A DNA stretch of 64,000 nucleotides from NCBI GenBank assembly GCA_947501605.1, contig CANMWZ010000003.1:32001-96000 (forward strand). Reading direction: 5' to 3'. The translations under genes and the position numbers were made by a program. A model generated the notes under the pieces. That model was not told the DNA's origin. It saw only the letters and a list, made by a program, of their open reading frames with translations, and searched no databases. This stretch comes from Planctomycetota bacterium. GTDB lineage: Bacteria; Planctomycetota; UBA1135; UBA2386. Below are positions 1-64,000 of this stretch, in pieces (positions within the stretch are counted from its first letter, which is position 1; the number at the start of each line of letters is the position of its first letter).

Positions 1-1069
1 CGTCGGCTTCGACACGGATCAGACTCGGCTGCACAACGTTGCTGGCCAAGAACAATGAGTCGGAGTCAAAGGGATCGACAGAAACCCCAAGGTGCTGGCG
101 GAGCACGGGGCGCGCCCATTGCCAGAACGCGCGGCTGCGGCCAACGTGGTTCTCCCACAGCCGGGACTGGCTTTCGTGGATCCCCAGCGACACAGCCTCC
201 CCGAGCGGCGTTCCCATGTGCGCGGCATCAAGACCTTGCTCGTAGAGGCCGTGACCACCTTCGTGCATCGTTGAGCCGAGCGCATCGAGCACGTTGTCGC
301 GGGCAAATCGGGTCGTGAGTCGAACGTCGCCAAAGGAACCGGTACAGAACGGATGGGCGCTGCGATCGAGTCGTCCGCGCTCGAAGTCAAATCCCATCGC
401 TGCGACCACTGCGCGCACGCATTGTTCCTGGGAGCCTTCGTCAAACTCGAGCTTGACGAAAGAGTCATCGGGCCGGCGACCCTCGAGGTCAAGATTGTGC
501 CGCAGAGTCACAAGCCGCGGGCGCAACGTCGCGAACATCGATCGCAGTTCCGCGGCGTTCATGCCAGGTTCCGAAAGCTCTGCCAGAGCATCCCACCGCG
601 ATATCGATGCCGACCGCAGACAGTCCGCCCTGGCCTGCTGCAACTCGACCATGCGCTCCAGCACAGGACGAAACCGCGTGAAGTCTGACGCCGCCCGCGC
701 GTCGGCCCACACTTGCTGCGCGCGGCTTTCATGCTGTGCGAGTTCGGCCACGAGAGCAGCAGGCAGCTTGGTCGCTCGATCGTAGTCGCGCCGAAATCCG
801 TGCAGGCTGGCGCTGTGCTCCTGGCTGGCGACCAACTCCGAATCGGCTTCACAACTCGCGATCCAGTCAGCAATCCGCGGGTCCGTGGTTCGTTCATGGA
901 CCAGCGTCGCCAGCAGCGACAGTTGCTGGCTGCGATGTTCGCCGCCGCCACGAGGCATGCCGGTCTCCTGGTCCCAACTCAGCACCGCTGCGGCCGATGA
1001 CAACAGATGGGTCTGCCGCGCGTGTGCGATCAGAGCGTGATATGCGGCGAGACGGGGAAAGGCTGGCAT
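1..1069 (-). CDS. Carboxypeptidase M32 (Taq-type metallocarboxypeptidase), 3' end runs off the window
   Basis: Absent from the ORF track because it has no stop in the window. Manual minus-strand translation from ATG 1069 gives MPAFPRLAAYHALIAHARQTHLLSSAAAVLSWDQETGMPRGGGEHRSQQL...RDYDRATKLPAALV...STMHEGGHGLYEQG...LGIHESQSRLWEN, with the M32 motifs WDQxTxMP, HExxH and HESQS. Confidence 0.93.
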   Translation of the reverse strand, partial: MPAFPRLAAYHALIAHARQTHLLSSAAAVLSWDQETGMPRGGGEHRSQQLSLLATLVHERTTDPRIADWIASCEADSELVASQEHSASLHGFRRDYDRATKLPAALVAELAQHESRAQQVWADARAASDFTRFRPVLERMVELQQARADCLRSASISRWDALAELSEPGMNAAELRSMFATLRPRLVTLRHNLDLEGRRPDDSFVKLEFDEGSQEQCVRAVVAAMGFDFERGRLDRSAHPFCTGSFGDVRLTTRFARDNVLDALGSTMHEGGHGLYEQGLDAAHMGTPLGEAVSLGIHESQSRLWENHVGRSRAFWQWARPVLRQHLGVSVDPFDSDSLFLASNVVQPSLIRVEAD

Positions 1070-1181
1070 CGTGGAGAGTGGAAGGCGCGAGCCTACGCCA
1101 GGGGTCGTCCGGCGCCACTTTGGTTGTCTTGTGCTGCTGCAACTGTGCCAACAAGCACACACGAGCTAGACTGCCGGCCTT

Positions 1182-2387
1182 ATGGCCGCACGTGCTCGCG
1201 CCTCGATCGGACTCGCCGCTGGAGCTGTGTGCGCTTGCGTCTGTCTTGGCGTTGGTTTCTGGGTCGGACGCGCTGGCTTCCAGCGGTCATTCACAACCGA
1301 GCCGCGTGGCGGATCGTCGCGAATCTGGGGGGCGGAGCACGAGGACAAGGACAGCGGCAACGTGGACCGGCGGTCGGTACTGCCATCGTTTGCGCCAGCG
1401 GTCGAACGCACCAGCCCAGGCGTCGTCGCGGTAAGGGCCATTGTCACCGCGACGAAGAGCCGGACCGACAACGCTTCCTCGCTGCTGAGTTCGCCACCCG
1501 AAAGTGGGCCCGAGGTGGAGCCCAAATTGGCCGTCCGCGACGGCTCCGGCTTCGTCGTCAACGCAGCCGGCCTGGTGGTGACCGCGCGCCATCTGACCGT
1601 TCGTGCCTTGCGGCTTGTGGTCGACGTTCCGGGGCTCGGCCCCTTCGATGCCCGGTTGGTTGGCGAGGATGATGTCACCGATCTCGCCGTCCTACGCATT
1701 TCGGAGCCGCCACAAAACCTGGTGGTGCTGGAACTCGGAAGGAGCGAATTGTTGCGCGCCGGCGACTGGATCATTGCCGTTGGCAACCCCTACGGGTTTC
1801 GCCAGAGCGTGACCGCGGGCATCGTCAGTTTCGTCGGGCGCCACCTTTCGAGCGAGGACCTGCGGCCGTCCAGTGAGTTCTTGCAGTTCAGCGCCGCCGT
1901 CAATCCCGGCAGTTCCGGGTGTCCGGTGGTGGACCTCGATGGGCGCGTGGTAGGCGTCACCACGCAGGCCGCCGAGTCCGCGGAAGGGCTGTCCTTTGCG
2001 ATCCCTGTTCGCACGTTGAAGTGGGTCCTGGACGCGATGGACCGGAGCCCCGACGGCCGTGTCCACCGCGGTCAACTCGGCATCAACCTGCGGACTCGGA
2101 TGGGCACTGGCGACGACGGCCAACCACTGCGTGGCGTCGTCATCGGTCGAGTGCTCGAAGGCCAAGCTGCGCACCGCGCCGGTATCCGGCCTGGAGATAT
2201 CGTCGTCGCCGTCGATGGCGAACCCGTGATCGACACCAACGACCTGCACGAGCGCATCACTCGTTCGCCGCCAGGGAGCGAGATGCGACTTGAACTGCTT
2301 CGAGACGGTCGCTCCCTGCCGCCGCTTGCAGTGGTCCTCGGCGATACCGCGGCACCAGTTCCTCCGCCCGAAGCCGTCGCCCGCTGA
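1182..2387 (+). CDS. HtrA/DegP-family trypsin-like serine protease with one PDZ domain
   Basis: N-terminal TM helix; GSGFVV, TARH (His), DLAVL (Asp), NPGSSG (Ser); C-terminal PDZ (AHRAGIRPGDIVVAVDG). Confidence 0.92.
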   Translation: MAARARASIGLAAGAVCACVCLGVGFWVGRAGFQRSFTTEPRGGSSRIWGAEHEDKDSGNVDRRSVLPSFAPAVERTSPGVVAVRAIVTATKSRTDNASSLLSSPPESGPEVEPKLAVRDGSGFVVNAAGLVVTARHLTVRALRLVVDVPGLGPFDARLVGEDDVTDLAVLRISEPPQNLVVLELGRSELLRAGDWIIAVGNPYGFRQSVTAGIVSFVGRHLSSEDLRPSSEFLQFSAAVNPGSSGCPVVDLDGRVVGVTTQAAESAEGLSFAIPVRTLKWVLDAMDRSPDGRVHRGQLGINLRTRMGTGDDGQPLRGVVIGRVLEGQAAHRAGIRPGDIVVAVDGEPVIDTNDLHERITRSPPGSEMRLELLRDGRSLPPLAVVLGDTAAPVPPPEAVAR

Positions 2388-2391
2388 CTCC

Positions 2392-3081
2392 ATGGCGAAT
2401 GAGCCACACGTTGTGATGAATGACCCGCGCGCTCTGAATCTGTGGTTCCTCGCCCCCGGAATCGCGCACTTGCTCGGCAATGCGCTGTTCACCGCGCAGG
2501 GGCGGGCGAGGCTCTTGGCGACTGGGGTGGAAGAAGGAACCTCAACCACAGCCCAAGTGGCGGAGGATGCTCGGGCCGTGCTCGACGGCACCGGACGTGC
2601 GTTCCTTGGCCTGTCCGTCCTTCGCGGTCTCCTCGGCGAGGGCAAGACCACCGCCGTGCCTTGTGGCTCAGCCCTCCACGACTTGGCCGACATTGCCCGA
2701 GTCCCGCTTCGCGACCACGCGATGGAACTGGACCTCCACGTAGAGCCAGGTTGCGAGGACGAACTCGTAGATGCGCCCGAGCTCTTCACTGTGCTAACGA
2801 CAGCGTTCCGGTTGCTCGCTGGCGGGCAGCACTCCCACGGGCTACGGATCGAGACGCTCGTGAGCAGGAGTCAGAGCGAACTGCGCATTGCTGTGCGCGG
2901 CCGCGCGGCCGCGCGCAAGACGGACGCGTGTCAGCCACTGGCGTTGGTCGGGGAGTCGCTGGCGAATGAAGTCCGAGGATGGCCTTCAGGTGTTTGGAGC
3001 GGCCGCTGGGAAATAGCGGACTCGCTCGACATGCTGGTCTTCTACGTTGCGATCCTACGGCCAACCTTGAGGCCGTCTTGA
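2392..3081 (+). CDS. Hypothetical protein with a degenerate histidine-kinase-like H-box, no sensor domain
   Basis: ATG 4 nt after the htrA stop. LAPGIAHLLGNALFTAQGRARLL resembles a HisKA H-box; no recognisable N/G1/G2 boxes. Confidence 0.55.
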   Translation: MANEPHVVMNDPRALNLWFLAPGIAHLLGNALFTAQGRARLLATGVEEGTSTTAQVAEDARAVLDGTGRAFLGLSVLRGLLGEGKTTAVPCGSALHDLADIARVPLRDHAMELDLHVEPGCEDELVDAPELFTVLTTAFRLLAGGQHSHGLRIETLVSRSQSELRIAVRGRAAARKTDACQPLALVGESLANEVRGWPSGVWSGRWEIADSLDMLVFYVAILRPTLRPS

Positions 3082-3140
3082 CCGCAACTTGATGAAGCCT
3101 TCCTAGCGTCCTGGCCCTTCCTTCCGCGAAGAGGCTACCT

Positions 3141-3839
3141 GTGTCCAAACCCAAGATTCTGGTCATCGAAGACGAGTCCGACATCCTCGAGGTGATCCAG
3201 TACAACCTCGAACGCGAGGGTCACAAAGTCATCGCTTGCCGCAACGGTGAGCAGGGGCTGAGTCGTATCCGCACCGACAATCCCGACCTTGTCATCCTCG
3301 ATCTCATGCTGCCAGGAATGGACGGCGTCGAGGTGTGTCGGCAAGTGAAATCGGATCCCATCACCCGAGCGATTCCGGTCATCATGGTCACGGCGAAGGC
3401 CGAGGAGAGCGACATCGTGCTCGGCCTCGGGATCGGAGCGGATGACTACATCGCCAAACCGTTCAGTCCGAAGGAACTCATCGCCCGAGTAAAGGTCGTC
3501 TTGCGCCGCGGACCGTTGCGCGAAGAAAGCGGCGGTGGCGAGCGCGTCGTCCGCGGCGAACTCACGATCGATCTGGGACGGCACGAAGCCACCATCGGCT
3601 CGGAGGCGCTGACCCTGACGCCGACGGAGATGCGCCTTTTGCACTTCCTCGCTTCGCATCCCGGTCGCGTGTTCCCTCGATCCCACTTGCTGAGCCGCGT
3701 CATTGGCGAGGACGCGATCGTCACCGATCGCAACATCGACGTGCACGTGCGAGCTCTTCGCCAGAAGCTCGGCAACTCCGCCGATGTCATCGAAACGGTG
3801 CGAGGTGTGGGCTACCGGTTCGCGGACGGGAGACGGTAG
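3141..3839 (+). CDS. OmpR/PhoB-family response regulator
   Basis: Receiver (ILVIEDE, LDLMLPGMDG, TAK, KPFS) plus winged-helix (RNIDVHVRALRQKL, ETVRGVGYRF). Confidence 0.95.
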   Translation: MSKPKILVIEDESDILEVIQYNLEREGHKVIACRNGEQGLSRIRTDNPDLVILDLMLPGMDGVEVCRQVKSDPITRAIPVIMVTAKAEESDIVLGLGIGADDYIAKPFSPKELIARVKVVLRRGPLREESGGGERVVRGELTIDLGRHEATIGSEALTLTPTEMRLLHFLASHPGRVFPRSHLLSRVIGEDAIVTDRNIDVHVRALRQKLGNSADVIETVRGVGYRFADGRR

Positions 3840-3843
3840 CGCG

Positions 3844-6745
<2,902 letters not shown>

Positions 6746-6812
6746 GTTCGTACCATCGGCCTTTGCGAGGCGCCGTGCAAGCGCGCAGACAGAACTCGGC
6801 AGTGCGCGAAGC

Positions 6813-7547
6813 TCAGTGATCGCGGTCTGGGCGGAGCCCTGACTTCGGCTCCGTCGCGTTGATTGCCTCGCCAGCGCTCTCACCGGTCGCCTCGACGGGC
6901 TCTAGTCGATGCAGCATCGCGGCTCCAGCAGCACCGGCGCTCGTGGGACCCGCGCGGCCTTCGAGCAGTTCGCGCATCAGTGGCAGACGGTCGCCGAGGA
7001 GCGCCACCGCATCTTTGGCCAACCGCAATGAGTGCGATTCTTTGGCAGCGGCTGCCACCCGACTCTCCGGCGCGAAGAACATTCGCAGGACAATGTGCAT
7101 CGACAGGACGACTAGGGCACCCGTCGCTACTCCGAGCAGCCCACCAAAAAGGCGGTCGTAGAAACCGAGTCCGACGCGCCGGATCAGATTCTGTAGCACC
7201 ATCGCACAGAGACTCAGAGCCAGCAGCACTCCGACGAAGATCAGCACGCAGGCGATGTAGAGCGCGGTCGCCTGTTGGTCCTCCGAGGGCGGCTCCTGGC
7301 CGGTGTGGGTCCAACTGAGCAACACCTCGCCGAAGCCGAAGCCGAGCTTCACCGAGGCAAAGTAGGCGGCAACCAAGATCGCCACGCGACTGACCTGCCA
7401 GACGATGCCCTTGAAGAGACCTAGGACAAAGAAGACGGCCAGCACGCTGATGGCGGAGATGTCGACCCAACCGAGGTGCTGCAGGCTTTGGGCGAGATCG
7501 TTGGCCGCCACGGCCGTGGCAGCTGAGTCTTGGCCAGAGGTATCCAC
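6813..7547 (-). CDS. cvpA: CvpA (colicin V production) family membrane protein; start approximate
   Basis: WVDISAISVLAVFFVLGLFKGIVWQV and YDRLFGGLLGVATG motifs; four TM segments. Confidence 0.85.
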   Translation of the reverse strand: MDTSGQDSAATAVAANDLAQSLQHLGWVDISAISVLAVFFVLGLFKGIVWQVSRVAILVAAYFASVKLGFGFGEVLLSWTHTGQEPPSEDQQATALYIACVLIFVGVLLALSLCAMVLQNLIRRVGLGFYDRLFGGLLGVATGALVVLSMHIVLRMFFAPESRVAAAAKESHSLRLAKDAVALLGDRLPLMRELLEGRAGPTSAGAAGAAMLHRLEPVEATGESAGEAINATEPKSGLRPDRDH

Positions 7548-7707
7548 CGGAGCATTGTGCAGCCGGATGGCTGTACTGCCAGCCCGGTGCCAAGACGGTC
7601 TGCTCCCGAGACTTGCTCGCTGGTTCCCGTAGTTGCATTCGCACCGCACGCCTGGGAGCCTGTCCGTCCGTCTGGATCCACGAATCCGGGCCCGACCCTC
7701 CCAACCG

Positions 7708-9393
7708 ATGGCCAGTTCCGACGCGCTCCGTCTGCAGACCGCCCTCCTGCAACTCCACCGACGTGCTCTCCAGGACCACCGTCTGCAGGCAGAACTGGCT
7801 CGCGCTCGACGTGAGTTTTTCGGTGTCGAGCCAGGGGTGAAGGTCCGACCGACTGCCGAACTGCGCTTCCTCGAATGGGCGCTCCTCGAGCGTGAGAGCC
7901 TTGCGCTGGCCTCGATCCCGAGTGACGTGCTTGCGGAACCAGGCGATGACGATGCGCTGACCGGTTCAGCCGTCGGCGTCTACACGGTTGAGTCCGTCGA
8001 AGAGGAACGCGTCGACGCGCGCGACCTGCAGGACGAGGACACCGTCGAGTTGCTGGTGCCGCAAGGAACCCTGCAGATCGGCGACCTCATGGTCGGACGC
8101 ATCTATGGAACCCTCCGCGGCACGTGGCAGCCCTCCGCGGCAGTTGCGATCTACCGCCCAGGGGCGGCGCTTGCCAAGGCGTTTCAACGCGACCTCAAGC
8201 GCCTCGAACTGGAGCGTCGCCTCACCCAGGTCGAGATCGAACACCTCTTGTTGCGGCAGCAGACGCCGGACCACGAGCTCGCGGCCCCGGATACTGGGCC
8301 GACACCGGCGCCAAAGCTGATTCCGGGTCGGCAAGTCGAGCACATCGAAGCTGAGTTGGAGACCGTGCTCAGCGCTGGCGGTGTCCCTGGCCTGACGACC
8401 GAGGTCAGTGACTCCTTGGCCCAGACCGAGCGAATGGGAGCGGTGACTGGGCCGCTGCTCGAGCAACTGGCATTCGAGACAGAGGTCGATCTCGACCGCG
8501 CCCGGCGACTCCTGATCGAGTTGTGGAACGCGCACCACAGCGGCAGCCCCCAAGAGCTATCGCCCGAGCCGGCGAAGCCACGCGGCCCGATCGAGCTTGC
8601 AGAGATCCCCGGGGAGACCCTGGGGGAGCGCCTCGCACGCCTGCTCAACGAAGGTCTCTCGCAAAAGCGCGACGTCACCGAGTTGTTCCGCCAGCTCGAA
8701 GCCATGGCCGGAATTGAAGACGAGGAAGAGGGTGCCGATGACGACGCTCTTGGTGACGCCGGTCCGGCGATGATCCACGCCCTGGAGGGCGAGGACTTTG
8801 GCGATCTGGCACCGCTGGTGACCGAGTACTTGTGGGAAACCGCGCAAAGCGGTTCGGAAGCCGAAGGGCTCCTCCAGCTCTGGATCGCGCTGCAACAGAA
8901 TGCAGCGCTGCCGCACACGAACCTGGATGACGTGACTGGGCAGGACCTGATGCGCTTGCTGCTGCATGTCTACCTGCGTGCGGAACCAACGGGGCGCGCA
9001 GCGGCCGTTCGCACGGCATTCGCCGCGGTCACTGCGTTTTCGGTTTGGGCCGAAGCGACCCAGGAATTGTCCCTCAAGAGTGCGCTGCTCAGTTGCCAGG
9101 GCCACTTACTCGACCATCTCGACCGGCTCCAGGAAGTGGGCATCCGGTTGACAACTGCCACCAAAGAAGGGGCTTCGACCCCAGGCCTGCTGCACGTCGA
9201 GGACATCGCCGTCGATGGCTTCGGCGTACGCGGCGACGAGAGCAGCCACTGGATCGAGACGACCACGCAGATTGCAACGCTGCTGCGCCACGGCGACTTG
9301 CTCCTAGCGGCCCTGGTGGAGCACGGCACCGAAGCGATCTTCTCGGGCCCGGTAGTCGCGTTGCCTGCCGACGCCGAAGCCCTGGTCGGATGA
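7708..9393 (+). CDS. Hypothetical acidic cytoplasmic protein (~560 aa)
   Basis: Long ORF with genome-typical codon usage; no signal peptide; no confidently recognised family. Confidence 0.75.
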   Translation: MASSDALRLQTALLQLHRRALQDHRLQAELARARREFFGVEPGVKVRPTAELRFLEWALLERESLALASIPSDVLAEPGDDDALTGSAVGVYTVESVEEERVDARDLQDEDTVELLVPQGTLQIGDLMVGRIYGTLRGTWQPSAAVAIYRPGAALAKAFQRDLKRLELERRLTQVEIEHLLLRQQTPDHELAAPDTGPTPAPKLIPGRQVEHIEAELETVLSAGGVPGLTTEVSDSLAQTERMGAVTGPLLEQLAFETEVDLDRARRLLIELWNAHHSGSPQELSPEPAKPRGPIELAEIPGETLGERLARLLNEGLSQKRDVTELFRQLEAMAGIEDEEEGADDDALGDAGPAMIHALEGEDFGDLAPLVTEYLWETAQSGSEAEGLLQLWIALQQNAALPHTNLDDVTGQDLMRLLLHVYLRAEPTGRAAAVRTAFAAVTAFSVWAEATQELSLKSALLSCQGHLLDHLDRLQEVGIRLTTATKEGASTPGLLHVEDIAVDGFGVRGDESSHWIETTTQIATLLRHGDLLLAALVEHGTEAIFSGPVVALPADAEALVG

Positions 9394-9432
9394 CGGGTTG
9401 GCCCTGGTCGGATGACGGGCTAGCCCTGGTCG
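9379..9432. repeat. 22-bp tandem repeat, about 2.5 copies (gccctggtcggatgacgggNNN)
   Basis: Units at 9379-9400 and 9401-9422, partial unit from 9423. Confidence 0.85.
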
Positions 9433-9581
9433 AACGCGGGGTCGCAACGGAAACCGGGTCGCTGCGGTGCGTTCGGTGGACGGATCTTCCGCTCGTGCCG
9501 CGCCGACCCCAGCGGCGCTAGAGAACTGCGGCAAAGTCCGCCGTGTCGGGGCGTCGATTGCCCAGGTGGAGGATGCCACGA

Positions 9582-11675
9582 ATGGGCTTCGACACCGAGA
9601 TCGATCGTCTGCTGCGTAACCAGGTCCATCTCGCCGAAAAGGGGGAAGTAAAGCCAGAAGCCGTACGCCAACAACTGATCGACCTTTGGCAGTTGGCCGG
9701 GCCGCGGGCGCCATCGGCGTTCTTGCTCGGCTACAGCAAAGTTCTGCTCGGGCTCGACCTTGGACCTGTGCCTGAAGGCAACCTGCGACGTTGGTTCGTG
9801 TTTGGCTGCATGCGTGCCCACGATCGCCGCGGCGAACGCAACTGGATCGCGGACATGGTTCAAGATCCTGCGGCGCTGGCCGACCTGCTTGCGGATCCCG
9901 TGCTGGCAGCGCAAGTGCTTCCCCTGTGCGTGCGGACGCTTTTCTGGTGCGGCGACCTGAAGCTCGCACTGCGCGCAATCGAGTATCTGGCTGCCGACGC
10001 AACCTCCCCAGAACTGGCCTTGGTGGTGGATGCAGCGGTGACCGACTTGCTCGCGCGGCTCGAAAAGCGAGAGGAAGGCGAGGACGAAGAAAGCACCGCA
10101 TCCATCCTCGGAAAGGTCATGGGGATCGCGGGATTTGACCGCTTGCCGTCGGATGTGCGCGGTCGCTACCACAAGGCTCTGGCCGAACGTCTGCTCTTGG
10201 GCAGCGAGTGGGATTCGGCCGGACAACACGCAGTCGCTGCGGCGGCGCTGTCGACCGCCCAGTCGCGCATGCACAGTGCGTGCAACGCGGTGGCGGCTCT
10301 GGCTCATCTGCGGGTCCATCGCTTGGAGGACCTCGAGCCTCATGCAGATCGCAACGACCGGGAGCCAGCACTTGCACTTGTGCGACATGTCGAGAGTGAG
10401 ACGGGAGAAGCCGCACCAACCGCCCACTTCCTGCGCGGCATCCTCGCCTACGAAACTGGTGATTACGCGGTCACGACCAGGAGTCTCGAAGCTGCGGTAC
10501 ATGGCATGCGTCGCCAAGATGGCCGCGACGAACAGATCGCCGATCGAGCCCGGTTCTTCTTGGCCGCATCGCTCCTGGCGCAGGGACTCCCGGAAGACTC
10601 GTCGCGGGCTCTCAAGCTCATGGAGCGTTCGCTCGACACCGTCAAACCGGACCTCGAGACCTTCTACTCGGTACACGAAGCTCTGAAGAAACTGGATCGA
10701 TCGATCGCCCTGCGATTTCTCGATCAGGTCGACATCGGTCGCGGCCGCTCCCCGGACCAATTGCTGATGGTCGCACTGGAGTACCTGTCGCTAGGGGAAG
10801 CGCCCAAGGCCCTGAGCGCGGCCGAGCGCGTCCTCGCGGTTGCCGTGGACCTGGACCAGCGGCTCGAGGCGATGCGGGCGATCCTGACTGCTCGAAACAT
10901 GCAGGGACAGCGCGAGCAGGCGAGGTCGTGCTTCGCCGACATGCGTGACCTGCTGATGCAACGGGGCGCCTTCGATCAGCTGGAGAAGATGCTGCAGAAC
11001 GAGGCCTTCGTCGGTCAGGCTCTCGATCATTTCGACATCAAGCTCGAACTCGCCAACCTCTACGAAGAGATGGAAGGGAAGGACTACGAGCGAGCCCAAC
11101 TACAGATCGCGATCGCGCGATCATTCCGCGCCCGCAAGGAAGTCGAGTGCCTGCAGCAGGCCCACGGCTTGCTCCTGGAAGTGAGTTGCCATCATCCAGA
11201 GCTCGCGGCGGAAGACCTCCTCGCGATCGAACGGATGTTGGAGCTGAACGAGGCCTCTCCGGTCGATTCGGATGCTGGTGCAGCAGCTGGCAAGGCGCTC
11301 GGCAAGCAACTCGGCCACGCAGTCCGTGTCCTAGTGGTCGGCGGCAACGAGCGTCAGCGGCGGCATCACTCGAAATTCGTGGATCTGGCCACGCGCTGGG
11401 GACTCGAAGGCGAGTGGCTCGAGACCAACTACACTTCCCCGCAGAAGATCGTCGGGCAGATCGCCGATCGCATGCGTGCAGGCATCGACGTCTTGGTGCT
11501 GCTTCACTGGAATCGCCACGAGACCACGGAGCCAGCCCTCGAACTAGCGCGCAAGAGCGCGGTCCACGCGCGCACCGTCCACTATGCAGGATTCACGAGT
11601 CTGCAGGTCGCCCTCGGCGAGATGCTGCAGAAGCTCACACAACAGAAGCCTGCCAGAGTCGCCGCAAGAGCCTGA
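9582..11675 (+). CDS. Helical-repeat (TPR-like) protein with C-terminal DUF2325-like domain
   Basis: GGAGG RBS 9 nt before ATG 9582. Ala/Leu-rich helical repeats; C-terminal RVLVVGG...DVLVLLHWNRHE resembles DUF2325. Confidence 0.7.
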   Translation: MGFDTEIDRLLRNQVHLAEKGEVKPEAVRQQLIDLWQLAGPRAPSAFLLGYSKVLLGLDLGPVPEGNLRRWFVFGCMRAHDRRGERNWIADMVQDPAALADLLADPVLAAQVLPLCVRTLFWCGDLKLALRAIEYLAADATSPELALVVDAAVTDLLARLEKREEGEDEESTASILGKVMGIAGFDRLPSDVRGRYHKALAERLLLGSEWDSAGQHAVAAAALSTAQSRMHSACNAVAALAHLRVHRLEDLEPHADRNDREPALALVRHVESETGEAAPTAHFLRGILAYETGDYAVTTRSLEAAVHGMRRQDGRDEQIADRARFFLAASLLAQGLPEDSSRALKLMERSLDTVKPDLETFYSVHEALKKLDRSIALRFLDQVDIGRGRSPDQLLMVALEYLSLGEAPKALSAAERVLAVAVDLDQRLEAMRAILTARNMQGQREQARSCFADMRDLLMQRGAFDQLEKMLQNEAFVGQALDHFDIKLELANLYEEMEGKDYERAQLQIAIARSFRARKEVECLQQAHGLLLEVSCHHPELAAEDLLAIERMLELNEASPVDSDAGAAAGKALGKQLGHAVRVLVVGGNERQRRHHSKFVDLATRWGLEGEWLETNYTSPQKIVGQIADRMRAGIDVLVLLHWNRHETTEPALELARKSAVHARTVHYAGFTSLQVALGEMLQKLTQQKPARVAARA

Positions 11676-11726
11676 ACGCACTAGCCGGTTGCCATCCTCT
11701 CGCGAGCGGGCAGGATCCAGCAACCA

Positions 11727-13130
11727 ATGCGACGGCCCATCGATGACGACAGCCTGCCCGCCAAAGTCGACTGCTTGATCGTCGGTGGCGGCCCCGCCGG
11801 TGCAGCCCTCGCCGGGTTGCTGGCACGCAGCGGCCACATGGTCTTGGTCGTGGACGACGGCGCGCTGCGAACAGGCTCTCCGCTCGAGACGTTGATGGCT
11901 TCCGCCTTGCAGTCGCTGGATCGCTGCGGCCTCGGGGAGATCGTTCGCGCGACCGCCGAAGTCGACCGCCGACGGCACGGCGCGCGGTGGGACGCCGACG
12001 AGGTTGCTTGGCGCGACGAGGGCCGCTCCGGCCTGTGCCTTCGCCGCGGAGTGTTTGATGACGGACTTCGCGACTGGGCCGTGAAGTGTGGAGCGCGCGT
12101 GCTTCGACCGGCAACGGCAGTGGAGCTACCAGATGGTGGTCAGGGCTCCGCCCGAATCCGAGTTGCAGGTCGCGACCTTTTCATCGAGGCGAACACGATC
12201 GCCATTGCGACCGGACGCCGGAGTGTCGCCGTGCTTGCCAGCGCAGAGATCGTTGAGCAGGGACCGCCGACCGCGGCGTTCGCGTTCCAGATCGAGGCCG
12301 AAAGCGAGACCGGAGCAGTGGCCATGGTGACGGCCGCGCCCGACGGCTGGTGCTGGTGGATCGGGGACGAGCGGGGTGGTGCGCGGCTGGTGGCGACTGT
12401 GGACGCAGACACGTTGGGCGAACCACTGCGCGCGGTCGTCGACCGCGTCCTCGAGTATGCCGGCAGTGCGTTCGGTGGCCGACGCGCAGCCGTACTCGAA
12501 ACTGCCGTGCGGGCAACCTCTCGCCGCGCCACGACGCCGCGTGGCTATTGGCTGGTAGGTGACGCGGCGGCGACACTCGATCCGTTGGCAAGTCAGGGGA
12601 CAGAGAAGGCCTTGGTCGGAGCCGAATCCGCAGCACTGGGGATTCGCACGGCTCTGGCGAACCCAGCGCTGCGAGGGCTCGCGATCGCCCAGCATCGCCG
12701 CTGGGAGCACGAGCTGTATCAGGCCCACGCGCGCACGACGGCGGCGTTCTATTCTCGCGTAGGTCGCTTCGCGGAGCGCCCGTTCTGGGCACGCAGGTCA
12801 CAGCTACCGCCGTCGCCGAACTTCGGTGCGCTACCGCATCGCCTCGTTCGCGCACCGGATCTGCTCGAAGGCCCGATGCTGGTCCGCCACACCGAGGAAC
12901 TGGTCTTGACGCCTGGGTTCGCGCGCTTGGCGGCGGAGCCGATCGCTCGCATCGGCCGCGTCACGGTGGCGCCGCTGCTGGCCGCATTTGCGCGTCCGCG
13001 CTCGGTCGCAGACGGGCTTGCCATCGCCGGACAAGACCCCAGGCTGTTCGTGATGGGCAGCGCCGTCGTGCGCGCCGCTGTCGTCGAACTCTGGCGAGCA
13101 GGCTTGCTCATCGCACCACAGATCGACTGA
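11727..13130 (+). CDS. qhpG: FAD-dependent monooxygenase (halogenase-like), QhpG-like CTQ biosynthesis enzyme
   Basis: IVGGGPAG FAD motif, RGVFDDGLR, GWCWWI, VGDAAATLDPLASQG; small C-terminal wHTH-like extension (AVVELWRAGLL); adjacent to qhp genes. Confidence 0.75.
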   Translation: MRRPIDDDSLPAKVDCLIVGGGPAGAALAGLLARSGHMVLVVDDGALRTGSPLETLMASALQSLDRCGLGEIVRATAEVDRRRHGARWDADEVAWRDEGRSGLCLRRGVFDDGLRDWAVKCGARVLRPATAVELPDGGQGSARIRVAGRDLFIEANTIAIATGRRSVAVLASAEIVEQGPPTAAFAFQIEAESETGAVAMVTAAPDGWCWWIGDERGGARLVATVDADTLGEPLRAVVDRVLEYAGSAFGGRRAAVLETAVRATSRRATTPRGYWLVGDAAATLDPLASQGTEKALVGAESAALGIRTALANPALRGLAIAQHRRWEHELYQAHARTTAAFYSRVGRFAERPFWARRSQLPPSPNFGALPHRLVRAPDLLEGPMLVRHTEELVLTPGFARLAAEPIARIGRVTVAPLLAAFARPRSVADGLAIAGQDPRLFVMGSAVVRAAVVELWRAGLLIAPQID

Positions 13131-13140
13131 CCGCACTACC

Positions 13141-13809
13141 CTACGGCCGCAGAGATAGTGCGTTCGCCAGCATCCCGGACGTACGCGCAACCGCGAGGCT
13201 GCTGCCGTGAACGTGGGAGGGTGGCAAGCCCGGGACACCAGCCGGCGGGAAAGGCGACGCGAACCAGAACGAACCGGCGCCGACGCTCTGGAGCCGCGGC
13301 TGGGCCGCAGGCACGTTGCCATCGGCAACGACGAGTTCGAGTCCACCAATGGCTGCAAGGGCGTTGGCTCGGCCGCACGGAAGAGCTGCCGGAACGACGA
13401 TGCGCACGCCGCGATCAAGGAGGAACTTGGCGGCGTCCTTGAGCAGGGATTGCGCTTGCCGTGAGGCCCCGAAGTCGTCGTCGAAGCCAAGGCTGCAGTT
13501 GACGACGGCAACATCGGTCATCGCAATCTGACGCAACGCCGCCACCAAGGCCCGAACCGAGCTTCGACCGGCGGCATCGAACACGCGCAGGGGCACGACA
13601 ACCGCTCTCGGGCAGACACTCCACAGCGTCGTCGCAACCGCAGTTCCGTGTCCCAGTGGATCGCGAGGAATCGGCTCAGCGAAGGCGCCGCCGTCGGCGT
13701 CGATGTGCCAACCCGATTGGAGCGCGTAGCCGCGGCATCCGGGATGGCCAGGATCGATGCCGCTGTCGACCAGGGCGATGCGCACCGGACGCGGGGCGAT
13801 CTCAGACAT
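13141..13809 (-). CDS. qhpE: Small subtilisin-like S8 protease, QhpE-like leader peptidase
   Basis: IALVDSGID (Asp), GHGTAVA (His), VVNCSLG, HGSSLA (Ser); no signal peptide; last gene of the qhp operon. Confidence 0.82.
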   Translation of the reverse strand: MSEIAPRPVRIALVDSGIDPGHPGCRGYALQSGWHIDADGGAFAEPIPRDPLGHGTAVATTLWSVCPRAVVVPLRVFDAAGRSSVRALVAALRQIAMTDVAVVNCSLGFDDDFGASRQAQSLLKDAAKFLLDRGVRIVVPAALPCGRANALAAIGGLELVVADGNVPAAQPRLQSVGAGSFWFASPFPPAGVPGLPPSHVHGSSLAVARTSGMLANALSLRP

Positions 13810-14944
13810 CCAACATGTAGACCTGCCCCTGGATCTCGCCGTCGAACTCGACCACGCGCAGGAGCTGGAAGGTGACGGCATCGAACACCTGGAAGTCACT
13901 GCCGGCGCCGCCGACGTAGACCTTGCTACCGTCCGGCGCGATCGCTGCCAGCGACTGCCGTGGACGGAACTCGGTCTGGAACTCACGCAGCTTCTTGCCA
14001 TTCTCGAGGTCGTACAACTGGATGGTCGTCTTGCGGTCACTGCCGCCACCCCAGCCACCATTGCTCGACACAGTCAGTTTCGCATCCCGCGAAAGATAGG
14101 AACCGAACCCACTTGGTCCCTGACCCCACTCGACCATATCGGTGATCTTCTTCTGCTGGAGGTCGATATCCACGTAGCCCCAACTCGAGCGGCTGTGCTG
14201 CACCGGGTCGCTGTACGAGCACAACATGCGGTACTTGTTCGGGTCTCTGCCAAACAGCAGATCCGTGCGGCGCAGTGAGATACGGCCCTGGCCGGCGAAC
14301 TGTGGGGTGGCGAGATCGATCTTGCCCGTCTCCTTCAACGTCTTGGGGTCGACGATCTGCAGATTGCCGTCGCGGTCGAACACGTGCCATGAGAGGCCGT
14401 CGGGAGAGATCCGCGCACCGCGAGAGAGGATCTGCGGCATGCGCCGCATCTTGCGCACGATCTTTCGTTCGCCGACGTCGTAGAGCAACGTCTGCGCTGG
14501 CTGAAACTCATAGCGATCCACCAACTTCTTCACTCGATCGGTCTCGACGTACCATTGGGTCCCGCCGGGCAGTTCCGAAATGCTGCGCACGCGCACGATG
14601 ACGCCTTCTTCACTGAAGTCGTGGACCGACGCCACCGCGCCCTGCTTGCAGTCGACGATCTCAACCTTGCGCTGCGTGTCCGTGATCACGGCGAAGTGCT
14701 GACGGTCGAACAACAGGGTCACGCCCCAGGACATGCCATTCTGGAGTTGGATCTTCTTCACCACCGTGTCGGTGACTGGATCGAACTCGACCATGAAATC
14801 GGGATACGCCGCGAACCAGAAGTGCGCGGCGGGTACCGCAGGCGCGGCAGCGACGGGGTCCTGCGGTGGCGCCGAAGTGCACGCACATGCAGCGACCGAA
14901 GCCAGGCCAGCCAGCAAGAACGCGGCGATCGTAGAACGCGTCAC
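13802..14944 (-). CDS. qhpB: Quinohemoprotein amine dehydrogenase beta subunit (beta-propeller), with lipoprotein-like signal
   Basis: GTG overlaps the qhpC stop. YVTN-like propeller blades (APDGSKVYVGGAGSDFQVFDAVT); position between qhpC and qhpE. Confidence 0.8.
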   Translation of the reverse strand: MTRSTIAAFLLAGLASVAACACTSAPPQDPVAAAPAVPAAHFWFAAYPDFMVEFDPVTDTVVKKIQLQNGMSWGVTLLFDRQHFAVITDTQRKVEIVDCKQGAVASVHDFSEEGVIVRVRSISELPGGTQWYVETDRVKKLVDRYEFQPAQTLLYDVGERKIVRKMRRMPQILSRGARISPDGLSWHVFDRDGNLQIVDPKTLKETGKIDLATPQFAGQGRISLRRTDLLFGRDPNKYRMLCSYSDPVQHSRSSWGYVDIDLQQKKITDMVEWGQGPSGFGSYLSRDAKLTVSSNGGWGGGSDRKTTIQLYDLENGKKLREFQTEFRPRQSLAAIAPDGSKVYVGGAGSDFQVFDAVTFQLLRVVEFDGEIQGQVYMLDV

Positions 14945-15273
14945 GGGAACACCAAATCGATGGACTTCCAGTCTTGCACGGGCGCGCCACACGAGGCGGT
15001 CCACTTCGGGAAGTTGGTGACGCCGTCTGGCACTTGCGCTGGCCAATAGCAGGTGTGGTAGCAATCGTACAGGTCGCGCTCGATCGGCTGGCAGAGGCCG
15101 TGGACGCCGCCGCTGCTGTCGACTTCCCAGCCCGGAGCGAACACCGTCGTGCAACCATACGGATACTCCGTGGGCGGCGGATCCTGAGTCAACGGCATCA
15201 GGGCACCGCGCTGTTCGACGACGAGAGCCGCGATACGGCGCGCCTTTTGGTTGAGGGGGCGAACGTGTGTCAT
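14941..15273 (-). CDS. qhpC: QHNDH gamma subunit precursor (CTQ cofactor peptide)
   Basis: Leader HVRPLNQKA plus core GCTTVFAPGWEVD...LCQPIERDLYDCYHTCYWPAQVPD...QDW...VFP, matching the QhpC pattern. Confidence 0.95.
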   Translation of the reverse strand: MTHVRPLNQKARRIAALVVEQRGALMPLTQDPPPTEYPYGCTTVFAPGWEVDSSGGVHGLCQPIERDLYDCYHTCYWPAQVPDGVTNFPKWTASCGAPVQDWKSIDLVFP

Positions 15274-16691
15274 TGCGATTCGTACCTCGCGAAGAACTTG
15301 GGATCGTGCGCCATGATGCGCGCGTAAGCCTTCAGACCTTGGTCAACGTGACCGCGGATCCAGTCGCAAGCATGCAGGTTCGCTTTGCGTGCGTCCCCGT
15401 GGCGCACGTGCGCCTCGTGGTAGCAGCCACCGGCGCACAGCGGCCGGGCAAAACAAGTCTTGCAGTCGGTCTTGCGATCAATGTGGGCCTGTTCGAGAAA
15501 CGCCGTGCGGATCGACTCATCGACGCCCTTCTGCACCGTGCCGACAGCGTGGCTCTTGGATTCGACGAAGCGATGACAGAGAGCCAGTTCGCCCTCGGTC
15601 GAGACCCCGAGCAAACCAAGGCCCGCGCCACACGGATGCGCTTTCTGGATGCCCTGGTGGAGTTCGCGCAGCAGATCGTTGAGGTTGGCAAAGCCGTGCG
15701 CGCGACCCGCAATCGCGGCGGTCACGAAGTCCTCGGTGAGCGTCGCAAACTCGGACAACATGCGATCGTAGGCTCCTGGAGACAGCTCGTAGCCCCGTCC
15801 CGGCGCCGCCGTCACCGGCGCGAATCCGACTTCTTCGAAGCCCAGGTCATCGGTGAGATACCGATAGGTGTCGAGCACCGAGCCGGCGTCGTGGGTCAGC
15901 GTCACGCGCGCCCCGATCGGACGTCCGCGTTCTCGTCGATTGGTTGCGATCAAGGTGCGGATGCGTGGCTCGATGTCGGCGAACGAGCCCTTGCCGCTCT
16001 TGTAGCGACGGTGGCGGTCTTGTTCCTTCTCGTCGCCATCGATCGAGATCGTGATGCCAAAGCGGTGGGCGACCAGGAACTTGATGACCTCATCCGTGAG
16101 CAGGGTCGCGTTGGTCGTCAGCGAGAAGTGAATTCGCTTCTGGTGCCGCAGTGCCTCGGCTTCGGCATAGTCGACCGCTGCAATGATCGTCTGGAAGTTC
16201 AGCAGCGTCTCGCCGCCGAAGAACGTGATCGTCAGAACCGAGCGTTCGCCGCTGCTGCGGATCAAGAAGTCGATCGACTGCTTGGCCGTCTCCGGCAACA
16301 TCATCGCGCGCCCAGCCGGCGCATTGGCGGCGGTCAGCTTGTCGGCCCCGTACTCGTAACAATACGTGCAAGACAAGTTGCACTTGTTGGTGACGTTGAG
16401 CACCAGCGTCGCCAGCGGGAACGGCATCGGGGGCAGCGCCGCGCGCGGCGGCGAAGTCTCGCCATCTGGCCGCACGATGCCGAGGTCGATCAGGTCGCGC
16501 AGCGCCGCCTCGGCCTCGGGTTCCCCGAGTTCACGGAGAACCGTCACCGGATCCGCCGGCTCCAAGAAGGCGGCTGCAAGCCGATCCGCCAACGCATCGA
16601 CAGCGTGGATCGCCGCCGAATCCGTGAGGTAGAGATACGCGTTGCCACGGTCGTCGGTAACGCGATGGTGGAGGCCAGTGCGAAGCTTCAT
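15270..16691 (-). CDS. qhpD: Radical SAM/SPASM thioether-forming maturase QhpD (PeaB)
   Basis: N-terminal RRE-like region; CNLSCTYC; FFGGETLLN; SPASM CGAG...CHRF...CKTCFARPLCAGGCYHE; ATGA coupling with the qhpA stop. Confidence 0.95.
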   Translation of the reverse strand: MKLRTGLHHRVTDDRGNAYLYLTDSAAIHAVDALADRLAAAFLEPADPVTVLRELGEPEAEAALRDLIDLGIVRPDGETSPPRAALPPMPFPLATLVLNVTNKCNLSCTYCYEYGADKLTAANAPAGRAMMLPETAKQSIDFLIRSSGERSVLTITFFGGETLLNFQTIIAAVDYAEAEALRHQKRIHFSLTTNATLLTDEVIKFLVAHRFGITISIDGDEKEQDRHRRYKSGKGSFADIEPRIRTLIATNRRERGRPIGARVTLTHDAGSVLDTYRYLTDDLGFEEVGFAPVTAAPGRGYELSPGAYDRMLSEFATLTEDFVTAAIAGRAHGFANLNDLLRELHQGIQKAHPCGAGLGLLGVSTEGELALCHRFVESKSHAVGTVQKGVDESIRTAFLEQAHIDRKTDCKTCFARPLCAGGCYHEAHVRHGDARKANLHACDWIRGHVDQGLKAYARIMAHDPKFFARYESQ

Positions 16692-19027
16692 CGTTCTTCC
16701 CATTCGAGTCGGGTCCAGCGGATGTACTGCGGCACAGTGACAATCAGGCTCGCGCGGGCGCGGAAGCTCTTGCGCTCCATGAGTGGCGTCCCGCCGGTCG
16801 GCTTCAGCTCGTCGCCATCGCGCGGCGCCGGCATCGGCACTGGAATGCCCGCAGGCTCAGGCTTCGCCGCTACGGACGCTGGTTTCGGATTCGGCTCCTG
16901 CGCGCCGTCGCCGCCTGATTGTCCCGACGGCTGGGGGTCAGCACTCTCGGCCGGCTTCTCTGGGACATCCGGCTTCGGGGCTGCCGTGGACTTCGGCGGT
17001 GGTTCAGGACGCACCGGCACATCCAGTGCGACGGTGCACTCGACATAGACTTCGCCGATGTTGTTGGCGGACCATTTGCGCTGCACGTTCGGGCCGTCGA
17101 TCGCAGGCGTGAACTCGCCCGTCGCGCCATCGAGCGTGCCGACATAGCTGAGGTCGTCGTCATCATCGCGGACGATCGCTTCGCGCAGTGAGAACGTCGC
17201 CGGCACCATCCACAAATCGACATCGTCGGCAGTGAAGGGCTTCTCGTCCGGTCCGCGTGTGACGGTCACCGCTTCGAAGCGCTCGAGTTGCTTGGGGAAG
17301 CGGGCGCCACCAATGCGCGCAAGTCCCTGGGTCGGACGAATGCGCACGTAGTCGACGGCGTCATAGAGGCGGATTCGCGCGCGCGTTGGCTCGATGCCGA
17401 AGGCGACATCGCGCAAACCGACCGGGGTGCCAGGCGCGACATCGAGCCACAGTCGGCAGTCCGTAGGACTCGTACGTTCACAGCGCGTGACGGTGACTCC
17501 GAGACCGAGATGAAAGTCCGCAGCACGGAGCGTTTCCGGGAACGCGTCGCCGCGCACCGAGAGCACGTGGTCCTTGGCCGGCACGGTGACAAACGGTGCC
17601 GAGATCGCGAGGACACGCGGCACGCCGCGATGACGCACCATCGAGATGTCGACGCCGATCTCGTCGTAATCACCGGTGAAGAAGCGCCCGCGCATCGAGT
17701 CCCAGCGCTCGTCCAGCAGCAGCACCTCACGCCATGTGCGACCGCCTTCGCCGGGATCCGTCGCCCGACCGCGCCAGCTGTAGCCGCCGTAGAGCAAGCC
17801 CCGTCCGCGGCGGTCGATCTTGGCGCCACCCTGGACCTCGAGTTGCCAGTGCACTTCGTAATCGCCGTCCTCGACGCGAACGATGGTGGCGGTTCCGATC
17901 AGATCGCCGCGGCCGATCTCGTGACCCGTGACGGTCCAGTTCCCGGCGAGCGGCACCTCGCGACGGTTGATCGCCCACTCATTCCAGTCGTCGCTGAACA
18001 GCGCCTGCTTGTCGCCGAGTGCGGCGAGCACCCGATCGCCGCGATTGCCTTGGCGCGGACCTTGACCGCCGTCGCCAGAACCGCCAGCCGGCCCAGAACC
18101 GCCCGCCGGCGCGGCCGCGCCGCCGGTTGCACCGCGTCGGCCGCCGCGCGCCGCTGGGGCGGCGCCGCCACCTTGGCCACCGAATCGCTCCTCATCGTCC
18201 GGTGGACCGCCGCCGATCGAACCACGCGCGAGCGGGAACATGGCGACGTGCGTGTTGCGCAGCTGTTGCCATTCCTCGGCGTCCCGGGCCTGGCCGAGCA
18301 CGCGACCCAAGGTGTGGCAGCCCGAGCAAGCTTCGCGGAAGTCGGCGTCCTGGTGCTCCTCGGACCAGTGCACCCGCCGTTCACTTTCGTAGAGGCTGCG
18401 CTCGGCCTCCGCTCGGGTGAGGCCGTGGCGATCGGCGAGATAGCGCACGACCGCTTTGGCATCGGCGGGGGACATCTGCAGCCCGTGCAAGCGAATCATC
18501 CGCTTCAACGACTCGGACCAACCCTCGGGCGACTTGCGCATGTAGCTGATGCGCGTCATTAGGCCATTGGGGTCGCGCTGGTGACAACGAGCGCAGTGCG
18601 TCTCGACCAGGAGATCGGTCACTGGGATGCCGCGGCGCTGAGGCTTTGGCTCTTCGACCGCACCTTCGTCCTCGTTGTCCGCATTCTGCCCATTGCCCTG
18701 GCCACCTTCGGCGCCGCCGCGACGACCGCGACGTGGCGCGTCACCCTCGGGTCGCTCGACGATTGCGCCAGCCGCAGGCGGTTGTGTCGGAGCGGTGCCC
18801 GGCTCTTGGCCGCTCGCGGGTGTTGTCGTGCTGGCTCGGGCCGATGGAGTCTCCGGCGCGGGCTGCGGCACTACCGCGGGAATCGGTGGGTGGCCGGCTG
18901 GGAGCGGCTGCTGGGCCGGCTCCTGCGCCGTGAGCGCGCCGGACCACGTGAAAACGAGAAGGCAGCCAGCCAGGACGGATTTCATGCGCAGGGGGAACCG
19001 CGGTGAGAGCTCGTCGCGCATTGGCAT
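16688..19027 (-). CDS. qhpA: QHNDH alpha subunit (diheme c); alternative start ATG 18985
   Basis: Signal peptide; CARCH and CSGCH heme motifs; RISYMRKSPEGW...RMIRLHG; LYGGYSWRG; GEFTPAIDGPN; LIVTVPQY. Confidence 0.95.
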   Translation of the reverse strand: MPMRDELSPRFPLRMKSVLAGCLLVFTWSGALTAQEPAQQPLPAGHPPIPAVVPQPAPETPSARASTTTPASGQEPGTAPTQPPAAGAIVERPEGDAPRRGRRGGAEGGQGNGQNADNEDEGAVEEPKPQRRGIPVTDLLVETHCARCHQRDPNGLMTRISYMRKSPEGWSESLKRMIRLHGLQMSPADAKAVVRYLADRHGLTRAEAERSLYESERRVHWSEEHQDADFREACSGCHTLGRVLGQARDAEEWQQLRNTHVAMFPLARGSIGGGPPDDEERFGGQGGGAAPAARGGRRGATGGAAAPAGGSGPAGGSGDGGQGPRQGNRGDRVLAALGDKQALFSDDWNEWAINRREVPLAGNWTVTGHEIGRGDLIGTATIVRVEDGDYEVHWQLEVQGGAKIDRRGRGLLYGGYSWRGRATDPGEGGRTWREVLLLDERWDSMRGRFFTGDYDEIGVDISMVRHRGVPRVLAISAPFVTVPAKDHVLSVRGDAFPETLRAADFHLGLGVTVTRCERTSPTDCRLWLDVAPGTPVGLRDVAFGIEPTRARIRLYDAVDYVRIRPTQGLARIGGARFPKQLERFEAVTVTRGPDEKPFTADDVDLWMVPATFSLREAIVRDDDDDLSYVGTLDGATGEFTPAIDGPNVQRKWSANNIGEVYVECTVALDVPVRPEPPPKSTAAPKPDVPEKPAESADPQPSGQSGGDGAQEPNPKPASVAAKPEPAGIPVPMPAPRDGDELKPTGGTPLMERKSFRARASLIVTVPQYIRWTRLEWEER

Positions 19028-19122
19028 GGGACGCGACCCTTAGACCATAGCCATGAACTCCCCCGGAGGGACAGCACCGGGGCAGCAAACATCGGGGCCC
19101 TCGTCGCCAGTGCGATCTGCCG

Positions 19123-20832
19123 CTACGACGCCCGAACCTGACCGCCCTCTAGGTGCACGATGCGATCCACGGCCACCGAGTCCGGTGGGCGATGGTCGAT
19201 CCACAACACGGTGCAAGGCCGCGGCAGCACCGAAAGGTAGCGCGCGAGGACGCGCTGCGCCGCCGCATCCAAGAACGCGAATGGCTCGTCGAGCACCAAG
19301 AGATCTGCCGGGCGCAACAACGTGCGCACAAGCAACAGTCGCCGCCACTGCCCGGCACTGAGTTCGTGGCTGCCGGCGAAGCTGCGGCCAAGCGGCGTGC
19401 CGAAGTCGTCGGGCAAGCCCGTCAACAGTTGGTCGAGACCCGCGGCCGCTGCACGCGCGCGGAGCGAAGCGTCCTCTTTGGCCTCGGCGCCAAACTCCAG
19501 GTTGTCGCGCACCGTGAGTTCGAACCCAACCGTGTCCTGGAAGAACACCGCAACGCGGCCGCGTAACTCCGCGGCGGCAACCGTGCGCAGATCGACGCCA
19601 TTGAGCAGCACTTCGCCCGCAGTCGGCAAGGCCAACCGACACAGCAACCGTACCAGGGTCGACTTGCCAGCGCCGTTGCCGCCAAGCAACGCGATGCGCT
19701 CGCCCGCCGCAATCTCGAGATCGACGCCGCGCAGCGCCGGCGAGGAACTCCCTGGGTAGCTGTAGCACACACCACGCAGGGCGATGGCCAGCGACCCCGC
19801 GGGCACTCGCGATGCGATCGCTGCGGTCACGGCCGCGGGCAAAGCCAGCGTTGGCTTGGTGGAAAGGAACCGGAACAGATGCTGCACGAAGCGCTGGTCG
19901 TCGCGCAGCGCAGCGTGGGCGAGCAAGCTGTCGCGCATGCCGTTCTGCGTTCGTTGAACGGCCTGCGCCTGCAGCAGCAATCCACCCAGCGTCAACTCCG
20001 AACGCAATGCCGCGAACGCGAGGAACGCATAGGCAGCAAACATGGCCAGCGTCGACAACGCTTGCGCCGCAGTCTCGGCGCGCGTGCGTCGGCGCATGAG
20101 ATCCAACTGCTCCTCGGTGAGGCGCGCGCGTTGTCGGTCGACGCGGATGGCCAGTGGTTCGGCGAGGTCGAGCAGGCGCACGTCCTTGGCCCAAGGCCGG
20201 CCGACGAGAATGCCGGCAAGGTAGCCGAGCCGACGCTGGGCTCCGGTGTTGGCTTCCTGCCACGAGAACTGCAGCCGGCTGTGGCGATGGCGCACGAGAA
20301 CCTGCGGCACGGCGGCGAGCGCGACCACCAGTGGCAGCCAGACGGCAGCCGTCGCGGTCGCGAGGACCATCGAAACCAACATCGCCGAAGCGACCACGAA
20401 GGCGGCAAGATCTTGGACGACCCTCGTTGGTCGGGTCAGAGCGTCGCCGGCGGCCCGGTGCAGCAGGTCGCGCACTTCTGGGGATTCGACCTGCTCCAGG
20501 TCGAGCGCGGCAGCGTGCCGTTGGACCAAGCTGGCGCAGCGATCGCCGCACAGGCGCGCGTGCCGTTCCCCGATCGCCGTGGCCACGGCGCCAATCACGG
20601 CACCAAACAGGGCGATGACGGACGCGGCACCGACCGCAAACCAGATCTCGGCTGCGACATCGGGCACCCCGCTGACGCCGCGTTGGACGGCATCGAGCAA
20701 GCGCTGCATCGCTAGCAACCCGAGCAGGGGCAGCGCACCTTGGCCGAGGCGCAGGGCGAGGTTCTGCCACAGCAGCGAACGACCCGCGAGTGCCGCAAGA
20801 CGCAGGGCCGATCGCAACGGGACGGCGGCCAT
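19123..20832 (-). CDS. ABC exporter, fused TM and ATPase domains (probable QhpF-like peptide exporter)
   Basis: N-terminal TM domain, Walker A GGNGAGKST, signature LSAGQ, Walker B LLVLDEP; upstream of and co-oriented with qhpA. Confidence 0.88.
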   Translation of the reverse strand: MAAVPLRSALRLAALAGRSLLWQNLALRLGQGALPLLGLLAMQRLLDAVQRGVSGVPDVAAEIWFAVGAASVIALFGAVIGAVATAIGERHARLCGDRCASLVQRHAAALDLEQVESPEVRDLLHRAAGDALTRPTRVVQDLAAFVVASAMLVSMVLATATAAVWLPLVVALAAVPQVLVRHRHSRLQFSWQEANTGAQRRLGYLAGILVGRPWAKDVRLLDLAEPLAIRVDRQRARLTEEQLDLMRRRTRAETAAQALSTLAMFAAYAFLAFAALRSELTLGGLLLQAQAVQRTQNGMRDSLLAHAALRDDQRFVQHLFRFLSTKPTLALPAAVTAAIASRVPAGSLAIALRGVCYSYPGSSSPALRGVDLEIAAGERIALLGGNGAGKSTLVRLLCRLALPTAGEVLLNGVDLRTVAAAELRGRVAVFFQDTVGFELTVRDNLEFGAEAKEDASLRARAAAAGLDQLLTGLPDDFGTPLGRSFAGSHELSAGQWRRLLLVRTLLRPADLLVLDEPFAFLDAAAQRVLARYLSVLPRPCTVLWIDHRPPDSVAVDRIVHLEGGQVRAS

Positions 20833-20927
20833 CAGTGGCTGCGAGTCCTGGATAGCAAGGACCGTTCTGGCTGAGGTTTATGGATCTTCGAGCCCAGCAG
20901 AATCCCCCTACCCACCCCCCCTCCAGC

Positions 20928-20955
20928 GGTTCCGATAAGATTTGTTATGTAAAGT
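20928..20955 (+). other. dif-like XerC/XerD recombination site
   Basis: GGTTCCGATAA-GATTTG-TTATGTAAAGT: 11-6-11 layout with the ATAA/TTAT inverted core, AT-rich in a GC-rich genome, intergenic. Confidence 0.8.
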
Positions 20956-21004
20956 TCGGAGGGGGAGCCACAGGGGGGAGAGCCCGAGCCCTTGGGCGAC
21001 GCAC

Positions 21005-22072
21005 TCATGGCCGTGGCCCCCGCCATGCGGAGCCTTGGTCGGGCAACCATGCCATCGCCAGCACCAAGGTGAAGTCGGGCGCAATGTAGGGCGACAGGTC
21101 TTCGCCAAAGACCACCTCGACGAAGAGCTGGCGGTCGACCCGCATGCGGGCGCCGAGCCACAGCCACACCTGGTCGCGGTTCGCTCGGTCGAGATCGAGA
21201 TTGCGCAGCACGGACGTCTCCCAGGACAGTTGCGCCACGCTACTGAAGTCACTGAGCAGCGGAACTTCGAGCCCGAGGCTCGCGGCACTCACATCCCCAA
21301 ACGCGAAGCTGCGCGAGCGCGCGAGGTCGGGAGTCCCGGCCCACGTGTACTGGCCGTCCGCGAACAACGTGCCGAACGCCAGCGGCCAACTGGCGCACAG
21401 GCCAGCTGCGTAGTCGAACTGGCCATTGCCAGCGCCGCCGCTCTCGTCGCCAGTTGGCAATTCGAAACCGGTGCGCAACGCCAATCCCGGCAGTCCCGCG
21501 CCGCTGGCGCTGCGACCTGGCGGCACGAGGCACCAGGTAGCCGACACGGGCACGTCCGCAAGCATGAGCGTCTCTTCGCGCAGCTCCCACACGGTCTGCC
21601 CGTTTTGCTCGGCGAAAACTTCGAATTGATTCTGCGGCGCGACGCTGCGGCCCTGGTCCGGGAAGCCGAAGAAGTCGTGGTAGTCGATGAGAAAGCCATC
21701 GAGAAAACCACCGCTGGTGTGCACCACCGGGAGCTCCACGGTCAGCTCGATGCCAGCGCCGATTCCCGTTCGTCCTTGGATGCTGGTGCGCATCAGTTCG
21801 CCGTCCATCGCGAATGCCTCGGTGGCGTTGCTGTCGCCGAGAAACAGACTCGAGTAGGCCGTGCTCGCCCGAACCGCCGTGTCGCCGCTTGGCAGCACCG
21901 AAGGCGAGGCCGGATCCAGCCGCATCACGGTCAACTGGGCGGGGTGCTGGTTGCGCACCGCCAGCGGTCCATGGCTGGGCGCCGGGCCAGCGCTGCATGC
22001 CGAGGCCGACACCGCGACTGCAGTCCACCAGCCGACGGCACCTCGTTCTGTGCACTTGCGCGTTACGTGCAT
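21005..22072 (-). CDS. DUF3187-like outer-membrane beta-barrel protein
   Basis: PLAVRNQHP, DGELMR, GGFLDGFLIDYHDFFGFP, FGEDL...APDFT; alternating beta-strand pattern. Confidence 0.75.
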   Translation of the reverse strand: MHVTRKCTERGAVGWWTAVAVSASACSAGPAPSHGPLAVRNQHPAQLTVMRLDPASPSVLPSGDTAVRASTAYSSLFLGDSNATEAFAMDGELMRTSIQGRTGIGAGIELTVELPVVHTSGGFLDGFLIDYHDFFGFPDQGRSVAPQNQFEVFAEQNGQTVWELREETLMLADVPVSATWCLVPPGRSASGAGLPGLALRTGFELPTGDESGGAGNGQFDYAAGLCASWPLAFGTLFADGQYTWAGTPDLARSRSFAFGDVSAASLGLEVPLLSDFSSVAQLSWETSVLRNLDLDRANRDQVWLWLGARMRVDRQLFVEVVFGEDLSPYIAPDFTLVLAMAWLPDQGSAWRGPRP

Positions 22073-22208
22073 CGGGACAGAACGTAGTGAGCCTGCGCGC
22101 CGAAGTCGCGCGTGTTCCGTGCACCGTAGACGACTTCAGGCGGCCCTGTCCGTGCCGCCTTCGATTGTTAGACTCTGCCCCCCGCGCCACGCGCGCGCTG
22201 CCGACCGC

Positions 22209-23435
22209 ATGCACCGATTCCAACCCCAAACGCTCCTGTTCCCGTTCCTGTTGCTGGTTGCCTGCGCTGATGGCGGCAAGACCGAAGTGCCACAGAGCGA
22301 AGTCCAGATCGCCGCCAACCATCACGTGATGTGGTTTCGCAGCCTGCCTGGCTTCGGTAGTTCTGCTACCCGCCCACTGGCCGTCAACTCCGGACACGCG
22401 ACACTCGCGATGGCTGCCGACAGCACCTACACGCTGGTGTTCGCTGGCGGCGGCACCTCGTCGAAGGAGCGCTACGCGATCGCCAACACCGCCAAGCTGT
22501 CGATCTACCAGACCGGTTCGGGCCGGAATCCATCGACGGTCTTCCAAGGCGGCTACCAACTGGTTGGTGCGCGGCCAGACCTGTTCTTCACCGATCGCGT
22601 CTCGGCCGGTGATTCGACCTCGATCGGGCTCTACTTCGGCGCCCGCACGGTACTGGGCCAGGACGAACTCGAAGGCGCTTGGCACCTGTTCTCGATGCAC
22701 GTGATGATGCAGAACGCGACGCTGCAAACACCGCGCACCGTCGCGCGCGCGGCATTTGGTGAAGTGTCCGTTGCCGCCGGCGCGCCCGGAACAGCTCGCG
22801 CGATCAGCGGCACTGGCTTTGAGTCCGGGGCCGACCCGAGCACGGTTCCGGTCACTCTGAGCGGCCAAGTTACGAACCTGCTCGATGGCAGCCAGCAGGG
22901 CAACGGCATCTGCAACCTCACGGTCGGCTACACCAACACCGGTTCGGCGACGGATAGCCGGGTGTTCTGGGCTGCGGCCGGCAGCGACCTGCTATTCGCT
23001 GTCGACGAGGACGAAACCGACACCGCGTCGGGCCTTCTCGCGATGGTGCGCAAGTTCGCCGCGCCCGCAACCCCGGCCGATCCAGCGCGGATTGCCGGCA
23101 CGTTCTACGTCGGCGGCTACACCACCTTCGTGAACCCCACCAACGCCGGCTCCGACTCCTTCGTCGGCGAACTTCTGCTCACTCCACAGGGCGCCGTTCG
23201 CCTCGACGGACTGGATCACCGCGGCGTCGATTTCGCCTACACCGGGACCTGGACCTCGACGGCCGAAGGCGGCTTGACGCTGCAGATCAGTGGCAATGGC
23301 GGCGAGACGTGGCGCGGCGCCGTGGCGCGTAGCTATGACACGTTGGTGTTCGTGGACCCGGTTGTCGAAGTGCGCACGAACAACACGCCCGAGCTCAACT
23401 TCGTGCACGCGGTGCGCAAGCGCTCGAACCCGTAG
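22209..23435 (+). CDS. Hypothetical lipoprotein with three beta-rich repeats
   Basis: Lipobox LLVAC; Gly/Thr/Ser-rich; three segments each ending D-x(n)-L...R/RK. Confidence 0.7.
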   Translation: MHRFQPQTLLFPFLLLVACADGGKTEVPQSEVQIAANHHVMWFRSLPGFGSSATRPLAVNSGHATLAMAADSTYTLVFAGGGTSSKERYAIANTAKLSIYQTGSGRNPSTVFQGGYQLVGARPDLFFTDRVSAGDSTSIGLYFGARTVLGQDELEGAWHLFSMHVMMQNATLQTPRTVARAAFGEVSVAAGAPGTARAISGTGFESGADPSTVPVTLSGQVTNLLDGSQQGNGICNLTVGYTNTGSATDSRVFWAAAGSDLLFAVDEDETDTASGLLAMVRKFAAPATPADPARIAGTFYVGGYTTFVNPTNAGSDSFVGELLLTPQGAVRLDGLDHRGVDFAYTGTWTSTAEGGLTLQISGNGGETWRGAVARSYDTLVFVDPVVEVRTNNTPELNFVHAVRKRSNP

Positions 23436-23482
23436 CGATCGCGGTGCTGGAGTTGGCAGCGGCGGTCTTTCATGATGGTCGC

Positions 23483-24382
23483 GTGAGCACCCCGGTTCTG
23501 ACCATCGACCTTCCCTTCTGCAAGCGCTTGGGCAGCGGCAAGGTCCGCGAATTGTTCGAACTCAACGGCGACTTGCTCTTGGTCGCCACCGACCGCGTCT
23601 CCGCCTACGACGTGGTGATGCGCGAGGGCATCCCTGGCAAGGGCGCCGTCCTCACTGCGACCTCCACGTTCTGGCTCCGCCGCCTCGCCAGCGTCTGCGC
23701 GAACCATCTGCTGTCGACCGACGTCGACACCTGGGCTGACGTGCCGGAGCAATGGAAGCCGCTGCTGCGCGGACGCAGCATGCGCTGCAAGAAGGCAACG
23801 CCACTGCCCGTCGAATGGGTCGTGCGCGGGTTCCTAACCGGCTCGGGCTTTCAGGACTACCAGCGCGATGGCGCGGTCTCAGGCGTGAAGCTGTCGCCGG
23901 GCTTGCTACACGCGAGCGAACTGGATCCGCCGATCCTAACGCCTTCGACCAAGGCCGAGTCGGGGCACGATGAACCGATCTCGTTCGATCGAGTCGTGTC
24001 GCTGGTAGGCCGCAGCGTCGCTGAGCGCGCGCGCGACGCCGCGCTATCGCTGTATCGCACAGCCCGCACCTATGCCCGCGAGCGCGGCATCGTCATCGCC
24101 GACACCAAGTTCGAATTCGGGATGCTCGGCGAACAGGTGATTCTCATCGACGAATGCCTGACGCCCGACAGCAGTCGATTCTGGCCGGCCGATGAAGTTC
24201 GACCCGGCAGCAACCCGACTTCGTTCGACAAACAGTACCTCCGCGACTGGCTAACCTCGACCGGCTGGAACAAGCAACCGCCACCACCGACCCTGCCAAC
24301 GGATGTGATCGCGAAAACGGCCGCCACCTATCGCGACCTTCAACAGCGCCTCTGCGGCACCTTGAGCGAACCGACTCGATGA
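23483..24382 (+). CDS. purC: SAICAR synthase
   Basis: GSGKVRELF, VATDRVSAYD, IPGKG, IADTKFEFG, DECLTPDSSRFW, SFDKQYLRDWL. Confidence 0.97.
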   Translation: MSTPVLTIDLPFCKRLGSGKVRELFELNGDLLLVATDRVSAYDVVMREGIPGKGAVLTATSTFWLRRLASVCANHLLSTDVDTWADVPEQWKPLLRGRSMRCKKATPLPVEWVVRGFLTGSGFQDYQRDGAVSGVKLSPGLLHASELDPPILTPSTKAESGHDEPISFDRVVSLVGRSVAERARDAALSLYRTARTYARERGIVIADTKFEFGMLGEQVILIDECLTPDSSRFWPADEVRPGSNPTSFDKQYLRDWLTSTGWNKQPPPPTLPTDVIAKTAATYRDLQQRLCGTLSEPTR

Positions 24383-25467
24383 CCTCAACCCCGGAAACGA
24401 CCGAGACAACGCACGCGCCAACGCGACCCGCTCCGTTGCCACCGCCAGTGCTCTGGGTTGGCGACGACCAGGGCGAGCTGCACCTCCTGGACCAGACCCG
24501 TCTGCCTCAGGAGCGCTTGGTGCTGGAGCTTCGCACAGCGGACGGTGTTGCCGACGCCATCGCCCGACTCTGTGTTCGTGGCGCACCCGCGATCGGCGTC
24601 GCCGCGGCGTACGGGCTCTACCTCGGTGTCCGCGAGCAGTGCCCCGATCGCAGCATGCTTGTGGACACGGCGCGCCATGTCGCAGCACGCTTGCTGGCGA
24701 CCCGCCCCACCGCCGTGAACCTGCGCTGGGCCCTTGATCGTGCCCTTGCCCGTGTGCGTGTCGACCTGACGCAGGCCTCGCTACTGTCAGAGGCGCGCGC
24801 CATCGAGCACGACAACGCGGAGAGCTGTCTGCGGATTGCGACGAACGGCGCCAACCTGATCCACGACGGCGACACGATCCTGACTCACTGCAACGCGGGC
24901 AGGCTCGCGACTGCAGGAGAAGGTTCGGCACTGGCCATTCTGTTCGAAGCCCATCGACGAGGTCGCCGCTTCCGCGTGTTTGCCGACGAGACCCGACCAC
25001 TGCTGCAGGGCGCACGACTGACCGCTCTCGAACTCGCGGCCGAAGGCATCCCCGTCGCCGTGATCCCGGATGCAGCAGCAGCGGCGTTGATCTCCCGTGG
25101 CGAAGTGCAGAGCATCGTCGTCGGCGCGGATCGCATCGCCGGGAACGGCGATTTCGCCAACAAGATCGGCACCTACGGCATCGCGCTCGCTGCGCACGCG
25201 CACAGCATCCCGTTCTACGTCGCGGCCCCGCTGTCGACCTTTGACCCGGCGCTCTCGAACGGTAGCCACATCCCGATTGAGGAACGCCCTGCCGCCGAGG
25301 TCCTGACCTTGCACGGAACTGCCCTTACCGCGGAGGGAATCCTGGCGCGCAATCCGGCATTCGACGTCACGCCCGGCCATCTCGTGACCGGCTTCGTGAC
25401 CGATCAGGGACTGCTTCTGCCACCGTTCGCAGCGTCGATCAAGGCCGCGCTCGCCGCCGGTCGATGA
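24379..25467 (+). CDS. mtnA: S-methyl-5-thioribose-1-phosphate isomerase
   Basis: LLDQTRLP, VRGAPAIG, TRPTAVNL, THCNAG, ETRPLLQGARLT, GADRI, NKIGT, NPAFDVTP. Confidence 0.96.
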   Translation: MTSTPETTETTHAPTRPAPLPPPVLWVGDDQGELHLLDQTRLPQERLVLELRTADGVADAIARLCVRGAPAIGVAAAYGLYLGVREQCPDRSMLVDTARHVAARLLATRPTAVNLRWALDRALARVRVDLTQASLLSEARAIEHDNAESCLRIATNGANLIHDGDTILTHCNAGRLATAGEGSALAILFEAHRRGRRFRVFADETRPLLQGARLTALELAAEGIPVAVIPDAAAAALISRGEVQSIVVGADRIAGNGDFANKIGTYGIALAAHAHSIPFYVAAPLSTFDPALSNGSHIPIEERPAAEVLTLHGTALTAEGILARNPAFDVTPGHLVTGFVTDQGLLLPPFAASIKAALAAGR

Positions 25468-25474
25468 GCGACGC

Positions 25475-25768
25475 ATGGCCATCGCCAAGAAGATTCGGAG
25501 CAAGTCAGACAAGTCGGGGATCAAGTCGAAGGCACCGGCCAAGACGAGCTCGGACAGCGAAACGCCGGCCGCAGCATTCCTCGATAGCGACGTCGATGGC
25601 CACGGCGAAGAACCTGGGCGCAGCAGTTCGATGGGCCTCGATGTCGACCACGAGGTGCTGGCATTCATCGCAGCGCTCGATCGCTTCAAGAAGACGCACA
25701 ACCGAGCCTTTCCGAACTGGAGCGAAGTGCTCTTCGTGCTGAAGGAACTCGGCTACCGCAAGAAGTGA
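25475..25768 (+). CDS. Small hypothetical protein (Lys-rich N-terminus, helical C-terminus)
   Basis: ATG 7 nt after the mtnA stop; strong codon bias; FIAALDRFKK...FPNWSEVLFVLKELGYRK. Confidence 0.75.
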   Translation: MAIAKKIRSKSDKSGIKSKAPAKTSSDSETPAAAFLDSDVDGHGEEPGRSSSMGLDVDHEVLAFIAALDRFKKTHNRAFPNWSEVLFVLKELGYRKK

Positions 25769-25790
25769 GACTCGCGGCCGTAGGCGCTGC

Positions 25791-26633
25791 CTAGATCCAG
25801 CTCCACCAGCAGCCGACGATCAGCAGGCAGCCCGCCATCAGGCGATAGATGGCAAAGGGCACGAACGTGTGCCCCCTCAAGAACGCGACAAACTGCTTCA
25901 CGACGGCGAGCGCGCTGACGAATGCCACGAGGGTGCCGATCACCATCGGGTAGAGCAGAGGTCCGCTGACCTGGTCCCAGTTCTTCAGCAACTTGACGGC
26001 GCACGCGCCGTAGAGGATCGGCAATCCGATCAGAAACGAGAACTCCGCCGCAGCCGTCCTCGACATCCCCAGGATCAAGGCTCCAGCGATCGTGGCCCCC
26101 GATCGACTCGTGCCCGGCAACAGCGCGAGGCACTGAAAGCAGCCGATCCAGAACGCCATTCGATACGACATCGCTCTGCCATCGCCATGCAGCGCTGGCC
26201 GACGACGAAGCACGCGTTCGAGCCAGAGCAGCAACACGCCCCCCAACGTCATGGTGACAGCAACGAACTCGGCGGAGAAGAGTCGCGACTCGATCCAGTC
26301 ATCGAACAGCAGACCAAGAACGGCCGCGGGCATGGCCGCGACCACGATCTGCAGCAGCAGATTGGATTCGCGGGGCGCGGCAGCCGTGGTGACTGGACTC
26401 ACGATCGCGAGCACGGCCTGCCACAAGCGCTCCCAGTAGAGCACGAGGATTGCGGTGATTGCTCCGAGTTGGATACCGATCGTCAGGGGCGACTCAGCCA
26501 ACCCGAGCAACCGATTGGCAACAATCAGGTGGCCGGTGCTCGACACCGGGAGGAACTCGGTGAGCCCCTCCACCAGGCCAAGCCACGCCGCATCGAGAAG
26601 CGTAAGACTCGGACCCGGCTCCTGCGGGATCAC
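25791..26633 (-). CDS. uppP: Undecaprenyl-diphosphate phosphatase
   Basis: LGLVEGLTEFLPVSSTGH, IQLGAI, PGTSRSGATI, AAEFSF; GTG overlaps the ald stop. Confidence 0.95.
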   Translation of the reverse strand: MIPQEPGPSLTLLDAAWLGLVEGLTEFLPVSSTGHLIVANRLLGLAESPLTIGIQLGAITAILVLYWERLWQAVLAIVSPVTTAAAPRESNLLLQIVVAAMPAAVLGLLFDDWIESRLFSAEFVAVTMTLGGVLLLWLERVLRRRPALHGDGRAMSYRMAFWIGCFQCLALLPGTSRSGATIAGALILGMSRTAAAEFSFLIGLPILYGACAVKLLKNWDQVSGPLLYPMVIGTLVAFVSALAVVKQFVAFLRGHTFVPFAIYRLMAGCLLIVGCWWSWI

Positions 26634-27736
26634 AGCACCTTGTCCGGGGACGTCCACTTCATACCGAAGGCGTCGGCAACGCCTTGGTGCGTGCATACAC
26701 CACTGAGCACGTTGGCTGCGGTGCCCAAGATCGGGTCCTTGGCGGCTTTGGCAGCGCCCATCGCGGCGATCTTCTTGGCCCACGGCATCGTGGCGTTGGT
26801 GAGGCCGAATGTGGACGTGCGCGGCACGGCGCCTGGCATGTTGGCAACGCAGTAGTGGACGACCCGATCGACGACGAACGTCGGGTCCGCATGGGTCGTT
26901 GGCTTGCAGGTCTCGATGCACCCACCCTGATCCACAGCGACATCGACGATGACGGCGCCCTCCTTCATCGTCTTCAGGTCTTCGCGCCGAACGAGGCGCG
27001 GCGCACGCGCGCCCTGCACCAGCACGGCGCCGACGATCAGGTCTGCGTGCAGCAGCTGTTCGCGAATCGCGATCGGTGAGCTGTGCAGCATCGACACATT
27101 CGCCGGCATTACGTCACTGAGGTAGCGCAGCCGATCGAGATCGAGGTCCATGATCAGGACTCGCGCACCGAGGCCCGCAGCCATCTTCGCCGCATTCGTA
27201 CCGACAACGCCGCCGCCGAGGATCAGAACTGTTGCGGGTTCCGTACCAGGAATGCCACCGAGCAGGATGCCGCGACCACCCATGTGTTTCTCGAGACAGA
27301 CGGCACCGACCTGCACCGCCATACGGCCGGCCACTTCGCTCATCGGCGTCAGCAGTGGCAGAGTGCGGCCGACCTGAAGGGTCTCGTAGGCGAAGCAGTT
27401 CGCCCCAGAGGCGAGCATCGCGTCGGTGAGTTCGCGGTTCGCCGCGAAGTGGAAGTACGTGAACAGCAGGTGGCCCTTGCGGATCATCGCGTACTCCGAG
27501 GGCAGCGGCTCCTTGACCTTCACGATCATCTCGGCCTTGCCGTAGATCGCGGTCGCCGTCGCTTCCATCTTGGCGCCAACTCGCTCGAAGTCCTCGTCGG
27601 TGATCCCGGCGCCAAGACCCGCACCCCTCTCGACGAGCACCTGGTTGCCGGCGGCGACGAGCTCCATCACCATCGCAGGAACCGCGCCGACCCGGCTCTC
27701 TTGCGCTTTGATCTCTTTAGGAACACCGATGATCAT
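26630..27736 (-). CDS. ald: Alanine dehydrogenase
   Basis: MIIGVPKEIK, KVKEP, PMSEVAGR, GGGVVG, VDVAVDQGGC, HYCVANMPGAVP; GGAGG RBS. Confidence 0.97.
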   Translation of the reverse strand: MIIGVPKEIKAQESRVGAVPAMVMELVAAGNQVLVERGAGLGAGITDEDFERVGAKMEATATAIYGKAEMIVKVKEPLPSEYAMIRKGHLLFTYFHFAANRELTDAMLASGANCFAYETLQVGRTLPLLTPMSEVAGRMAVQVGAVCLEKHMGGRGILLGGIPGTEPATVLILGGGVVGTNAAKMAAGLGARVLIMDLDLDRLRYLSDVMPANVSMLHSSPIAIREQLLHADLIVGAVLVQGARAPRLVRREDLKTMKEGAVIVDVAVDQGGCIETCKPTTHADPTFVVDRVVHYCVANMPGAVPRTSTFGLTNATMPWAKKIAAMGAAKAAKDPILGTAANVLSGVCTHQGVADAFGMKWTSPDKVL

Positions 27737-28050
27737 GAATGCCTCCGTCGCGTCGCGTTCAAGTTTATGAGGGCAAGGACTATAGAAGTGGTTCCCGAAA
27801 GCGCCAGCGGTTGGGACTGGGACGACGGTCGATGACGTTCTTGCGGGCTCACGGCGCAAGCCACAGCTCCCGCTACGAATCCGGTTCCTGCCCTCGGCCG
27901 CCGTTGCTCAGCCTCGCGGACAGGCCATCAAGAAAACAACCCTGACAAGCTCGCGGCCCTTGACTGCGGGTGTTCTCCCGAGCTGGAGCGTGACTGCCAA
28001 CATCGCTCGCAACGTCGTTAGAGAACGGGGCTCTGTCGGCCCACCAGCGG

Positions 28051-29064
28051 TCAGCGCACCGCGACCAAGCGCTGCAAGGTTGCGCGAAGGTGCTCGCGTT
28101 CGCCCGCCACGAGGCCGGGCAACAAGGCGCAGTCGACCGCCAGCCCGCTCGGGTGGTCGCGGACGACCGGGGCGGGGCGCTGCAGGACACGTGGGTCGTG
28201 GCGGAGATACGCGTCGATGGTTGCGCGGGCGAGCAACGGGTCCTTGGCTTCTAGCTGAAACGACCACCGCAGAGGTTCACGTGCAGGGCTGCTCGTGACC
28301 AGCGGATCCTCGGCCGCAACCGCCGGTTGTTCTGGCGCTGACGCAAAGTCGAGTTCGGCCGCCAGTCCGTCGGTTGGATCGAGCACGAAAACTTCCTGCA
28401 ACGGACCGAGTACATCCGCGGCATCTCGCAAACCGAGGGCAGAATCGTGAGCCTTGGCCTGGTGCGCTTTGTGCGGCCCGATGGCCTCGGTCAAGACGCC
28501 CGCCGCTGACCACGCTCCACAATCGCGATCCGACTCCCCCTCGACATCGCTCTTGGATCGTCCAACGACGGGCGCTTCGCCGCGCCGCCGGCGCCACGCC
28601 AACCAAACACCCGCAACAGTGCCAGCGACGACCACACACCACATCCAGAACTGTTGACGCCCGGCGATCTCGGCGGAAACAGCGGCGGTTCGCTCAGCGG
28701 CGCGGACGCGGGCAGCATCCGCGTCCACACGGGATGGTCTGTCCGAAGGCGACGGCGCAGTTGCTGCGGGCACTCCAGTTACCGTGCTCGCCAGAGCACC
28801 GCTGGTCCCAGGCTGCGCGTCTACAGGGTCGCTCCCCGCACCAGTCTGCACGCGCAACTCCGCGACCAATGCATCGACGCGGTCCGCGAGCTGACCGAGT
28901 GTCGCAGCAACGCGAGCCTCGAGCTGCTCCTGCCTTGACTGCTGCGTGTGCATTTGCGCTTCGAGCTCGGCGAGTCTCGCCGCCTGCGTGTCCACATCCT
29001 GGGAGCACGATCCAGCGAGCAGCGCGGCGCACGCGAGCAGAGCCCCAAAGCACACGGTCTTCAT
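28051..29064 (-). CDS. Hypothetical lipoprotein/membrane protein
   Basis: Lipobox LAGSC, coiled-coil segment, internal TM helix; ATG overlaps the upstream stop. Confidence 0.65.
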   Translation of the reverse strand: MKTVCFGALLACAALLAGSCSQDVDTQAARLAELEAQMHTQQSRQEQLEARVAATLGQLADRVDALVAELRVQTGAGSDPVDAQPGTSGALASTVTGVPAATAPSPSDRPSRVDADAARVRAAERTAAVSAEIAGRQQFWMWCVVVAGTVAGVWLAWRRRRGEAPVVGRSKSDVEGESDRDCGAWSAAGVLTEAIGPHKAHQAKAHDSALGLRDAADVLGPLQEVFVLDPTDGLAAELDFASAPEQPAVAAEDPLVTSSPAREPLRWSFQLEAKDPLLARATIDAYLRHDPRVLQRPAPVVRDHPSGLAVDCALLPGLVAGEREHLRATLQRLVAVR

Positions 29065-29714
29065 CGGCGGCGCTCTCCTTCACGAGGTCGCACATGCATC
29101 GACATGCGCCCTTGCTCATCGATCCGAAGACGCCGCGGCATCGCGATCAAATGTTCGCGGCAGACACGAAGCTCGTCGTCGCGCAGTGCGATGGGCAGCG
29201 CATCCGGACTCTGCACGGCATCGCTGTCGTTGCGCACCGTCAGCGGCACCACTCCGCGCGGTTGCTCGTCGGGCAGGGGCAATCTCTGCAAGAAGGCAGA
29301 AGTGCTGCGTTGCACCACCGCGCTTGTCACTTCATCCCACTCGGCAGCAAGGGCCGCAGGCATGAGCTCCGCGACCACCAACTCGGGACGACCCTCCGCC
29401 CGCCACACGACGGTCGGAACCAACGGAACCTGGACGTAGCCGTGCGTGCGGCTGTGCGGCACCAACACCATGGTGTCCTGGAGACCAACCCGCAGTGGCC
29501 ACCGCGGCAAGCGGCACTGCAGCCACAGTTCCCCATGGCGAGCCAGCGCCAGTGACCATGTACGCGCCTTGCTCCCGTCGAGGCACAACAGCGTGTAGCC
29601 GCCTCGAACGGGTTCCAGGATCAACTCGAGTCGCCCCAACTGGAAGCGCCTGCTGCCGCCTCGATCCGGGCGCGGTAGCTGTGCCTGTTGCAGGTGCGAT
29701 AACGTGAGGTCCAT
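29061..29714 (-). CDS. Hypothetical beta-rich protein (weak DUF432-like resemblance)
   Basis: ORF translationally coupled to the downstream gene; family assignment tentative. Confidence 0.55.
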   Translation of the reverse strand: MDLTLSHLQQAQLPRPDRGGSRRFQLGRLELILEPVRGGYTLLCLDGSKARTWSLALARHGELWLQCRLPRWPLRVGLQDTMVLVPHSRTHGYVQVPLVPTVVWRAEGRPELVVAELMPAALAAEWDEVTSAVVQRSTSAFLQRLPLPDEQPRGVVPLTVRNDSDAVQSPDALPIALRDDELRVCREHLIAMPRRLRIDEQGRMSMHVRPREGERRR

Positions 29715-29921
29715 CCGAGGTGCGGCGCGAACCGCACCAGAGGTGCGATTGTGAGGAGCGTGGATCCTAGAAGTGCGCACGCAGTGTGAACAGTCGCCCT
29801 CGACTTGCATTCCACAACGGCTACCGATGCGGTGCAACGGCACGGGGTGTGGACGAGATACTCGGCCGACAGTTTTCGCTTGCTTCTCCCTCCAACCTAG
29901 TCATGATCCCCGCCCCTGGTT

Positions 29922-29998
29922 GGGCGTTTAGCTCAGTTGGCTAGAGCATCAGCTCGACAAGCTGAGGGTCACAGGTTCGACTCCTGTAACGCCCACCA
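29922..29998 (+). tRNA. tRNA-Val(GAC)
   Basis: GGGCGTT/AACGCCC acceptor stem, GCTC/GAGC D stem, TCAGC-TCGACAA-GCTGA anticodon arm, ACAGG-TTCGACT-CCTGT T arm, encoded ACCA. Confidence 0.95.
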
Positions 29999-30856
29999 TC
30001 TTCTCTTCCGGGTGCCTGCTCCGTGTTTGTCGCCACGCTGAAGTGGCACGGCGCATGAGGGGCGGCTGGTTGAAGGCGTTGCGCTACTAGCCAGGCGCAA
30101 CGCCGCCGCGGGTTCCGGGAAAGCTACGGGGACTGCTACCAGCTGCCGCGGTGGCCTTGAGTCCGCGACCCGATGGTAGCCGTGCGCTGCACTTCGCTCT
30201 CGATTGGTCGCTCTCGATTGGTCGCCGCGCCCGCTGGACGACCGCAAGAGCGCCCCGGGCACTGCGCGGGTGCCCCAGAACGTGGCGCACCATCCGAACG
30301 GTTGTCCGCGGCATCCACCCACCAGTGCGGCGAGAGCGGCAAGAGTGACCTCACGGGAAAGACGACTACCGGGGTCTTCCGTGGTGCCACTGCCGCTGCC
30401 AAGGATGGTCACCGTGAGTGCGTTCTGGTGCGCGCGAAGGTTGGCGTATGCAACCACACAGCCCGCGCCCATCTGTCGCACCAAACCACACGCCACATCG
30501 AGGACAAGAATACAGGCATGCTGCAGGATGCAAACCGCGGCGAGGCCGAGCCTCGCGCCGCGCGGGGTGATTCGGCGGAATCGCCCTCGCTTCAGAACTC
30601 GCTCAGGGCGCAGCTTAGGGACGCGAGATTCGCCACCGCACGACGGATATCTGCACAGCGAAACAGCCCGTGCTTCCGACGCTTTGGAGGCTCCTCAAAC
30701 TGCTACCCCCCGATTGCGTAAGTCGACGTCGGGCGGCAACCTTGCGCGAGTTCTTGAACCGCTTCGCATCGCGTGCGTAGCCACGCGCCGTCTCACCACG
30801 ACGGTCAACCCGGATGAACCCGGGAAGATGATGCGAGACCGGTCAAGGGATTCTCC

Positions 30857-32560
30857 ATGCACCGCTATCTCCTCAGCAGTGCGCTCGCGGTGGCCCTGTG
30901 TGCCAATCCGCTGTCGGCGCAGTCCAACGTGCTCATGGTCGTCATCGACGACCTCGGACCAGACTACCTCGCTTGCTACCAGCAGAACGCCAACCCGCCA
31001 TCGACGCCCACGATCGACCAGCTAGCCAGCAGCGGCCTTCGCTTTGCGCAGGCCTACGCCGACCCCGTCTGCACGCCCACGCGTGTCTGTCTGGCGACCG
31101 GACGACATGCATTCCGCAGTGGTGTGGTTGTCACCTGCAACCCGGGGGATCCGGGGCTCCGCGATGAGGAGGTGACGCTTCCGGAAGCGCTCTCGACCTC
31201 GGGCTATGCGCGCGCGCTGGTCGGCAAGTGGCACATGGGAGATCGACACGGCGGCGTTACGCCAAACGTGCACGGCTGGCCCCACTTTGCCGGCACGCTC
31301 TACGGCAACATCCCCAACCACTACCTTTGGACCAAGACCAGCGATGGCGTCGCCTCGCTAGTCACGACCTACTCGACGACAGCCGAAGTGGATGAGGCGT
31401 TGAACTGGATCGGACAGCAAACGGCGCCGTGGGTGCTCGTGCTCAACTGCAACGCGCCACACACACCGCTCCAGGCGCCGCCAGCGCAGCTGCACCTTCA
31501 AGACCTAACCGGCCTCTCGCCAACGACCCAGCCCGTGCCCTTCTACAAGGCGATGATCGAGGCCTTCGACAGCGAACTCGGTCGCCTCCTCACCGGCCTC
31601 GGTAGCGCCCGCGCCAGCACCAACGTCATCGTGATCGGCGACAACGGGACTCCCGGCGCCGTCGCCATGGCGCCGCTGACCCGCGCCAAGGGGTCGTTGT
31701 ATCAAGGTGGCGTGCAGGTCCCGTTGATCGTCAACGGACCGGCCGTGGTGCAGGGCGGCCGCGTCGTCACCGTCCCGGTTCACGCGGTTGATCTATTCCC
31801 GACGGTGCTCGAGCTATGCAGCGTGTCTCCATCGAGCCTACCAGTGGCCCTCGATGGCCGCAGTCTGATGCCGCTGATCAAGAATCAGGCGCGGCCCGCT
31901 CAGCCAGTCTACGCGGAGACGATCGGCACTGGGTTTGGGAGCGGCTACCAGGTGCGGGAGGGCGACTACAAGCTCATACGGTTCACGGACGATGTTGCGA
32001 TGCTGCCGCACGAGGAGCTCTACAACGTGCGGCTCGACCCGACCGAAACGACCGACTTGCTCCTGGCCGGCCCCGCGGACCCCAATGCTGCGGCCGCCTA
32101 CCAGCAACTGCGCACCGAGATGTGGAGACTGCGCAGCCAGGGAGTCATCCTTGCGTACAGCGCCGACTGCCCGAGTTCTGTCGGCGTGGTGCGACTCAAG
32201 AGCTACGCGCCGCCTACCCTCGGGTCGGCCCACCACATGCGCGTGCTGTCGCCTGGCGTCGGTAGCAACGCAACGATCTTCCCGGCGATGGTGATGCTCG
32301 GGGTAAGCGGCAGCTCGTGGCTTGGCGCCGCGCTGCCAGCCCGGCTCGATTCCCTCGGCATGCCCGGATGCATGTTGAATGCGAGCCCAGACTTTCCCAT
32401 CTACATCGGCACCACCGACACGCTGTTCTGGATCTGGGTTCCCAATGACCTCGCCTTCCTCGGGCAGTCGTTCTACTCACAGGCGGCGGTGGCGGATCCG
32501 GCAGCAAACCCAGCGGGACTCGCAACGTCTGCGGGCTATCAGTTCACGCTGGGTCAGTGA
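30857..32560 (+). CDS. Secreted formylglycine-dependent sulfatase with extra C-terminal domain
   Basis: Signal peptide; NVLMVVIDDLG, CTPTRVCLATG (CxPxR), GKWHMG, APHTP, GDNG, KGSLYQGGVQVPL; ~130-aa C-terminal domain. Confidence 0.93.
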   Translation: MHRYLLSSALAVALCANPLSAQSNVLMVVIDDLGPDYLACYQQNANPPSTPTIDQLASSGLRFAQAYADPVCTPTRVCLATGRHAFRSGVVVTCNPGDPGLRDEEVTLPEALSTSGYARALVGKWHMGDRHGGVTPNVHGWPHFAGTLYGNIPNHYLWTKTSDGVASLVTTYSTTAEVDEALNWIGQQTAPWVLVLNCNAPHTPLQAPPAQLHLQDLTGLSPTTQPVPFYKAMIEAFDSELGRLLTGLGSARASTNVIVIGDNGTPGAVAMAPLTRAKGSLYQGGVQVPLIVNGPAVVQGGRVVTVPVHAVDLFPTVLELCSVSPSSLPVALDGRSLMPLIKNQARPAQPVYAETIGTGFGSGYQVREGDYKLIRFTDDVAMLPHEELYNVRLDPTETTDLLLAGPADPNAAAAYQQLRTEMWRLRSQGVILAYSADCPSSVGVVRLKSYAPPTLGSAHHMRVLSPGVGSNATIFPAMVMLGVSGSSWLGAALPARLDSLGMPGCMLNASPDFPIYIGTTDTLFWIWVPNDLAFLGQSFYSQAAVADPAANPAGLATSAGYQFTLGQ

Positions 32561-32931
32561 CTTTGGCAGTGGGCTGCTCGTCGGCCTGCGAGCGACGCCG
32601 AACACCGATGGTCGAGGGCACGGAGCGAACTCGTAGCGGAATCTGTGCTTCCACGGAGAGTTCGCGAGAAACCTAGCAGGCGCCACAGCGATCGGGCTTT
32701 GGGGCCATCCGCAGCCGCTGGCACTTGGTGAAACCACTTCGAGTGCTGGGACAGCGAGAGTCGGCTGTAACGAGATCCTGCGGACGAGAGCCGCGCCGAG
32801 TAGCGCCTGACGGCTGCTGGTCTGGCTCGGAGGCAAAGCCCGTATCTGCCGGCAGACGCCGCTGCCAACCTCTCCTGCGAAGGTGGCCGAAACCGCTTCG
32901 TGCAAGTCCTTCTGCAGGCCAGCAGAGGTGC

Positions 32932-34485
32932 CTACGAGGTCGGAGTCGACGAGTCCCCGAGCACCTTGCCTAACAGGGCACGATCGCCCTGAACGGCGGT
33001 TCGCTGCATGTACAGTTGCAGGCCGCGCAGGGCGCCGAGTTCTTCCCCGCCGCCGGCTCTACCAGGGCCACCGTGGATCGTTCCTGGGAGCACTGCACCG
33101 GGACCAAGAGCCTGGCCCTGCGTCTTCTCGCTGCCAATCCACAACCGGCCGTGCCACGGCGCCATGGTCTGCACCGCCTCGTCGAGGAAGTCGCGATCGT
33201 CACTGTAGAGACTGGCGACCAGGCCGCCGCCGCCGCGATTGGCCAACATCGCAGCCGATGCAGCCGTGCCGTCGTAGGGCAGCAGAGTGGCGCATGGACC
33301 GAACACCTCGAGGGCGTGCAAGACTTCAGCGCCCGCATCCCTCGCCCGAAGCAAGGTCGGCGCCACGAAGTAGCCACGCTCCGTCATCGGTGACGGGCCG
33401 CCACACAGCACCTCAGTGACAGCCAGGAGGTGTTGCATGCCCGTGCGGACGGTTCCCAGGGCCTCGGCGCTCGCGACTGGCCCCATGCGGTTTTCTTCGT
33501 CGGCGGGGTTGCCGACCTTGACCGCTCGGATGCGTTCTACCAAGGCCTCGGCCACATCGCCGAGCAGGTCCATCGGTACCAGGATGCGGCGCACGGCCGT
33601 GCACTTCTGGCCGGCCTTCTGCGTGATGTCGGTGGCAACGTTGGCGACGAATTGCGCGAACGTGTCGCCACCGAGATCGACGTCGACGCCGAGCACTGCA
33701 GCATTGATCGAATCCGCTTCGATGTTGCATCGCACGTTGCGAGCGACGAGGTTGCGGTTGCCGCGAATCAAAGCGCCTGTCACCGAGGAACCGGTGAACG
33801 CAACCGCGTCCATGGCCGTCAGCAAATCGAGCATCGGTGCAATCGAGCCGACAACAAGCTGGAAGCTCCCCTCAGGCAGGACCGCGCTCTCGACCACGAT
33901 CTGGGCGATCCGATGCGCCAGCATCGCGCTTGGCGTGCCTGGCTTCTCAATCACTGGCACTCCTGCAAGGAGTGCGCACGCCATCTTTTCACCCATCCCC
34001 CAAGCTGGGAAGTTGAAGGCATTGATGTGGAGCGCCACACCCGGTCGTGCCGAGAGGACGTGCTGGCCCCAGAACCGAGGAGTCCGTCCAAGTTGCAGTC
34101 CGTCGCCGTCGAGGAAGGCGCCACTGGTCGGAAGTGAGCCGGCGAGGTTGCCGTAGAAAGCCAACGTACCCGTCATGCCGTCGAGGTCGAACTTGGCGTC
34201 ACCGCGCGTATTGCCACCGTTCTGCGTGCTGATCGCAATGAGCTCGTCGCGGCGCTCATGCAGGATCTTCGACAGCGATTTCAACATCTCGCCACGCTCG
34301 AGGTAACTCGTGGCTCCCAGCGCGGCCAACCCCTTGCCGCGCGCATGCTGCAGCGCCGCGGCGAGATCCACGCCACCAGTGTGCACTTGTCCCAGGACCG
34401 CCTCAGTCGAAGGATCATGCAAGGTCTTGGCCTCGCCGCTACCGATCTGCCACCGGCCGGACACGTAACTCGAGAGCACGTTCAT
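32932..34485 (-). CDS. Aldehyde dehydrogenase of the PaaZ N-domain / 3,4-dehydroadipyl-CoA semialdehyde dehydrogenase type
   Basis: HINAFNFPAWG, FTGSS, EADSIN, KAGQKCTAVRR (catalytic Cys), EVFGP, HGGPGRAGGGEELG; no MaoC domain. Confidence 0.9.
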   Translation of the reverse strand: MNVLSSYVSGRWQIGSGEAKTLHDPSTEAVLGQVHTGGVDLAAALQHARGKGLAALGATSYLERGEMLKSLSKILHERRDELIAISTQNGGNTRGDAKFDLDGMTGTLAFYGNLAGSLPTSGAFLDGDGLQLGRTPRFWGQHVLSARPGVALHINAFNFPAWGMGEKMACALLAGVPVIEKPGTPSAMLAHRIAQIVVESAVLPEGSFQLVVGSIAPMLDLLTAMDAVAFTGSSVTGALIRGNRNLVARNVRCNIEADSINAAVLGVDVDLGGDTFAQFVANVATDITQKAGQKCTAVRRILVPMDLLGDVAEALVERIRAVKVGNPADEENRMGPVASAEALGTVRTGMQHLLAVTEVLCGGPSPMTERGYFVAPTLLRARDAGAEVLHALEVFGPCATLLPYDGTAASAAMLANRGGGGLVASLYSDDRDFLDEAVQTMAPWHGRLWIGSEKTQGQALGPGAVLPGTIHGGPGRAGGGEELGALRGLQLYMQRTAVQGDRALLGKVLGDSSTPTS

Positions 34486-34579
34486 CCTTGAGAGACTACC
34501 GATCGGAAGGACCGATGCCACGTGAAGGTGCGGGCGCCAAGCGCTGGTTAGCGGAAGCGCGGGAAGCTACCGTGCCGAC

Positions 34580-35014
34580 ATGATCAAGCGCCTGCTCGCG
34601 GTTCCTCTGTTCCTACTGTTGGGCGCCTGTGGCATTGCCCGCATGGAGACGAATGAACCCCTCGACGCGACCCTTGTTCGGACACTGCAACCAGGAGTGA
34701 CGACCGCGCGCGAGGTCGTCGAGAAACTCGGCGCCCCCACGGAGGTCGTTCAACTCGGACGCCGTTCCGCCTACCGCTACGACGCTTCCAGCGCCAAGTC
34801 AGCGGGACTGATCCTGCTGGTGTTCAACATGTTCGCGCAGGACATGCGCACGGACCGCCTCTGGGTGTTCTTCGATGAGAAGGACCTGTTGACTCACTTC
34901 GGCGCGACCTACGGCGTACACCGGACGCAATACGCTCTCCCGTGGGAAGACGTTCAGGAACCCGAGGACAACGCCGAACGGGATGCCCAGCGTCCTGGAG
35001 TAATCGGCAAGTGA
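34580..35014 (+). CDS. Lipoprotein, SmpA/BamE-like fold
   Basis: Lipobox LLGAC; LQPGVTTAREVVEKLGAP; LWVFFDEKDLL. Confidence 0.7.
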   Translation: MIKRLLAVPLFLLLGACGIARMETNEPLDATLVRTLQPGVTTAREVVEKLGAPTEVVQLGRRSAYRYDASSAKSAGLILLVFNMFAQDMRTDRLWVFFDEKDLLTHFGATYGVHRTQYALPWEDVQEPEDNAERDAQRPGVIGK

Positions 35015-35445
35015 GGCCATGGCTCATTGCCGCCGCTGCGGGTCTCTGCTGCCCGAGTTGTGTGCAGCTCACCTACATGGTGCGGTCGGTGGACAGCCCG
35101 GTATCGATCCCCGCCCTGGAGTCCCTCCGTCCCGGCGTGGACGATCTGACCGTGTGCCTTCAGCGACTCGGAGCCCCGCACCATGTGTTCGAGTACCGAG
35201 TCGACGGCATGGCGCTCCTCTGGCACTACGTCGATGGCTCAGGTTGGGGCGCGAGCGTCAGCTACAACCCGGTTCGACAAGCGCCCGGCACGAGCTTCAA
35301 CATGGAACTCGACGATTCCGACATGCCAGGTGCCGTGCTGTGGTTTGACGCCGATCTCAAGCTGCTGGAGTGGCGCCAAGGCATGATGCGCGATCTGACT
35401 GTCGGCCTGCGGCGACGGCCGGCCGACCGCGATCAGCTGCAATGA
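35011..35445 (+). CDS. Lipoprotein, SmpA/BamE-like fold (paralog)
   Basis: GTG overlaps the previous stop; Cys-containing signal; LRPGVDDLTVCLQRLGAP; VLWFDADLKL. Confidence 0.6.
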   Translation: MRPWLIAAAAGLCCPSCVQLTYMVRSVDSPVSIPALESLRPGVDDLTVCLQRLGAPHHVFEYRVDGMALLWHYVDGSGWGASVSYNPVRQAPGTSFNMELDDSDMPGAVLWFDADLKLLEWRQGMMRDLTVGLRRRPADRDQLQ

Positions 35446-35476
35446 GTAGGTGTAGCGACGGAGATTGCGCCCGAAC

Positions 35477-36376
35477 TCAGAACTGGACGAACTGCAGCAA
35501 GTCCTGGTAACGACGCTCGACAGTTGCGCGATCGGTCGCGGCCAGTCGCTCGACGCCCAGCGCCTCCACTGTGAGGCTTGCCGTCACTGTGCCGTAGGCA
35601 ACAGCTCGCTTCATGTTCCACAGGCTGATCGAGTCGCAGCTCGCGAGGTAGCCCATGAAGCCGCCGGCAAAGCTGTCCCCAGCACCGGTCGGATCGATGA
35701 CTTTCTCGGTTGGGTAGGCCGGCAGCGCGTAGTGGAAGTAGGGACTGAACACGAAACACCCGTGCTCGCCCTTCTTCACGATCACCAAGGACGGCCCCAT
35801 CGCGAGCACGGCCTTGCCAGCCTTGATCAGGTTGCTCTCACCTGTCAGCTGCTTCACTTCCTGGTCATTCACGATCAAGCCGTTGATGCGCTTCAACAGG
35901 GCGCCGAGGCCGTCGCGATCGCGTTCGATCCAGAGATCCATGGTGTCTGCGACGACGAATTCGGCGCGGTCGACCTGCCCGAGCACGGACATCTGCGTCT
36001 GCGGGGAACCATTGGCGAGGAACACAAACCTCGAGTCTCGGAACGAAGTCGGCACCTTGGGCTGAAAGTCACCGAACGTGTTGAGCTGCACGTCCAGAGT
36101 CGTCCGCGAGTTCATGTCGGCTGAGTAGCGACCGTGCCACGCGAAAGTCTTCCCCGCCTTCTGCTCCAGGCCTTCGAGGTCGATCCCGCGAGACTCCAAG
36201 AGGCGCCGGTGCTCGGCCGGAAAATCCTGTCCGACGACGCTGACGAGACGCACGGACGTGAACATCCGCGCTGCCAGGGCGAAGTAGGTCGAGGAGCCGC
36301 CGAGACAACGGGTCGCGGTGCCGTGCGGGGTCTCGATGGTGTCGAACGCAGTAGAGCCGACGACGAGCAAGTTCAT
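35477..36376 (-). CDS. PfkB-family carbohydrate/nucleoside kinase
   Basis: LLVVGSTAFD, LGGSSTY, VKKGEHG, DPTGAGDSFAGG. Confidence 0.93.
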   Translation of the reverse strand: MNLLVVGSTAFDTIETPHGTATRCLGGSSTYFALAARMFTSVRLVSVVGQDFPAEHRRLLESRGIDLEGLEQKAGKTFAWHGRYSADMNSRTTLDVQLNTFGDFQPKVPTSFRDSRFVFLANGSPQTQMSVLGQVDRAEFVVADTMDLWIERDRDGLGALLKRINGLIVNDQEVKQLTGESNLIKAGKAVLAMGPSLVIVKKGEHGCFVFSPYFHYALPAYPTEKVIDPTGAGDSFAGGFMGYLASCDSISLWNMKRAVAYGTVTASLTVEALGVERLAATDRATVERRYQDLLQFVQF

Positions 36377-36466
36377 GCGGGCGGAGAGCATCCCCGCCCG
36401 CCAGGAGGATGACAAGACCTACTACGTGCCCACTCCCCCACCGCGAAGCACTCGTGTCGAGCCCCC

Positions 36467-37690
36467 TCAAGATTGCGGCGGACCACTATCCGCAGCGTTC
36501 AAGGCCGCTTCCTCCGCAATGTCCTCTTTCGTGATCCGGTTGCGCTCGAACAAGACGAGCACGCCGCCCAAGAGCGACCAGATCGTGGTGTGCAGGCGAT
36601 AGAGAACGGACAGTGCGAACGCGCGTGTTCCCATGATGCGCGCTGCATCTGCGGCCGACGCGATCCCCGTGACGTAACCGGCGCCGTAGGTCGCGAACAA
36701 CTTTTGGTACAGCCACTCCCCAAGGCCCCAGCCGTTCGGCATCAACGGCACGACGCTAACGATGTTGATTACCGGAATGAGGACGAAGTACTCGGTCCAT
36801 GGCATCCCGATACCGAGCGCGTCACCGACGAGCACGACGCTCATGACCGAGACCACGTGGTTCCCGACACCCGCAAGAATGCTGAAGAAGATGACTCGCT
36901 TGTGACCCCGATAGAAGAAGACCGCTTGGTCGAACATCTTGAGCAGGTTGCCGACCCTGGCGGGCAACCGGTCAAGTAGCCACTTGAGGCGCACCAGCCC
37001 ACGAAGGCGGCGACTGAACGCGATCGCCGCCAACACTGACAGTCCACCGATGACGCTCCAGATCGCGATCGCGATGTCCGCGAATCGCTCGATCGCGAAA
37101 AGCACGACGAGGGCACCGAGAATTGCAAGTGACGTCAGGCCTAGCACGCGATCCACGATCACCGAAACCAGCGCCGGCACTCGTTGCCCTGGGCAGCGCT
37201 TCATGATGTAGAGCGCCTTGATGACATCGCCCCCGGTAGAGCCGAGAAAGATGTTGTTGAAGAACACTCCGATCCAGGTGAAGCGAAGGGCCTGTCCGAG
37301 TGAGACCTCGAGTCCGTTGACGCGGAGCAGCCACCACCAGCGCGCCCCGGCGAGCATTACCGTCGCGAAGTAGCACAGAGCCGCGATTGCGAACAGCAAC
37401 ACGTTGATGTTGCGGCAGTAGGTCCAGAAGCCGGGTGCAAGGTCTACTTCGCTGCCGTCGGGCTGCCGACCGGCAAGGAACTTCTGCTCGGTCCCATCAG
37501 CACGCACGACGACAACGGTCTCGTCCGTCCACTGACCTTCGATGCGAACGACTTCCGTCGACTCGACTCCGGCAACGCGGCGGACAAGGTGGTCATCCCA
37601 CTGCACGCGAGAGACCACGACCACCATCAGGCCGACCACCAATGCCAGCTTGAGCAACTTGATCAGCATCGCCTTCGTCATCGTTGCCAC
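36467..37690 (-). CDS. Lysylphosphatidylglycerol synthase TM-region (flippase-like) protein
   Basis: RWWWLL, FFNNIFLGSTGGDVIK, SVIVDRVLG, PLMPNGWGLGE; multiple TM helices. Confidence 0.85.
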   Translation of the reverse strand: MATMTKAMLIKLLKLALVVGLMVVVVSRVQWDDHLVRRVAGVESTEVVRIEGQWTDETVVVVRADGTEQKFLAGRQPDGSEVDLAPGFWTYCRNINVLLFAIAALCYFATVMLAGARWWWLLRVNGLEVSLGQALRFTWIGVFFNNIFLGSTGGDVIKALYIMKRCPGQRVPALVSVIVDRVLGLTSLAILGALVVLFAIERFADIAIAIWSVIGGLSVLAAIAFSRRLRGLVRLKWLLDRLPARVGNLLKMFDQAVFFYRGHKRVIFFSILAGVGNHVVSVMSVVLVGDALGIGMPWTEYFVLIPVINIVSVVPLMPNGWGLGEWLYQKLFATYGAGYVTGIASAADAARIMGTRAFALSVLYRLHTTIWSLLGGVLVLFERNRITKEDIAEEAALNAADSGPPQS

Positions 37691-38247
37691 TCCCCCTTCG
37701 CGCGCACTTTGCTGCGGGCGATCGCGATCGTCGACTGCTCTGCGGCAACTTGACTCAACAGACGTGATGCGAATCGCACAGGATCGACGCCGAGTTGCTG
37801 CAGGGTCGCGATGCGGACCGGTGCCCCGCCCGGCGAGATGTTCAGAGCGAAGTGAATCAAGGTGCTGACTGGTGAAGCCGTGGCGATGGAAATCGACAAC
37901 TTGCCGTCGTCGACGAACAGGTCGTCGCCGGCGCGGCGAACCTCAGCGGCAACTGCGAGTTCGTTCAAGAGCTCGCCGGCAGTCGCACTCAGGAGTCGCT
38001 GCCTGTGGACTGCGAGCAGCAGATCGGTGGAGGCAAAGCACTCCCACATGAAGTGCAGCATGTCGTCTGCGGCAATGCCTGGGCCATCGAGGTCGGCAAG
38101 ATCGGCGATCTCCGCGCGCTCGACGCGGCACGGCCCGCGAAACGCCACCAGGGCGTCGCCGGCGAGTCCGGTCTCCGCGAGGATCCAGTGCGCGCTCAAC
38201 TGCGAGCCGTCGTAGGCAATCCGGCGGTCGATCCAGTGAGTAATCAA
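37678..38247 (-). CDS. DUF366 family protein (BPL/LPL-like fold)
   Basis: YDGSQLSAHW, FRGPC, MLHF, QRLL, RAGDDLF, KLSISIAT, LIHFALN, KVR. Confidence 0.8.
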   Translation of the reverse strand: MITHWIDRRIAYDGSQLSAHWILAETGLAGDALVAFRGPCRVERAEIADLADLDGPGIAADDMLHFMWECFASTDLLLAVHRQRLLSATAGELLNELAVAAEVRRAGDDLFVDDGKLSISIATASPVSTLIHFALNISPGGAPVRIATLQQLGVDPVRFASRLLSQVAAEQSTIAIARSKVRAKGEWQR

Positions 38248-39518
38248 GGCTTGCCCTTTTGCTTCTGGAACTCGGACCACCACACTCGAATCCAGTCCTC
38301 ACCGCCAAAGTCGAGGTCCTCGGCCGGTCGAGCATGCTCTCGCCGCAGACAGTGAGCGAGCGCTTCGCGCGCCGGCATCGCCACAGGGGAGTAGTAGGGA
38401 TCGCCGTCCAGAGCCATCCGGACCAGGAATTCAGCCGGTGCGATACGCTGCCAAGCTTCTCGACCTGGGAACGTACAGATCTGCACAGCTCGATCTGGAT
38501 CCAGCTGCCCGCAAAGATGCACCAAGCGGAGACGCAGGGCATCGTTGTCCTCGAATGTCGGCTCGCCGGCTGCGATCTGTTCTGGGGAAGCTGCCAGCAT
38601 CGCAAGGAGCACTGGCACAGAATCCGAACCGCCGGAACGATGAAGTTCTTCGATGGCGCGTATGCGCACTTCGATCAACTCAACGTTGCGGCCAGCCGCA
38701 GCGTCGATCACAGCCCACTGCAGCGCATGGTGCAAGGCCGAGCGCAGAGCCGCCTGTGCTGCGACTCGCATGTCGGGTTGCTGCTCATCGCGCACGGCAT
38801 TCGATAGATCCGCGACAAGAGCAAGGCGCTGGCTCCAGTGCGGCAGTGGCCTCGCGGACAGGACTCCCAAAGCGGCACCGTAGAGCGCGCGCTCGTCCTC
38901 GCTGAGCGGACCGCCCGGAGGAGTGCGTTGCGCTGGGCGCATCGACGTGAAGCGTTCGAGTGCCTGGGCCCCGTCCGCGGGCGGTTCGAGTTGGAGACCA
39001 CGTTCCACGAGCCCCGTGAGGAGGTCGACGCCGACGACTTTGGCAATAGCGGCAATGCTGTCGAGAGCGACGATGCGATTGAGCGGCGCGGGATCCAGTT
39101 CGGCAACGCGCACCAGCCGTTGGGCCGTGTCGGCACACCGCAGCAAGTTGCTTCCTGCCTTCTGGCCAACAACACCGATCAATTCGCGGACGTAGGATGA
39201 GGGATTCTCCAGCTCACGATCGACCCGTTCACCGAACGTCCAGAAGAGGATCGGCCTCAGCGGCAGCAGTAGGGTCCAACGGGCGATGCCCGCAGTGGAC
39301 TCAACCCCGGTTCTGTAGATCAACCGCTGGTCTGGTCCGGTGCCCTCCACGACTACTGCGGAATCAAGGTCGCGAACCACCATTCCGTAGGTCAGGTTCG
39401 ACACGGAACACGCGGCGATGCACAACACAATCGCCAGCACAGACGCGAACGTCAGCGACGAACGAAATCCTGAATGCAGCCGTGTTGATGGCTGCGCCTG
39501 CGCAGAGCCCGTGATCAT
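38244..39518 (-). CDS. Hypothetical helical lipoprotein
   Basis: Lipobox-like CIAAC; coupled to both neighbours; HEAT-like C-terminal part. Confidence 0.65.
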   Translation of the reverse strand: MITGSAQAQPSTRLHSGFRSSLTFASVLAIVLCIAACSVSNLTYGMVVRDLDSAVVVEGTGPDQRLIYRTGVESTAGIARWTLLLPLRPILFWTFGERVDRELENPSSYVRELIGVVGQKAGSNLLRCADTAQRLVRVAELDPAPLNRIVALDSIAAIAKVVGVDLLTGLVERGLQLEPPADGAQALERFTSMRPAQRTPPGGPLSEDERALYGAALGVLSARPLPHWSQRLALVADLSNAVRDEQQPDMRVAAQAALRSALHHALQWAVIDAAAGRNVELIEVRIRAIEELHRSGGSDSVPVLLAMLAASPEQIAAGEPTFEDNDALRLRLVHLCGQLDPDRAVQICTFPGREAWQRIAPAEFLVRMALDGDPYYSPVAMPAREALAHCLRREHARPAEDLDFGGEDWIRVWWSEFQKQKGKP

Positions 39519-40552
39519 CGCGCCCAATGCTCCTGCCACGAAGCCAGCATGTCCGCACGCACTGCGGCATCGAGTGCCGCAGCGACAGAACAGGGCTCCC
39601 CGTGCCCCGAGAGTTCGCGCAGCACCTCGTGCATTGCGACGAAGGCGAGTGCGTCCGGCTCGACTCCCATCGTCGGCAACAACAACACTGCCGCCTCGGC
39701 AGGTAGCAATGCCGCGGTGCGCCGAGCACCTGCGGCACGCACGGTGGGATCCGGATCCGACAGAGACATCGCACAGAACTCGGGAAGCACAGATCGATCC
39801 ACCTTCGCTCGCGCAACTCCAGTGCGGCGCAGCGTGGGATCCGGATCGGACACGGCAATCGAACACGCCCTCGCAGCGATGGACGCGTCCAGTCGGAGCA
39901 ACAACTCGAGCACGTGCAGTCGATGCGCTGGTTCCTGGGCCCCGCGCAAATCAGCCAGCAGATCCCGAGTACGCACCGACCGTGCCCTGGAGCGAGTCGA
40001 AACCGCGTTCTCAACCCACGAGACGTCCTCGCTGCGCTCGCGCACGAAGGTCGCGCCGGCCGGTGTATCTCGGAGTGACTGCAACGCCGCTTCCGCGGCA
40101 ACCGCATCGCCTTCGAGCCACGTGAGCTCGGCCAATTCGAACCAGAGCCCCGGCCCGAAAGCGGTCGCGTGCGCGTCGCGTAACGCCTCCAGTTCGACGA
40201 TGGCTTCCCGACGGCGACCGAGATCACGAAGCACCCCGGCGCGAGCCGCTAGCAAACCGGGGTCGTTTGACGCCCGCCGAGCGGCGACCGACAGGACCAG
40301 CAAAGCCTCGGGCAAGCGTTCTTCGGCATCGAGCAGTGCCACCAGGGCAAGTGCCACCGTAGTTGGTGTGATCGAGGTCGCCAGCTCATTACGCAACTCG
40401 GCTTCCGTGCGCGCCACGGCAGCTGGCATCTCCACACGTGTCGGCGGCATCAGACTCTCGCTACCGCCGCCGAAGGAGGACGACGGCGCGACGTCTGGCG
40501 TCGCGCAGCCTGCGAGCACGAGTCCGAGGATCGCAGTCGCCGTTCGTGGCAT
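39515..40552 (-). CDS. TPR/HEAT-repeat lipoprotein
   Basis: Lipobox LAGC; TPR-like helices; two SDPDPTxR HEAT motifs. Confidence 0.7.
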   Translation of the reverse strand: MPRTATAILGLVLAGCATPDVAPSSSFGGGSESLMPPTRVEMPAAVARTEAELRNELATSITPTTVALALVALLDAEERLPEALLVLSVAARRASNDPGLLAARAGVLRDLGRRREAIVELEALRDAHATAFGPGLWFELAELTWLEGDAVAAEAALQSLRDTPAGATFVRERSEDVSWVENAVSTRSRARSVRTRDLLADLRGAQEPAHRLHVLELLLRLDASIAARACSIAVSDPDPTLRRTGVARAKVDRSVLPEFCAMSLSDPDPTVRAAGARRTAALLPAEAAVLLLPTMGVEPDALAFVAMHEVLRELSGHGEPCSVAAALDAAVRADMLASWQEHWAR

Positions 40553-40625
40553 CCCCGGCAAGTTGTAGCCACGAGCCTCCACAGTGCACCCTTGTTTTCA
40601 GGCCGCGATTGGGAAAGGTGCTCGA

Positions 40626-41459
40626 ATGCGAACGCCGACGATCGAACCCAGCATCCTGATCGCTGCCCAGAAGGTTGCGATCGACAGCGTACTGCGCGCT
40701 GCGGCGACGGCGACGACGCGCGGACGCCCTCGGAACGCACGAACTGCTCGGCGCAAGGACGTCGGCGATTTCGTGACCGCGATCGACCTCGCCTGCGAAC
40801 GCATGCTCAAGAAGGAACTCGCTGCCGGCTTCCCAGAAGCAGGATTCCTCGGCGAAGAGACTGCATCCAGAGCGCTCGAACGCGACTTCGTTTGGGTCGT
40901 GGATCCGATCGACGGCACCAGCAACTTTGCGAACCGCTTGCCGCAGTGGTCCGTCGCAGTCGCCTTGGTCCATCGAGGATCACCCGTCGTGGCCGCCATG
41001 TGGTGCGAACCGGAAGGCGCGCTCTACACCGCAATCCGCGGCTTTGGTGCCCTGCGCAACGGCACACCGTTGCCGAAGGCAACACCGCGGTGGGATGACG
41101 GCTCGATCGTCGGCTGCCAGTGGCACCGCGGACAACAGCAGATGCAGTTCCTAGCAGCCTTGCAGCGCGACGGCGCCCGGATCCGCACCTTCGGTTGCAC
41201 AGTGGTGCAACTGGTCGATGTCGCCTGTGGCCGCCTCGATGGGAATGTGCAGCAGCAGGGCCGGGTCTGGGATATTGCCGCACCGGGCTTGTTGCTTGAA
41301 GAAGTCGGCGGGCTGCTCACCGACTGGCGAGGCAAGCCGGTGTTTCCGCTCAAGACGCTCACCCAGGGACACCTTCCGACCATTGGAGCCATGCCCAAGG
41401 TACACAGCAAAATCGTCGCACGCATGCGCTCGCAGCGCGTTGTCGTTCCGTCCAGGTAA
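40626..41459 (+). CDS. Inositol monophosphatase family protein
   Basis: DFVTAID, FLGEE, WVVDPIDGTSNF, GRLDG, WDIAA. Confidence 0.92.
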   Translation: MRTPTIEPSILIAAQKVAIDSVLRAAATATTRGRPRNARTARRKDVGDFVTAIDLACERMLKKELAAGFPEAGFLGEETASRALERDFVWVVDPIDGTSNFANRLPQWSVAVALVHRGSPVVAAMWCEPEGALYTAIRGFGALRNGTPLPKATPRWDDGSIVGCQWHRGQQQMQFLAALQRDGARIRTFGCTVVQLVDVACGRLDGNVQQQGRVWDIAAPGLLLEEVGGLLTDWRGKPVFPLKTLTQGHLPTIGAMPKVHSKIVARMRSQRVVVPSR

Positions 41460-41630
41460 CATACCCGCCAGCCGGTACGACGACCGACTGGGAGCATGCG
41501 CGCCGCCGGGGATCATCAGGAAGCTTGGCCCTGCTTTTGCGTGGATGAGTGTCAGAGGGTTGCTATCCTGCCGCCCTCGAACACTCGGCCAGCCAGGCCA
41601 ACCTGGCCGGCACCCTTGGAGCAATCGATC

Positions 41631-43754
41631 ATGAAGAAGCTCGTTCTTGCAGGCCTTTGCTGCGCCGGCGTCCTCGCGCTGCTGCCGCAGACCGGCAACG
41701 CCCACGGTGGTCAGTATCGTGGCCCTGGCGACGTTGTCCCGCCGAACCCCGGTGGCGGTCGTGGCGGTGGCCCTGGTGGCCCCGCAACTCCTGGCCCCGG
41801 TGGCCCCGCGACCCCTGGCCCTGGCGGTCCTGCAGCGCCTGGCCCGGCCGGGCCGGCGACAGGCGGGCCAGCGGGCCCCGCGGGCGGCAAGGGCCCAACG
41901 ACTGGTGGTCGAGGCATCCAACTCGAGGACGACCTCAACCTGTGGCAGTTCTGGTGGGAGTTCAACAAGGACCCGTTCATCCGCCTGCGCGACGCGATCC
42001 ACAGCAGCACCGCAGTGTCGGGTAGCGACGAGTTCTATCTCGGCGCCACCCGCAAGGTCGATGCCCAGGACACGATGAGTCCTTCGGAAGAAGATCGACT
42101 CAACGTCATCCTTCCGGCATTGAAGAAGGCGATCGACTCGACCGATGACCGCGACATCACGTCCTCGTGCATGGTCGCGATGGCCAAGGTCGGCCGCAAC
42201 CACAGCGAGTTCCGCCTGCACGACGTGTTTGCCGAGCGCTTGAAGCGCGGCGACCAGGAGATCCGCGAGACAGCGGCACTGTCCTTCGGCATCGCGGCAC
42301 TGCCCGAAGTCGAGAACATTGACCTGCTGGCGGGCTTGGCTCTCGACAACGAAGTCGGCCGAAAGGCGGGCAGCGGTGGTGAAGTCAATGACCGCACGCG
42401 CTCCTTCGCCTGCTACGGCCTGGGTCTCGTCGCCCATGCCAACGCCGACGTGACCCTGAAGCGCAAGGCTTTCGACGCTCTCCGCCAAGTCGTGGACGAC
42501 GACAAGAAGAGCAGCCGCAACACCAAGGTTGCCGCCATCACCGCCATCGGGCTGCTGAACGCATCGCCCACGGGCCCCACCGCGACTCCGGTAACCGGCA
42601 CAGAGACTCCTGCAGCTCCGGGCAGCGAAGACGGCCGCGCCCTGGTCGCCGAGGCTCTGAAGTGCCTTGAGGCTTACTACAATCGAGAACTCGGTTCGGG
42701 CGAGCAGGTGCTGCAATCCCATGCCCCGACTTCGATCGCCAAGCTTCTTGGTCGCGATTATCCCGACTCGAAGGTGGTCACCGACTACAAGAAGATGTTC
42801 TCCAATGACCTCGCCGACAAGGGCAAGGTGAAGCGCAGCAGCAACGACATCCCCCGCTCGTGCGTTTTGGCGCTTGGCCAACTCTGCAGCCCGATCGACG
42901 ACGAGAAGTCGGCCGACTTCGAGTTCGGCAAGCAGTTGCTCGAGACCTGGAAGAGCAACAAGGATCTGCAGACGAAGTACTTCGCGATGCTGGCATTGGG
43001 CCAGATTGGTGGCAAGTGGTGCCGGTCGCAGCTGCTCAAGGAGTTCGACAAGGCCGGCAAGGCCATCGAGCGCCCATGGGTCGCGATGGCGATGGGCGTC
43101 TACTCGTTCAAGAAGTACGAAGCCGATCAGGCCGCAGGCCGCACGATCGAGCTCGAAGAGGAGTTCGGCCGCACGCTGCGCGCCGGCCTCGCGGACGTCA
43201 AGGATCCGAGCGCCGTCTCTGGCCTTGCGGTCGGGCTCGGCCTCATCCGTTACGAAGCAGCTGCCGACGACCTCCGCGACCTCTTGGTCAAGAACCGAGG
43301 CAAGGATGACCTCGCCGGCTACCTCTGCATTGGGCTCGCATTGATGGGCGACAAGCGCGCGATGGTCGACATTCGCGACATCGCCGAGAAGGCACTGCGT
43401 CGCCCCGAATTGCTGCAACAGGCAGCAGTTGCACTGGGCAAGCTTGGCGACAAGGGTGTCGCCGACGAACTGCAGAAGCTGCTCGGCGATGGCGATGCCA
43501 CGCTGGCCACTTTGTCGGCAGTCGCTTCGGCGCTTGGCTTCATCGGCGATCGCCGCACGATCGAACCCTTGAAGCGCATGCTGCAGGATGAGCGCCTGAC
43601 GCCGCTGTCGCGTGCGTTCGCAGCGGTTGCTCTTGGCGGCGTCGGTGACAAAGAGAAGCTGCCTTGGAACAGCAAGATTGGCGTGAACATGAACTATCGC
43701 GCCTCGGTCGAGACGCTGACGGACAAGACCGCCGGCATCCTCGACATCCTCTGA
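41631..43754 (+). CDS. Secreted HEAT-repeat protein with Gly/Pro-rich N-terminal repeats
   Basis: GGAG RBS; signal peptide ending GNA-HGGQYRGPG; PGGPAxPG repeats; many ALALG HEAT units; strong codon bias. Confidence 0.85.
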   Translation: MKKLVLAGLCCAGVLALLPQTGNAHGGQYRGPGDVVPPNPGGGRGGGPGGPATPGPGGPATPGPGGPAAPGPAGPATGGPAGPAGGKGPTTGGRGIQLEDDLNLWQFWWEFNKDPFIRLRDAIHSSTAVSGSDEFYLGATRKVDAQDTMSPSEEDRLNVILPALKKAIDSTDDRDITSSCMVAMAKVGRNHSEFRLHDVFAERLKRGDQEIRETAALSFGIAALPEVENIDLLAGLALDNEVGRKAGSGGEVNDRTRSFACYGLGLVAHANADVTLKRKAFDALRQVVDDDKKSSRNTKVAAITAIGLLNASPTGPTATPVTGTETPAAPGSEDGRALVAEALKCLEAYYNRELGSGEQVLQSHAPTSIAKLLGRDYPDSKVVTDYKKMFSNDLADKGKVKRSSNDIPRSCVLALGQLCSPIDDEKSADFEFGKQLLETWKSNKDLQTKYFAMLALGQIGGKWCRSQLLKEFDKAGKAIERPWVAMAMGVYSFKKYEADQAAGRTIELEEEFGRTLRAGLADVKDPSAVSGLAVGLGLIRYEAAADDLRDLLVKNRGKDDLAGYLCIGLALMGDKRAMVDIRDIAEKALRRPELLQQAAVALGKLGDKGVADELQKLLGDGDATLATLSAVASALGFIGDRRTIEPLKRMLQDERLTPLSRAFAAVALGGVGDKEKLPWNSKIGVNMNYRASVETLTDKTAGILDIL

Positions 43755-43794
43755 TCCAGCAGCGCAAGTCGCAGCCGCCCGCCGCGGTTGCGCT

Positions 43795-43829
43795 ACAGCG
43801 GGCAGTTGCGACACGCAACTGCCCGCTGT
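43795..43829. terminator. Perfect 16-bp hairpin, probable terminator between convergent genes
   Basis: acagcgggcagttgcg-aca-cgcaactgcccgctgt followed by cgtttg. Confidence 0.65.
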
Positions 43830-44056
43830 CGTTTGCGGAGGGTGCTAGCGGGAACCGGACCGAACGCACCGCAGCACGGAGGCTGCGTTTCACTGTGACA
43901 GCAACTTCTCGCAGTCGCGGCACCTGCATTGAGGAGACAGTCGGGGAGTGCCATTTGTGGCCCTCTACGACGCGGTGCCGAATGTCGTTGAGGACACCCA
44001 TCCCCCGCAGCCGTAGCTCATGGCCGAGGAAACGTTGCTTCGCCGTTCACTGTCAA

Positions 44057-46111
44057 CTACCGGCCGGCCGTTCTGACGCTTGCTGACGGCGAGCGGGGCG
44101 CCTGCGACATCCTGTAGCCGAACGCCAACGCGGCCAATAGCCCCACACTGGCGGCCGCAACTGCAACCCAACCATTGCGGCGCGCGACTGACGATGCTCT
44201 GCGGATTGGCTGGAGCTGCCTTTCGAGTTCGGCACGTTGGCTCACCAGCAGGGCCAAGAGCTGCTCCTTCGGTGAGAGCCTCATGGCAGCTTCAAACTCC
44301 AAGTCCGCGCTCTCCAGTTCCCGTAGCGACCAACGGGCCACGCCACACAGATACCGGAGGTAGGCACTGTCTCCCCGACTGCGCTCCGCCGCTGCGATCG
44401 TAGAGCGCGCATCCCCACGACGGAACGCGGCGTAAGCGGACGCCTCGGTGCTCTCCGTGGCTTCATCGCCCTGCATGACAACGAGGACCGCTCCGCCACG
44501 GGAATCGACGTACGAACCTTCCAGCAAGCTGTCGAGCCGCGGGCGATCATCGCAAAGCACATCGTCGTCGTCGCCGCGAACAAACGTAGTCCACTCCGCA
44601 GCGGTCGCTGCCGCGACGACCCGCCGCCATATGGCGAGGTCTCGCGATCCGAGGGACTCACTCCCGAACTTCCACTCGCCGATTCGCTTTGCGTCGATTG
44701 TGCCACCACGACGAGCGATGAGGAGCATGTTGCGCGAGTTAGGAACGTGCATCGCGGCAACGCTGTCGAAGACAACGGCCATCGTACGGGCAATCGCAGT
44801 GAGAACCGGATCCGCTGCGTCAAGCCCACCGACGTTGCACGCCACAACACCGCCGGGCTCGAGCCGCATTGCGCACTGTTCGAAGAACTCGCGGCTCGCG
44901 AGTTGTCCCGGGATGTAGACCTGGTGACTGTAGGCGTCGATGTGGATTGCGTGCCACTTGGCGTGGGATCGAGCCACGAACACCCTGCCGTCCATGTCAT
45001 CCACCACGACACCGGCTGCCCGTGTTCCGGGGAAGAAGGCGTCGCCGAGTTCCACGACCATTGGATCAAGTTCGACTGCATCTACTGTCGCGCCGGGATG
45101 AACGCCTGCGTAGATCCGCCGGATAGTCCCAGCGGCATCGCCAATCGACAGAGCGCGCATTCTATCGGGGCGACTACCGTCGCCGGCCACGATGGGCGCG
45201 ATCGCGTGGAAGTCATAGTAGGAGCTTGGTGGCTGCCCTTCGGTGCCATCACTAGTCAGTACAGCATCGGCAATCGCAACGGACTGGTAGGAGTCGAGGC
45301 CTTCGTTGATCTTCAACTCGGTGCGCGCAGCAGCACCATCGGTCCCAGGAACCCGAACGACGCGTAGATATTGGTAGGCGGATTCCCGCTCGGCAAGCAA
45401 CTCCTGCCCAGCCAACGGAGGCCGCAGAGGCCCCATTGGTACGATGGAAAGTCCAAAACACGCAGCGCTGACTACAAGCGCTGACGGGGACGCAATCAGC
45501 ACTGCCCTGGCGACGAGTAGCAAACCCGAGCAAAGGAGTAACGTGACGCGACAGCCGCACGTCGGCACCAGCCAGTGTGTAGCGAGGAAGGTGCCTACTA
45601 GACTTCCCACTGTTCCCGCTGCCGAGATAACACCAGCCGCACGACCAAGACTCGCCCCGCCGTGCGCGGCGCCGACCACCAGGCCTGGAGTCACAGCGCC
45701 CAGAACCCAAATGGCAGGCGCGAACAACACAATCGCCGCAACGAGCGATCCCCGCACCAGCGCGGGCATGGCTGCGTCGAGCGGTAGATCCTGAGGCAAC
45801 AGCCAGTCCCCGAGTACGGGAGAGAGCCACGGCACAGCAGCAACGAAGGCGGCCGCGAACAGCAGCAGTCGGCCTAGTGGACTCCCACCTGGTCGCTCGG
45901 CCAACGCACCGCCGCTCCAGGCACCCAGCGCGAGGGCCATCAGGATGACCCCGATCACATTGGTCCAGACGTACGCGGAATCGCCGAAGTAGGGCGCCAA
46001 CAACCGGACAGCCGTCAATTCAACGGCCATGCACGACACCCCGCAGAGGGCTGCAACTGCTGCGGCTCGATTCAGCGGCAGCGCGCTGCGGAGAGGGTCA
46101 CTTGCCAGCAC
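44057..46111 (-). CDS. Fused MFS-like membrane / spermidine-synthase-like (SAM-fold) protein with C-terminal TPR; start approximate
   Basis: MAVELTAVRLLAPYFGDS, GTVGSLVGTF, ESAYQYLRV, VELDPMV, DGRVFV, IDAYS, SREFF. Confidence 0.85.
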   Translation of the reverse strand: MLASDPLRSALPLNRAAAVAALCGVSCMAVELTAVRLLAPYFGDSAYVWTNVIGVILMALALGAWSGGALAERPGGSPLGRLLLFAAAFVAAVPWLSPVLGDWLLPQDLPLDAAMPALVRGSLVAAIVLFAPAIWVLGAVTPGLVVGAAHGGASLGRAAGVISAAGTVGSLVGTFLATHWLVPTCGCRVTLLLCSGLLLVARAVLIASPSALVVSAACFGLSIVPMGPLRPPLAGQELLAERESAYQYLRVVRVPGTDGAAARTELKINEGLDSYQSVAIADAVLTSDGTEGQPPSSYYDFHAIAPIVAGDGSRPDRMRALSIGDAAGTIRRIYAGVHPGATVDAVELDPMVVELGDAFFPGTRAAGVVVDDMDGRVFVARSHAKWHAIHIDAYSHQVYIPGQLASREFFEQCAMRLEPGGVVACNVGGLDAADPVLTAIARTMAVVFDSVAAMHVPNSRNMLLIARRGGTIDAKRIGEWKFGSESLGSRDLAIWRRVVAAATAAEWTTFVRGDDDDVLCDDRPRLDSLLEGSYVDSRGGAVLVVMQGDEATESTEASAYAAFRRGDARSTIAAAERSRGDSAYLRYLCGVARWSLRELESADLEFEAAMRLSPKEQLLALLVSQRAELERQLQPIRRASSVARRNGWVAVAAASVGLLAALAFGYRMSQAPRSPSASVRTAGR

Positions 46112-47510
46112 CGGTAGCCGCCGACTTGTTCTCGGGCTGCGGCACATTGACGCGGAACTCAACGGGGAACAGGAACTGAGTGTCGTACTTCTGAAGCATG
46201 CGCCGGAGCATGCTTGTGAAATCGCGGCCGCGCTTTTCCGTGATCGCCTTGTCGTTCACGACGATCGTCACCGGTTTGTCGAGGTCGACGATCGCATCGT
46301 TCAGCGACAGGATCACGGATTCGACGCCGGTGCATGTGACCTTGATGCGGTTCTGTTCTCGATCGGACTCGATCTCCACTCGCGGCTTCATTCCCTCTGG
46401 CGCGGTATGAACGGACACCATCTTCTCAATGGCCACCCAATAGGCCTTGCGGAACCGATCGTCGTTGGGCTCGATGATGATCTTCTTGCGGTTCACCACC
46501 CGCTTGGGCGTCGCCATCCATTTCTCGATCTCTGCCGCCGCAGCCAAGTAGGGATAGGCGTCCGTCGTCGTCAGGATCGTGCAGGAGGCGCCGTCAACCT
46601 TGTCGAGGCGCTCCTTCAGAGCGGAACATGCCGCGGCAGTCTCTGCCGAGGACAGCAACAAGAAGCTGGTGCCGCCGAGGCTCCCCAATCGCAGTTCATC
46701 TACTGGGATCGGGTGCCTGAGGATGACGCCGCTAAAAAGGTCTGGGAAGTGTGAGGCAAGGCGCATTGCGAAGCCCGTAGCGCCCTTGCCAGCATCGAGG
46801 AAGCGCTTCGACCGATCGACATTGTAGCTGCGCTGCGTGTCTCCGAACGACTGGATGAGCACCTCGATTCGCTGCCGCTCTTGACCCTCGGCTTCTGTCT
46901 TTGAGTAGTCGGGCATCGAGTCGAGCTCGACCTCCTTCGCCACCACGGGAATGTGCAGAATGGTGTCCCCAACGAGCGGACTCTTATCGGTCCACGTCGT
47001 GTCGAACCACTTCTTGCCATCGACCCACTCATTCTTCTCGTCGAGGCCTGGCACGAGCAGCAAGGCTCGGATGGAAGTCTCGGCCTTGTAGCTCTTGGGC
47101 ACGGACAACCAGTGGGCCGGAATGCCGTCTTTTGCATCCACCTTCCGCAATGACAGACCTGCTTTGCGATCGTAAGGGATCCCGTTGGCAAAGATGACCT
47201 CGAGGTCCGGGACCGACTTCAGCAGGTCGCCGTGCTTCTCCGACTGCCGCTTCCATTCGGTCAAGAAGGCTTCTTTCGATTGGTCGTAGGTCTTTTGGGC
47301 CTTCTCGCGCGCCTTCCCGACGACGCTAGGGTCGTCGTAGGCAATCTGTGCTTCCATGAACTTGGAGAGCTTCGCCTGCAGCGACTTCTGCTCGGCTGCG
47401 GCCAGTTTCGGTTGGGGATCCTGCACCGAGGGCGTCCAGTGCGTGGGCTCGGCATGAAGCATGGTTCCGAGAGCAGCGATCGTCAGCGAGGCAAGCAAGG
47501 GCATCAGCAT
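46098..47510 (-). CDS. Secreted alpha/beta-hydrolase-like protein lacking GxSxG
   Basis: Signal peptide; LSVPKSY...LLLVPG, YNVDRSKRFLDAGKGATG...FPDLFSGV; C-terminal LSLNDAIVDLDKPVTIVVN domain. Confidence 0.65.
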   Translation of the reverse strand: MLMPLLASLTIAALGTMLHAEPTHWTPSVQDPQPKLAAAEQKSLQAKLSKFMEAQIAYDDPSVVGKAREKAQKTYDQSKEAFLTEWKRQSEKHGDLLKSVPDLEVIFANGIPYDRKAGLSLRKVDAKDGIPAHWLSVPKSYKAETSIRALLLVPGLDEKNEWVDGKKWFDTTWTDKSPLVGDTILHIPVVAKEVELDSMPDYSKTEAEGQERQRIEVLIQSFGDTQRSYNVDRSKRFLDAGKGATGFAMRLASHFPDLFSGVILRHPIPVDELRLGSLGGTSFLLLSSAETAAACSALKERLDKVDGASCTILTTTDAYPYLAAAAEIEKWMATPKRVVNRKKIIIEPNDDRFRKAYWVAIEKMVSVHTAPEGMKPRVEIESDREQNRIKVTCTGVESVILSLNDAIVDLDKPVTIVVNDKAITEKRGRDFTSMLRRMLQKYDTQFLFPVEFRVNVPQPENKSAATGAGK

Positions 47511-47584
47511 CTCCGGTTCCTGTAGAGGTTCCGCCGACATACAACGGGGCGTAGAGCGGTCTACGAAACGCTCTCGGGCGCAGG

Positions 47585-48490
47585 TTAGCGTCCGCGGGCG
47601 CGGTTGTCAGGTTGTTGTTGCAGCACGGGCTTCCCTGCCCGTCGCAAGACCAGATCGATCACGGCCCGCCGTAGCAGCGCGGCACTTGGCCTAGTGGCGA
47701 GTGCCTGCTCTGCCCACGCTAGCGGGTCCACGACAGCGGACATGAGAACGCCATCGAGGACCAGATTGGTAATCGAGGGCCCCTCGCCAAGCTTTGCATC
47801 CAGAGCAAGGCTGCGCAGAAATGCAGCCCGAGCACCGGCCTGATCGCCGCTCACGCGCAGTAGCAGTCCATAATCGTTCCAGGTCCAAGGATCGCCGGGA
47901 GCCAGTTCGAGCGCCCGCTCATACGCATGCTTCGCGCCGACCAAATCGGCGGTGTGGCGGAGAGCGAGTGCGAGGTTGGCGAAGCGGGATGCGTGCGCAG
48001 GCAAGCCGCTCGCCAAGGCGTCGAACAGCCACAGCCCTTCCGCCGTAGAGCCAGATCGCAGCAAGTCGTCCGCAATGGGCAGGAGGAGCGCCTCATCCGC
48101 AGCGAGCACCCCCGCAAAGGCCGTTGGGTCGTCGACTCGTGCAGCCCTGGCTTGGGTGACGAACTCGTGCCCATCGCCGAGGGCGGCAAGACACCGAAGG
48201 TAGGTCGGAACGGAGTCACGATCCGTCCTGTTGGCTTCGCGCGCTGCACGGAACAGCCGGCATCCCTGCAGAAGATTGCCGGCGCGGTAGGCAACGACAA
48301 TGCTGCCCGCCAGCCGGTCGTCGCGATCTGGCCCCGGTGCGATTCGCAGGAAGTGCTGCAGGGCAGACTCGGCGGCAGCTGAATCCGGCAAACCGGCTGC
48401 AACTGCACGATCAAAATCGACCGCCTGCGCCGGCAGCCACGCAACGAGCAAGCCCAACGCGAGCGGCCGCATGCTCCGCAGGAGATTCAC
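47585..48490 (-). CDS. Secreted TPR protein
   Basis: Signal peptide; AYERALELAPGDPWTWNDYGLLL TPR. Confidence 0.75.
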   Translation of the reverse strand: MNLLRSMRPLALGLLVAWLPAQAVDFDRAVAAGLPDSAAAESALQHFLRIAPGPDRDDRLAGSIVVAYRAGNLLQGCRLFRAAREANRTDRDSVPTYLRCLAALGDGHEFVTQARAARVDDPTAFAGVLAADEALLLPIADDLLRSGSTAEGLWLFDALASGLPAHASRFANLALALRHTADLVGAKHAYERALELAPGDPWTWNDYGLLLRVSGDQAGARAAFLRSLALDAKLGEGPSITNLVLDGVLMSAVVDPLAWAEQALATRPSAALLRRAVIDLVLRRAGKPVLQQQPDNRARGR

Positions 48491-49527
48491 ACCAGTTCGA
48501 CGGTCCGATCGCCGGCGATGATCTCACCCATGCGGAATGCCGGCTCCCCAATCCCGGCGAGACGCCGCTCGACAGCATCCGCGTTTTTGGCGTCAACGAT
48601 CAGCACCATGCCCACGCCCATGTTGAGCACGCGGTAGGCCTCGTCTCGCGAAACTTTGCCGCGCTGCGTGATCAACGTGCAGATGGGCAACTCAGGGATC
48701 ACTTCGACGCGAATGCGCGCACTCGTGCCCTTGGGCAGTACCCGAGGAACGTTGTCGTACAATCCACCGCCGGTGATGTGAGCCATCGCGTGCAGCAGGC
48801 CATCATGAACCAGCGGCAGCAGCGGCTTCAGATAGCTGCGGTGAACGGCTAGCAGAGCGTCACCAACGGACTTGCCGCGCAATTCGACGGGCTTGTCGGT
48901 CAAGGTGAGCCCCGCGTCGGTGAACAAGACCTTCCGCGCGAGGGAGTATCCGTTCGTGTGGAGACCTGAGCTCGAGAGACCGATCAGCACGTCGCCCTTC
49001 TTGACCGCCGCACCGTCGAGCAGGTGCTCCCGCGCGACCGAACCGACAATCGTGCCGGCAATGTCAATCTCGCCCGCCTGATACACGCCTGGCATCTCCG
49101 CCGTCTCACCACCGATGAGAGCGCAGCCATTCATCCGACACGCCTTGGCCAGCCCAGAGATCACCTGGTGCACACTCGGCGGGTGCATCTTTGACATGGC
49201 GATGTAGTCCAGGAAGAAGAGTGGCCTTGCTCCTTGGACCAGGATGTCGTTGACGCAGTGGTTCACTAGGTCCTCGCCCACCGTCGTGAAGTCGCCGTGC
49301 TTAGCAGCGATCATCACTTTGGTGCCGACCCCATCCGTGGAGGCCACGAGCAGCTCGCCGTTGGCGCCAGCCGCAGCAGGATCGAACAGTCCACCGAACA
49401 TGCCGATGTCGCCAACGACACCTTTCGTGAAGGTGGAACGAATGGCCTCGGTGGCGCCGGTCACAGCGGCGTACTTGAGGTCGATGTCGACCCCCGAGTC
49501 ACGGTAGGCAGGCGAGGCTTTGCTCAA
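48487..49527 (-). CDS. purM: Phosphoribosylformylglycinamidine cyclo-ligase (AIR synthase)
   Basis: YRDSGVDI, STDGVGTK, VNDILVQGARPLFFLDY, GGETAEMPG, SSGLHTNGYSL, HITGGG; TTG start with GGAG RBS. Confidence 0.96.
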   Translation of the reverse strand: MSKASPAYRDSGVDIDLKYAAVTGATEAIRSTFTKGVVGDIGMFGGLFDPAAAGANGELLVASTDGVGTKVMIAAKHGDFTTVGEDLVNHCVNDILVQGARPLFFLDYIAMSKMHPPSVHQVISGLAKACRMNGCALIGGETAEMPGVYQAGEIDIAGTIVGSVAREHLLDGAAVKKGDVLIGLSSSGLHTNGYSLARKVLFTDAGLTLTDKPVELRGKSVGDALLAVHRSYLKPLLPLVHDGLLHAMAHITGGGLYDNVPRVLPKGTSARIRVEVIPELPICTLITQRGKVSRDEAYRVLNMGVGMVLIVDAKNADAVERRLAGIGEPAFRMGEIIAGDRTVELV

Positions 49528-49699
49528 CGTCGTCTCCGCAGCAGGTGCGCCCGGCTTGCGAGATGCCAGCACGGGCGGACCAACATCATCAGTCCAGAAG
49601 GCCCCCTGAGCAACGGTTGTCACCAAGTCGGTTCGGTCGCTGCAACCGGGTGCCGTGCTGGCCAGAGCATTCTGTTGCCGTGCCCCTCATACTCGTCGC

Positions 49700-50884
49700 G
49701 TGCGCAGAACCCGCGTTGCGATCCTCGGCTCGACCGGCTCCATCGGAACTCAGGCCCTCGCCATCCTCGCGGAGCACCGGGACCGCTTCGAGGCGGTCGC
49801 CCTGCAGGCGCACAGCGCCGGTGCCGCCATCGCCCAGCAAGCGCGCGAGTTCGGCGTCCCCGCCGCCTGCTTGACTGGGACAGACAGGCCCCCGGAAGCG
49901 CTACCACCTGGCACTCGCTTCCACACCGGGCAGGACGGATTGATCGCCATGCTCGATGCGACGGAGCCAGATGTGGTCCTGAACGGCATCACCGGCGCGG
50001 CGGGCCTACGCGCCTCGGAATGGACGCTCCTGGCCGGCCGTCGGTTGGCGCTCGCCAACAAAGAATCCCTGGTGCTCGCAGGGCCCTACCTGATGGGGCT
50101 CGCAGCCCGCACCGGTTCCGAGATCCTGCCGGTTGACAGCGAACACTGCGCGATCCACCAGTGCCTACGCGCTGGGCGGCGCAGCGAAGTACGCCGCATC
50201 CACCTCACCGGTTCGGGCGGGCCGTTCCGCCTCAGGGCGCTCGAGACCTTCGCCTCGATCACACCGCAAGAGGCCTTGCGTCACCCGACCTGGTCGATGG
50301 GGCCGCGCATCACGATCGGTAGCGCGACGATGATGAACAAGGCATTCGAAGTGCTGGAGGCCCACTGGCTCTTTGGACTCCAAGCCGAACAAATCCAAGT
50401 AGTGCTACACCCGCAGAGCATCGTTCACTCCATGGTCGAGTTCATCGACGGCTCCATCGTCGCCCAGTGTGGCTTGCCCGACATGAGGCTACCGATCCTC
50501 TATTGCCTTGGCTGGCCGGACCGCTTGCCGCTCGCTTTCGAGCCATTCGATCCAGCACGCTGGGCCCGGCTCGAGTTCCAGCCTGTCGAACCGGAGCGTT
50601 ATCCGGCAATTGCACTGGCCTTCGACGTCCTTCGGCTCGGTGGTGATTCAGGTGCCGTGCTCAATGCAGCCGATGAGGTGCTGACACGGAGATTCCTCGA
50701 CGGTGCCGTGCCCTTCCCCTCGATCGCCACGACTGCCGCCTCGATTCTGCGCGCGCGTACGCCGCGGAGCATTCTCGGGCTCCAGGATGTGCTCCGAGCC
50801 GATCGCGAAGGGCGCGATGCTGCCGAGCGGCTCACCGCGAACACCCTCAACGACCTGCACAGCGAGCGCAGCAACCGCCCATGA
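49700..50884 (+). CDS. dxr: 1-deoxy-D-xylulose-5-phosphate reductoisomerase
   Basis: ILGSTGSIG, LANKESLV, PVDSEH, SGGPF, HPTWSMG, ATMMNK, HPQSIVHSMVEF, NAADE. Confidence 0.97.
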   Translation: MRRTRVAILGSTGSIGTQALAILAEHRDRFEAVALQAHSAGAAIAQQAREFGVPAACLTGTDRPPEALPPGTRFHTGQDGLIAMLDATEPDVVLNGITGAAGLRASEWTLLAGRRLALANKESLVLAGPYLMGLAARTGSEILPVDSEHCAIHQCLRAGRRSEVRRIHLTGSGGPFRLRALETFASITPQEALRHPTWSMGPRITIGSATMMNKAFEVLEAHWLFGLQAEQIQVVLHPQSIVHSMVEFIDGSIVAQCGLPDMRLPILYCLGWPDRLPLAFEPFDPARWARLEFQPVEPERYPAIALAFDVLRLGGDSGAVLNAADEVLTRRFLDGAVPFPSIATTAASILRARTPRSILGLQDVLRADREGRDAAERLTANTLNDLHSERSNRP

Positions 50885-52710
50885 ACGACTTCGGCAACGG
50901 CCTGCTCGTGGCCCTCGGCATCGGCATGCTGATCTTCGTCCACGAGTTGGGTCACTACCTCGCGGCGCGCTGGATCGGTGCACGGGTCGAAGTTTTCTCC
51001 CTTGGCTTCGGCCCGCGCCTCCTCGGCTTTCGCCGCGGTCCGACCGACTACCGACTGTCCCTGATCCCGCTTGGCGGCTACGTCGCCGTCGCCGGCCAGG
51101 ATCCGGACGACCACCAACACCTTCTGGAACACAGCCTCCAGGACAAGTCCGTCGGCCAGCGGTTCTTGTTCTTCTGCGGTGGGGTCGTGATGAACCTGTT
51201 GTTCGCGCTGGTCGCCTTCCCGATCGCCTTCGGCAATGGTGTCAGCTTTCCGGCGCCGGTGATCGGCAACGTGGCGCTCGGCGGCGCCGCCTGGGAAGCC
51301 GGCCTTCAAAGGGGCGACCGCGTGCTGGCCGTGCACGGGAAGTCGATGTACTCGTTCGAGAACTTGGTCGTCGAGATCGCCCTCTCGGGTGGTCGACCAG
51401 TTCCGATGCTCGTCGATCGGAACGGCGAGCCGAGAGCGATCGAAGTGCTCCCGCGCTACAGCGCGACCGATGGCCTGTACGGCGTGGGCATCGAGATGGC
51501 GGTGAGCGAGGCACCGACCACGCTCGTGATCGCACCAGGAGGCCCGGCCGCGCTCGCAGGATTCGAGACGGGCGATGAACTTCTGCAGATCGACGGCAAG
51601 ACCGCGACGATCGACGGGCCCCCAGACGACGAAACACAACTGCACCTTCAAGAGGGGAGACCGGTAGAGCTGCGCGTCCGCCGCAAGGCCAAGGACGGAA
51701 CGGTCTCCGAGATTGCCGCGGCGGTCATGCCGCTGCCGCGCACTTCGGAGCGCGCCCTTCTTGGCGTCGAGCCATTGCGCCGTTTGGTTGGCGGAATCCG
51801 ACCCGGCTTCCACGTCGTCGATCAACTCGGGCTACTTCGCAACGACGTGGTACTCGCGATCGATGGCCAGACGTTCCGCGGGCAGGACCTGAAGTCTCCC
51901 CTGCCGTCGGGCGCTCTCCGACTCCTCGTCCAACGCGGCGATCGGCGCCTTGAGCTCAGCGCCCCCGCCACCGACGAAGATCGCGCCAAGTTCGCGGACT
52001 ACGTGGCCCTGCTGCCTGACTTCGAAGCCACCGCGCTGAAGCCGATGCCCGAGGGCGCTGCAATCGACGCGGGGATTGCAGCCGGGGATCGCCTCCTGTC
52101 CATCGACGGCGCTGCGGTTTCGACGTGGATCCAATTGCAAGCAGTCGTGCGCAAGGCCGGCAATCGCCCGCTGCGTGTCGAGATCGAGCAGCTGCCCGAT
52201 TTGCCCGGAAGCCCAGCAAAGACACGGACCCTCACACTGTCCCCGCGGCAGCCCATTGCACACGACTACGGCTACATCCGGCAAGTGGAGCGTCTTCGCA
52301 ACGAAGTGCAGGCGAGCAGCACACTCGACGCGATGCGACTTGGCAGTATCTGCGCCCTGGATCTGATCAAGCAGCTCTACGTGACGATGAAGCGACTGCT
52401 GACCGGAGAGGTCGCCGCCAGCAACCTCGGCGGGATCATCCAGATCAGCCGAGTGAGCTACCAGAACACGCAGTGGGGTCTGCCCCGCTTCCTCTACTTC
52501 CTGGCACTGCTGAGCATCAATCTCGCGTTCGTCAACGTGCTGCCGATCCCGGTCCTCGACGGCGGTCACTTGCTGTTTCTGCTGATCGAACGCATCAAGG
52601 GCTCGCCCGTCAGCGTGCGCATCTTCAACTACAGTCAGGTGCTCGGGCTGGTCCTCGTGCTGGCCCTTGTCGTGTTCGTCACCTACAACGACATCCTGCG
52701 CCTTCTGTAG
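50881..52710 (+). CDS. rseP: RIP metalloprotease RseP with multiple PDZ domains
   Basis: HELGH, FSLGFGP, IPLGGYV, NVLPIPVLDGGH; follows dxr. Confidence 0.95.
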   Translation: MNDFGNGLLVALGIGMLIFVHELGHYLAARWIGARVEVFSLGFGPRLLGFRRGPTDYRLSLIPLGGYVAVAGQDPDDHQHLLEHSLQDKSVGQRFLFFCGGVVMNLLFALVAFPIAFGNGVSFPAPVIGNVALGGAAWEAGLQRGDRVLAVHGKSMYSFENLVVEIALSGGRPVPMLVDRNGEPRAIEVLPRYSATDGLYGVGIEMAVSEAPTTLVIAPGGPAALAGFETGDELLQIDGKTATIDGPPDDETQLHLQEGRPVELRVRRKAKDGTVSEIAAAVMPLPRTSERALLGVEPLRRLVGGIRPGFHVVDQLGLLRNDVVLAIDGQTFRGQDLKSPLPSGALRLLVQRGDRRLELSAPATDEDRAKFADYVALLPDFEATALKPMPEGAAIDAGIAAGDRLLSIDGAAVSTWIQLQAVVRKAGNRPLRVEIEQLPDLPGSPAKTRTLTLSPRQPIAHDYGYIRQVERLRNEVQASSTLDAMRLGSICALDLIKQLYVTMKRLLTGEVAASNLGGIIQISRVSYQNTQWGLPRFLYFLALLSINLAFVNVLPIPVLDGGHLLFLLIERIKGSPVSVRIFNYSQVLGLVLVLALVVFVTYNDILRLL

Positions 52711-52737
52711 TCGGCAGTGCCGGCCCCGGGCGCCACC

Positions 52738-53610
52738 ATGGCCGCCCTGCTGCCCTACCTTCGTCTGCTGCGAGCAGGCACACTGTTCTCCCCAGCCGCC
52801 GACGTCATCGCCGGCCGGTGCATTGTGGCCCATGCCACCGGCCTTGCAGTCTGGTCCGATGGCACCGCCATGGCCGCGCTGTGTAGCGTGCTCCTCTATG
52901 CCGGTGGCATGGTCTGCAACGACGTCGCCGATGTCGCCGAGGACCGTCGGCGGCGCCCCGAGCGTCCGATCCCAAGTGGCGCGATCGCGCGCCCGGTCGC
53001 CGCGACTCTGGCGCTACTCCTGCTCACGAGCGGCGTGGCACTGTCCCCCATGCCAAGCCACCATGCTGTGATCGCAGTCTTGGTGTTGGCTTACGACTTC
53101 GCCTGCAAGCGCAACATCTTCGCCGGGGCCCTGACGATGGGCATCCTGCGGGCACTCAATCTCGCGACGGCCGCCGCGCCGGTCTGGGAGAGTTGCCCCA
53201 TGCCGCTCGCCATCGCCGCGCTGTGCTACGGCGTCTACATCTTCGCGGTCACGATCCTCGGAACCTTCGAGGACGACCCCACAGTGCGCCCGCGGACCGT
53301 CGTTGCGATCCAGGCAGCGCCGATGTGGGCGGCGCTCGGAGGCCTCTTGGCCGTTCAGGACGGGCTGTGGCCCGCGCCCATGCTCGCGCTAGTGCCCATC
53401 ATCGGCCTCGCCCGCCGCAACCGCTCGATCCAACGATGGGACACCAACGCCATCCGAGGGTCGATGGGCTTCCTGCTCCTCGGCACCATGGTCTACACCG
53501 CGCTCTTGTGCGCCGCGGCCGACCGCTGGTTCGAAACCACAGCGATCAGCTGCTGCATACCGCTAGCCCGCACCGTCACCAAGCGCTTGCGTCTCCGCGT
53601 GATGACCTGA
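52738..53610 (+). CDS. UbiA-family prenyltransferase (EboC-like)
   Basis: YAGGMVCNDVADVAEDRRRRPERPIPSG; MGILRALN; multiple TM helices. Confidence 0.85.
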   Translation: MAALLPYLRLLRAGTLFSPAADVIAGRCIVAHATGLAVWSDGTAMAALCSVLLYAGGMVCNDVADVAEDRRRRPERPIPSGAIARPVAATLALLLLTSGVALSPMPSHHAVIAVLVLAYDFACKRNIFAGALTMGILRALNLATAAAPVWESCPMPLAIAALCYGVYIFAVTILGTFEDDPTVRPRTVVAIQAAPMWAALGGLLAVQDGLWPAPMLALVPIIGLARRNRSIQRWDTNAIRGSMGFLLLGTMVYTALLCAAADRWFETTAISCCIPLARTVTKRLRLRVMT

Positions 53611-53625
53611 GACCCGGGCGAGCCC

Positions 53626-54411
53626 TCAGCGAGGCTGCGGGCGGCGCGCGTTCCGCGCGGCGTCGGCCTCGTCCTTCGTCATCTGGCCCTTCTTGACCAG
53701 CTTGTCCAGTGCGCGTTGAAAGCGATCCTGGTCGGCGGCGCCGTCCACCGCGCGCGGGCCCTGCTCTGGCCGGACCTCGGCCACGAGGTGGTCCTCGATA
53801 TCAGGGTGCGTCGGAGCCAAGCCTGCAACCGGCGGGCTCATGGCATCCAGGACGTTCGTGCGTGTCTTGGTTTCGAGCGACGCACTCCCGGCGCCCTCTT
53901 GCGGCAGTTGCGCCAACAGGTCACGGCGAACCGCGTCGAGGCTCTGTGCCATCGGATCTTCGCCGAGGTGTTTGTTGGTGCCGGCCGTCCCTGCCCTGCG
54001 GAACTCGTCGAGCAGCGTGCCAACGAGATTGTGCATCAGCGGTTCGATCACCTGTTCGGCGGTCGACGACGTGTTGTTCTTCAACACCTCGGTGACCAGA
54101 CTCTGAACCCGCGTAATGGACTCGCGCAAGAAGTCGGCCATCTCCTGGCCAAGTCGCGAGTCGATCTGCACCTTGGCACTCGATGCGACCTTCTGCACGA
54201 TGTCGGCGGCCATGCGAGTAGCCGACTCGAAGAAGTCCTTCATCTCGAGGCTTAGTCGACGGTCGCGAATCTCGCGCAGTTCGACCTCCTCCAACTCCTG
54301 CAGGGCATTGGCTGGCCCCGACAAGGAGCGCTGCCCGGCGTTGCCAAGGCGCCGCATGCGTTCGCGCTCGCGCCGATAGTTATCGAACCCGTCACCCGTT
54401 CCCTGGTGCAT
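53626..54411 (-). CDS. Hypothetical helical cytoplasmic protein
   Basis: GAGGGG RBS; genome-typical codon usage; no recognised motif. Confidence 0.7.
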   Translation of the reverse strand: MHQGTGDGFDNYRRERERMRRLGNAGQRSLSGPANALQELEEVELREIRDRRLSLEMKDFFESATRMAADIVQKVASSAKVQIDSRLGQEMADFLRESITRVQSLVTEVLKNNTSSTAEQVIEPLMHNLVGTLLDEFRRAGTAGTNKHLGEDPMAQSLDAVRRDLLAQLPQEGAGSASLETKTRTNVLDAMSPPVAGLAPTHPDIEDHLVAEVRPEQGPRAVDGAADQDRFQRALDKLVKKGQMTKDEADAARNARRPQPR

Positions 54412-54458
54412 ATCATCCCCTCGCGGTGTTGACCGCGCGATGACGAGCTATCGGCCAG

Positions 54459-55808
54459 CTAGCCGCCGGTCTTGACGCGCGTTGCCACCAGCCGCCGGAG
54501 ATGCTCGAGTGCCAATTCGCGCGTCGGCTCGGTGCCATCGATCGCTTCGAGCTCGAGTTCGACGGCCTTCAGGATCTGCCCCACGGCGGGACCTTCCAGT
54601 ACACCGGCAGCGAGAACGTCCGCACCCGTCAACAGCGCTTCGCGAATGGGCGGCAGGGCAGCGACCATTGCGGTGACCGCCTCGTGGATCGACAGATCAC
54701 CATGGCTACCAAGGCAGTCGGCCCGATGGAAGGCGAGGTGCTTCTCGAACAGTGAGTCGCGCAACCAGCGTTCACGTCGGCGCGGTCGCATCTGCAACAG
54801 ACTCGCCATACGAATGTGGTCGCGGCAGATCTCAACGACAGCGCGGCGCAGGACCTTCGGCGCGTGCAACCTCTCCAGTACGACTTCGGCCATCTGGGCC
54901 GACAGCACGTCGTGCCCGTCGAATCGGATGCGATCCTCAGCGACCCGAAACGTCGGCGGCTTGCCGATGTCGTGGAGCAGCGCACTCCACGCGAGGACCG
55001 GGTCATGCTCGGGCACTTGCTCGAGTACCAACGCGACGTGCGTCAGCACGCAACCCTCCGGATGGTACTGCGGTGGCTGCGGCACACCGGCCATCGCTGC
55101 CACCTCAGGCAGCAACACCGCGGCAAAGCCCCACGCAACGAACCGGTGCAACGCCGCGCCGCGGCCTGCTCCGCTGAACGTGTTCGTGAGCTCGTCGTAG
55201 ACGCGCTCGGGCGAGAGTCGCAGCAACTCCGGCGCCAGCAACTGAGCTGCCGAAAGCGTCTCGCCTTCGACCTCGAAGGACAGTCGCGCGGCGAAGCGCC
55301 ATAACCGCAGCAACCGCAAAGGATCTTCGGAGAGTCGGCGCGATGCTGGCCCGATCGCCCGCAGGAGACGTCGATCCAGATCGGCCAGACCACCCAACGG
55401 ATCGATGAGCGTTCCGGTCACCGCGTCGGCGTAGATCGCATTGCAGGTGAAGTCTCGGCGCACAGCGTCGATTGCCAGATCGCGAACGAACTTGACGCGA
55501 TCCGGGCGCCGATGGTCGGTGTAGTCCGCTTCCGCCCGAAGCGTCGTGACCACCACCGGTACTGGCAGCCCCAACAGGCGGCACGCTCCGAGGTGTGCAT
55601 CTTGCAAGTCAGCCTCGGGCAGGACGGCTGCGACTTGCTCTGGCAGCAAGTCCGTGGCGACATCGAAATCACGCACCGTCGTCTGGAGCAGCAGATCGCG
55701 CACCGTGCCGCCGACCAACCAAGATCGACCACCAGCAGCTGCAAGGCGCCGGAGCACGTCGTGCACTGCGATTGGGATCTGCGCAGCGTCGAGCTTCACT
55801 GCAGGCAT
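54459..55808 (-). CDS. cca: CCA tRNA nucleotidyltransferase / poly(A) polymerase family with HD domain
   Basis: LVGGTVRDLLL, DFDVAT, RRDFTCNA, EDPLRLLR, ERVYDEL, HPEG, LLHDIGKP. Confidence 0.92.
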   Translation of the reverse strand: MPAVKLDAAQIPIAVHDVLRRLAAAGGRSWLVGGTVRDLLLQTTVRDFDVATDLLPEQVAAVLPEADLQDAHLGACRLLGLPVPVVVTTLRAEADYTDHRRPDRVKFVRDLAIDAVRRDFTCNAIYADAVTGTLIDPLGGLADLDRRLLRAIGPASRRLSEDPLRLLRLWRFAARLSFEVEGETLSAAQLLAPELLRLSPERVYDELTNTFSGAGRGAALHRFVAWGFAAVLLPEVAAMAGVPQPPQYHPEGCVLTHVALVLEQVPEHDPVLAWSALLHDIGKPPTFRVAEDRIRFDGHDVLSAQMAEVVLERLHAPKVLRRAVVEICRDHIRMASLLQMRPRRRERWLRDSLFEKHLAFHRADCLGSHGDLSIHEAVTAMVAALPPIREALLTGADVLAAGVLEGPAVGQILKAVELELEAIDGTEPTRELALEHLRRLVATRVKTGG

Positions 55809-55829
55809 GCCGGTCACCATACTGTGCGT

Positions 55830-56507
55830 ATGCACGCTGAGCGTTCGCAAACGCAAACCGACGAGGGGTTCCAAGACCCGTCGCTGCCGGCTCGACTACC
55901 CACTAGCCCCTTGACGTGGTACGTCCTACTCGGCTTGACGCTGCTGGTCGGCACATTCACGCTGATCTTCTACACAGCGGGGCGGTCCGCACGCGCCGAG
56001 ACGCGTGGAGACCAGTTGGCCGCGCTGTTGCTCCACGAAGCTCGCCAGATCGCCCCAATCGATTGGGACGCCACTTGGCAACGCGAACTCCTCAGCGCCA
56101 GGTTGATCGCAGCGGCGATCAGCTCGGCCGTCTTCGTGGAGGACCTTGAGTTACGGGAAGGCCACGAAGATGCCAGCATCGCATTCTTCAACAAGCACTA
56201 CTGCATCGAGGTGCGGCCCTCGCCTCGAACAGAGCCCGACACCGAACCCGACGACGCGGACCCAGCGCTCGAGGTAGTGGCTTGGCCGCGCAGCACGGTC
56301 GGTCCGGCAACTTCCGTGTTCTTCCACCCCGAGGACGCAGAATCCGCCTACTCGCGCAACTTGCAGGCTGGCTACGTGGACAACCAAGTGGACAAGCATC
56401 CGGCTCCTGGTTTCCCCCATCGCCGCAATGACGGCCATCTCGGCGCGTGGGACTATCGCGGCTACGATGACGAGCGGTGGCTGTTGCGCGAGCGACCTAC
56501 GCGCTAG
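55830..56507 (+). CDS. Hypothetical protein with one N-terminal TM helix; start uncertain
   Basis: WYVLLGLTLLVGTFTLIFY TM; later EVVAWP...TSVFF motif. Confidence 0.55.
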   Translation: MHAERSQTQTDEGFQDPSLPARLPTSPLTWYVLLGLTLLVGTFTLIFYTAGRSARAETRGDQLAALLLHEARQIAPIDWDATWQRELLSARLIAAAISSAVFVEDLELREGHEDASIAFFNKHYCIEVRPSPRTEPDTEPDDADPALEVVAWPRSTVGPATSVFFHPEDAESAYSRNLQAGYVDNQVDKHPAPGFPHRRNDGHLGAWDYRGYDDERWLLRERPTR

Positions 56508-56529
56508 CCCGGAGCCCTGACTCGCACCC

Positions 56530-58251
56530 TCAGAAGTACTCGAACAAGAAGTCCTTCACGACGGCGCGAAACGAGGGGTCCTCGGTCTTGTTGGCAGCGT
56601 CCTGGAATCGCGTGAGCCGCCTGACATCGTCCAAATCGAGCCAGGAACGCGCCAACGAGTTCAGGGCCTGGATGCGCAACTGCGGTGACTCTCCGGCGTC
56701 GAACAGCACTGCGCGCATGAGATCGGAGATCGGCTTGGCGACGGCCGCATCGTTGCGTTCGACGGCGATGCCGGCCAGCGCCTGCAGGTAGAGTGCGCGC
56801 CGGACGTAGTCATCCTTCTGTAGCTCCTTCCAGAACGACAGCAACTCTGCTTCTTGGCCGCGCAGGTTGGGCAGGATCACCGGGATGTAATCGACCGTGT
56901 CCAGTTGCTCCCCCATCGAGTCCTGCTTGCTCACGGACCGCTTCGGGGCGACGTACAGATCGAACAACGCGCGCGCGGCGCCAGGTGCGTGGCTCAGGGC
57001 CAGCGCGATCAGAAACTGGCGTCCTTCTTCTGGCGGGGCCGCTAGGAATCGCTCACGAAACAGCGCCACGCAGCGCGGATCACCGCTCGCGCCCAGAAGT
57101 CGTAGCAACAGTTGCAGCCGGGTTCCCGTCGCTGTGGCAACGGATTCGATCACGAGCGTCACGGCATCGGGCCGACCGCGGCGGGTCAACTCACGCAGCG
57201 CGATCGACTTGGTCTCCAGCAATTCGTCAGTGCCCGCGAGCACTTCGAAGGTCCGCGTGACGTCGTCGCCTTCGACGCCGTCCAGCGCTTCGGCGACGCC
57301 CAAGCGAATCTCCGGACGAGCATGGGTCGAGAGCCGCAGGATGTCCTCCCGCAGCACCCCAAACTCGCGACCGCGCAACTGCTTCAGCGCGCGCGCAACC
57401 ACGAGCGGGTCGTCGGCGATCAGCTCGTTGCGCAGCCAGAGTGTCGCGGAGGTCTTGCCACCGGAGTGCATCACCCCGGCCACTACATCCTTGAACTCAC
57501 CATTGGCGAATTCCCAGATCTGCTCCAGGACCTCGGCACCCTTCACCGGCGGCAGTTGCAGAGTCTCTTGCATCACAAGGTCGCGGAGCGCCACTGGCGT
57601 TTCCGGCGTCATCAGGTGCTGGTAGAGCGACACAACTTCGTCTGGCAACCGCAACCTCGCCGCGCGCAACCAAGCAATCCGTGCCCGGCCGTCCATACCG
57701 GTGAGGAAGAGTGGAGTCGTTGCCCGGACGGTCGCCGCGCTGCCCGACGTGGCCAGTGCCGCAAAGGCCGCTTGGCGGACGCCAGAGTCCGGGTGCTCCA
57801 TCGCTCGGCGCAGTGCGTCATCGAACTCGACGCGCCCCATGCGACTCATCGCTTCGACGGCGTTGCGGACGACGTCCACGAGCGCCGGTTGGCTGAAGCA
57901 CCGGTCCATCAGCTCGATCAATACCTCGATTGCCTCGTCCGGTGCGCGACCGAAGAAGTCGGTCGCCATCAGCCAGACTTCGCGCTTGGTGTTGCCTTGC
58001 AGGTTCGCCACGACCCGTTCCAGGGACTGCCGGCGCGAACGCACATAGACGGGCGCTGGGTTGACCGCCGGCAGGTTGACGACGACCGGATAGTCGTCGT
58101 GCCACACCTTGAAGGCATAGTGAGGCCGCGCAGACTGCGGCGGTAGCTCCGGCGCGGTTGGCTCCGCTTTGAGGTCTGGCGCCTGCTGCGCCTGCACAAG
58201 GGCGCCAATGGCAAGGGCGAGAACGGCGCGAGAGCAGAGGGTCCAGTTCAC
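56530..58251 (-). CDS. Secreted HEAT-repeat protein
   Basis: Signal peptide; HPDSGVRQAAFAAL and HARPEIRLGVAEAL HEAT units. Confidence 0.8.
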   Translation of the reverse strand: MNWTLCSRAVLALAIGALVQAQQAPDLKAEPTAPELPPQSARPHYAFKVWHDDYPVVVNLPAVNPAPVYVRSRRQSLERVVANLQGNTKREVWLMATDFFGRAPDEAIEVLIELMDRCFSQPALVDVVRNAVEAMSRMGRVEFDDALRRAMEHPDSGVRQAAFAALATSGSAATVRATTPLFLTGMDGRARIAWLRAARLRLPDEVVSLYQHLMTPETPVALRDLVMQETLQLPPVKGAEVLEQIWEFANGEFKDVVAGVMHSGGKTSATLWLRNELIADDPLVVARALKQLRGREFGVLREDILRLSTHARPEIRLGVAEALDGVEGDDVTRTFEVLAGTDELLETKSIALRELTRRGRPDAVTLVIESVATATGTRLQLLLRLLGASGDPRCVALFRERFLAAPPEEGRQFLIALALSHAPGAARALFDLYVAPKRSVSKQDSMGEQLDTVDYIPVILPNLRGQEAELLSFWKELQKDDYVRRALYLQALAGIAVERNDAAVAKPISDLMRAVLFDAGESPQLRIQALNSLARSWLDLDDVRRLTRFQDAANKTEDPSFRAVVKDFLFEYF

Positions 58252-58424
58252 GGGGTTTCGGACTCGAACAAAGGACGGCGGCCAGGAGAGCCTATCGGCC
58301 AGGACGTAATCAGGCAGAAGCTGGCGCCCGGAAACTCCATTTAGCCAAGGACGGCGGCACGGTCACGGCAACTCCATGTCCTCGGCAGGGCACTCGAGAA
58401 CGCTCGGTTCCCTCCGCTGGAGTC

Positions 58425-60047
58425 TCACTCGCGCGGGGCTTCAAGCAGACCCTGAGCGTACTTCAGGCGGCTCTGGGCCTTGTGGTAATCAAGTTGGTTG
58501 CGCAACAGTCGGCCGCGGGCCTCGCGCAGTTCTTGGTTGCGTCGTTGCACTTCGAAGGCCGTCGACGAGCCGACGCCCAGCTTGACCTGCTCGGTTTCCA
58601 GGTTGGTTTCCGCGAGCCGCACGGACTCGGCACTGGCACGGATGGCTTGCGCCAGACTGTCGAGGTTGCGGACCACCTCGCGAACTTCCTTGGTCACGTT
58701 CAGCATTGCCCCGTAGAGGTCACGTTGCCGGCGCTCCACTTCGAGTTCGGCGCTACGTCGACGCGCGCGCGCAGATTGGTTGCCGATGGGAATGCTGAAC
58801 TCCAGTCGAACGCCCCAGTCCGGAAACTGCTGATTGATCGAGTCGTCCCACGCCGGTCGGAAACTGTCGGTGCGTACGGCATCACTCGAATAGGTGCTCA
58901 CAAGATCGAGATCCGGCAGCAAGTCGCGGTTCGCTCTGACCAGATCGATCTCGGCCTCGGCGACACGGCTGCGAGCGGCCTTCAAGTCGGGCCGATTCGC
59001 CAGCGCCGTGTCGACGAGGTCGGCAGTTGCCGTACTGGTGGCCTCGAACTTCATTTCGATCGGCTCGATGGGTCGCAAGTTCCATCGCCACAACTGACCA
59101 TCGCGATCGTCGAACAGCAGGCGGCGCAACTCGTCTTCGCCACGGCGGATCGCGTTGTCGGCGCCGATGAGCTCCTCCTGACGGCGCGCGACTTCGGCGT
59201 CATCGGCCACCCGGTCACGGGGTGCGAGTTCGCGCACGCGGATGCGTTCGATGGTGATGCGCAACTGCTCTTGCGCCACGGTGAACGCCGACTGCACGAT
59301 GCGGTAGTTCTCGCGGGCGAAGACCAAGTCCCAGTAGGCCTGAACGACGGCCAAGAGGGTGTCTTGCACCGAACGAACGAAGTCCTGTTCGCTGCGCGCG
59401 ACGCCCTGCCGCGCCTTGTCGATGTCCGCCTTGGTGTAGTCGCTCCACGCGCCGCGCAAGAGCGGTTGCGTGTAGCTGACCACCCATTCCGAGGTGAACT
59501 GGCGCGAGGGGAATCCCGTAACCGAAGTCTGCGTGTCGAGTCGAGCGGGCCGATACGAGAGGTCGAAGAGACCGCCGCTGATGACTCGCTGCCGCCAGCC
59601 CACGGTCGCATCGACGGTCTGCCGCGAGATCGATGGCTGAAACACGTTCCGTTGCGGCGTCTGTGAGTCGCTGTAGCCGGTGTTCCCGTAGAGCTCTGGA
59701 TTGAAGATGGCTTCGGCTCCGACCAGGGACTGCCGTGCTTGCTCGGGCAACAGCTCGCCGGATCGCAGTTCGATGTTGTTCGAACGGGCCAAGCGCAGCG
59801 CGTCACCCAAGGTCAGAACTCGAGTGGGCTGCCCCTTGGTCTCCGCTTCGGCGTCCACCGGCAGCGGTCCCTGCGGATCCTGGGACGAAGCTCCACTGCG
59901 GGTCGACGCAGTCGGATCTGGCGTTGGACGAGGAGCTGGATCCTGCGTCACCGCAACCGAGGCCAGCGCGATCGCACACAGCAGTGCCAACCACGGCGTG
60001 CGCACAGACGGCAAGTCGCCGACCGAATCGACCAAGAAGAGCCTCAT
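58425..60047 (-). CDS. TolC-family outer membrane efflux protein
   Basis: LTLGDALRLARSNN, YTQPLLRG, VVQAYWDLV, ALANRPDL, FSIPIGN, TAFEV. Confidence 0.92.
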   Translation of the reverse strand: MRLFLVDSVGDLPSVRTPWLALLCAIALASVAVTQDPAPRPTPDPTASTRSGASSQDPQGPLPVDAEAETKGQPTRVLTLGDALRLARSNNIELRSGELLPEQARQSLVGAEAIFNPELYGNTGYSDSQTPQRNVFQPSISRQTVDATVGWRQRVISGGLFDLSYRPARLDTQTSVTGFPSRQFTSEWVVSYTQPLLRGAWSDYTKADIDKARQGVARSEQDFVRSVQDTLLAVVQAYWDLVFARENYRIVQSAFTVAQEQLRITIERIRVRELAPRDRVADDAEVARRQEELIGADNAIRRGEDELRRLLFDDRDGQLWRWNLRPIEPIEMKFEATSTATADLVDTALANRPDLKAARSRVAEAEIDLVRANRDLLPDLDLVSTYSSDAVRTDSFRPAWDDSINQQFPDWGVRLEFSIPIGNQSARARRRSAELEVERRQRDLYGAMLNVTKEVREVVRNLDSLAQAIRASAESVRLAETNLETEQVKLGVGSSTAFEVQRRNQELREARGRLLRNQLDYHKAQSRLKYAQGLLEAPRE

Positions 60048-60129
60048 TGCCGCGCGACTTGGTATCCGATCCTTGCGTGCTTGCCCAGCAAAACTGTGCC
60101 TCAGATCGCACGCAGGCTGGCCTGGTCCT

Positions 60130-61590
60130 TCAGAGCCGAGCGATCGAATGTGCCCGTTGCTCGGCGTCGAAACTGCTTGCGAGGCACAGGCACAGGGCGG
60201 CTTGGTCCGCAAGCAAATCTGGAGTCCTTACCGCGCAGACGCGCCGCAGTTCCAATTGCCAGCGGGCGTAGCCGAGATGCTGCGGCTGCCGTGTTGCGGC
60301 CAGCTGCTGCAGGGCCAAGTAGTCCGGCACGAGCCCATCCGGGCGCCAGCGACGCAGCAGCCGTTCCAGTTCGTCGCGCTCCGAACCATCGATCAGGTCC
60401 TCGAAGCCGTAGACCAACGCCGTCGGCACCTCGGGGGTTTCGTTGCGGAACGAGCGCCGCTCGTGCAGCTGAGCCAGCAGCAAGAGCCGAACTACCATCG
60501 CCTGACTGCCGTCGATGCCGAAGGCCGGGGCGAAGCGCAAGAACCGACCCGCGGCAGCGAGGTTGGCAGCAGGTTCCACGGCCTGCAGCATGCGCGGCCG
60601 GCGACGCGACCACACTTCATCGCTGACGTCGAGCACACTCTCAACCCAACGCGACCCGTGGGCAGCCAACAGGTCCAGGCGGGCCGCGGCCGTGGTGGCC
60701 GCCACTTCACCAAGCGCGCACAACGCCATCGCCAGCACGCCGCCCTCGAGCCGCGGCAAGGAGGCCTCGAGCCGACGGGTCGCGGTGGCCACAACGTCTC
60801 GACGATCACCACCCGCGGCAACCAAAGCGCGAAGGCACAACGCCAGCGCGTAGGGGTCGGCGTCGTCCGAGGCCAGAAGCGCGACACTGATGATATCGGC
60901 CAACTGCTGCACTCGATCTTCGACGGCGTCGAAGAGGCCGCGGTCACGCAGCACGGCCCGTCGCTGGTCAGCAGTCACGCGCAGTTCATGGTCGATGCGC
61001 AGCACCGCGATGGCATTGCGCGGCGAGAGCCACTCCGACAGCCGTTGTTCGACGCCAGCCTCCTGGTAACGCTGCCAAGCCGCACTCAGCAACGAGTCTG
61101 GCTCCATTCGCTTGGTCGCGTCGAACGCGAGCGCCATCGTCGAGGTCATCGCCTCTGGTCGGTAGGGCGCCGGCACAACTTCTGGAACGCGTGGGATCGG
61201 CGGCGGCGTATGGGACAGCGGATTGCGCTGGCGAAGTTGCAGCGGATCCGCGGCAGAAAGGAGCGCGAAAATCACCGCAGCCGCCGCGCTTGCAAGGAGC
61301 CACGGGAGGATCGGTGCTGGCCGCCTCGCTTGATAGCGCTCGGTGGCGCGCGCCTGCAGGGCCACGACTCGCTTCGTCCAGGCCTCGCTTGGCTGCACTG
61401 TGAGGGCGCGCATGCGTTCGATGACATCGCGCACTTCACTGAAGTCGATGGCTGCCATCGGGTCGTCGGCGACCTGCTGCCGCAGCGCCTCGAGGTCCTG
61501 CGTCCGGCCCTGACCGATCGCGAGTTCGACCCAACTGGCCCGATCGTTCGCCGAGCCTGCCCCGCATTCGTCTAGCGGCGCCTCGCTCAT
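60130..61590 (-). CDS. Putative membrane-anchored anti-sigma factor with large helical extracytoplasmic domain
   Basis: Coupled (ATGA) to the ECF sigma; short cytoplasmic N-domain, single TM (WLLASAAAAVIFALL), long helical C-domain. Confidence 0.6.
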   Translation of the reverse strand: MSEAPLDECGAGSANDRASWVELAIGQGRTQDLEALRQQVADDPMAAIDFSEVRDVIERMRALTVQPSEAWTKRVVALQARATERYQARRPAPILPWLLASAAAAVIFALLSAADPLQLRQRNPLSHTPPPIPRVPEVVPAPYRPEAMTSTMALAFDATKRMEPDSLLSAAWQRYQEAGVEQRLSEWLSPRNAIAVLRIDHELRVTADQRRAVLRDRGLFDAVEDRVQQLADIISVALLASDDADPYALALCLRALVAAGGDRRDVVATATRRLEASLPRLEGGVLAMALCALGEVAATTAAARLDLLAAHGSRWVESVLDVSDEVWSRRRPRMLQAVEPAANLAAAGRFLRFAPAFGIDGSQAMVVRLLLLAQLHERRSFRNETPEVPTALVYGFEDLIDGSERDELERLLRRWRPDGLVPDYLALQQLAATRQPQHLGYARWQLELRRVCAVRTPDLLADQAALCLCLASSFDAEQRAHSIARL

Positions 61591-62237
61591 CGTCCGTCGC
61601 CTGTGCGCCGAGAGAAACCTTGGGCATCGCCATCGCTCTCGGAAGGTCGCTGCTGCCCGTCCGAGGGAGCCAACTGCTGCTTCAACGCCGCGACCGCGTT
61701 GTGCATGCGCGACTTGATGGTGCCGACTGGGATACCCAGAAGCTCACTGATCTCCGCGTAGGGTCGCTCTTGATAGACGGCCAGTTCGAAGACAATGCGG
61801 TGCGGTTCTGTCAGGGTCTCGAGCGCCAACCGCAGCTGCCGCTTCTCTTCGCCGTCGCTGGCGATCTCCATGGGTGCTGGCTCGTGCCCAGGCAGGTCCA
61901 TCGGCGATGCATCGTGCGTAGCTTGGTCGAGCGAGAAGAGGCGCCGATGCGGTCGCTGGGCGCGGTAGTAGTCGATCCAAAGGTTGGTGGCGACGCGGTA
62001 GACGAAGGTCGACAGCTTGCCCTCGGGCCGGTAGCGCCGACAGTTCTGCATCAGCTTTAGGAACAAGTCCTGACCGAGGTCCTCGGCGCGGTCTCGGTCC
62101 CAGCACAGTCGGTAGAAGAACTGGATCATCCGCGCCTGGTAGTGATCGACCAGCGCCCGAAACGCGTTGGGATCGCCATCGCGAAAAGCGACCAGCAGGT
62201 CGTCATCGCGGTCAGGGTCAACGGTTCGCTTTCTCAC
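61587..62237 (-). CDS. ECF RNA polymerase sigma-70 factor
   Basis: AEDLGQDLF, FVYRVATNLWID (region 2); YAEISELLGIPVGTIKSRMH (region 4). Confidence 0.95.
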   Translation of the reverse strand: MRKRTVDPDRDDDLLVAFRDGDPNAFRALVDHYQARMIQFFYRLCWDRDRAEDLGQDLFLKLMQNCRRYRPEGKLSTFVYRVATNLWIDYYRAQRPHRRLFSLDQATHDASPMDLPGHEPAPMEIASDGEEKRQLRLALETLTEPHRIVFELAVYQERPYAEISELLGIPVGTIKSRMHNAVAALKQQLAPSDGQQRPSESDGDAQGFSRRTGDGR

Positions 62238-62299
62238 AGTCGAGGTTCCAGGACAGACGAGCAGGCAACGGCGCCGGTGTTATCCCGGTTCAACGACGA

Positions 62300-62800
62300 T
62301 CACGGATTCTCGCGCCAACGGGCAAGCCAGGGGAAGTCCTCGGCATCGGCGCAGCGAAAACTGCACAGCCTACCGCCTTCGGGCGAAGGGGACAGCTCGA
62401 GCCAGAGGGCCGAAGCCGGCACCAGTTCGGCAATGCGGTCGGCCCATTCCACGACGGCCAGGGAAGACGGCTGAAACAGGTACTCGAGCCCGCCGTCGTC
62501 GAGAAAGCCCTTCAACTTCTGCGGCAGATAGGCGTCGGCGTGGAGAAGGGGGACTCTACCACCGTGCTCGACGACCAGCAGATACGTCGGGCTGGCGACT
62601 TCGTCCGGATGATCCACTCCAAGTCCGCGAGCTAGCCCGCGCACCAAAGTCGTCTTGCCCGCGCCGACCTCGCCAACAAGTGCCAGGGTGCAACCCGCAC
62701 CGAGGTGGCACCCGAGCTGTTCGCCCAGACGCTCGGTGGCCGCCTCGTCCGCCGGCAGGCGCAGACTGAGGACCTCAGACAGCCGCGATCGCATGCTCAT
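62300..62800 (-). CDS. tsaE: tRNA threonylcarbamoyladenosine biosynthesis ATPase TsaE
   Basis: LVGEVGAGKTTLVRG, VASPTY, HADAY, VVEWADR. Confidence 0.93.
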   Translation of the reverse strand: MSMRSRLSEVLSLRLPADEAATERLGEQLGCHLGAGCTLALVGEVGAGKTTLVRGLARGLGVDHPDEVASPTYLLVVEHGGRVPLLHADAYLPQKLKGFLDDGGLEYLFQPSSLAVVEWADRIAELVPASALWLELSPSPEGGRLCSFRCADAEDFPWLARWRENP

Positions 62801-63698
62801 GGCCCAGGGGCTTCAACGGGCAGCGGCTGCCGTCGCGGACCAGCCAGAGTCCTGGCTCATCGATCACACGGCCGATCGGACGTCTGGCCCGCATCGTCAG
62901 CGGGCCGCCCCGGGGCAGCAGGCGACCAGCGGCAACGGTGAACAGCAGTTCGTGGTCCTCGCCATCCGACAAGGCCGCCGCCAAAGCGCGCTGGCGGTCG
63001 CCCTTCGCGCGCCGTCTTGCTGCCGCCGCAATGGGCACCGCGCCCGCATCGATCTCCGCACCGGCGACCGAAGAGGCATGCAGCAAGGTCCAGAGATCCA
63101 GAAGCAAACCGTCGCTCACGTCCATCATCGCCGTCACAGGAGTCGTCGCGCGCGCGAGCCAGCGCCCTTCGGCCAGGGGCGGGCGAAACGTCAGGTGCTT
63201 CCCACCGAGGCTGCCGCCCAGCGGCCCAGTGACGTGGATCGCGTCGCCGGGGCTCGCTCCGCTGCGCAAGAGCGCACGACCTTCGAGGTGCCCAACTGCG
63301 GTCACGGTGACCACCAGCGGCCCAGCGATCGCCGACACGTCGCCGCCGACCACGAAGCATCCACCCCGCGTCGCGGCATCACGCAAGCCCCGCAGCAAGC
63401 GTTCGAGGTCGCGCTCTGCCAGCCGGCGCGGCAGCAGTAGCGACACGAGCAGGTAGTCCGGCACAGCACCCATCGCGGCGAGATCCGCAAGGTTGCGATT
63501 GACGGCTTTCCGGCCGACGAGCCGGAGATCCGTCCCCGGTTCGAAGTGAATCCCTTCGACCACTGGATCCACACAAAGGACGGACTGGGCCGATCGATTG
63601 GCGACCACTGCTGCATCGTCGCCAATCGCGATGGCCGCATCGCGCGGCGCCGGGAAGAACCGCTTCAGCCGAGCTGTGAGCGCACGTTCAGCGCCCAC
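62775..63698 (-). CDS. thiL: Thiamine-monophosphate kinase
   Basis: IGDDAA, EGIHF, NLADLAAMGA, VGGD, RSGASPGD, MMDVSDGL, GEDHELLFT. Confidence 0.95.
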   Translation of the reverse strand: MGAERALTARLKRFFPAPRDAAIAIGDDAAVVANRSAQSVLCVDPVVEGIHFEPGTDLRLVGRKAVNRNLADLAAMGAVPDYLLVSLLLPRRLAERDLERLLRGLRDAATRGGCFVVGGDVSAIAGPLVVTVTAVGHLEGRALLRSGASPGDAIHVTGPLGGSLGGKHLTFRPPLAEGRWLARATTPVTAMMDVSDGLLLDLWTLLHASSVAGAEIDAGAVPIAAAARRRAKGDRQRALAAALSDGEDHELLFTVAAGRLLPRGGPLTMRARRPIGRVIDEPGLWLVRDGSRCPLKPLGHEHAIAAV

Positions 63699-64000
63699 GG
63701 ATTTCCTCGTTCGCGAAACTCGGACCCGGGACCACAAAGATGACTACCCCCAACACCCGGCTGCGCGACAGCGGACCAAAGACTCGACTGTCAGGCAGCA
63801 GCGACTGGGCATTGTCGTTGCGCACGACGATCCGATCGTCCGGAGTCACTTCGAGAACTCTCGACAACAAGGTTCCGCCGTCCGGCACCTCCACGAAGAC
63901 CTCGTGACCGACACCGGCTTGCGACACCCGCTTGTCGAGGACGCACAAGGACTCTGGCGGAATCGTTGGCATGGTGTCCATCCCGAGTGGGACCTTCACC
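63688..64000 (-). CDS. S24/S26 (signal peptidase I / SodX-like) fold protein, 5' truncated, catalytic motifs degenerate
   Basis: GMDTMPTI, LLSRV, VRNDN...DSRVFGPL..SRVLGVV. Confidence 0.6.
   Translation of the reverse strand, partial: VKVPLGMDTMPTIPPESLCVLDKRVSQAGVGHEVFVEVPDGGTLLSRVLEVTPDDRIVVRNDNAQSLLPDSRVFGPLSRSRVLGVVIFVVPGPSFANEEIRGR

Follow-up and report, generated by a model that had tools for sequence, protein, structure and literature searches.

The fifth cysteine of a gamma subunit precursor

The QHNDH gamma subunit precursor QhpC of this planctomycetotal locus has one cysteine more than the solved gamma subunits. In the model enzymes, the subunit bears three QhpD-made thioethers and CTQ (PMC7876137, PMC8172795). 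The pairs are given as Cys7/Glu16, Cys27/Asp33, Cys41/Asp49 and Cys37/Trp43; all four cysteines lie in thioethers and the Cys...Asp/Glu pairs are six to nine residues apart (PMC8172795).

The window, meaning the whole stretch of 64,000 nucleotides analysed here, encodes QhpC in a 110-residue ORF at 14941-15273 on the minus strand. It has exactly five cysteines, at 41, 61, 71, 75 and 95, and its translation reads CGAPVQD at residues 95-101 (14971-14991, minus strand). It aligns gap-free over 71-72 residues with 1JJU_C (E 5e-24) and 1JMX_G (E 1.3e-22), the only two distinct solved gamma sequences found. The offset is 34, residue n+34 of QhpC being model residue n. The gamma subunit of 1JMX/1JMZ comes from Pseudomonas putida (PMC11951088).

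The initial annotation had matched four QhpC pairs by spacing to the three thioethers and the CTQ pair, and the alignment confirms this, with C41/E50, C61/D67, C75/D83 and C71/W77 on model C7/E16, C27/D33, C41/D49 and C37/W43. Its extra Cys95, in C-x5-D spacing to Asp101, is present in the window sequence as described, and its statement that model gamma subunits have four Cys only is correct for their aligned parts (residues 5/6-76). In both solved subunits, the counterparts of Cys95 and Asp101 are Ala61 and Asp67, and neither has a Cys at 61. A likeness to the C61-D67 ring of QhpC had also been seen in an internal Pro; this analogy adds nothing, because a Pro lies between Cys and Asp in only 99 of 304 five-Cys-type cores.

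14941..15273, minus strand: qhpC, QHNDH gamma subunit precursor (PF08992, 110.6 bits, cut-off 25; NF037958, 126.8 bits, cut-off 50; 1JJU_C as above)
15124..15153, minus strand: canonical ring 1, Cys41...Glu50 (model Cys7-Glu16; alignment and codons)
15073..15093, minus strand: canonical ring 2, Cys61...Asp67 (model Cys27-Asp33; alignment and codons)
15043..15063, minus strand: CTQ pair, Cys71...Trp77 (model Cys37-Trp43; alignment and codons)
15025..15051, minus strand: canonical ring 3, Cys75...Asp83 (model Cys41-Asp49; alignment and codons)
14989..14991, minus strand: Cys95 (model 61; codon TGT), the fifth Cys and proposed sulfur donor of a fourth thioether, aligned to Ala61 of 1JJU/1JMX and present in 120/120 best homologues
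14968..14973, minus strand: Asp101 (model 67), the proposed acceptor, and Trp102 (model 68); Asp in 306/306 cores with the Cys and 135/144 without, Trp with 0 changes in both groups

With chain C of 1JJU/1PBY and chain G of 1JMX/1JMZ, QhpC shares the four Cys, Glu16, Asp33, Asp49, Trp43, Asp67, Trp68 and a leader peptide. It differs from them in Cys for Ala at 61 and in the subunit end at Pro76. From here on, Cys61 and Asp67 denote the model positions of Cys95 and Asp101.

The surroundings of the cofactor (15025-15153, minus strand) also depart from the models, with Asp12 replaced by Ala, Asp39 by His, Pro40 by Thr, Trp42 by Tyr, Gly36 by Asp and Ala32 by Arg. The columns of model 12, 39, 40, 42, 36 and 32 are fixed in the four-Cys cores and variable in the five-Cys cores. 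These substitutions may reflect other amine substrates or a different QhpG interface.

The qhp cluster of the window

The window locus is a qhp cluster of the ordinary kind, with a gamma subunit of the widespread five-Cys type. Its genes have the same qhpADCB order as in the model system, and candidate E-, F- and G-like genes adjoin them.

19123..20832, minus strand: qhpF-like ABC exporter, upstream of qhpA (PF00005; generic ABC exporter families only in NCBIfam, the QhpF assignment coming from position)
16688..19027, minus strand: qhpA, dihaem alpha subunit (TIGR03908, 387.7 bits, cut-off 274; PF09098, PF14930, PF09099, PF09100; two CxxCH, axial Met and His conserved)
15270..16703, minus strand: qhpD, radical SAM/SPASM thioether-forming maturase (TIGR03906, 510.5 bits, cut-off 453; stop overlaps the qhpC start, ATGA)
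13802..14944, minus strand: qhpB, beta-propeller subunit, GTG start inferred (TIGR03907 the sole family match, 38.2 bits, below the cut-off of 223; position; overlaps the qhpC stop, GTGA)
13141..13785, minus strand: qhpE-like subtilisin protease, start inferred (PF00082, 31.4 bits, over cut-off; NF049966 QhpE, 86.5 bits, below the cut-off of 165)
11727..13130, plus strand: qhpG-like flavoprotein monooxygenase, convergent on the operon (NF049967 QhpG the best match, E 6e-53, 180 bits, below the cut-off of 240)

Four-base overlaps join qhpD to qhpC and qhpC to qhpB, and the window genome has one qhpC and one QhpD-like gene. The QhpD passes its family cut-off and has both the CxxxCxxC motif and the seven SPASM Cys; it stays below cut-off in the PapB and SCIFF models (265/340 and 216/425). 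Its ten cluster Cys are conserved in 93-94 of 94 five-Cys loci and in 10/10 four-Cys loci. The beta-propeller Pfam matches of QhpB are below cut-off.

QhpA (16688-19027, minus strand) is 779 residues long, compared with 511 in Paracoccus pantotrophus. Its N-terminal stretch is long and Pro/Gly-rich, and Gly/Pro-rich segments are inserted behind the haem domain and within the last domain. The N-terminus of QhpB (14870-14944, minus strand) places Cys20 and Cys22 behind a hydrophobic stretch and resembles a lipoprotein signal.

Distribution of the five-Cys type

Absence of Cys95 from close homologues had been set beforehand as an observation that would speak against a fourth ring. The W-x3-C-x5-D-W motif was found in 120/120 of the best homologues (best 120 of 231 found), hence Cys95 is not there by chance. 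In the window's phylum, a Pfam-model search of 401 genomes gave 29 matches in 27 genomes, and 29/29 have the Cys and the Asp. Among the loci of named genomes, the best 80 of at least 599 all have both; they are mostly from Planctomycetota and Acidobacteriota, and two are from Rhodospirillaceae. The nearest named relatives are uncultured Planctomycetota.

The Cys is also borne by representatives of clusters named after Bacillus badius, Aneurinibacillus, Planococcaceae, Nitrospinota, Tectomicrobia and Deltaproteobacteria. The B. badius protein led to six metagenome loci, of which five carry the Cys and the sixth is truncated. Cultured carriers of the five-Cys form are in the Bacillus badius and Aneurinibacillus cluster and Edaphobacter modestus DSM 18101. 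Gram-positive qhp operons have been surveyed in Nakai 2014 (cited through PMC8172795).

The four-Cys form has another distribution. A proteobacterial sample, drawn with the Pfam model from 401 genomes in the phylum of one Rhodospirillaceae genome, gave seven matches, and the six besides the centre lack the Cys; three of these six have Asn67. Five of 26 plasmid records were examined, and those of Paracoccus, Pseudomonas, Leisingera and Cupriavidus lack the Cys while that of Novosphingobium has it. These surveys of homologues, phyla and plasmids are similarity-ranked and give no family-wide frequency; among the sequences examined, they make the fifth Cys the rule outside one mainly proteobacterial group. 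The five-Cys form is usual in the Planctomycetota, Acidobacteriota and Bacillota examined, and the four-Cys models belong to one proteobacterial clade.

Three alphaproteobacterial operons are of the five-Cys type, two in Rhodospirillaceae (L078, L079) and one on a plasmid of Novosphingobium sp. RL4 (L114). The QhpD proteins of L079 and L114 are nested in the Acidobacteriota clade of the sequence tree, which suggests transfer.

The fifth Cys is a real feature of a known enzyme family and is strictly conserved. The new QhpC topology that the initial annotation had proposed survives the sequence tests as a candidate, while its implied rarity does not, the type being widespread and not peculiar to one genome. 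The surprise is moderate, since the chemistry and the enzyme family are already known.

Possible dependence of the aspartate on the cysteine

Conservation was counted on cores of the subunit. Of 657 sequences, a full-core filter kept 545, which collapse to 450 unique cores. Cys7, Glu16, Cys27 and Cys41 are set by this filter and Asp33 and Asp49 partly so, and positions 61 and 67 are left free. An earlier Cys count had left 113 of 469 proteins unparsed, and a 50%-representative search (133 matches) returned mostly fragments and frameshifted ORFs.

Asp67 is present in 306/306 unique cores with Cys61 and in 135/144 without it, and Asp-Trp follows Cys61 in all 306. The spacing is x5 in 301 of 304 cores and x6 in the other three. 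Hence, an invariant Cys is accompanied by an invariant downstream Asp, and x5 belongs to the known set of QhpD spacings (x5, x7, x8). Other acids downstream of Cys61 are not invariant, with Asp at model 72 in 245/306. Pro48 and Trp68 are as invariant as Asp67, and neither is a known cross-link site.

Co-conservation of C95 and D101 had been suggested as a check. Both are there in every Cys-bearing core, but such plain co-conservation says little taken alone: Asp67 also occurs in the two solved four-Cys subunits and in 133/140 four-Cys cores (95%). Asp67 must therefore serve some other purpose as well, or be a remnant that is being lost only slowly. In section 12 of PMC7876137, which prints Glu67 where the PDB sequence has Asp, position 67 is one of the surface acids proposed to dock on QhpG.

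Changes were also counted on trees. Six rows were removed before the parsimony count, four of them error- or frameshift-like (P0128, P0138, P0149, P0203) and two chimera-like (P0410, P0427). On separate FastTree trees, Asp67 is unchanged throughout the 304 Cys-bearing cores (0 changes, tree length 33.1). In the 140 Cys-less cores (16.6) it changes 6 times and is replaced in seven rows (4 Asn, 2 Ser, 1 Gly). No other column except 61 combines 0 changes in the five-Cys group with 2 or more in the four-Cys group, although by the number of unchanged columns (28 against 10) the four-Cys group is the better conserved.

If changes followed branch length, a split of 0 against 6 would have a chance of about 0.001, which is a crude figure. 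The six changes were counted on a FastTree tree built from about 70 columns, and at least 3 changes are needed for the three residues. The four-Cys search (best 120 of 2453) used a profile with Asn67 in 2 of 6 rows and may enrich Asn, and the five-Cys searches used Asp-bearing queries. The counts lean towards a constraint on Asp67 that depends on the Cys, but they amount to one lineage-level contrast, drawn from the single lineage without the Cys.

The two chimera-like rows join a proteobacterial-type front half to a five-Cys-type back half. They are possibly assembly chimeras or natural recombinants.

Possible fates of the thiol

We put the probability that Cys95 and Asp101 form a fourth QhpD-made Cys-Asp thioether at roughly 70%, because the other cysteines of the subunit end in thioethers, no partner thiol is apparent and the Asp six places on seems to track the Cys. 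More than three rings on one substrate has a precedent in the class, as PapB makes six Cys-Asp bonds on one peptide (PMC8172795). QhpD and the ranthipeptide maturases (PapB/freyrasin, CteB/SCIFF) are alike as radical SAM/SPASM enzymes that join Cys to a methylene carbon of a downstream Asp or Glu. They differ in that QhpD is reported to make three QhpC rings (PMC7876137, PMC13692751, PMC11951088), and the available parts of these papers describe no fourth natural site.

Cys95 could instead stay a free buried thiol that packs like the Ala of the models, with Asp101 conserved separately for helix capping or for docking on QhpG or QhpD. Ala61 in 129 of 144 Cys-less cores does mean that the position calls for a small side chain in any case, and the 95% retention of Asp67 and its naming as a docking acid fit this too. 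A merely small residue should, however, exchange with Ala or Ser, and outside the proteobacterial clade no such exchange was seen save in the error-like rows. A drift of Asp67 only where the Cys is absent is left unexplained as well, so we consider a free thiol unlikely. An AlphaFold2 model built on a 31-row alignment was too poor for use (mean pLDDT 48.6, pTM 0.24).

A disulfide in place of the thioether, to alpha, beta, another gamma or another of the four Cys, would suit an exported enzyme, and the window subunits do have non-haem Cys within the counted parts, three in alpha and two in beta. A gamma-gamma bond is compatible with the sequence. Yet no non-haem Cys column is conserved in alpha across 68 aligned five-Cys loci, only the two haem motifs being so, and none in 84 beta subunits of five-Cys loci, the best column reaching 27/83. 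In 23 of 65 five-Cys operons, three of them loci retrieved with the B. badius protein, non-haem Cys are absent altogether from alpha, counted from the first haem motif onward, and from the final 315 residues of beta. The inter-subunit disulfide is thereby rejected as a general explanation. Within QhpC, the other four Cys still have every one of their acceptors, so none of these Cys is free for an internal disulfide. As a disulfide also gives no reason for the constraint on the Asp, its probability appears very low.

Cross-linking to another residue, such as Trp102 or Trp91, which would add a second Cys-Trp bond, or at a different carbon, is about equally improbable. Cys-Trp chemistry is already in the subunit, and of the two Trp columns, 68 never changes in either group and 57 changes only twice. 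Both Trp are, however, equally conserved in four-Cys proteins and so show no dependence on Cys61, whereas the Asp seems to track it; Trp57 is moreover replaced by Tyr or Phe in 5 of the 306 cores with the Cys. Least credible is a metal or haem ligand. An invariant Cys/Asp pair could belong to a metal site, and a non-haem metal is compatible with the data, but gamma has no further conserved Cys or His for one (His at model 39 in 86/306). In the five-Cys alpha subunits, aligned with the four-Cys ones, Met is kept in 70/70 and His in 69/70 at what we take to be the haem axial positions. With the four axial positions all filled by conserved His and Met, no haem site is left for a thiolate and the haem ligand role is rejected.

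A clade with Thr for the CTQ Cys37 (P0155, P0426, P0438) keeps Cys7, Cys27, Cys41, Cys61, Trp43 and Asp67. Thus, all three of its cores still have the Cys61/Asp67 pair.

The proposed fourth ring

Returning to the thioether, we infer a simple extension of the known maturation. QhpD, bound to the leader of QhpC, closes three thioethers one after another, each between a Cys and the methylene carbon of an Asp or Glu (PMC7876137, PMC11951088). In P. putida, QhpG promoted the completion of the rings (PMC7876137). After these, the leader-bound enzyme would make one more ring. It would abstract a hydrogen from the beta carbon of Asp101 and the sulfur of Cys95 would then bond to that carbon (model 61-67). 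The ring would have the same size as ring two, and the product before CTQ formation is predicted to be 8 Da lighter with one free Cys. From the sequence, the unmodified, untagged precursor with Met1 has an average mass of 12261.8 Da, and its tryptic peptide 91-103 a monoisotopic mass of 1447.66 Da.

In the known pathway, QhpG hydroxylates Trp43, QhpE removes the leader and QhpF exports the subunit (PMC7876137, PMC11951088). The later steps would be kept here, with QhpG and QhpA building CTQ from Cys71 and Trp77. The fourth ring would staple the C-terminal segment and presumably be structural and not catalytic. The proteobacterial lineage, which includes both crystallised enzymes, would be without this staple, and its Asp seems to have begun to drift.

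If the ring is there, the textbook covalent structure of gamma, three thioethers and CTQ, would cover the proteobacterial branch only, and most other lineages examined would have one ring more. The natural reach of QhpD would extend about 20 residues further along its substrate. The forms with and without ring four would be a natural gain/loss pair for the roles of a staple in folding, export and CTQ formation, and the QhpD homologues would be multi-site protein-stapling enzymes. Going by the distribution, the four-ring form is probably the commoner architecture outside Proteobacteria.

The available parts of PMC7876137, PMC8172795, PMC13692751, PMC11951088 and PMC10288494 make no mention of the fifth Cys and give three thioethers wherever QhpC is treated. 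At the level of titles and abstract openings, neither the Cys nor a fourth ring was found among the open papers listed; the QhpC alignments of the primary QhpD papers may already show the Cys.

History of the fifth Cys

The direction of change was examined on QhpD trees of 41 sequences (29 five-Cys-type, 7 four-Cys, 5 other SPASM), redundancy-filtered from 105. The seven four-Cys rows form one clade with 100/100 support. This clade joins the five-Cys clade of Planctomycetota and Acidobacteriota (98/95), and five other Cys61-bearing loci branch outside.

By this topology, a single loss of the Cys in the four-Cys lineage, with five Cys as the ancestral state, is favoured rather than established. 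It is only favoured because AU tests do not reject five-Cys monophyly (p 0.65, 0.30 and 0.50), the outgroups sit on long branches and LG+G4 was used for the trees without a mixture model. In the window genome, no outgroup rSAM was found.

A bolder proposal is that the four-ring subunit, with four thioethers and CTQ, is ancestral and most widespread, that the three-ring one is a proteobacterial reduction and that the seven-Cys subunits described below, whose further Cys have an acid four residues on, continue the series, so that natural QhpD may place as many as five or six rings, in three sizes, on one protein. We regard it as possible but doubtful.

Seven-Cys variants and QhpD relatives

Some QhpC proteins have seven Cys (P0218, P0220, P0223, P0385, P0447 and relatives). 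They occur in real qhp clusters (L026/L122, G261:C163; L027/L123, G104:C23; L029/L124, G194:C231), QhpD being found at 3/3 of these loci and QhpA at 2/3. An extra Cys72 is present in 24 cores and is followed by x2-Pro-Asp in 24/24, and Pro-Asp is at that register in 0 of the 426 others. The second extra Cys lies at position 8, in a cluster named Deltaproteobacteria, or at about 19 with a Glu four residues on. Ring spacings are shifted in these variants, to C27-x4-D, C27-x8-D and C7-x9-E.

C-x3-D/E is the spacing of PapB. The extra pair of the seven-Cys QhpC could form either further C-x3-D/E thioethers or a mutual disulfide.

QhpD-like rSAM genes with 34-37% identity occur on a Rhizobium leguminosarum plasmid (L134), in Nostoc (L135) and in Mycetohabitans (L138). 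Their neighbours are ferritin-like and hypothetical genes, with flavin monooxygenase- or halogenase-like ones in 2/3 and no annotated qhpC. In the trees, all three rSAM proteins branch among the basal QhpD.
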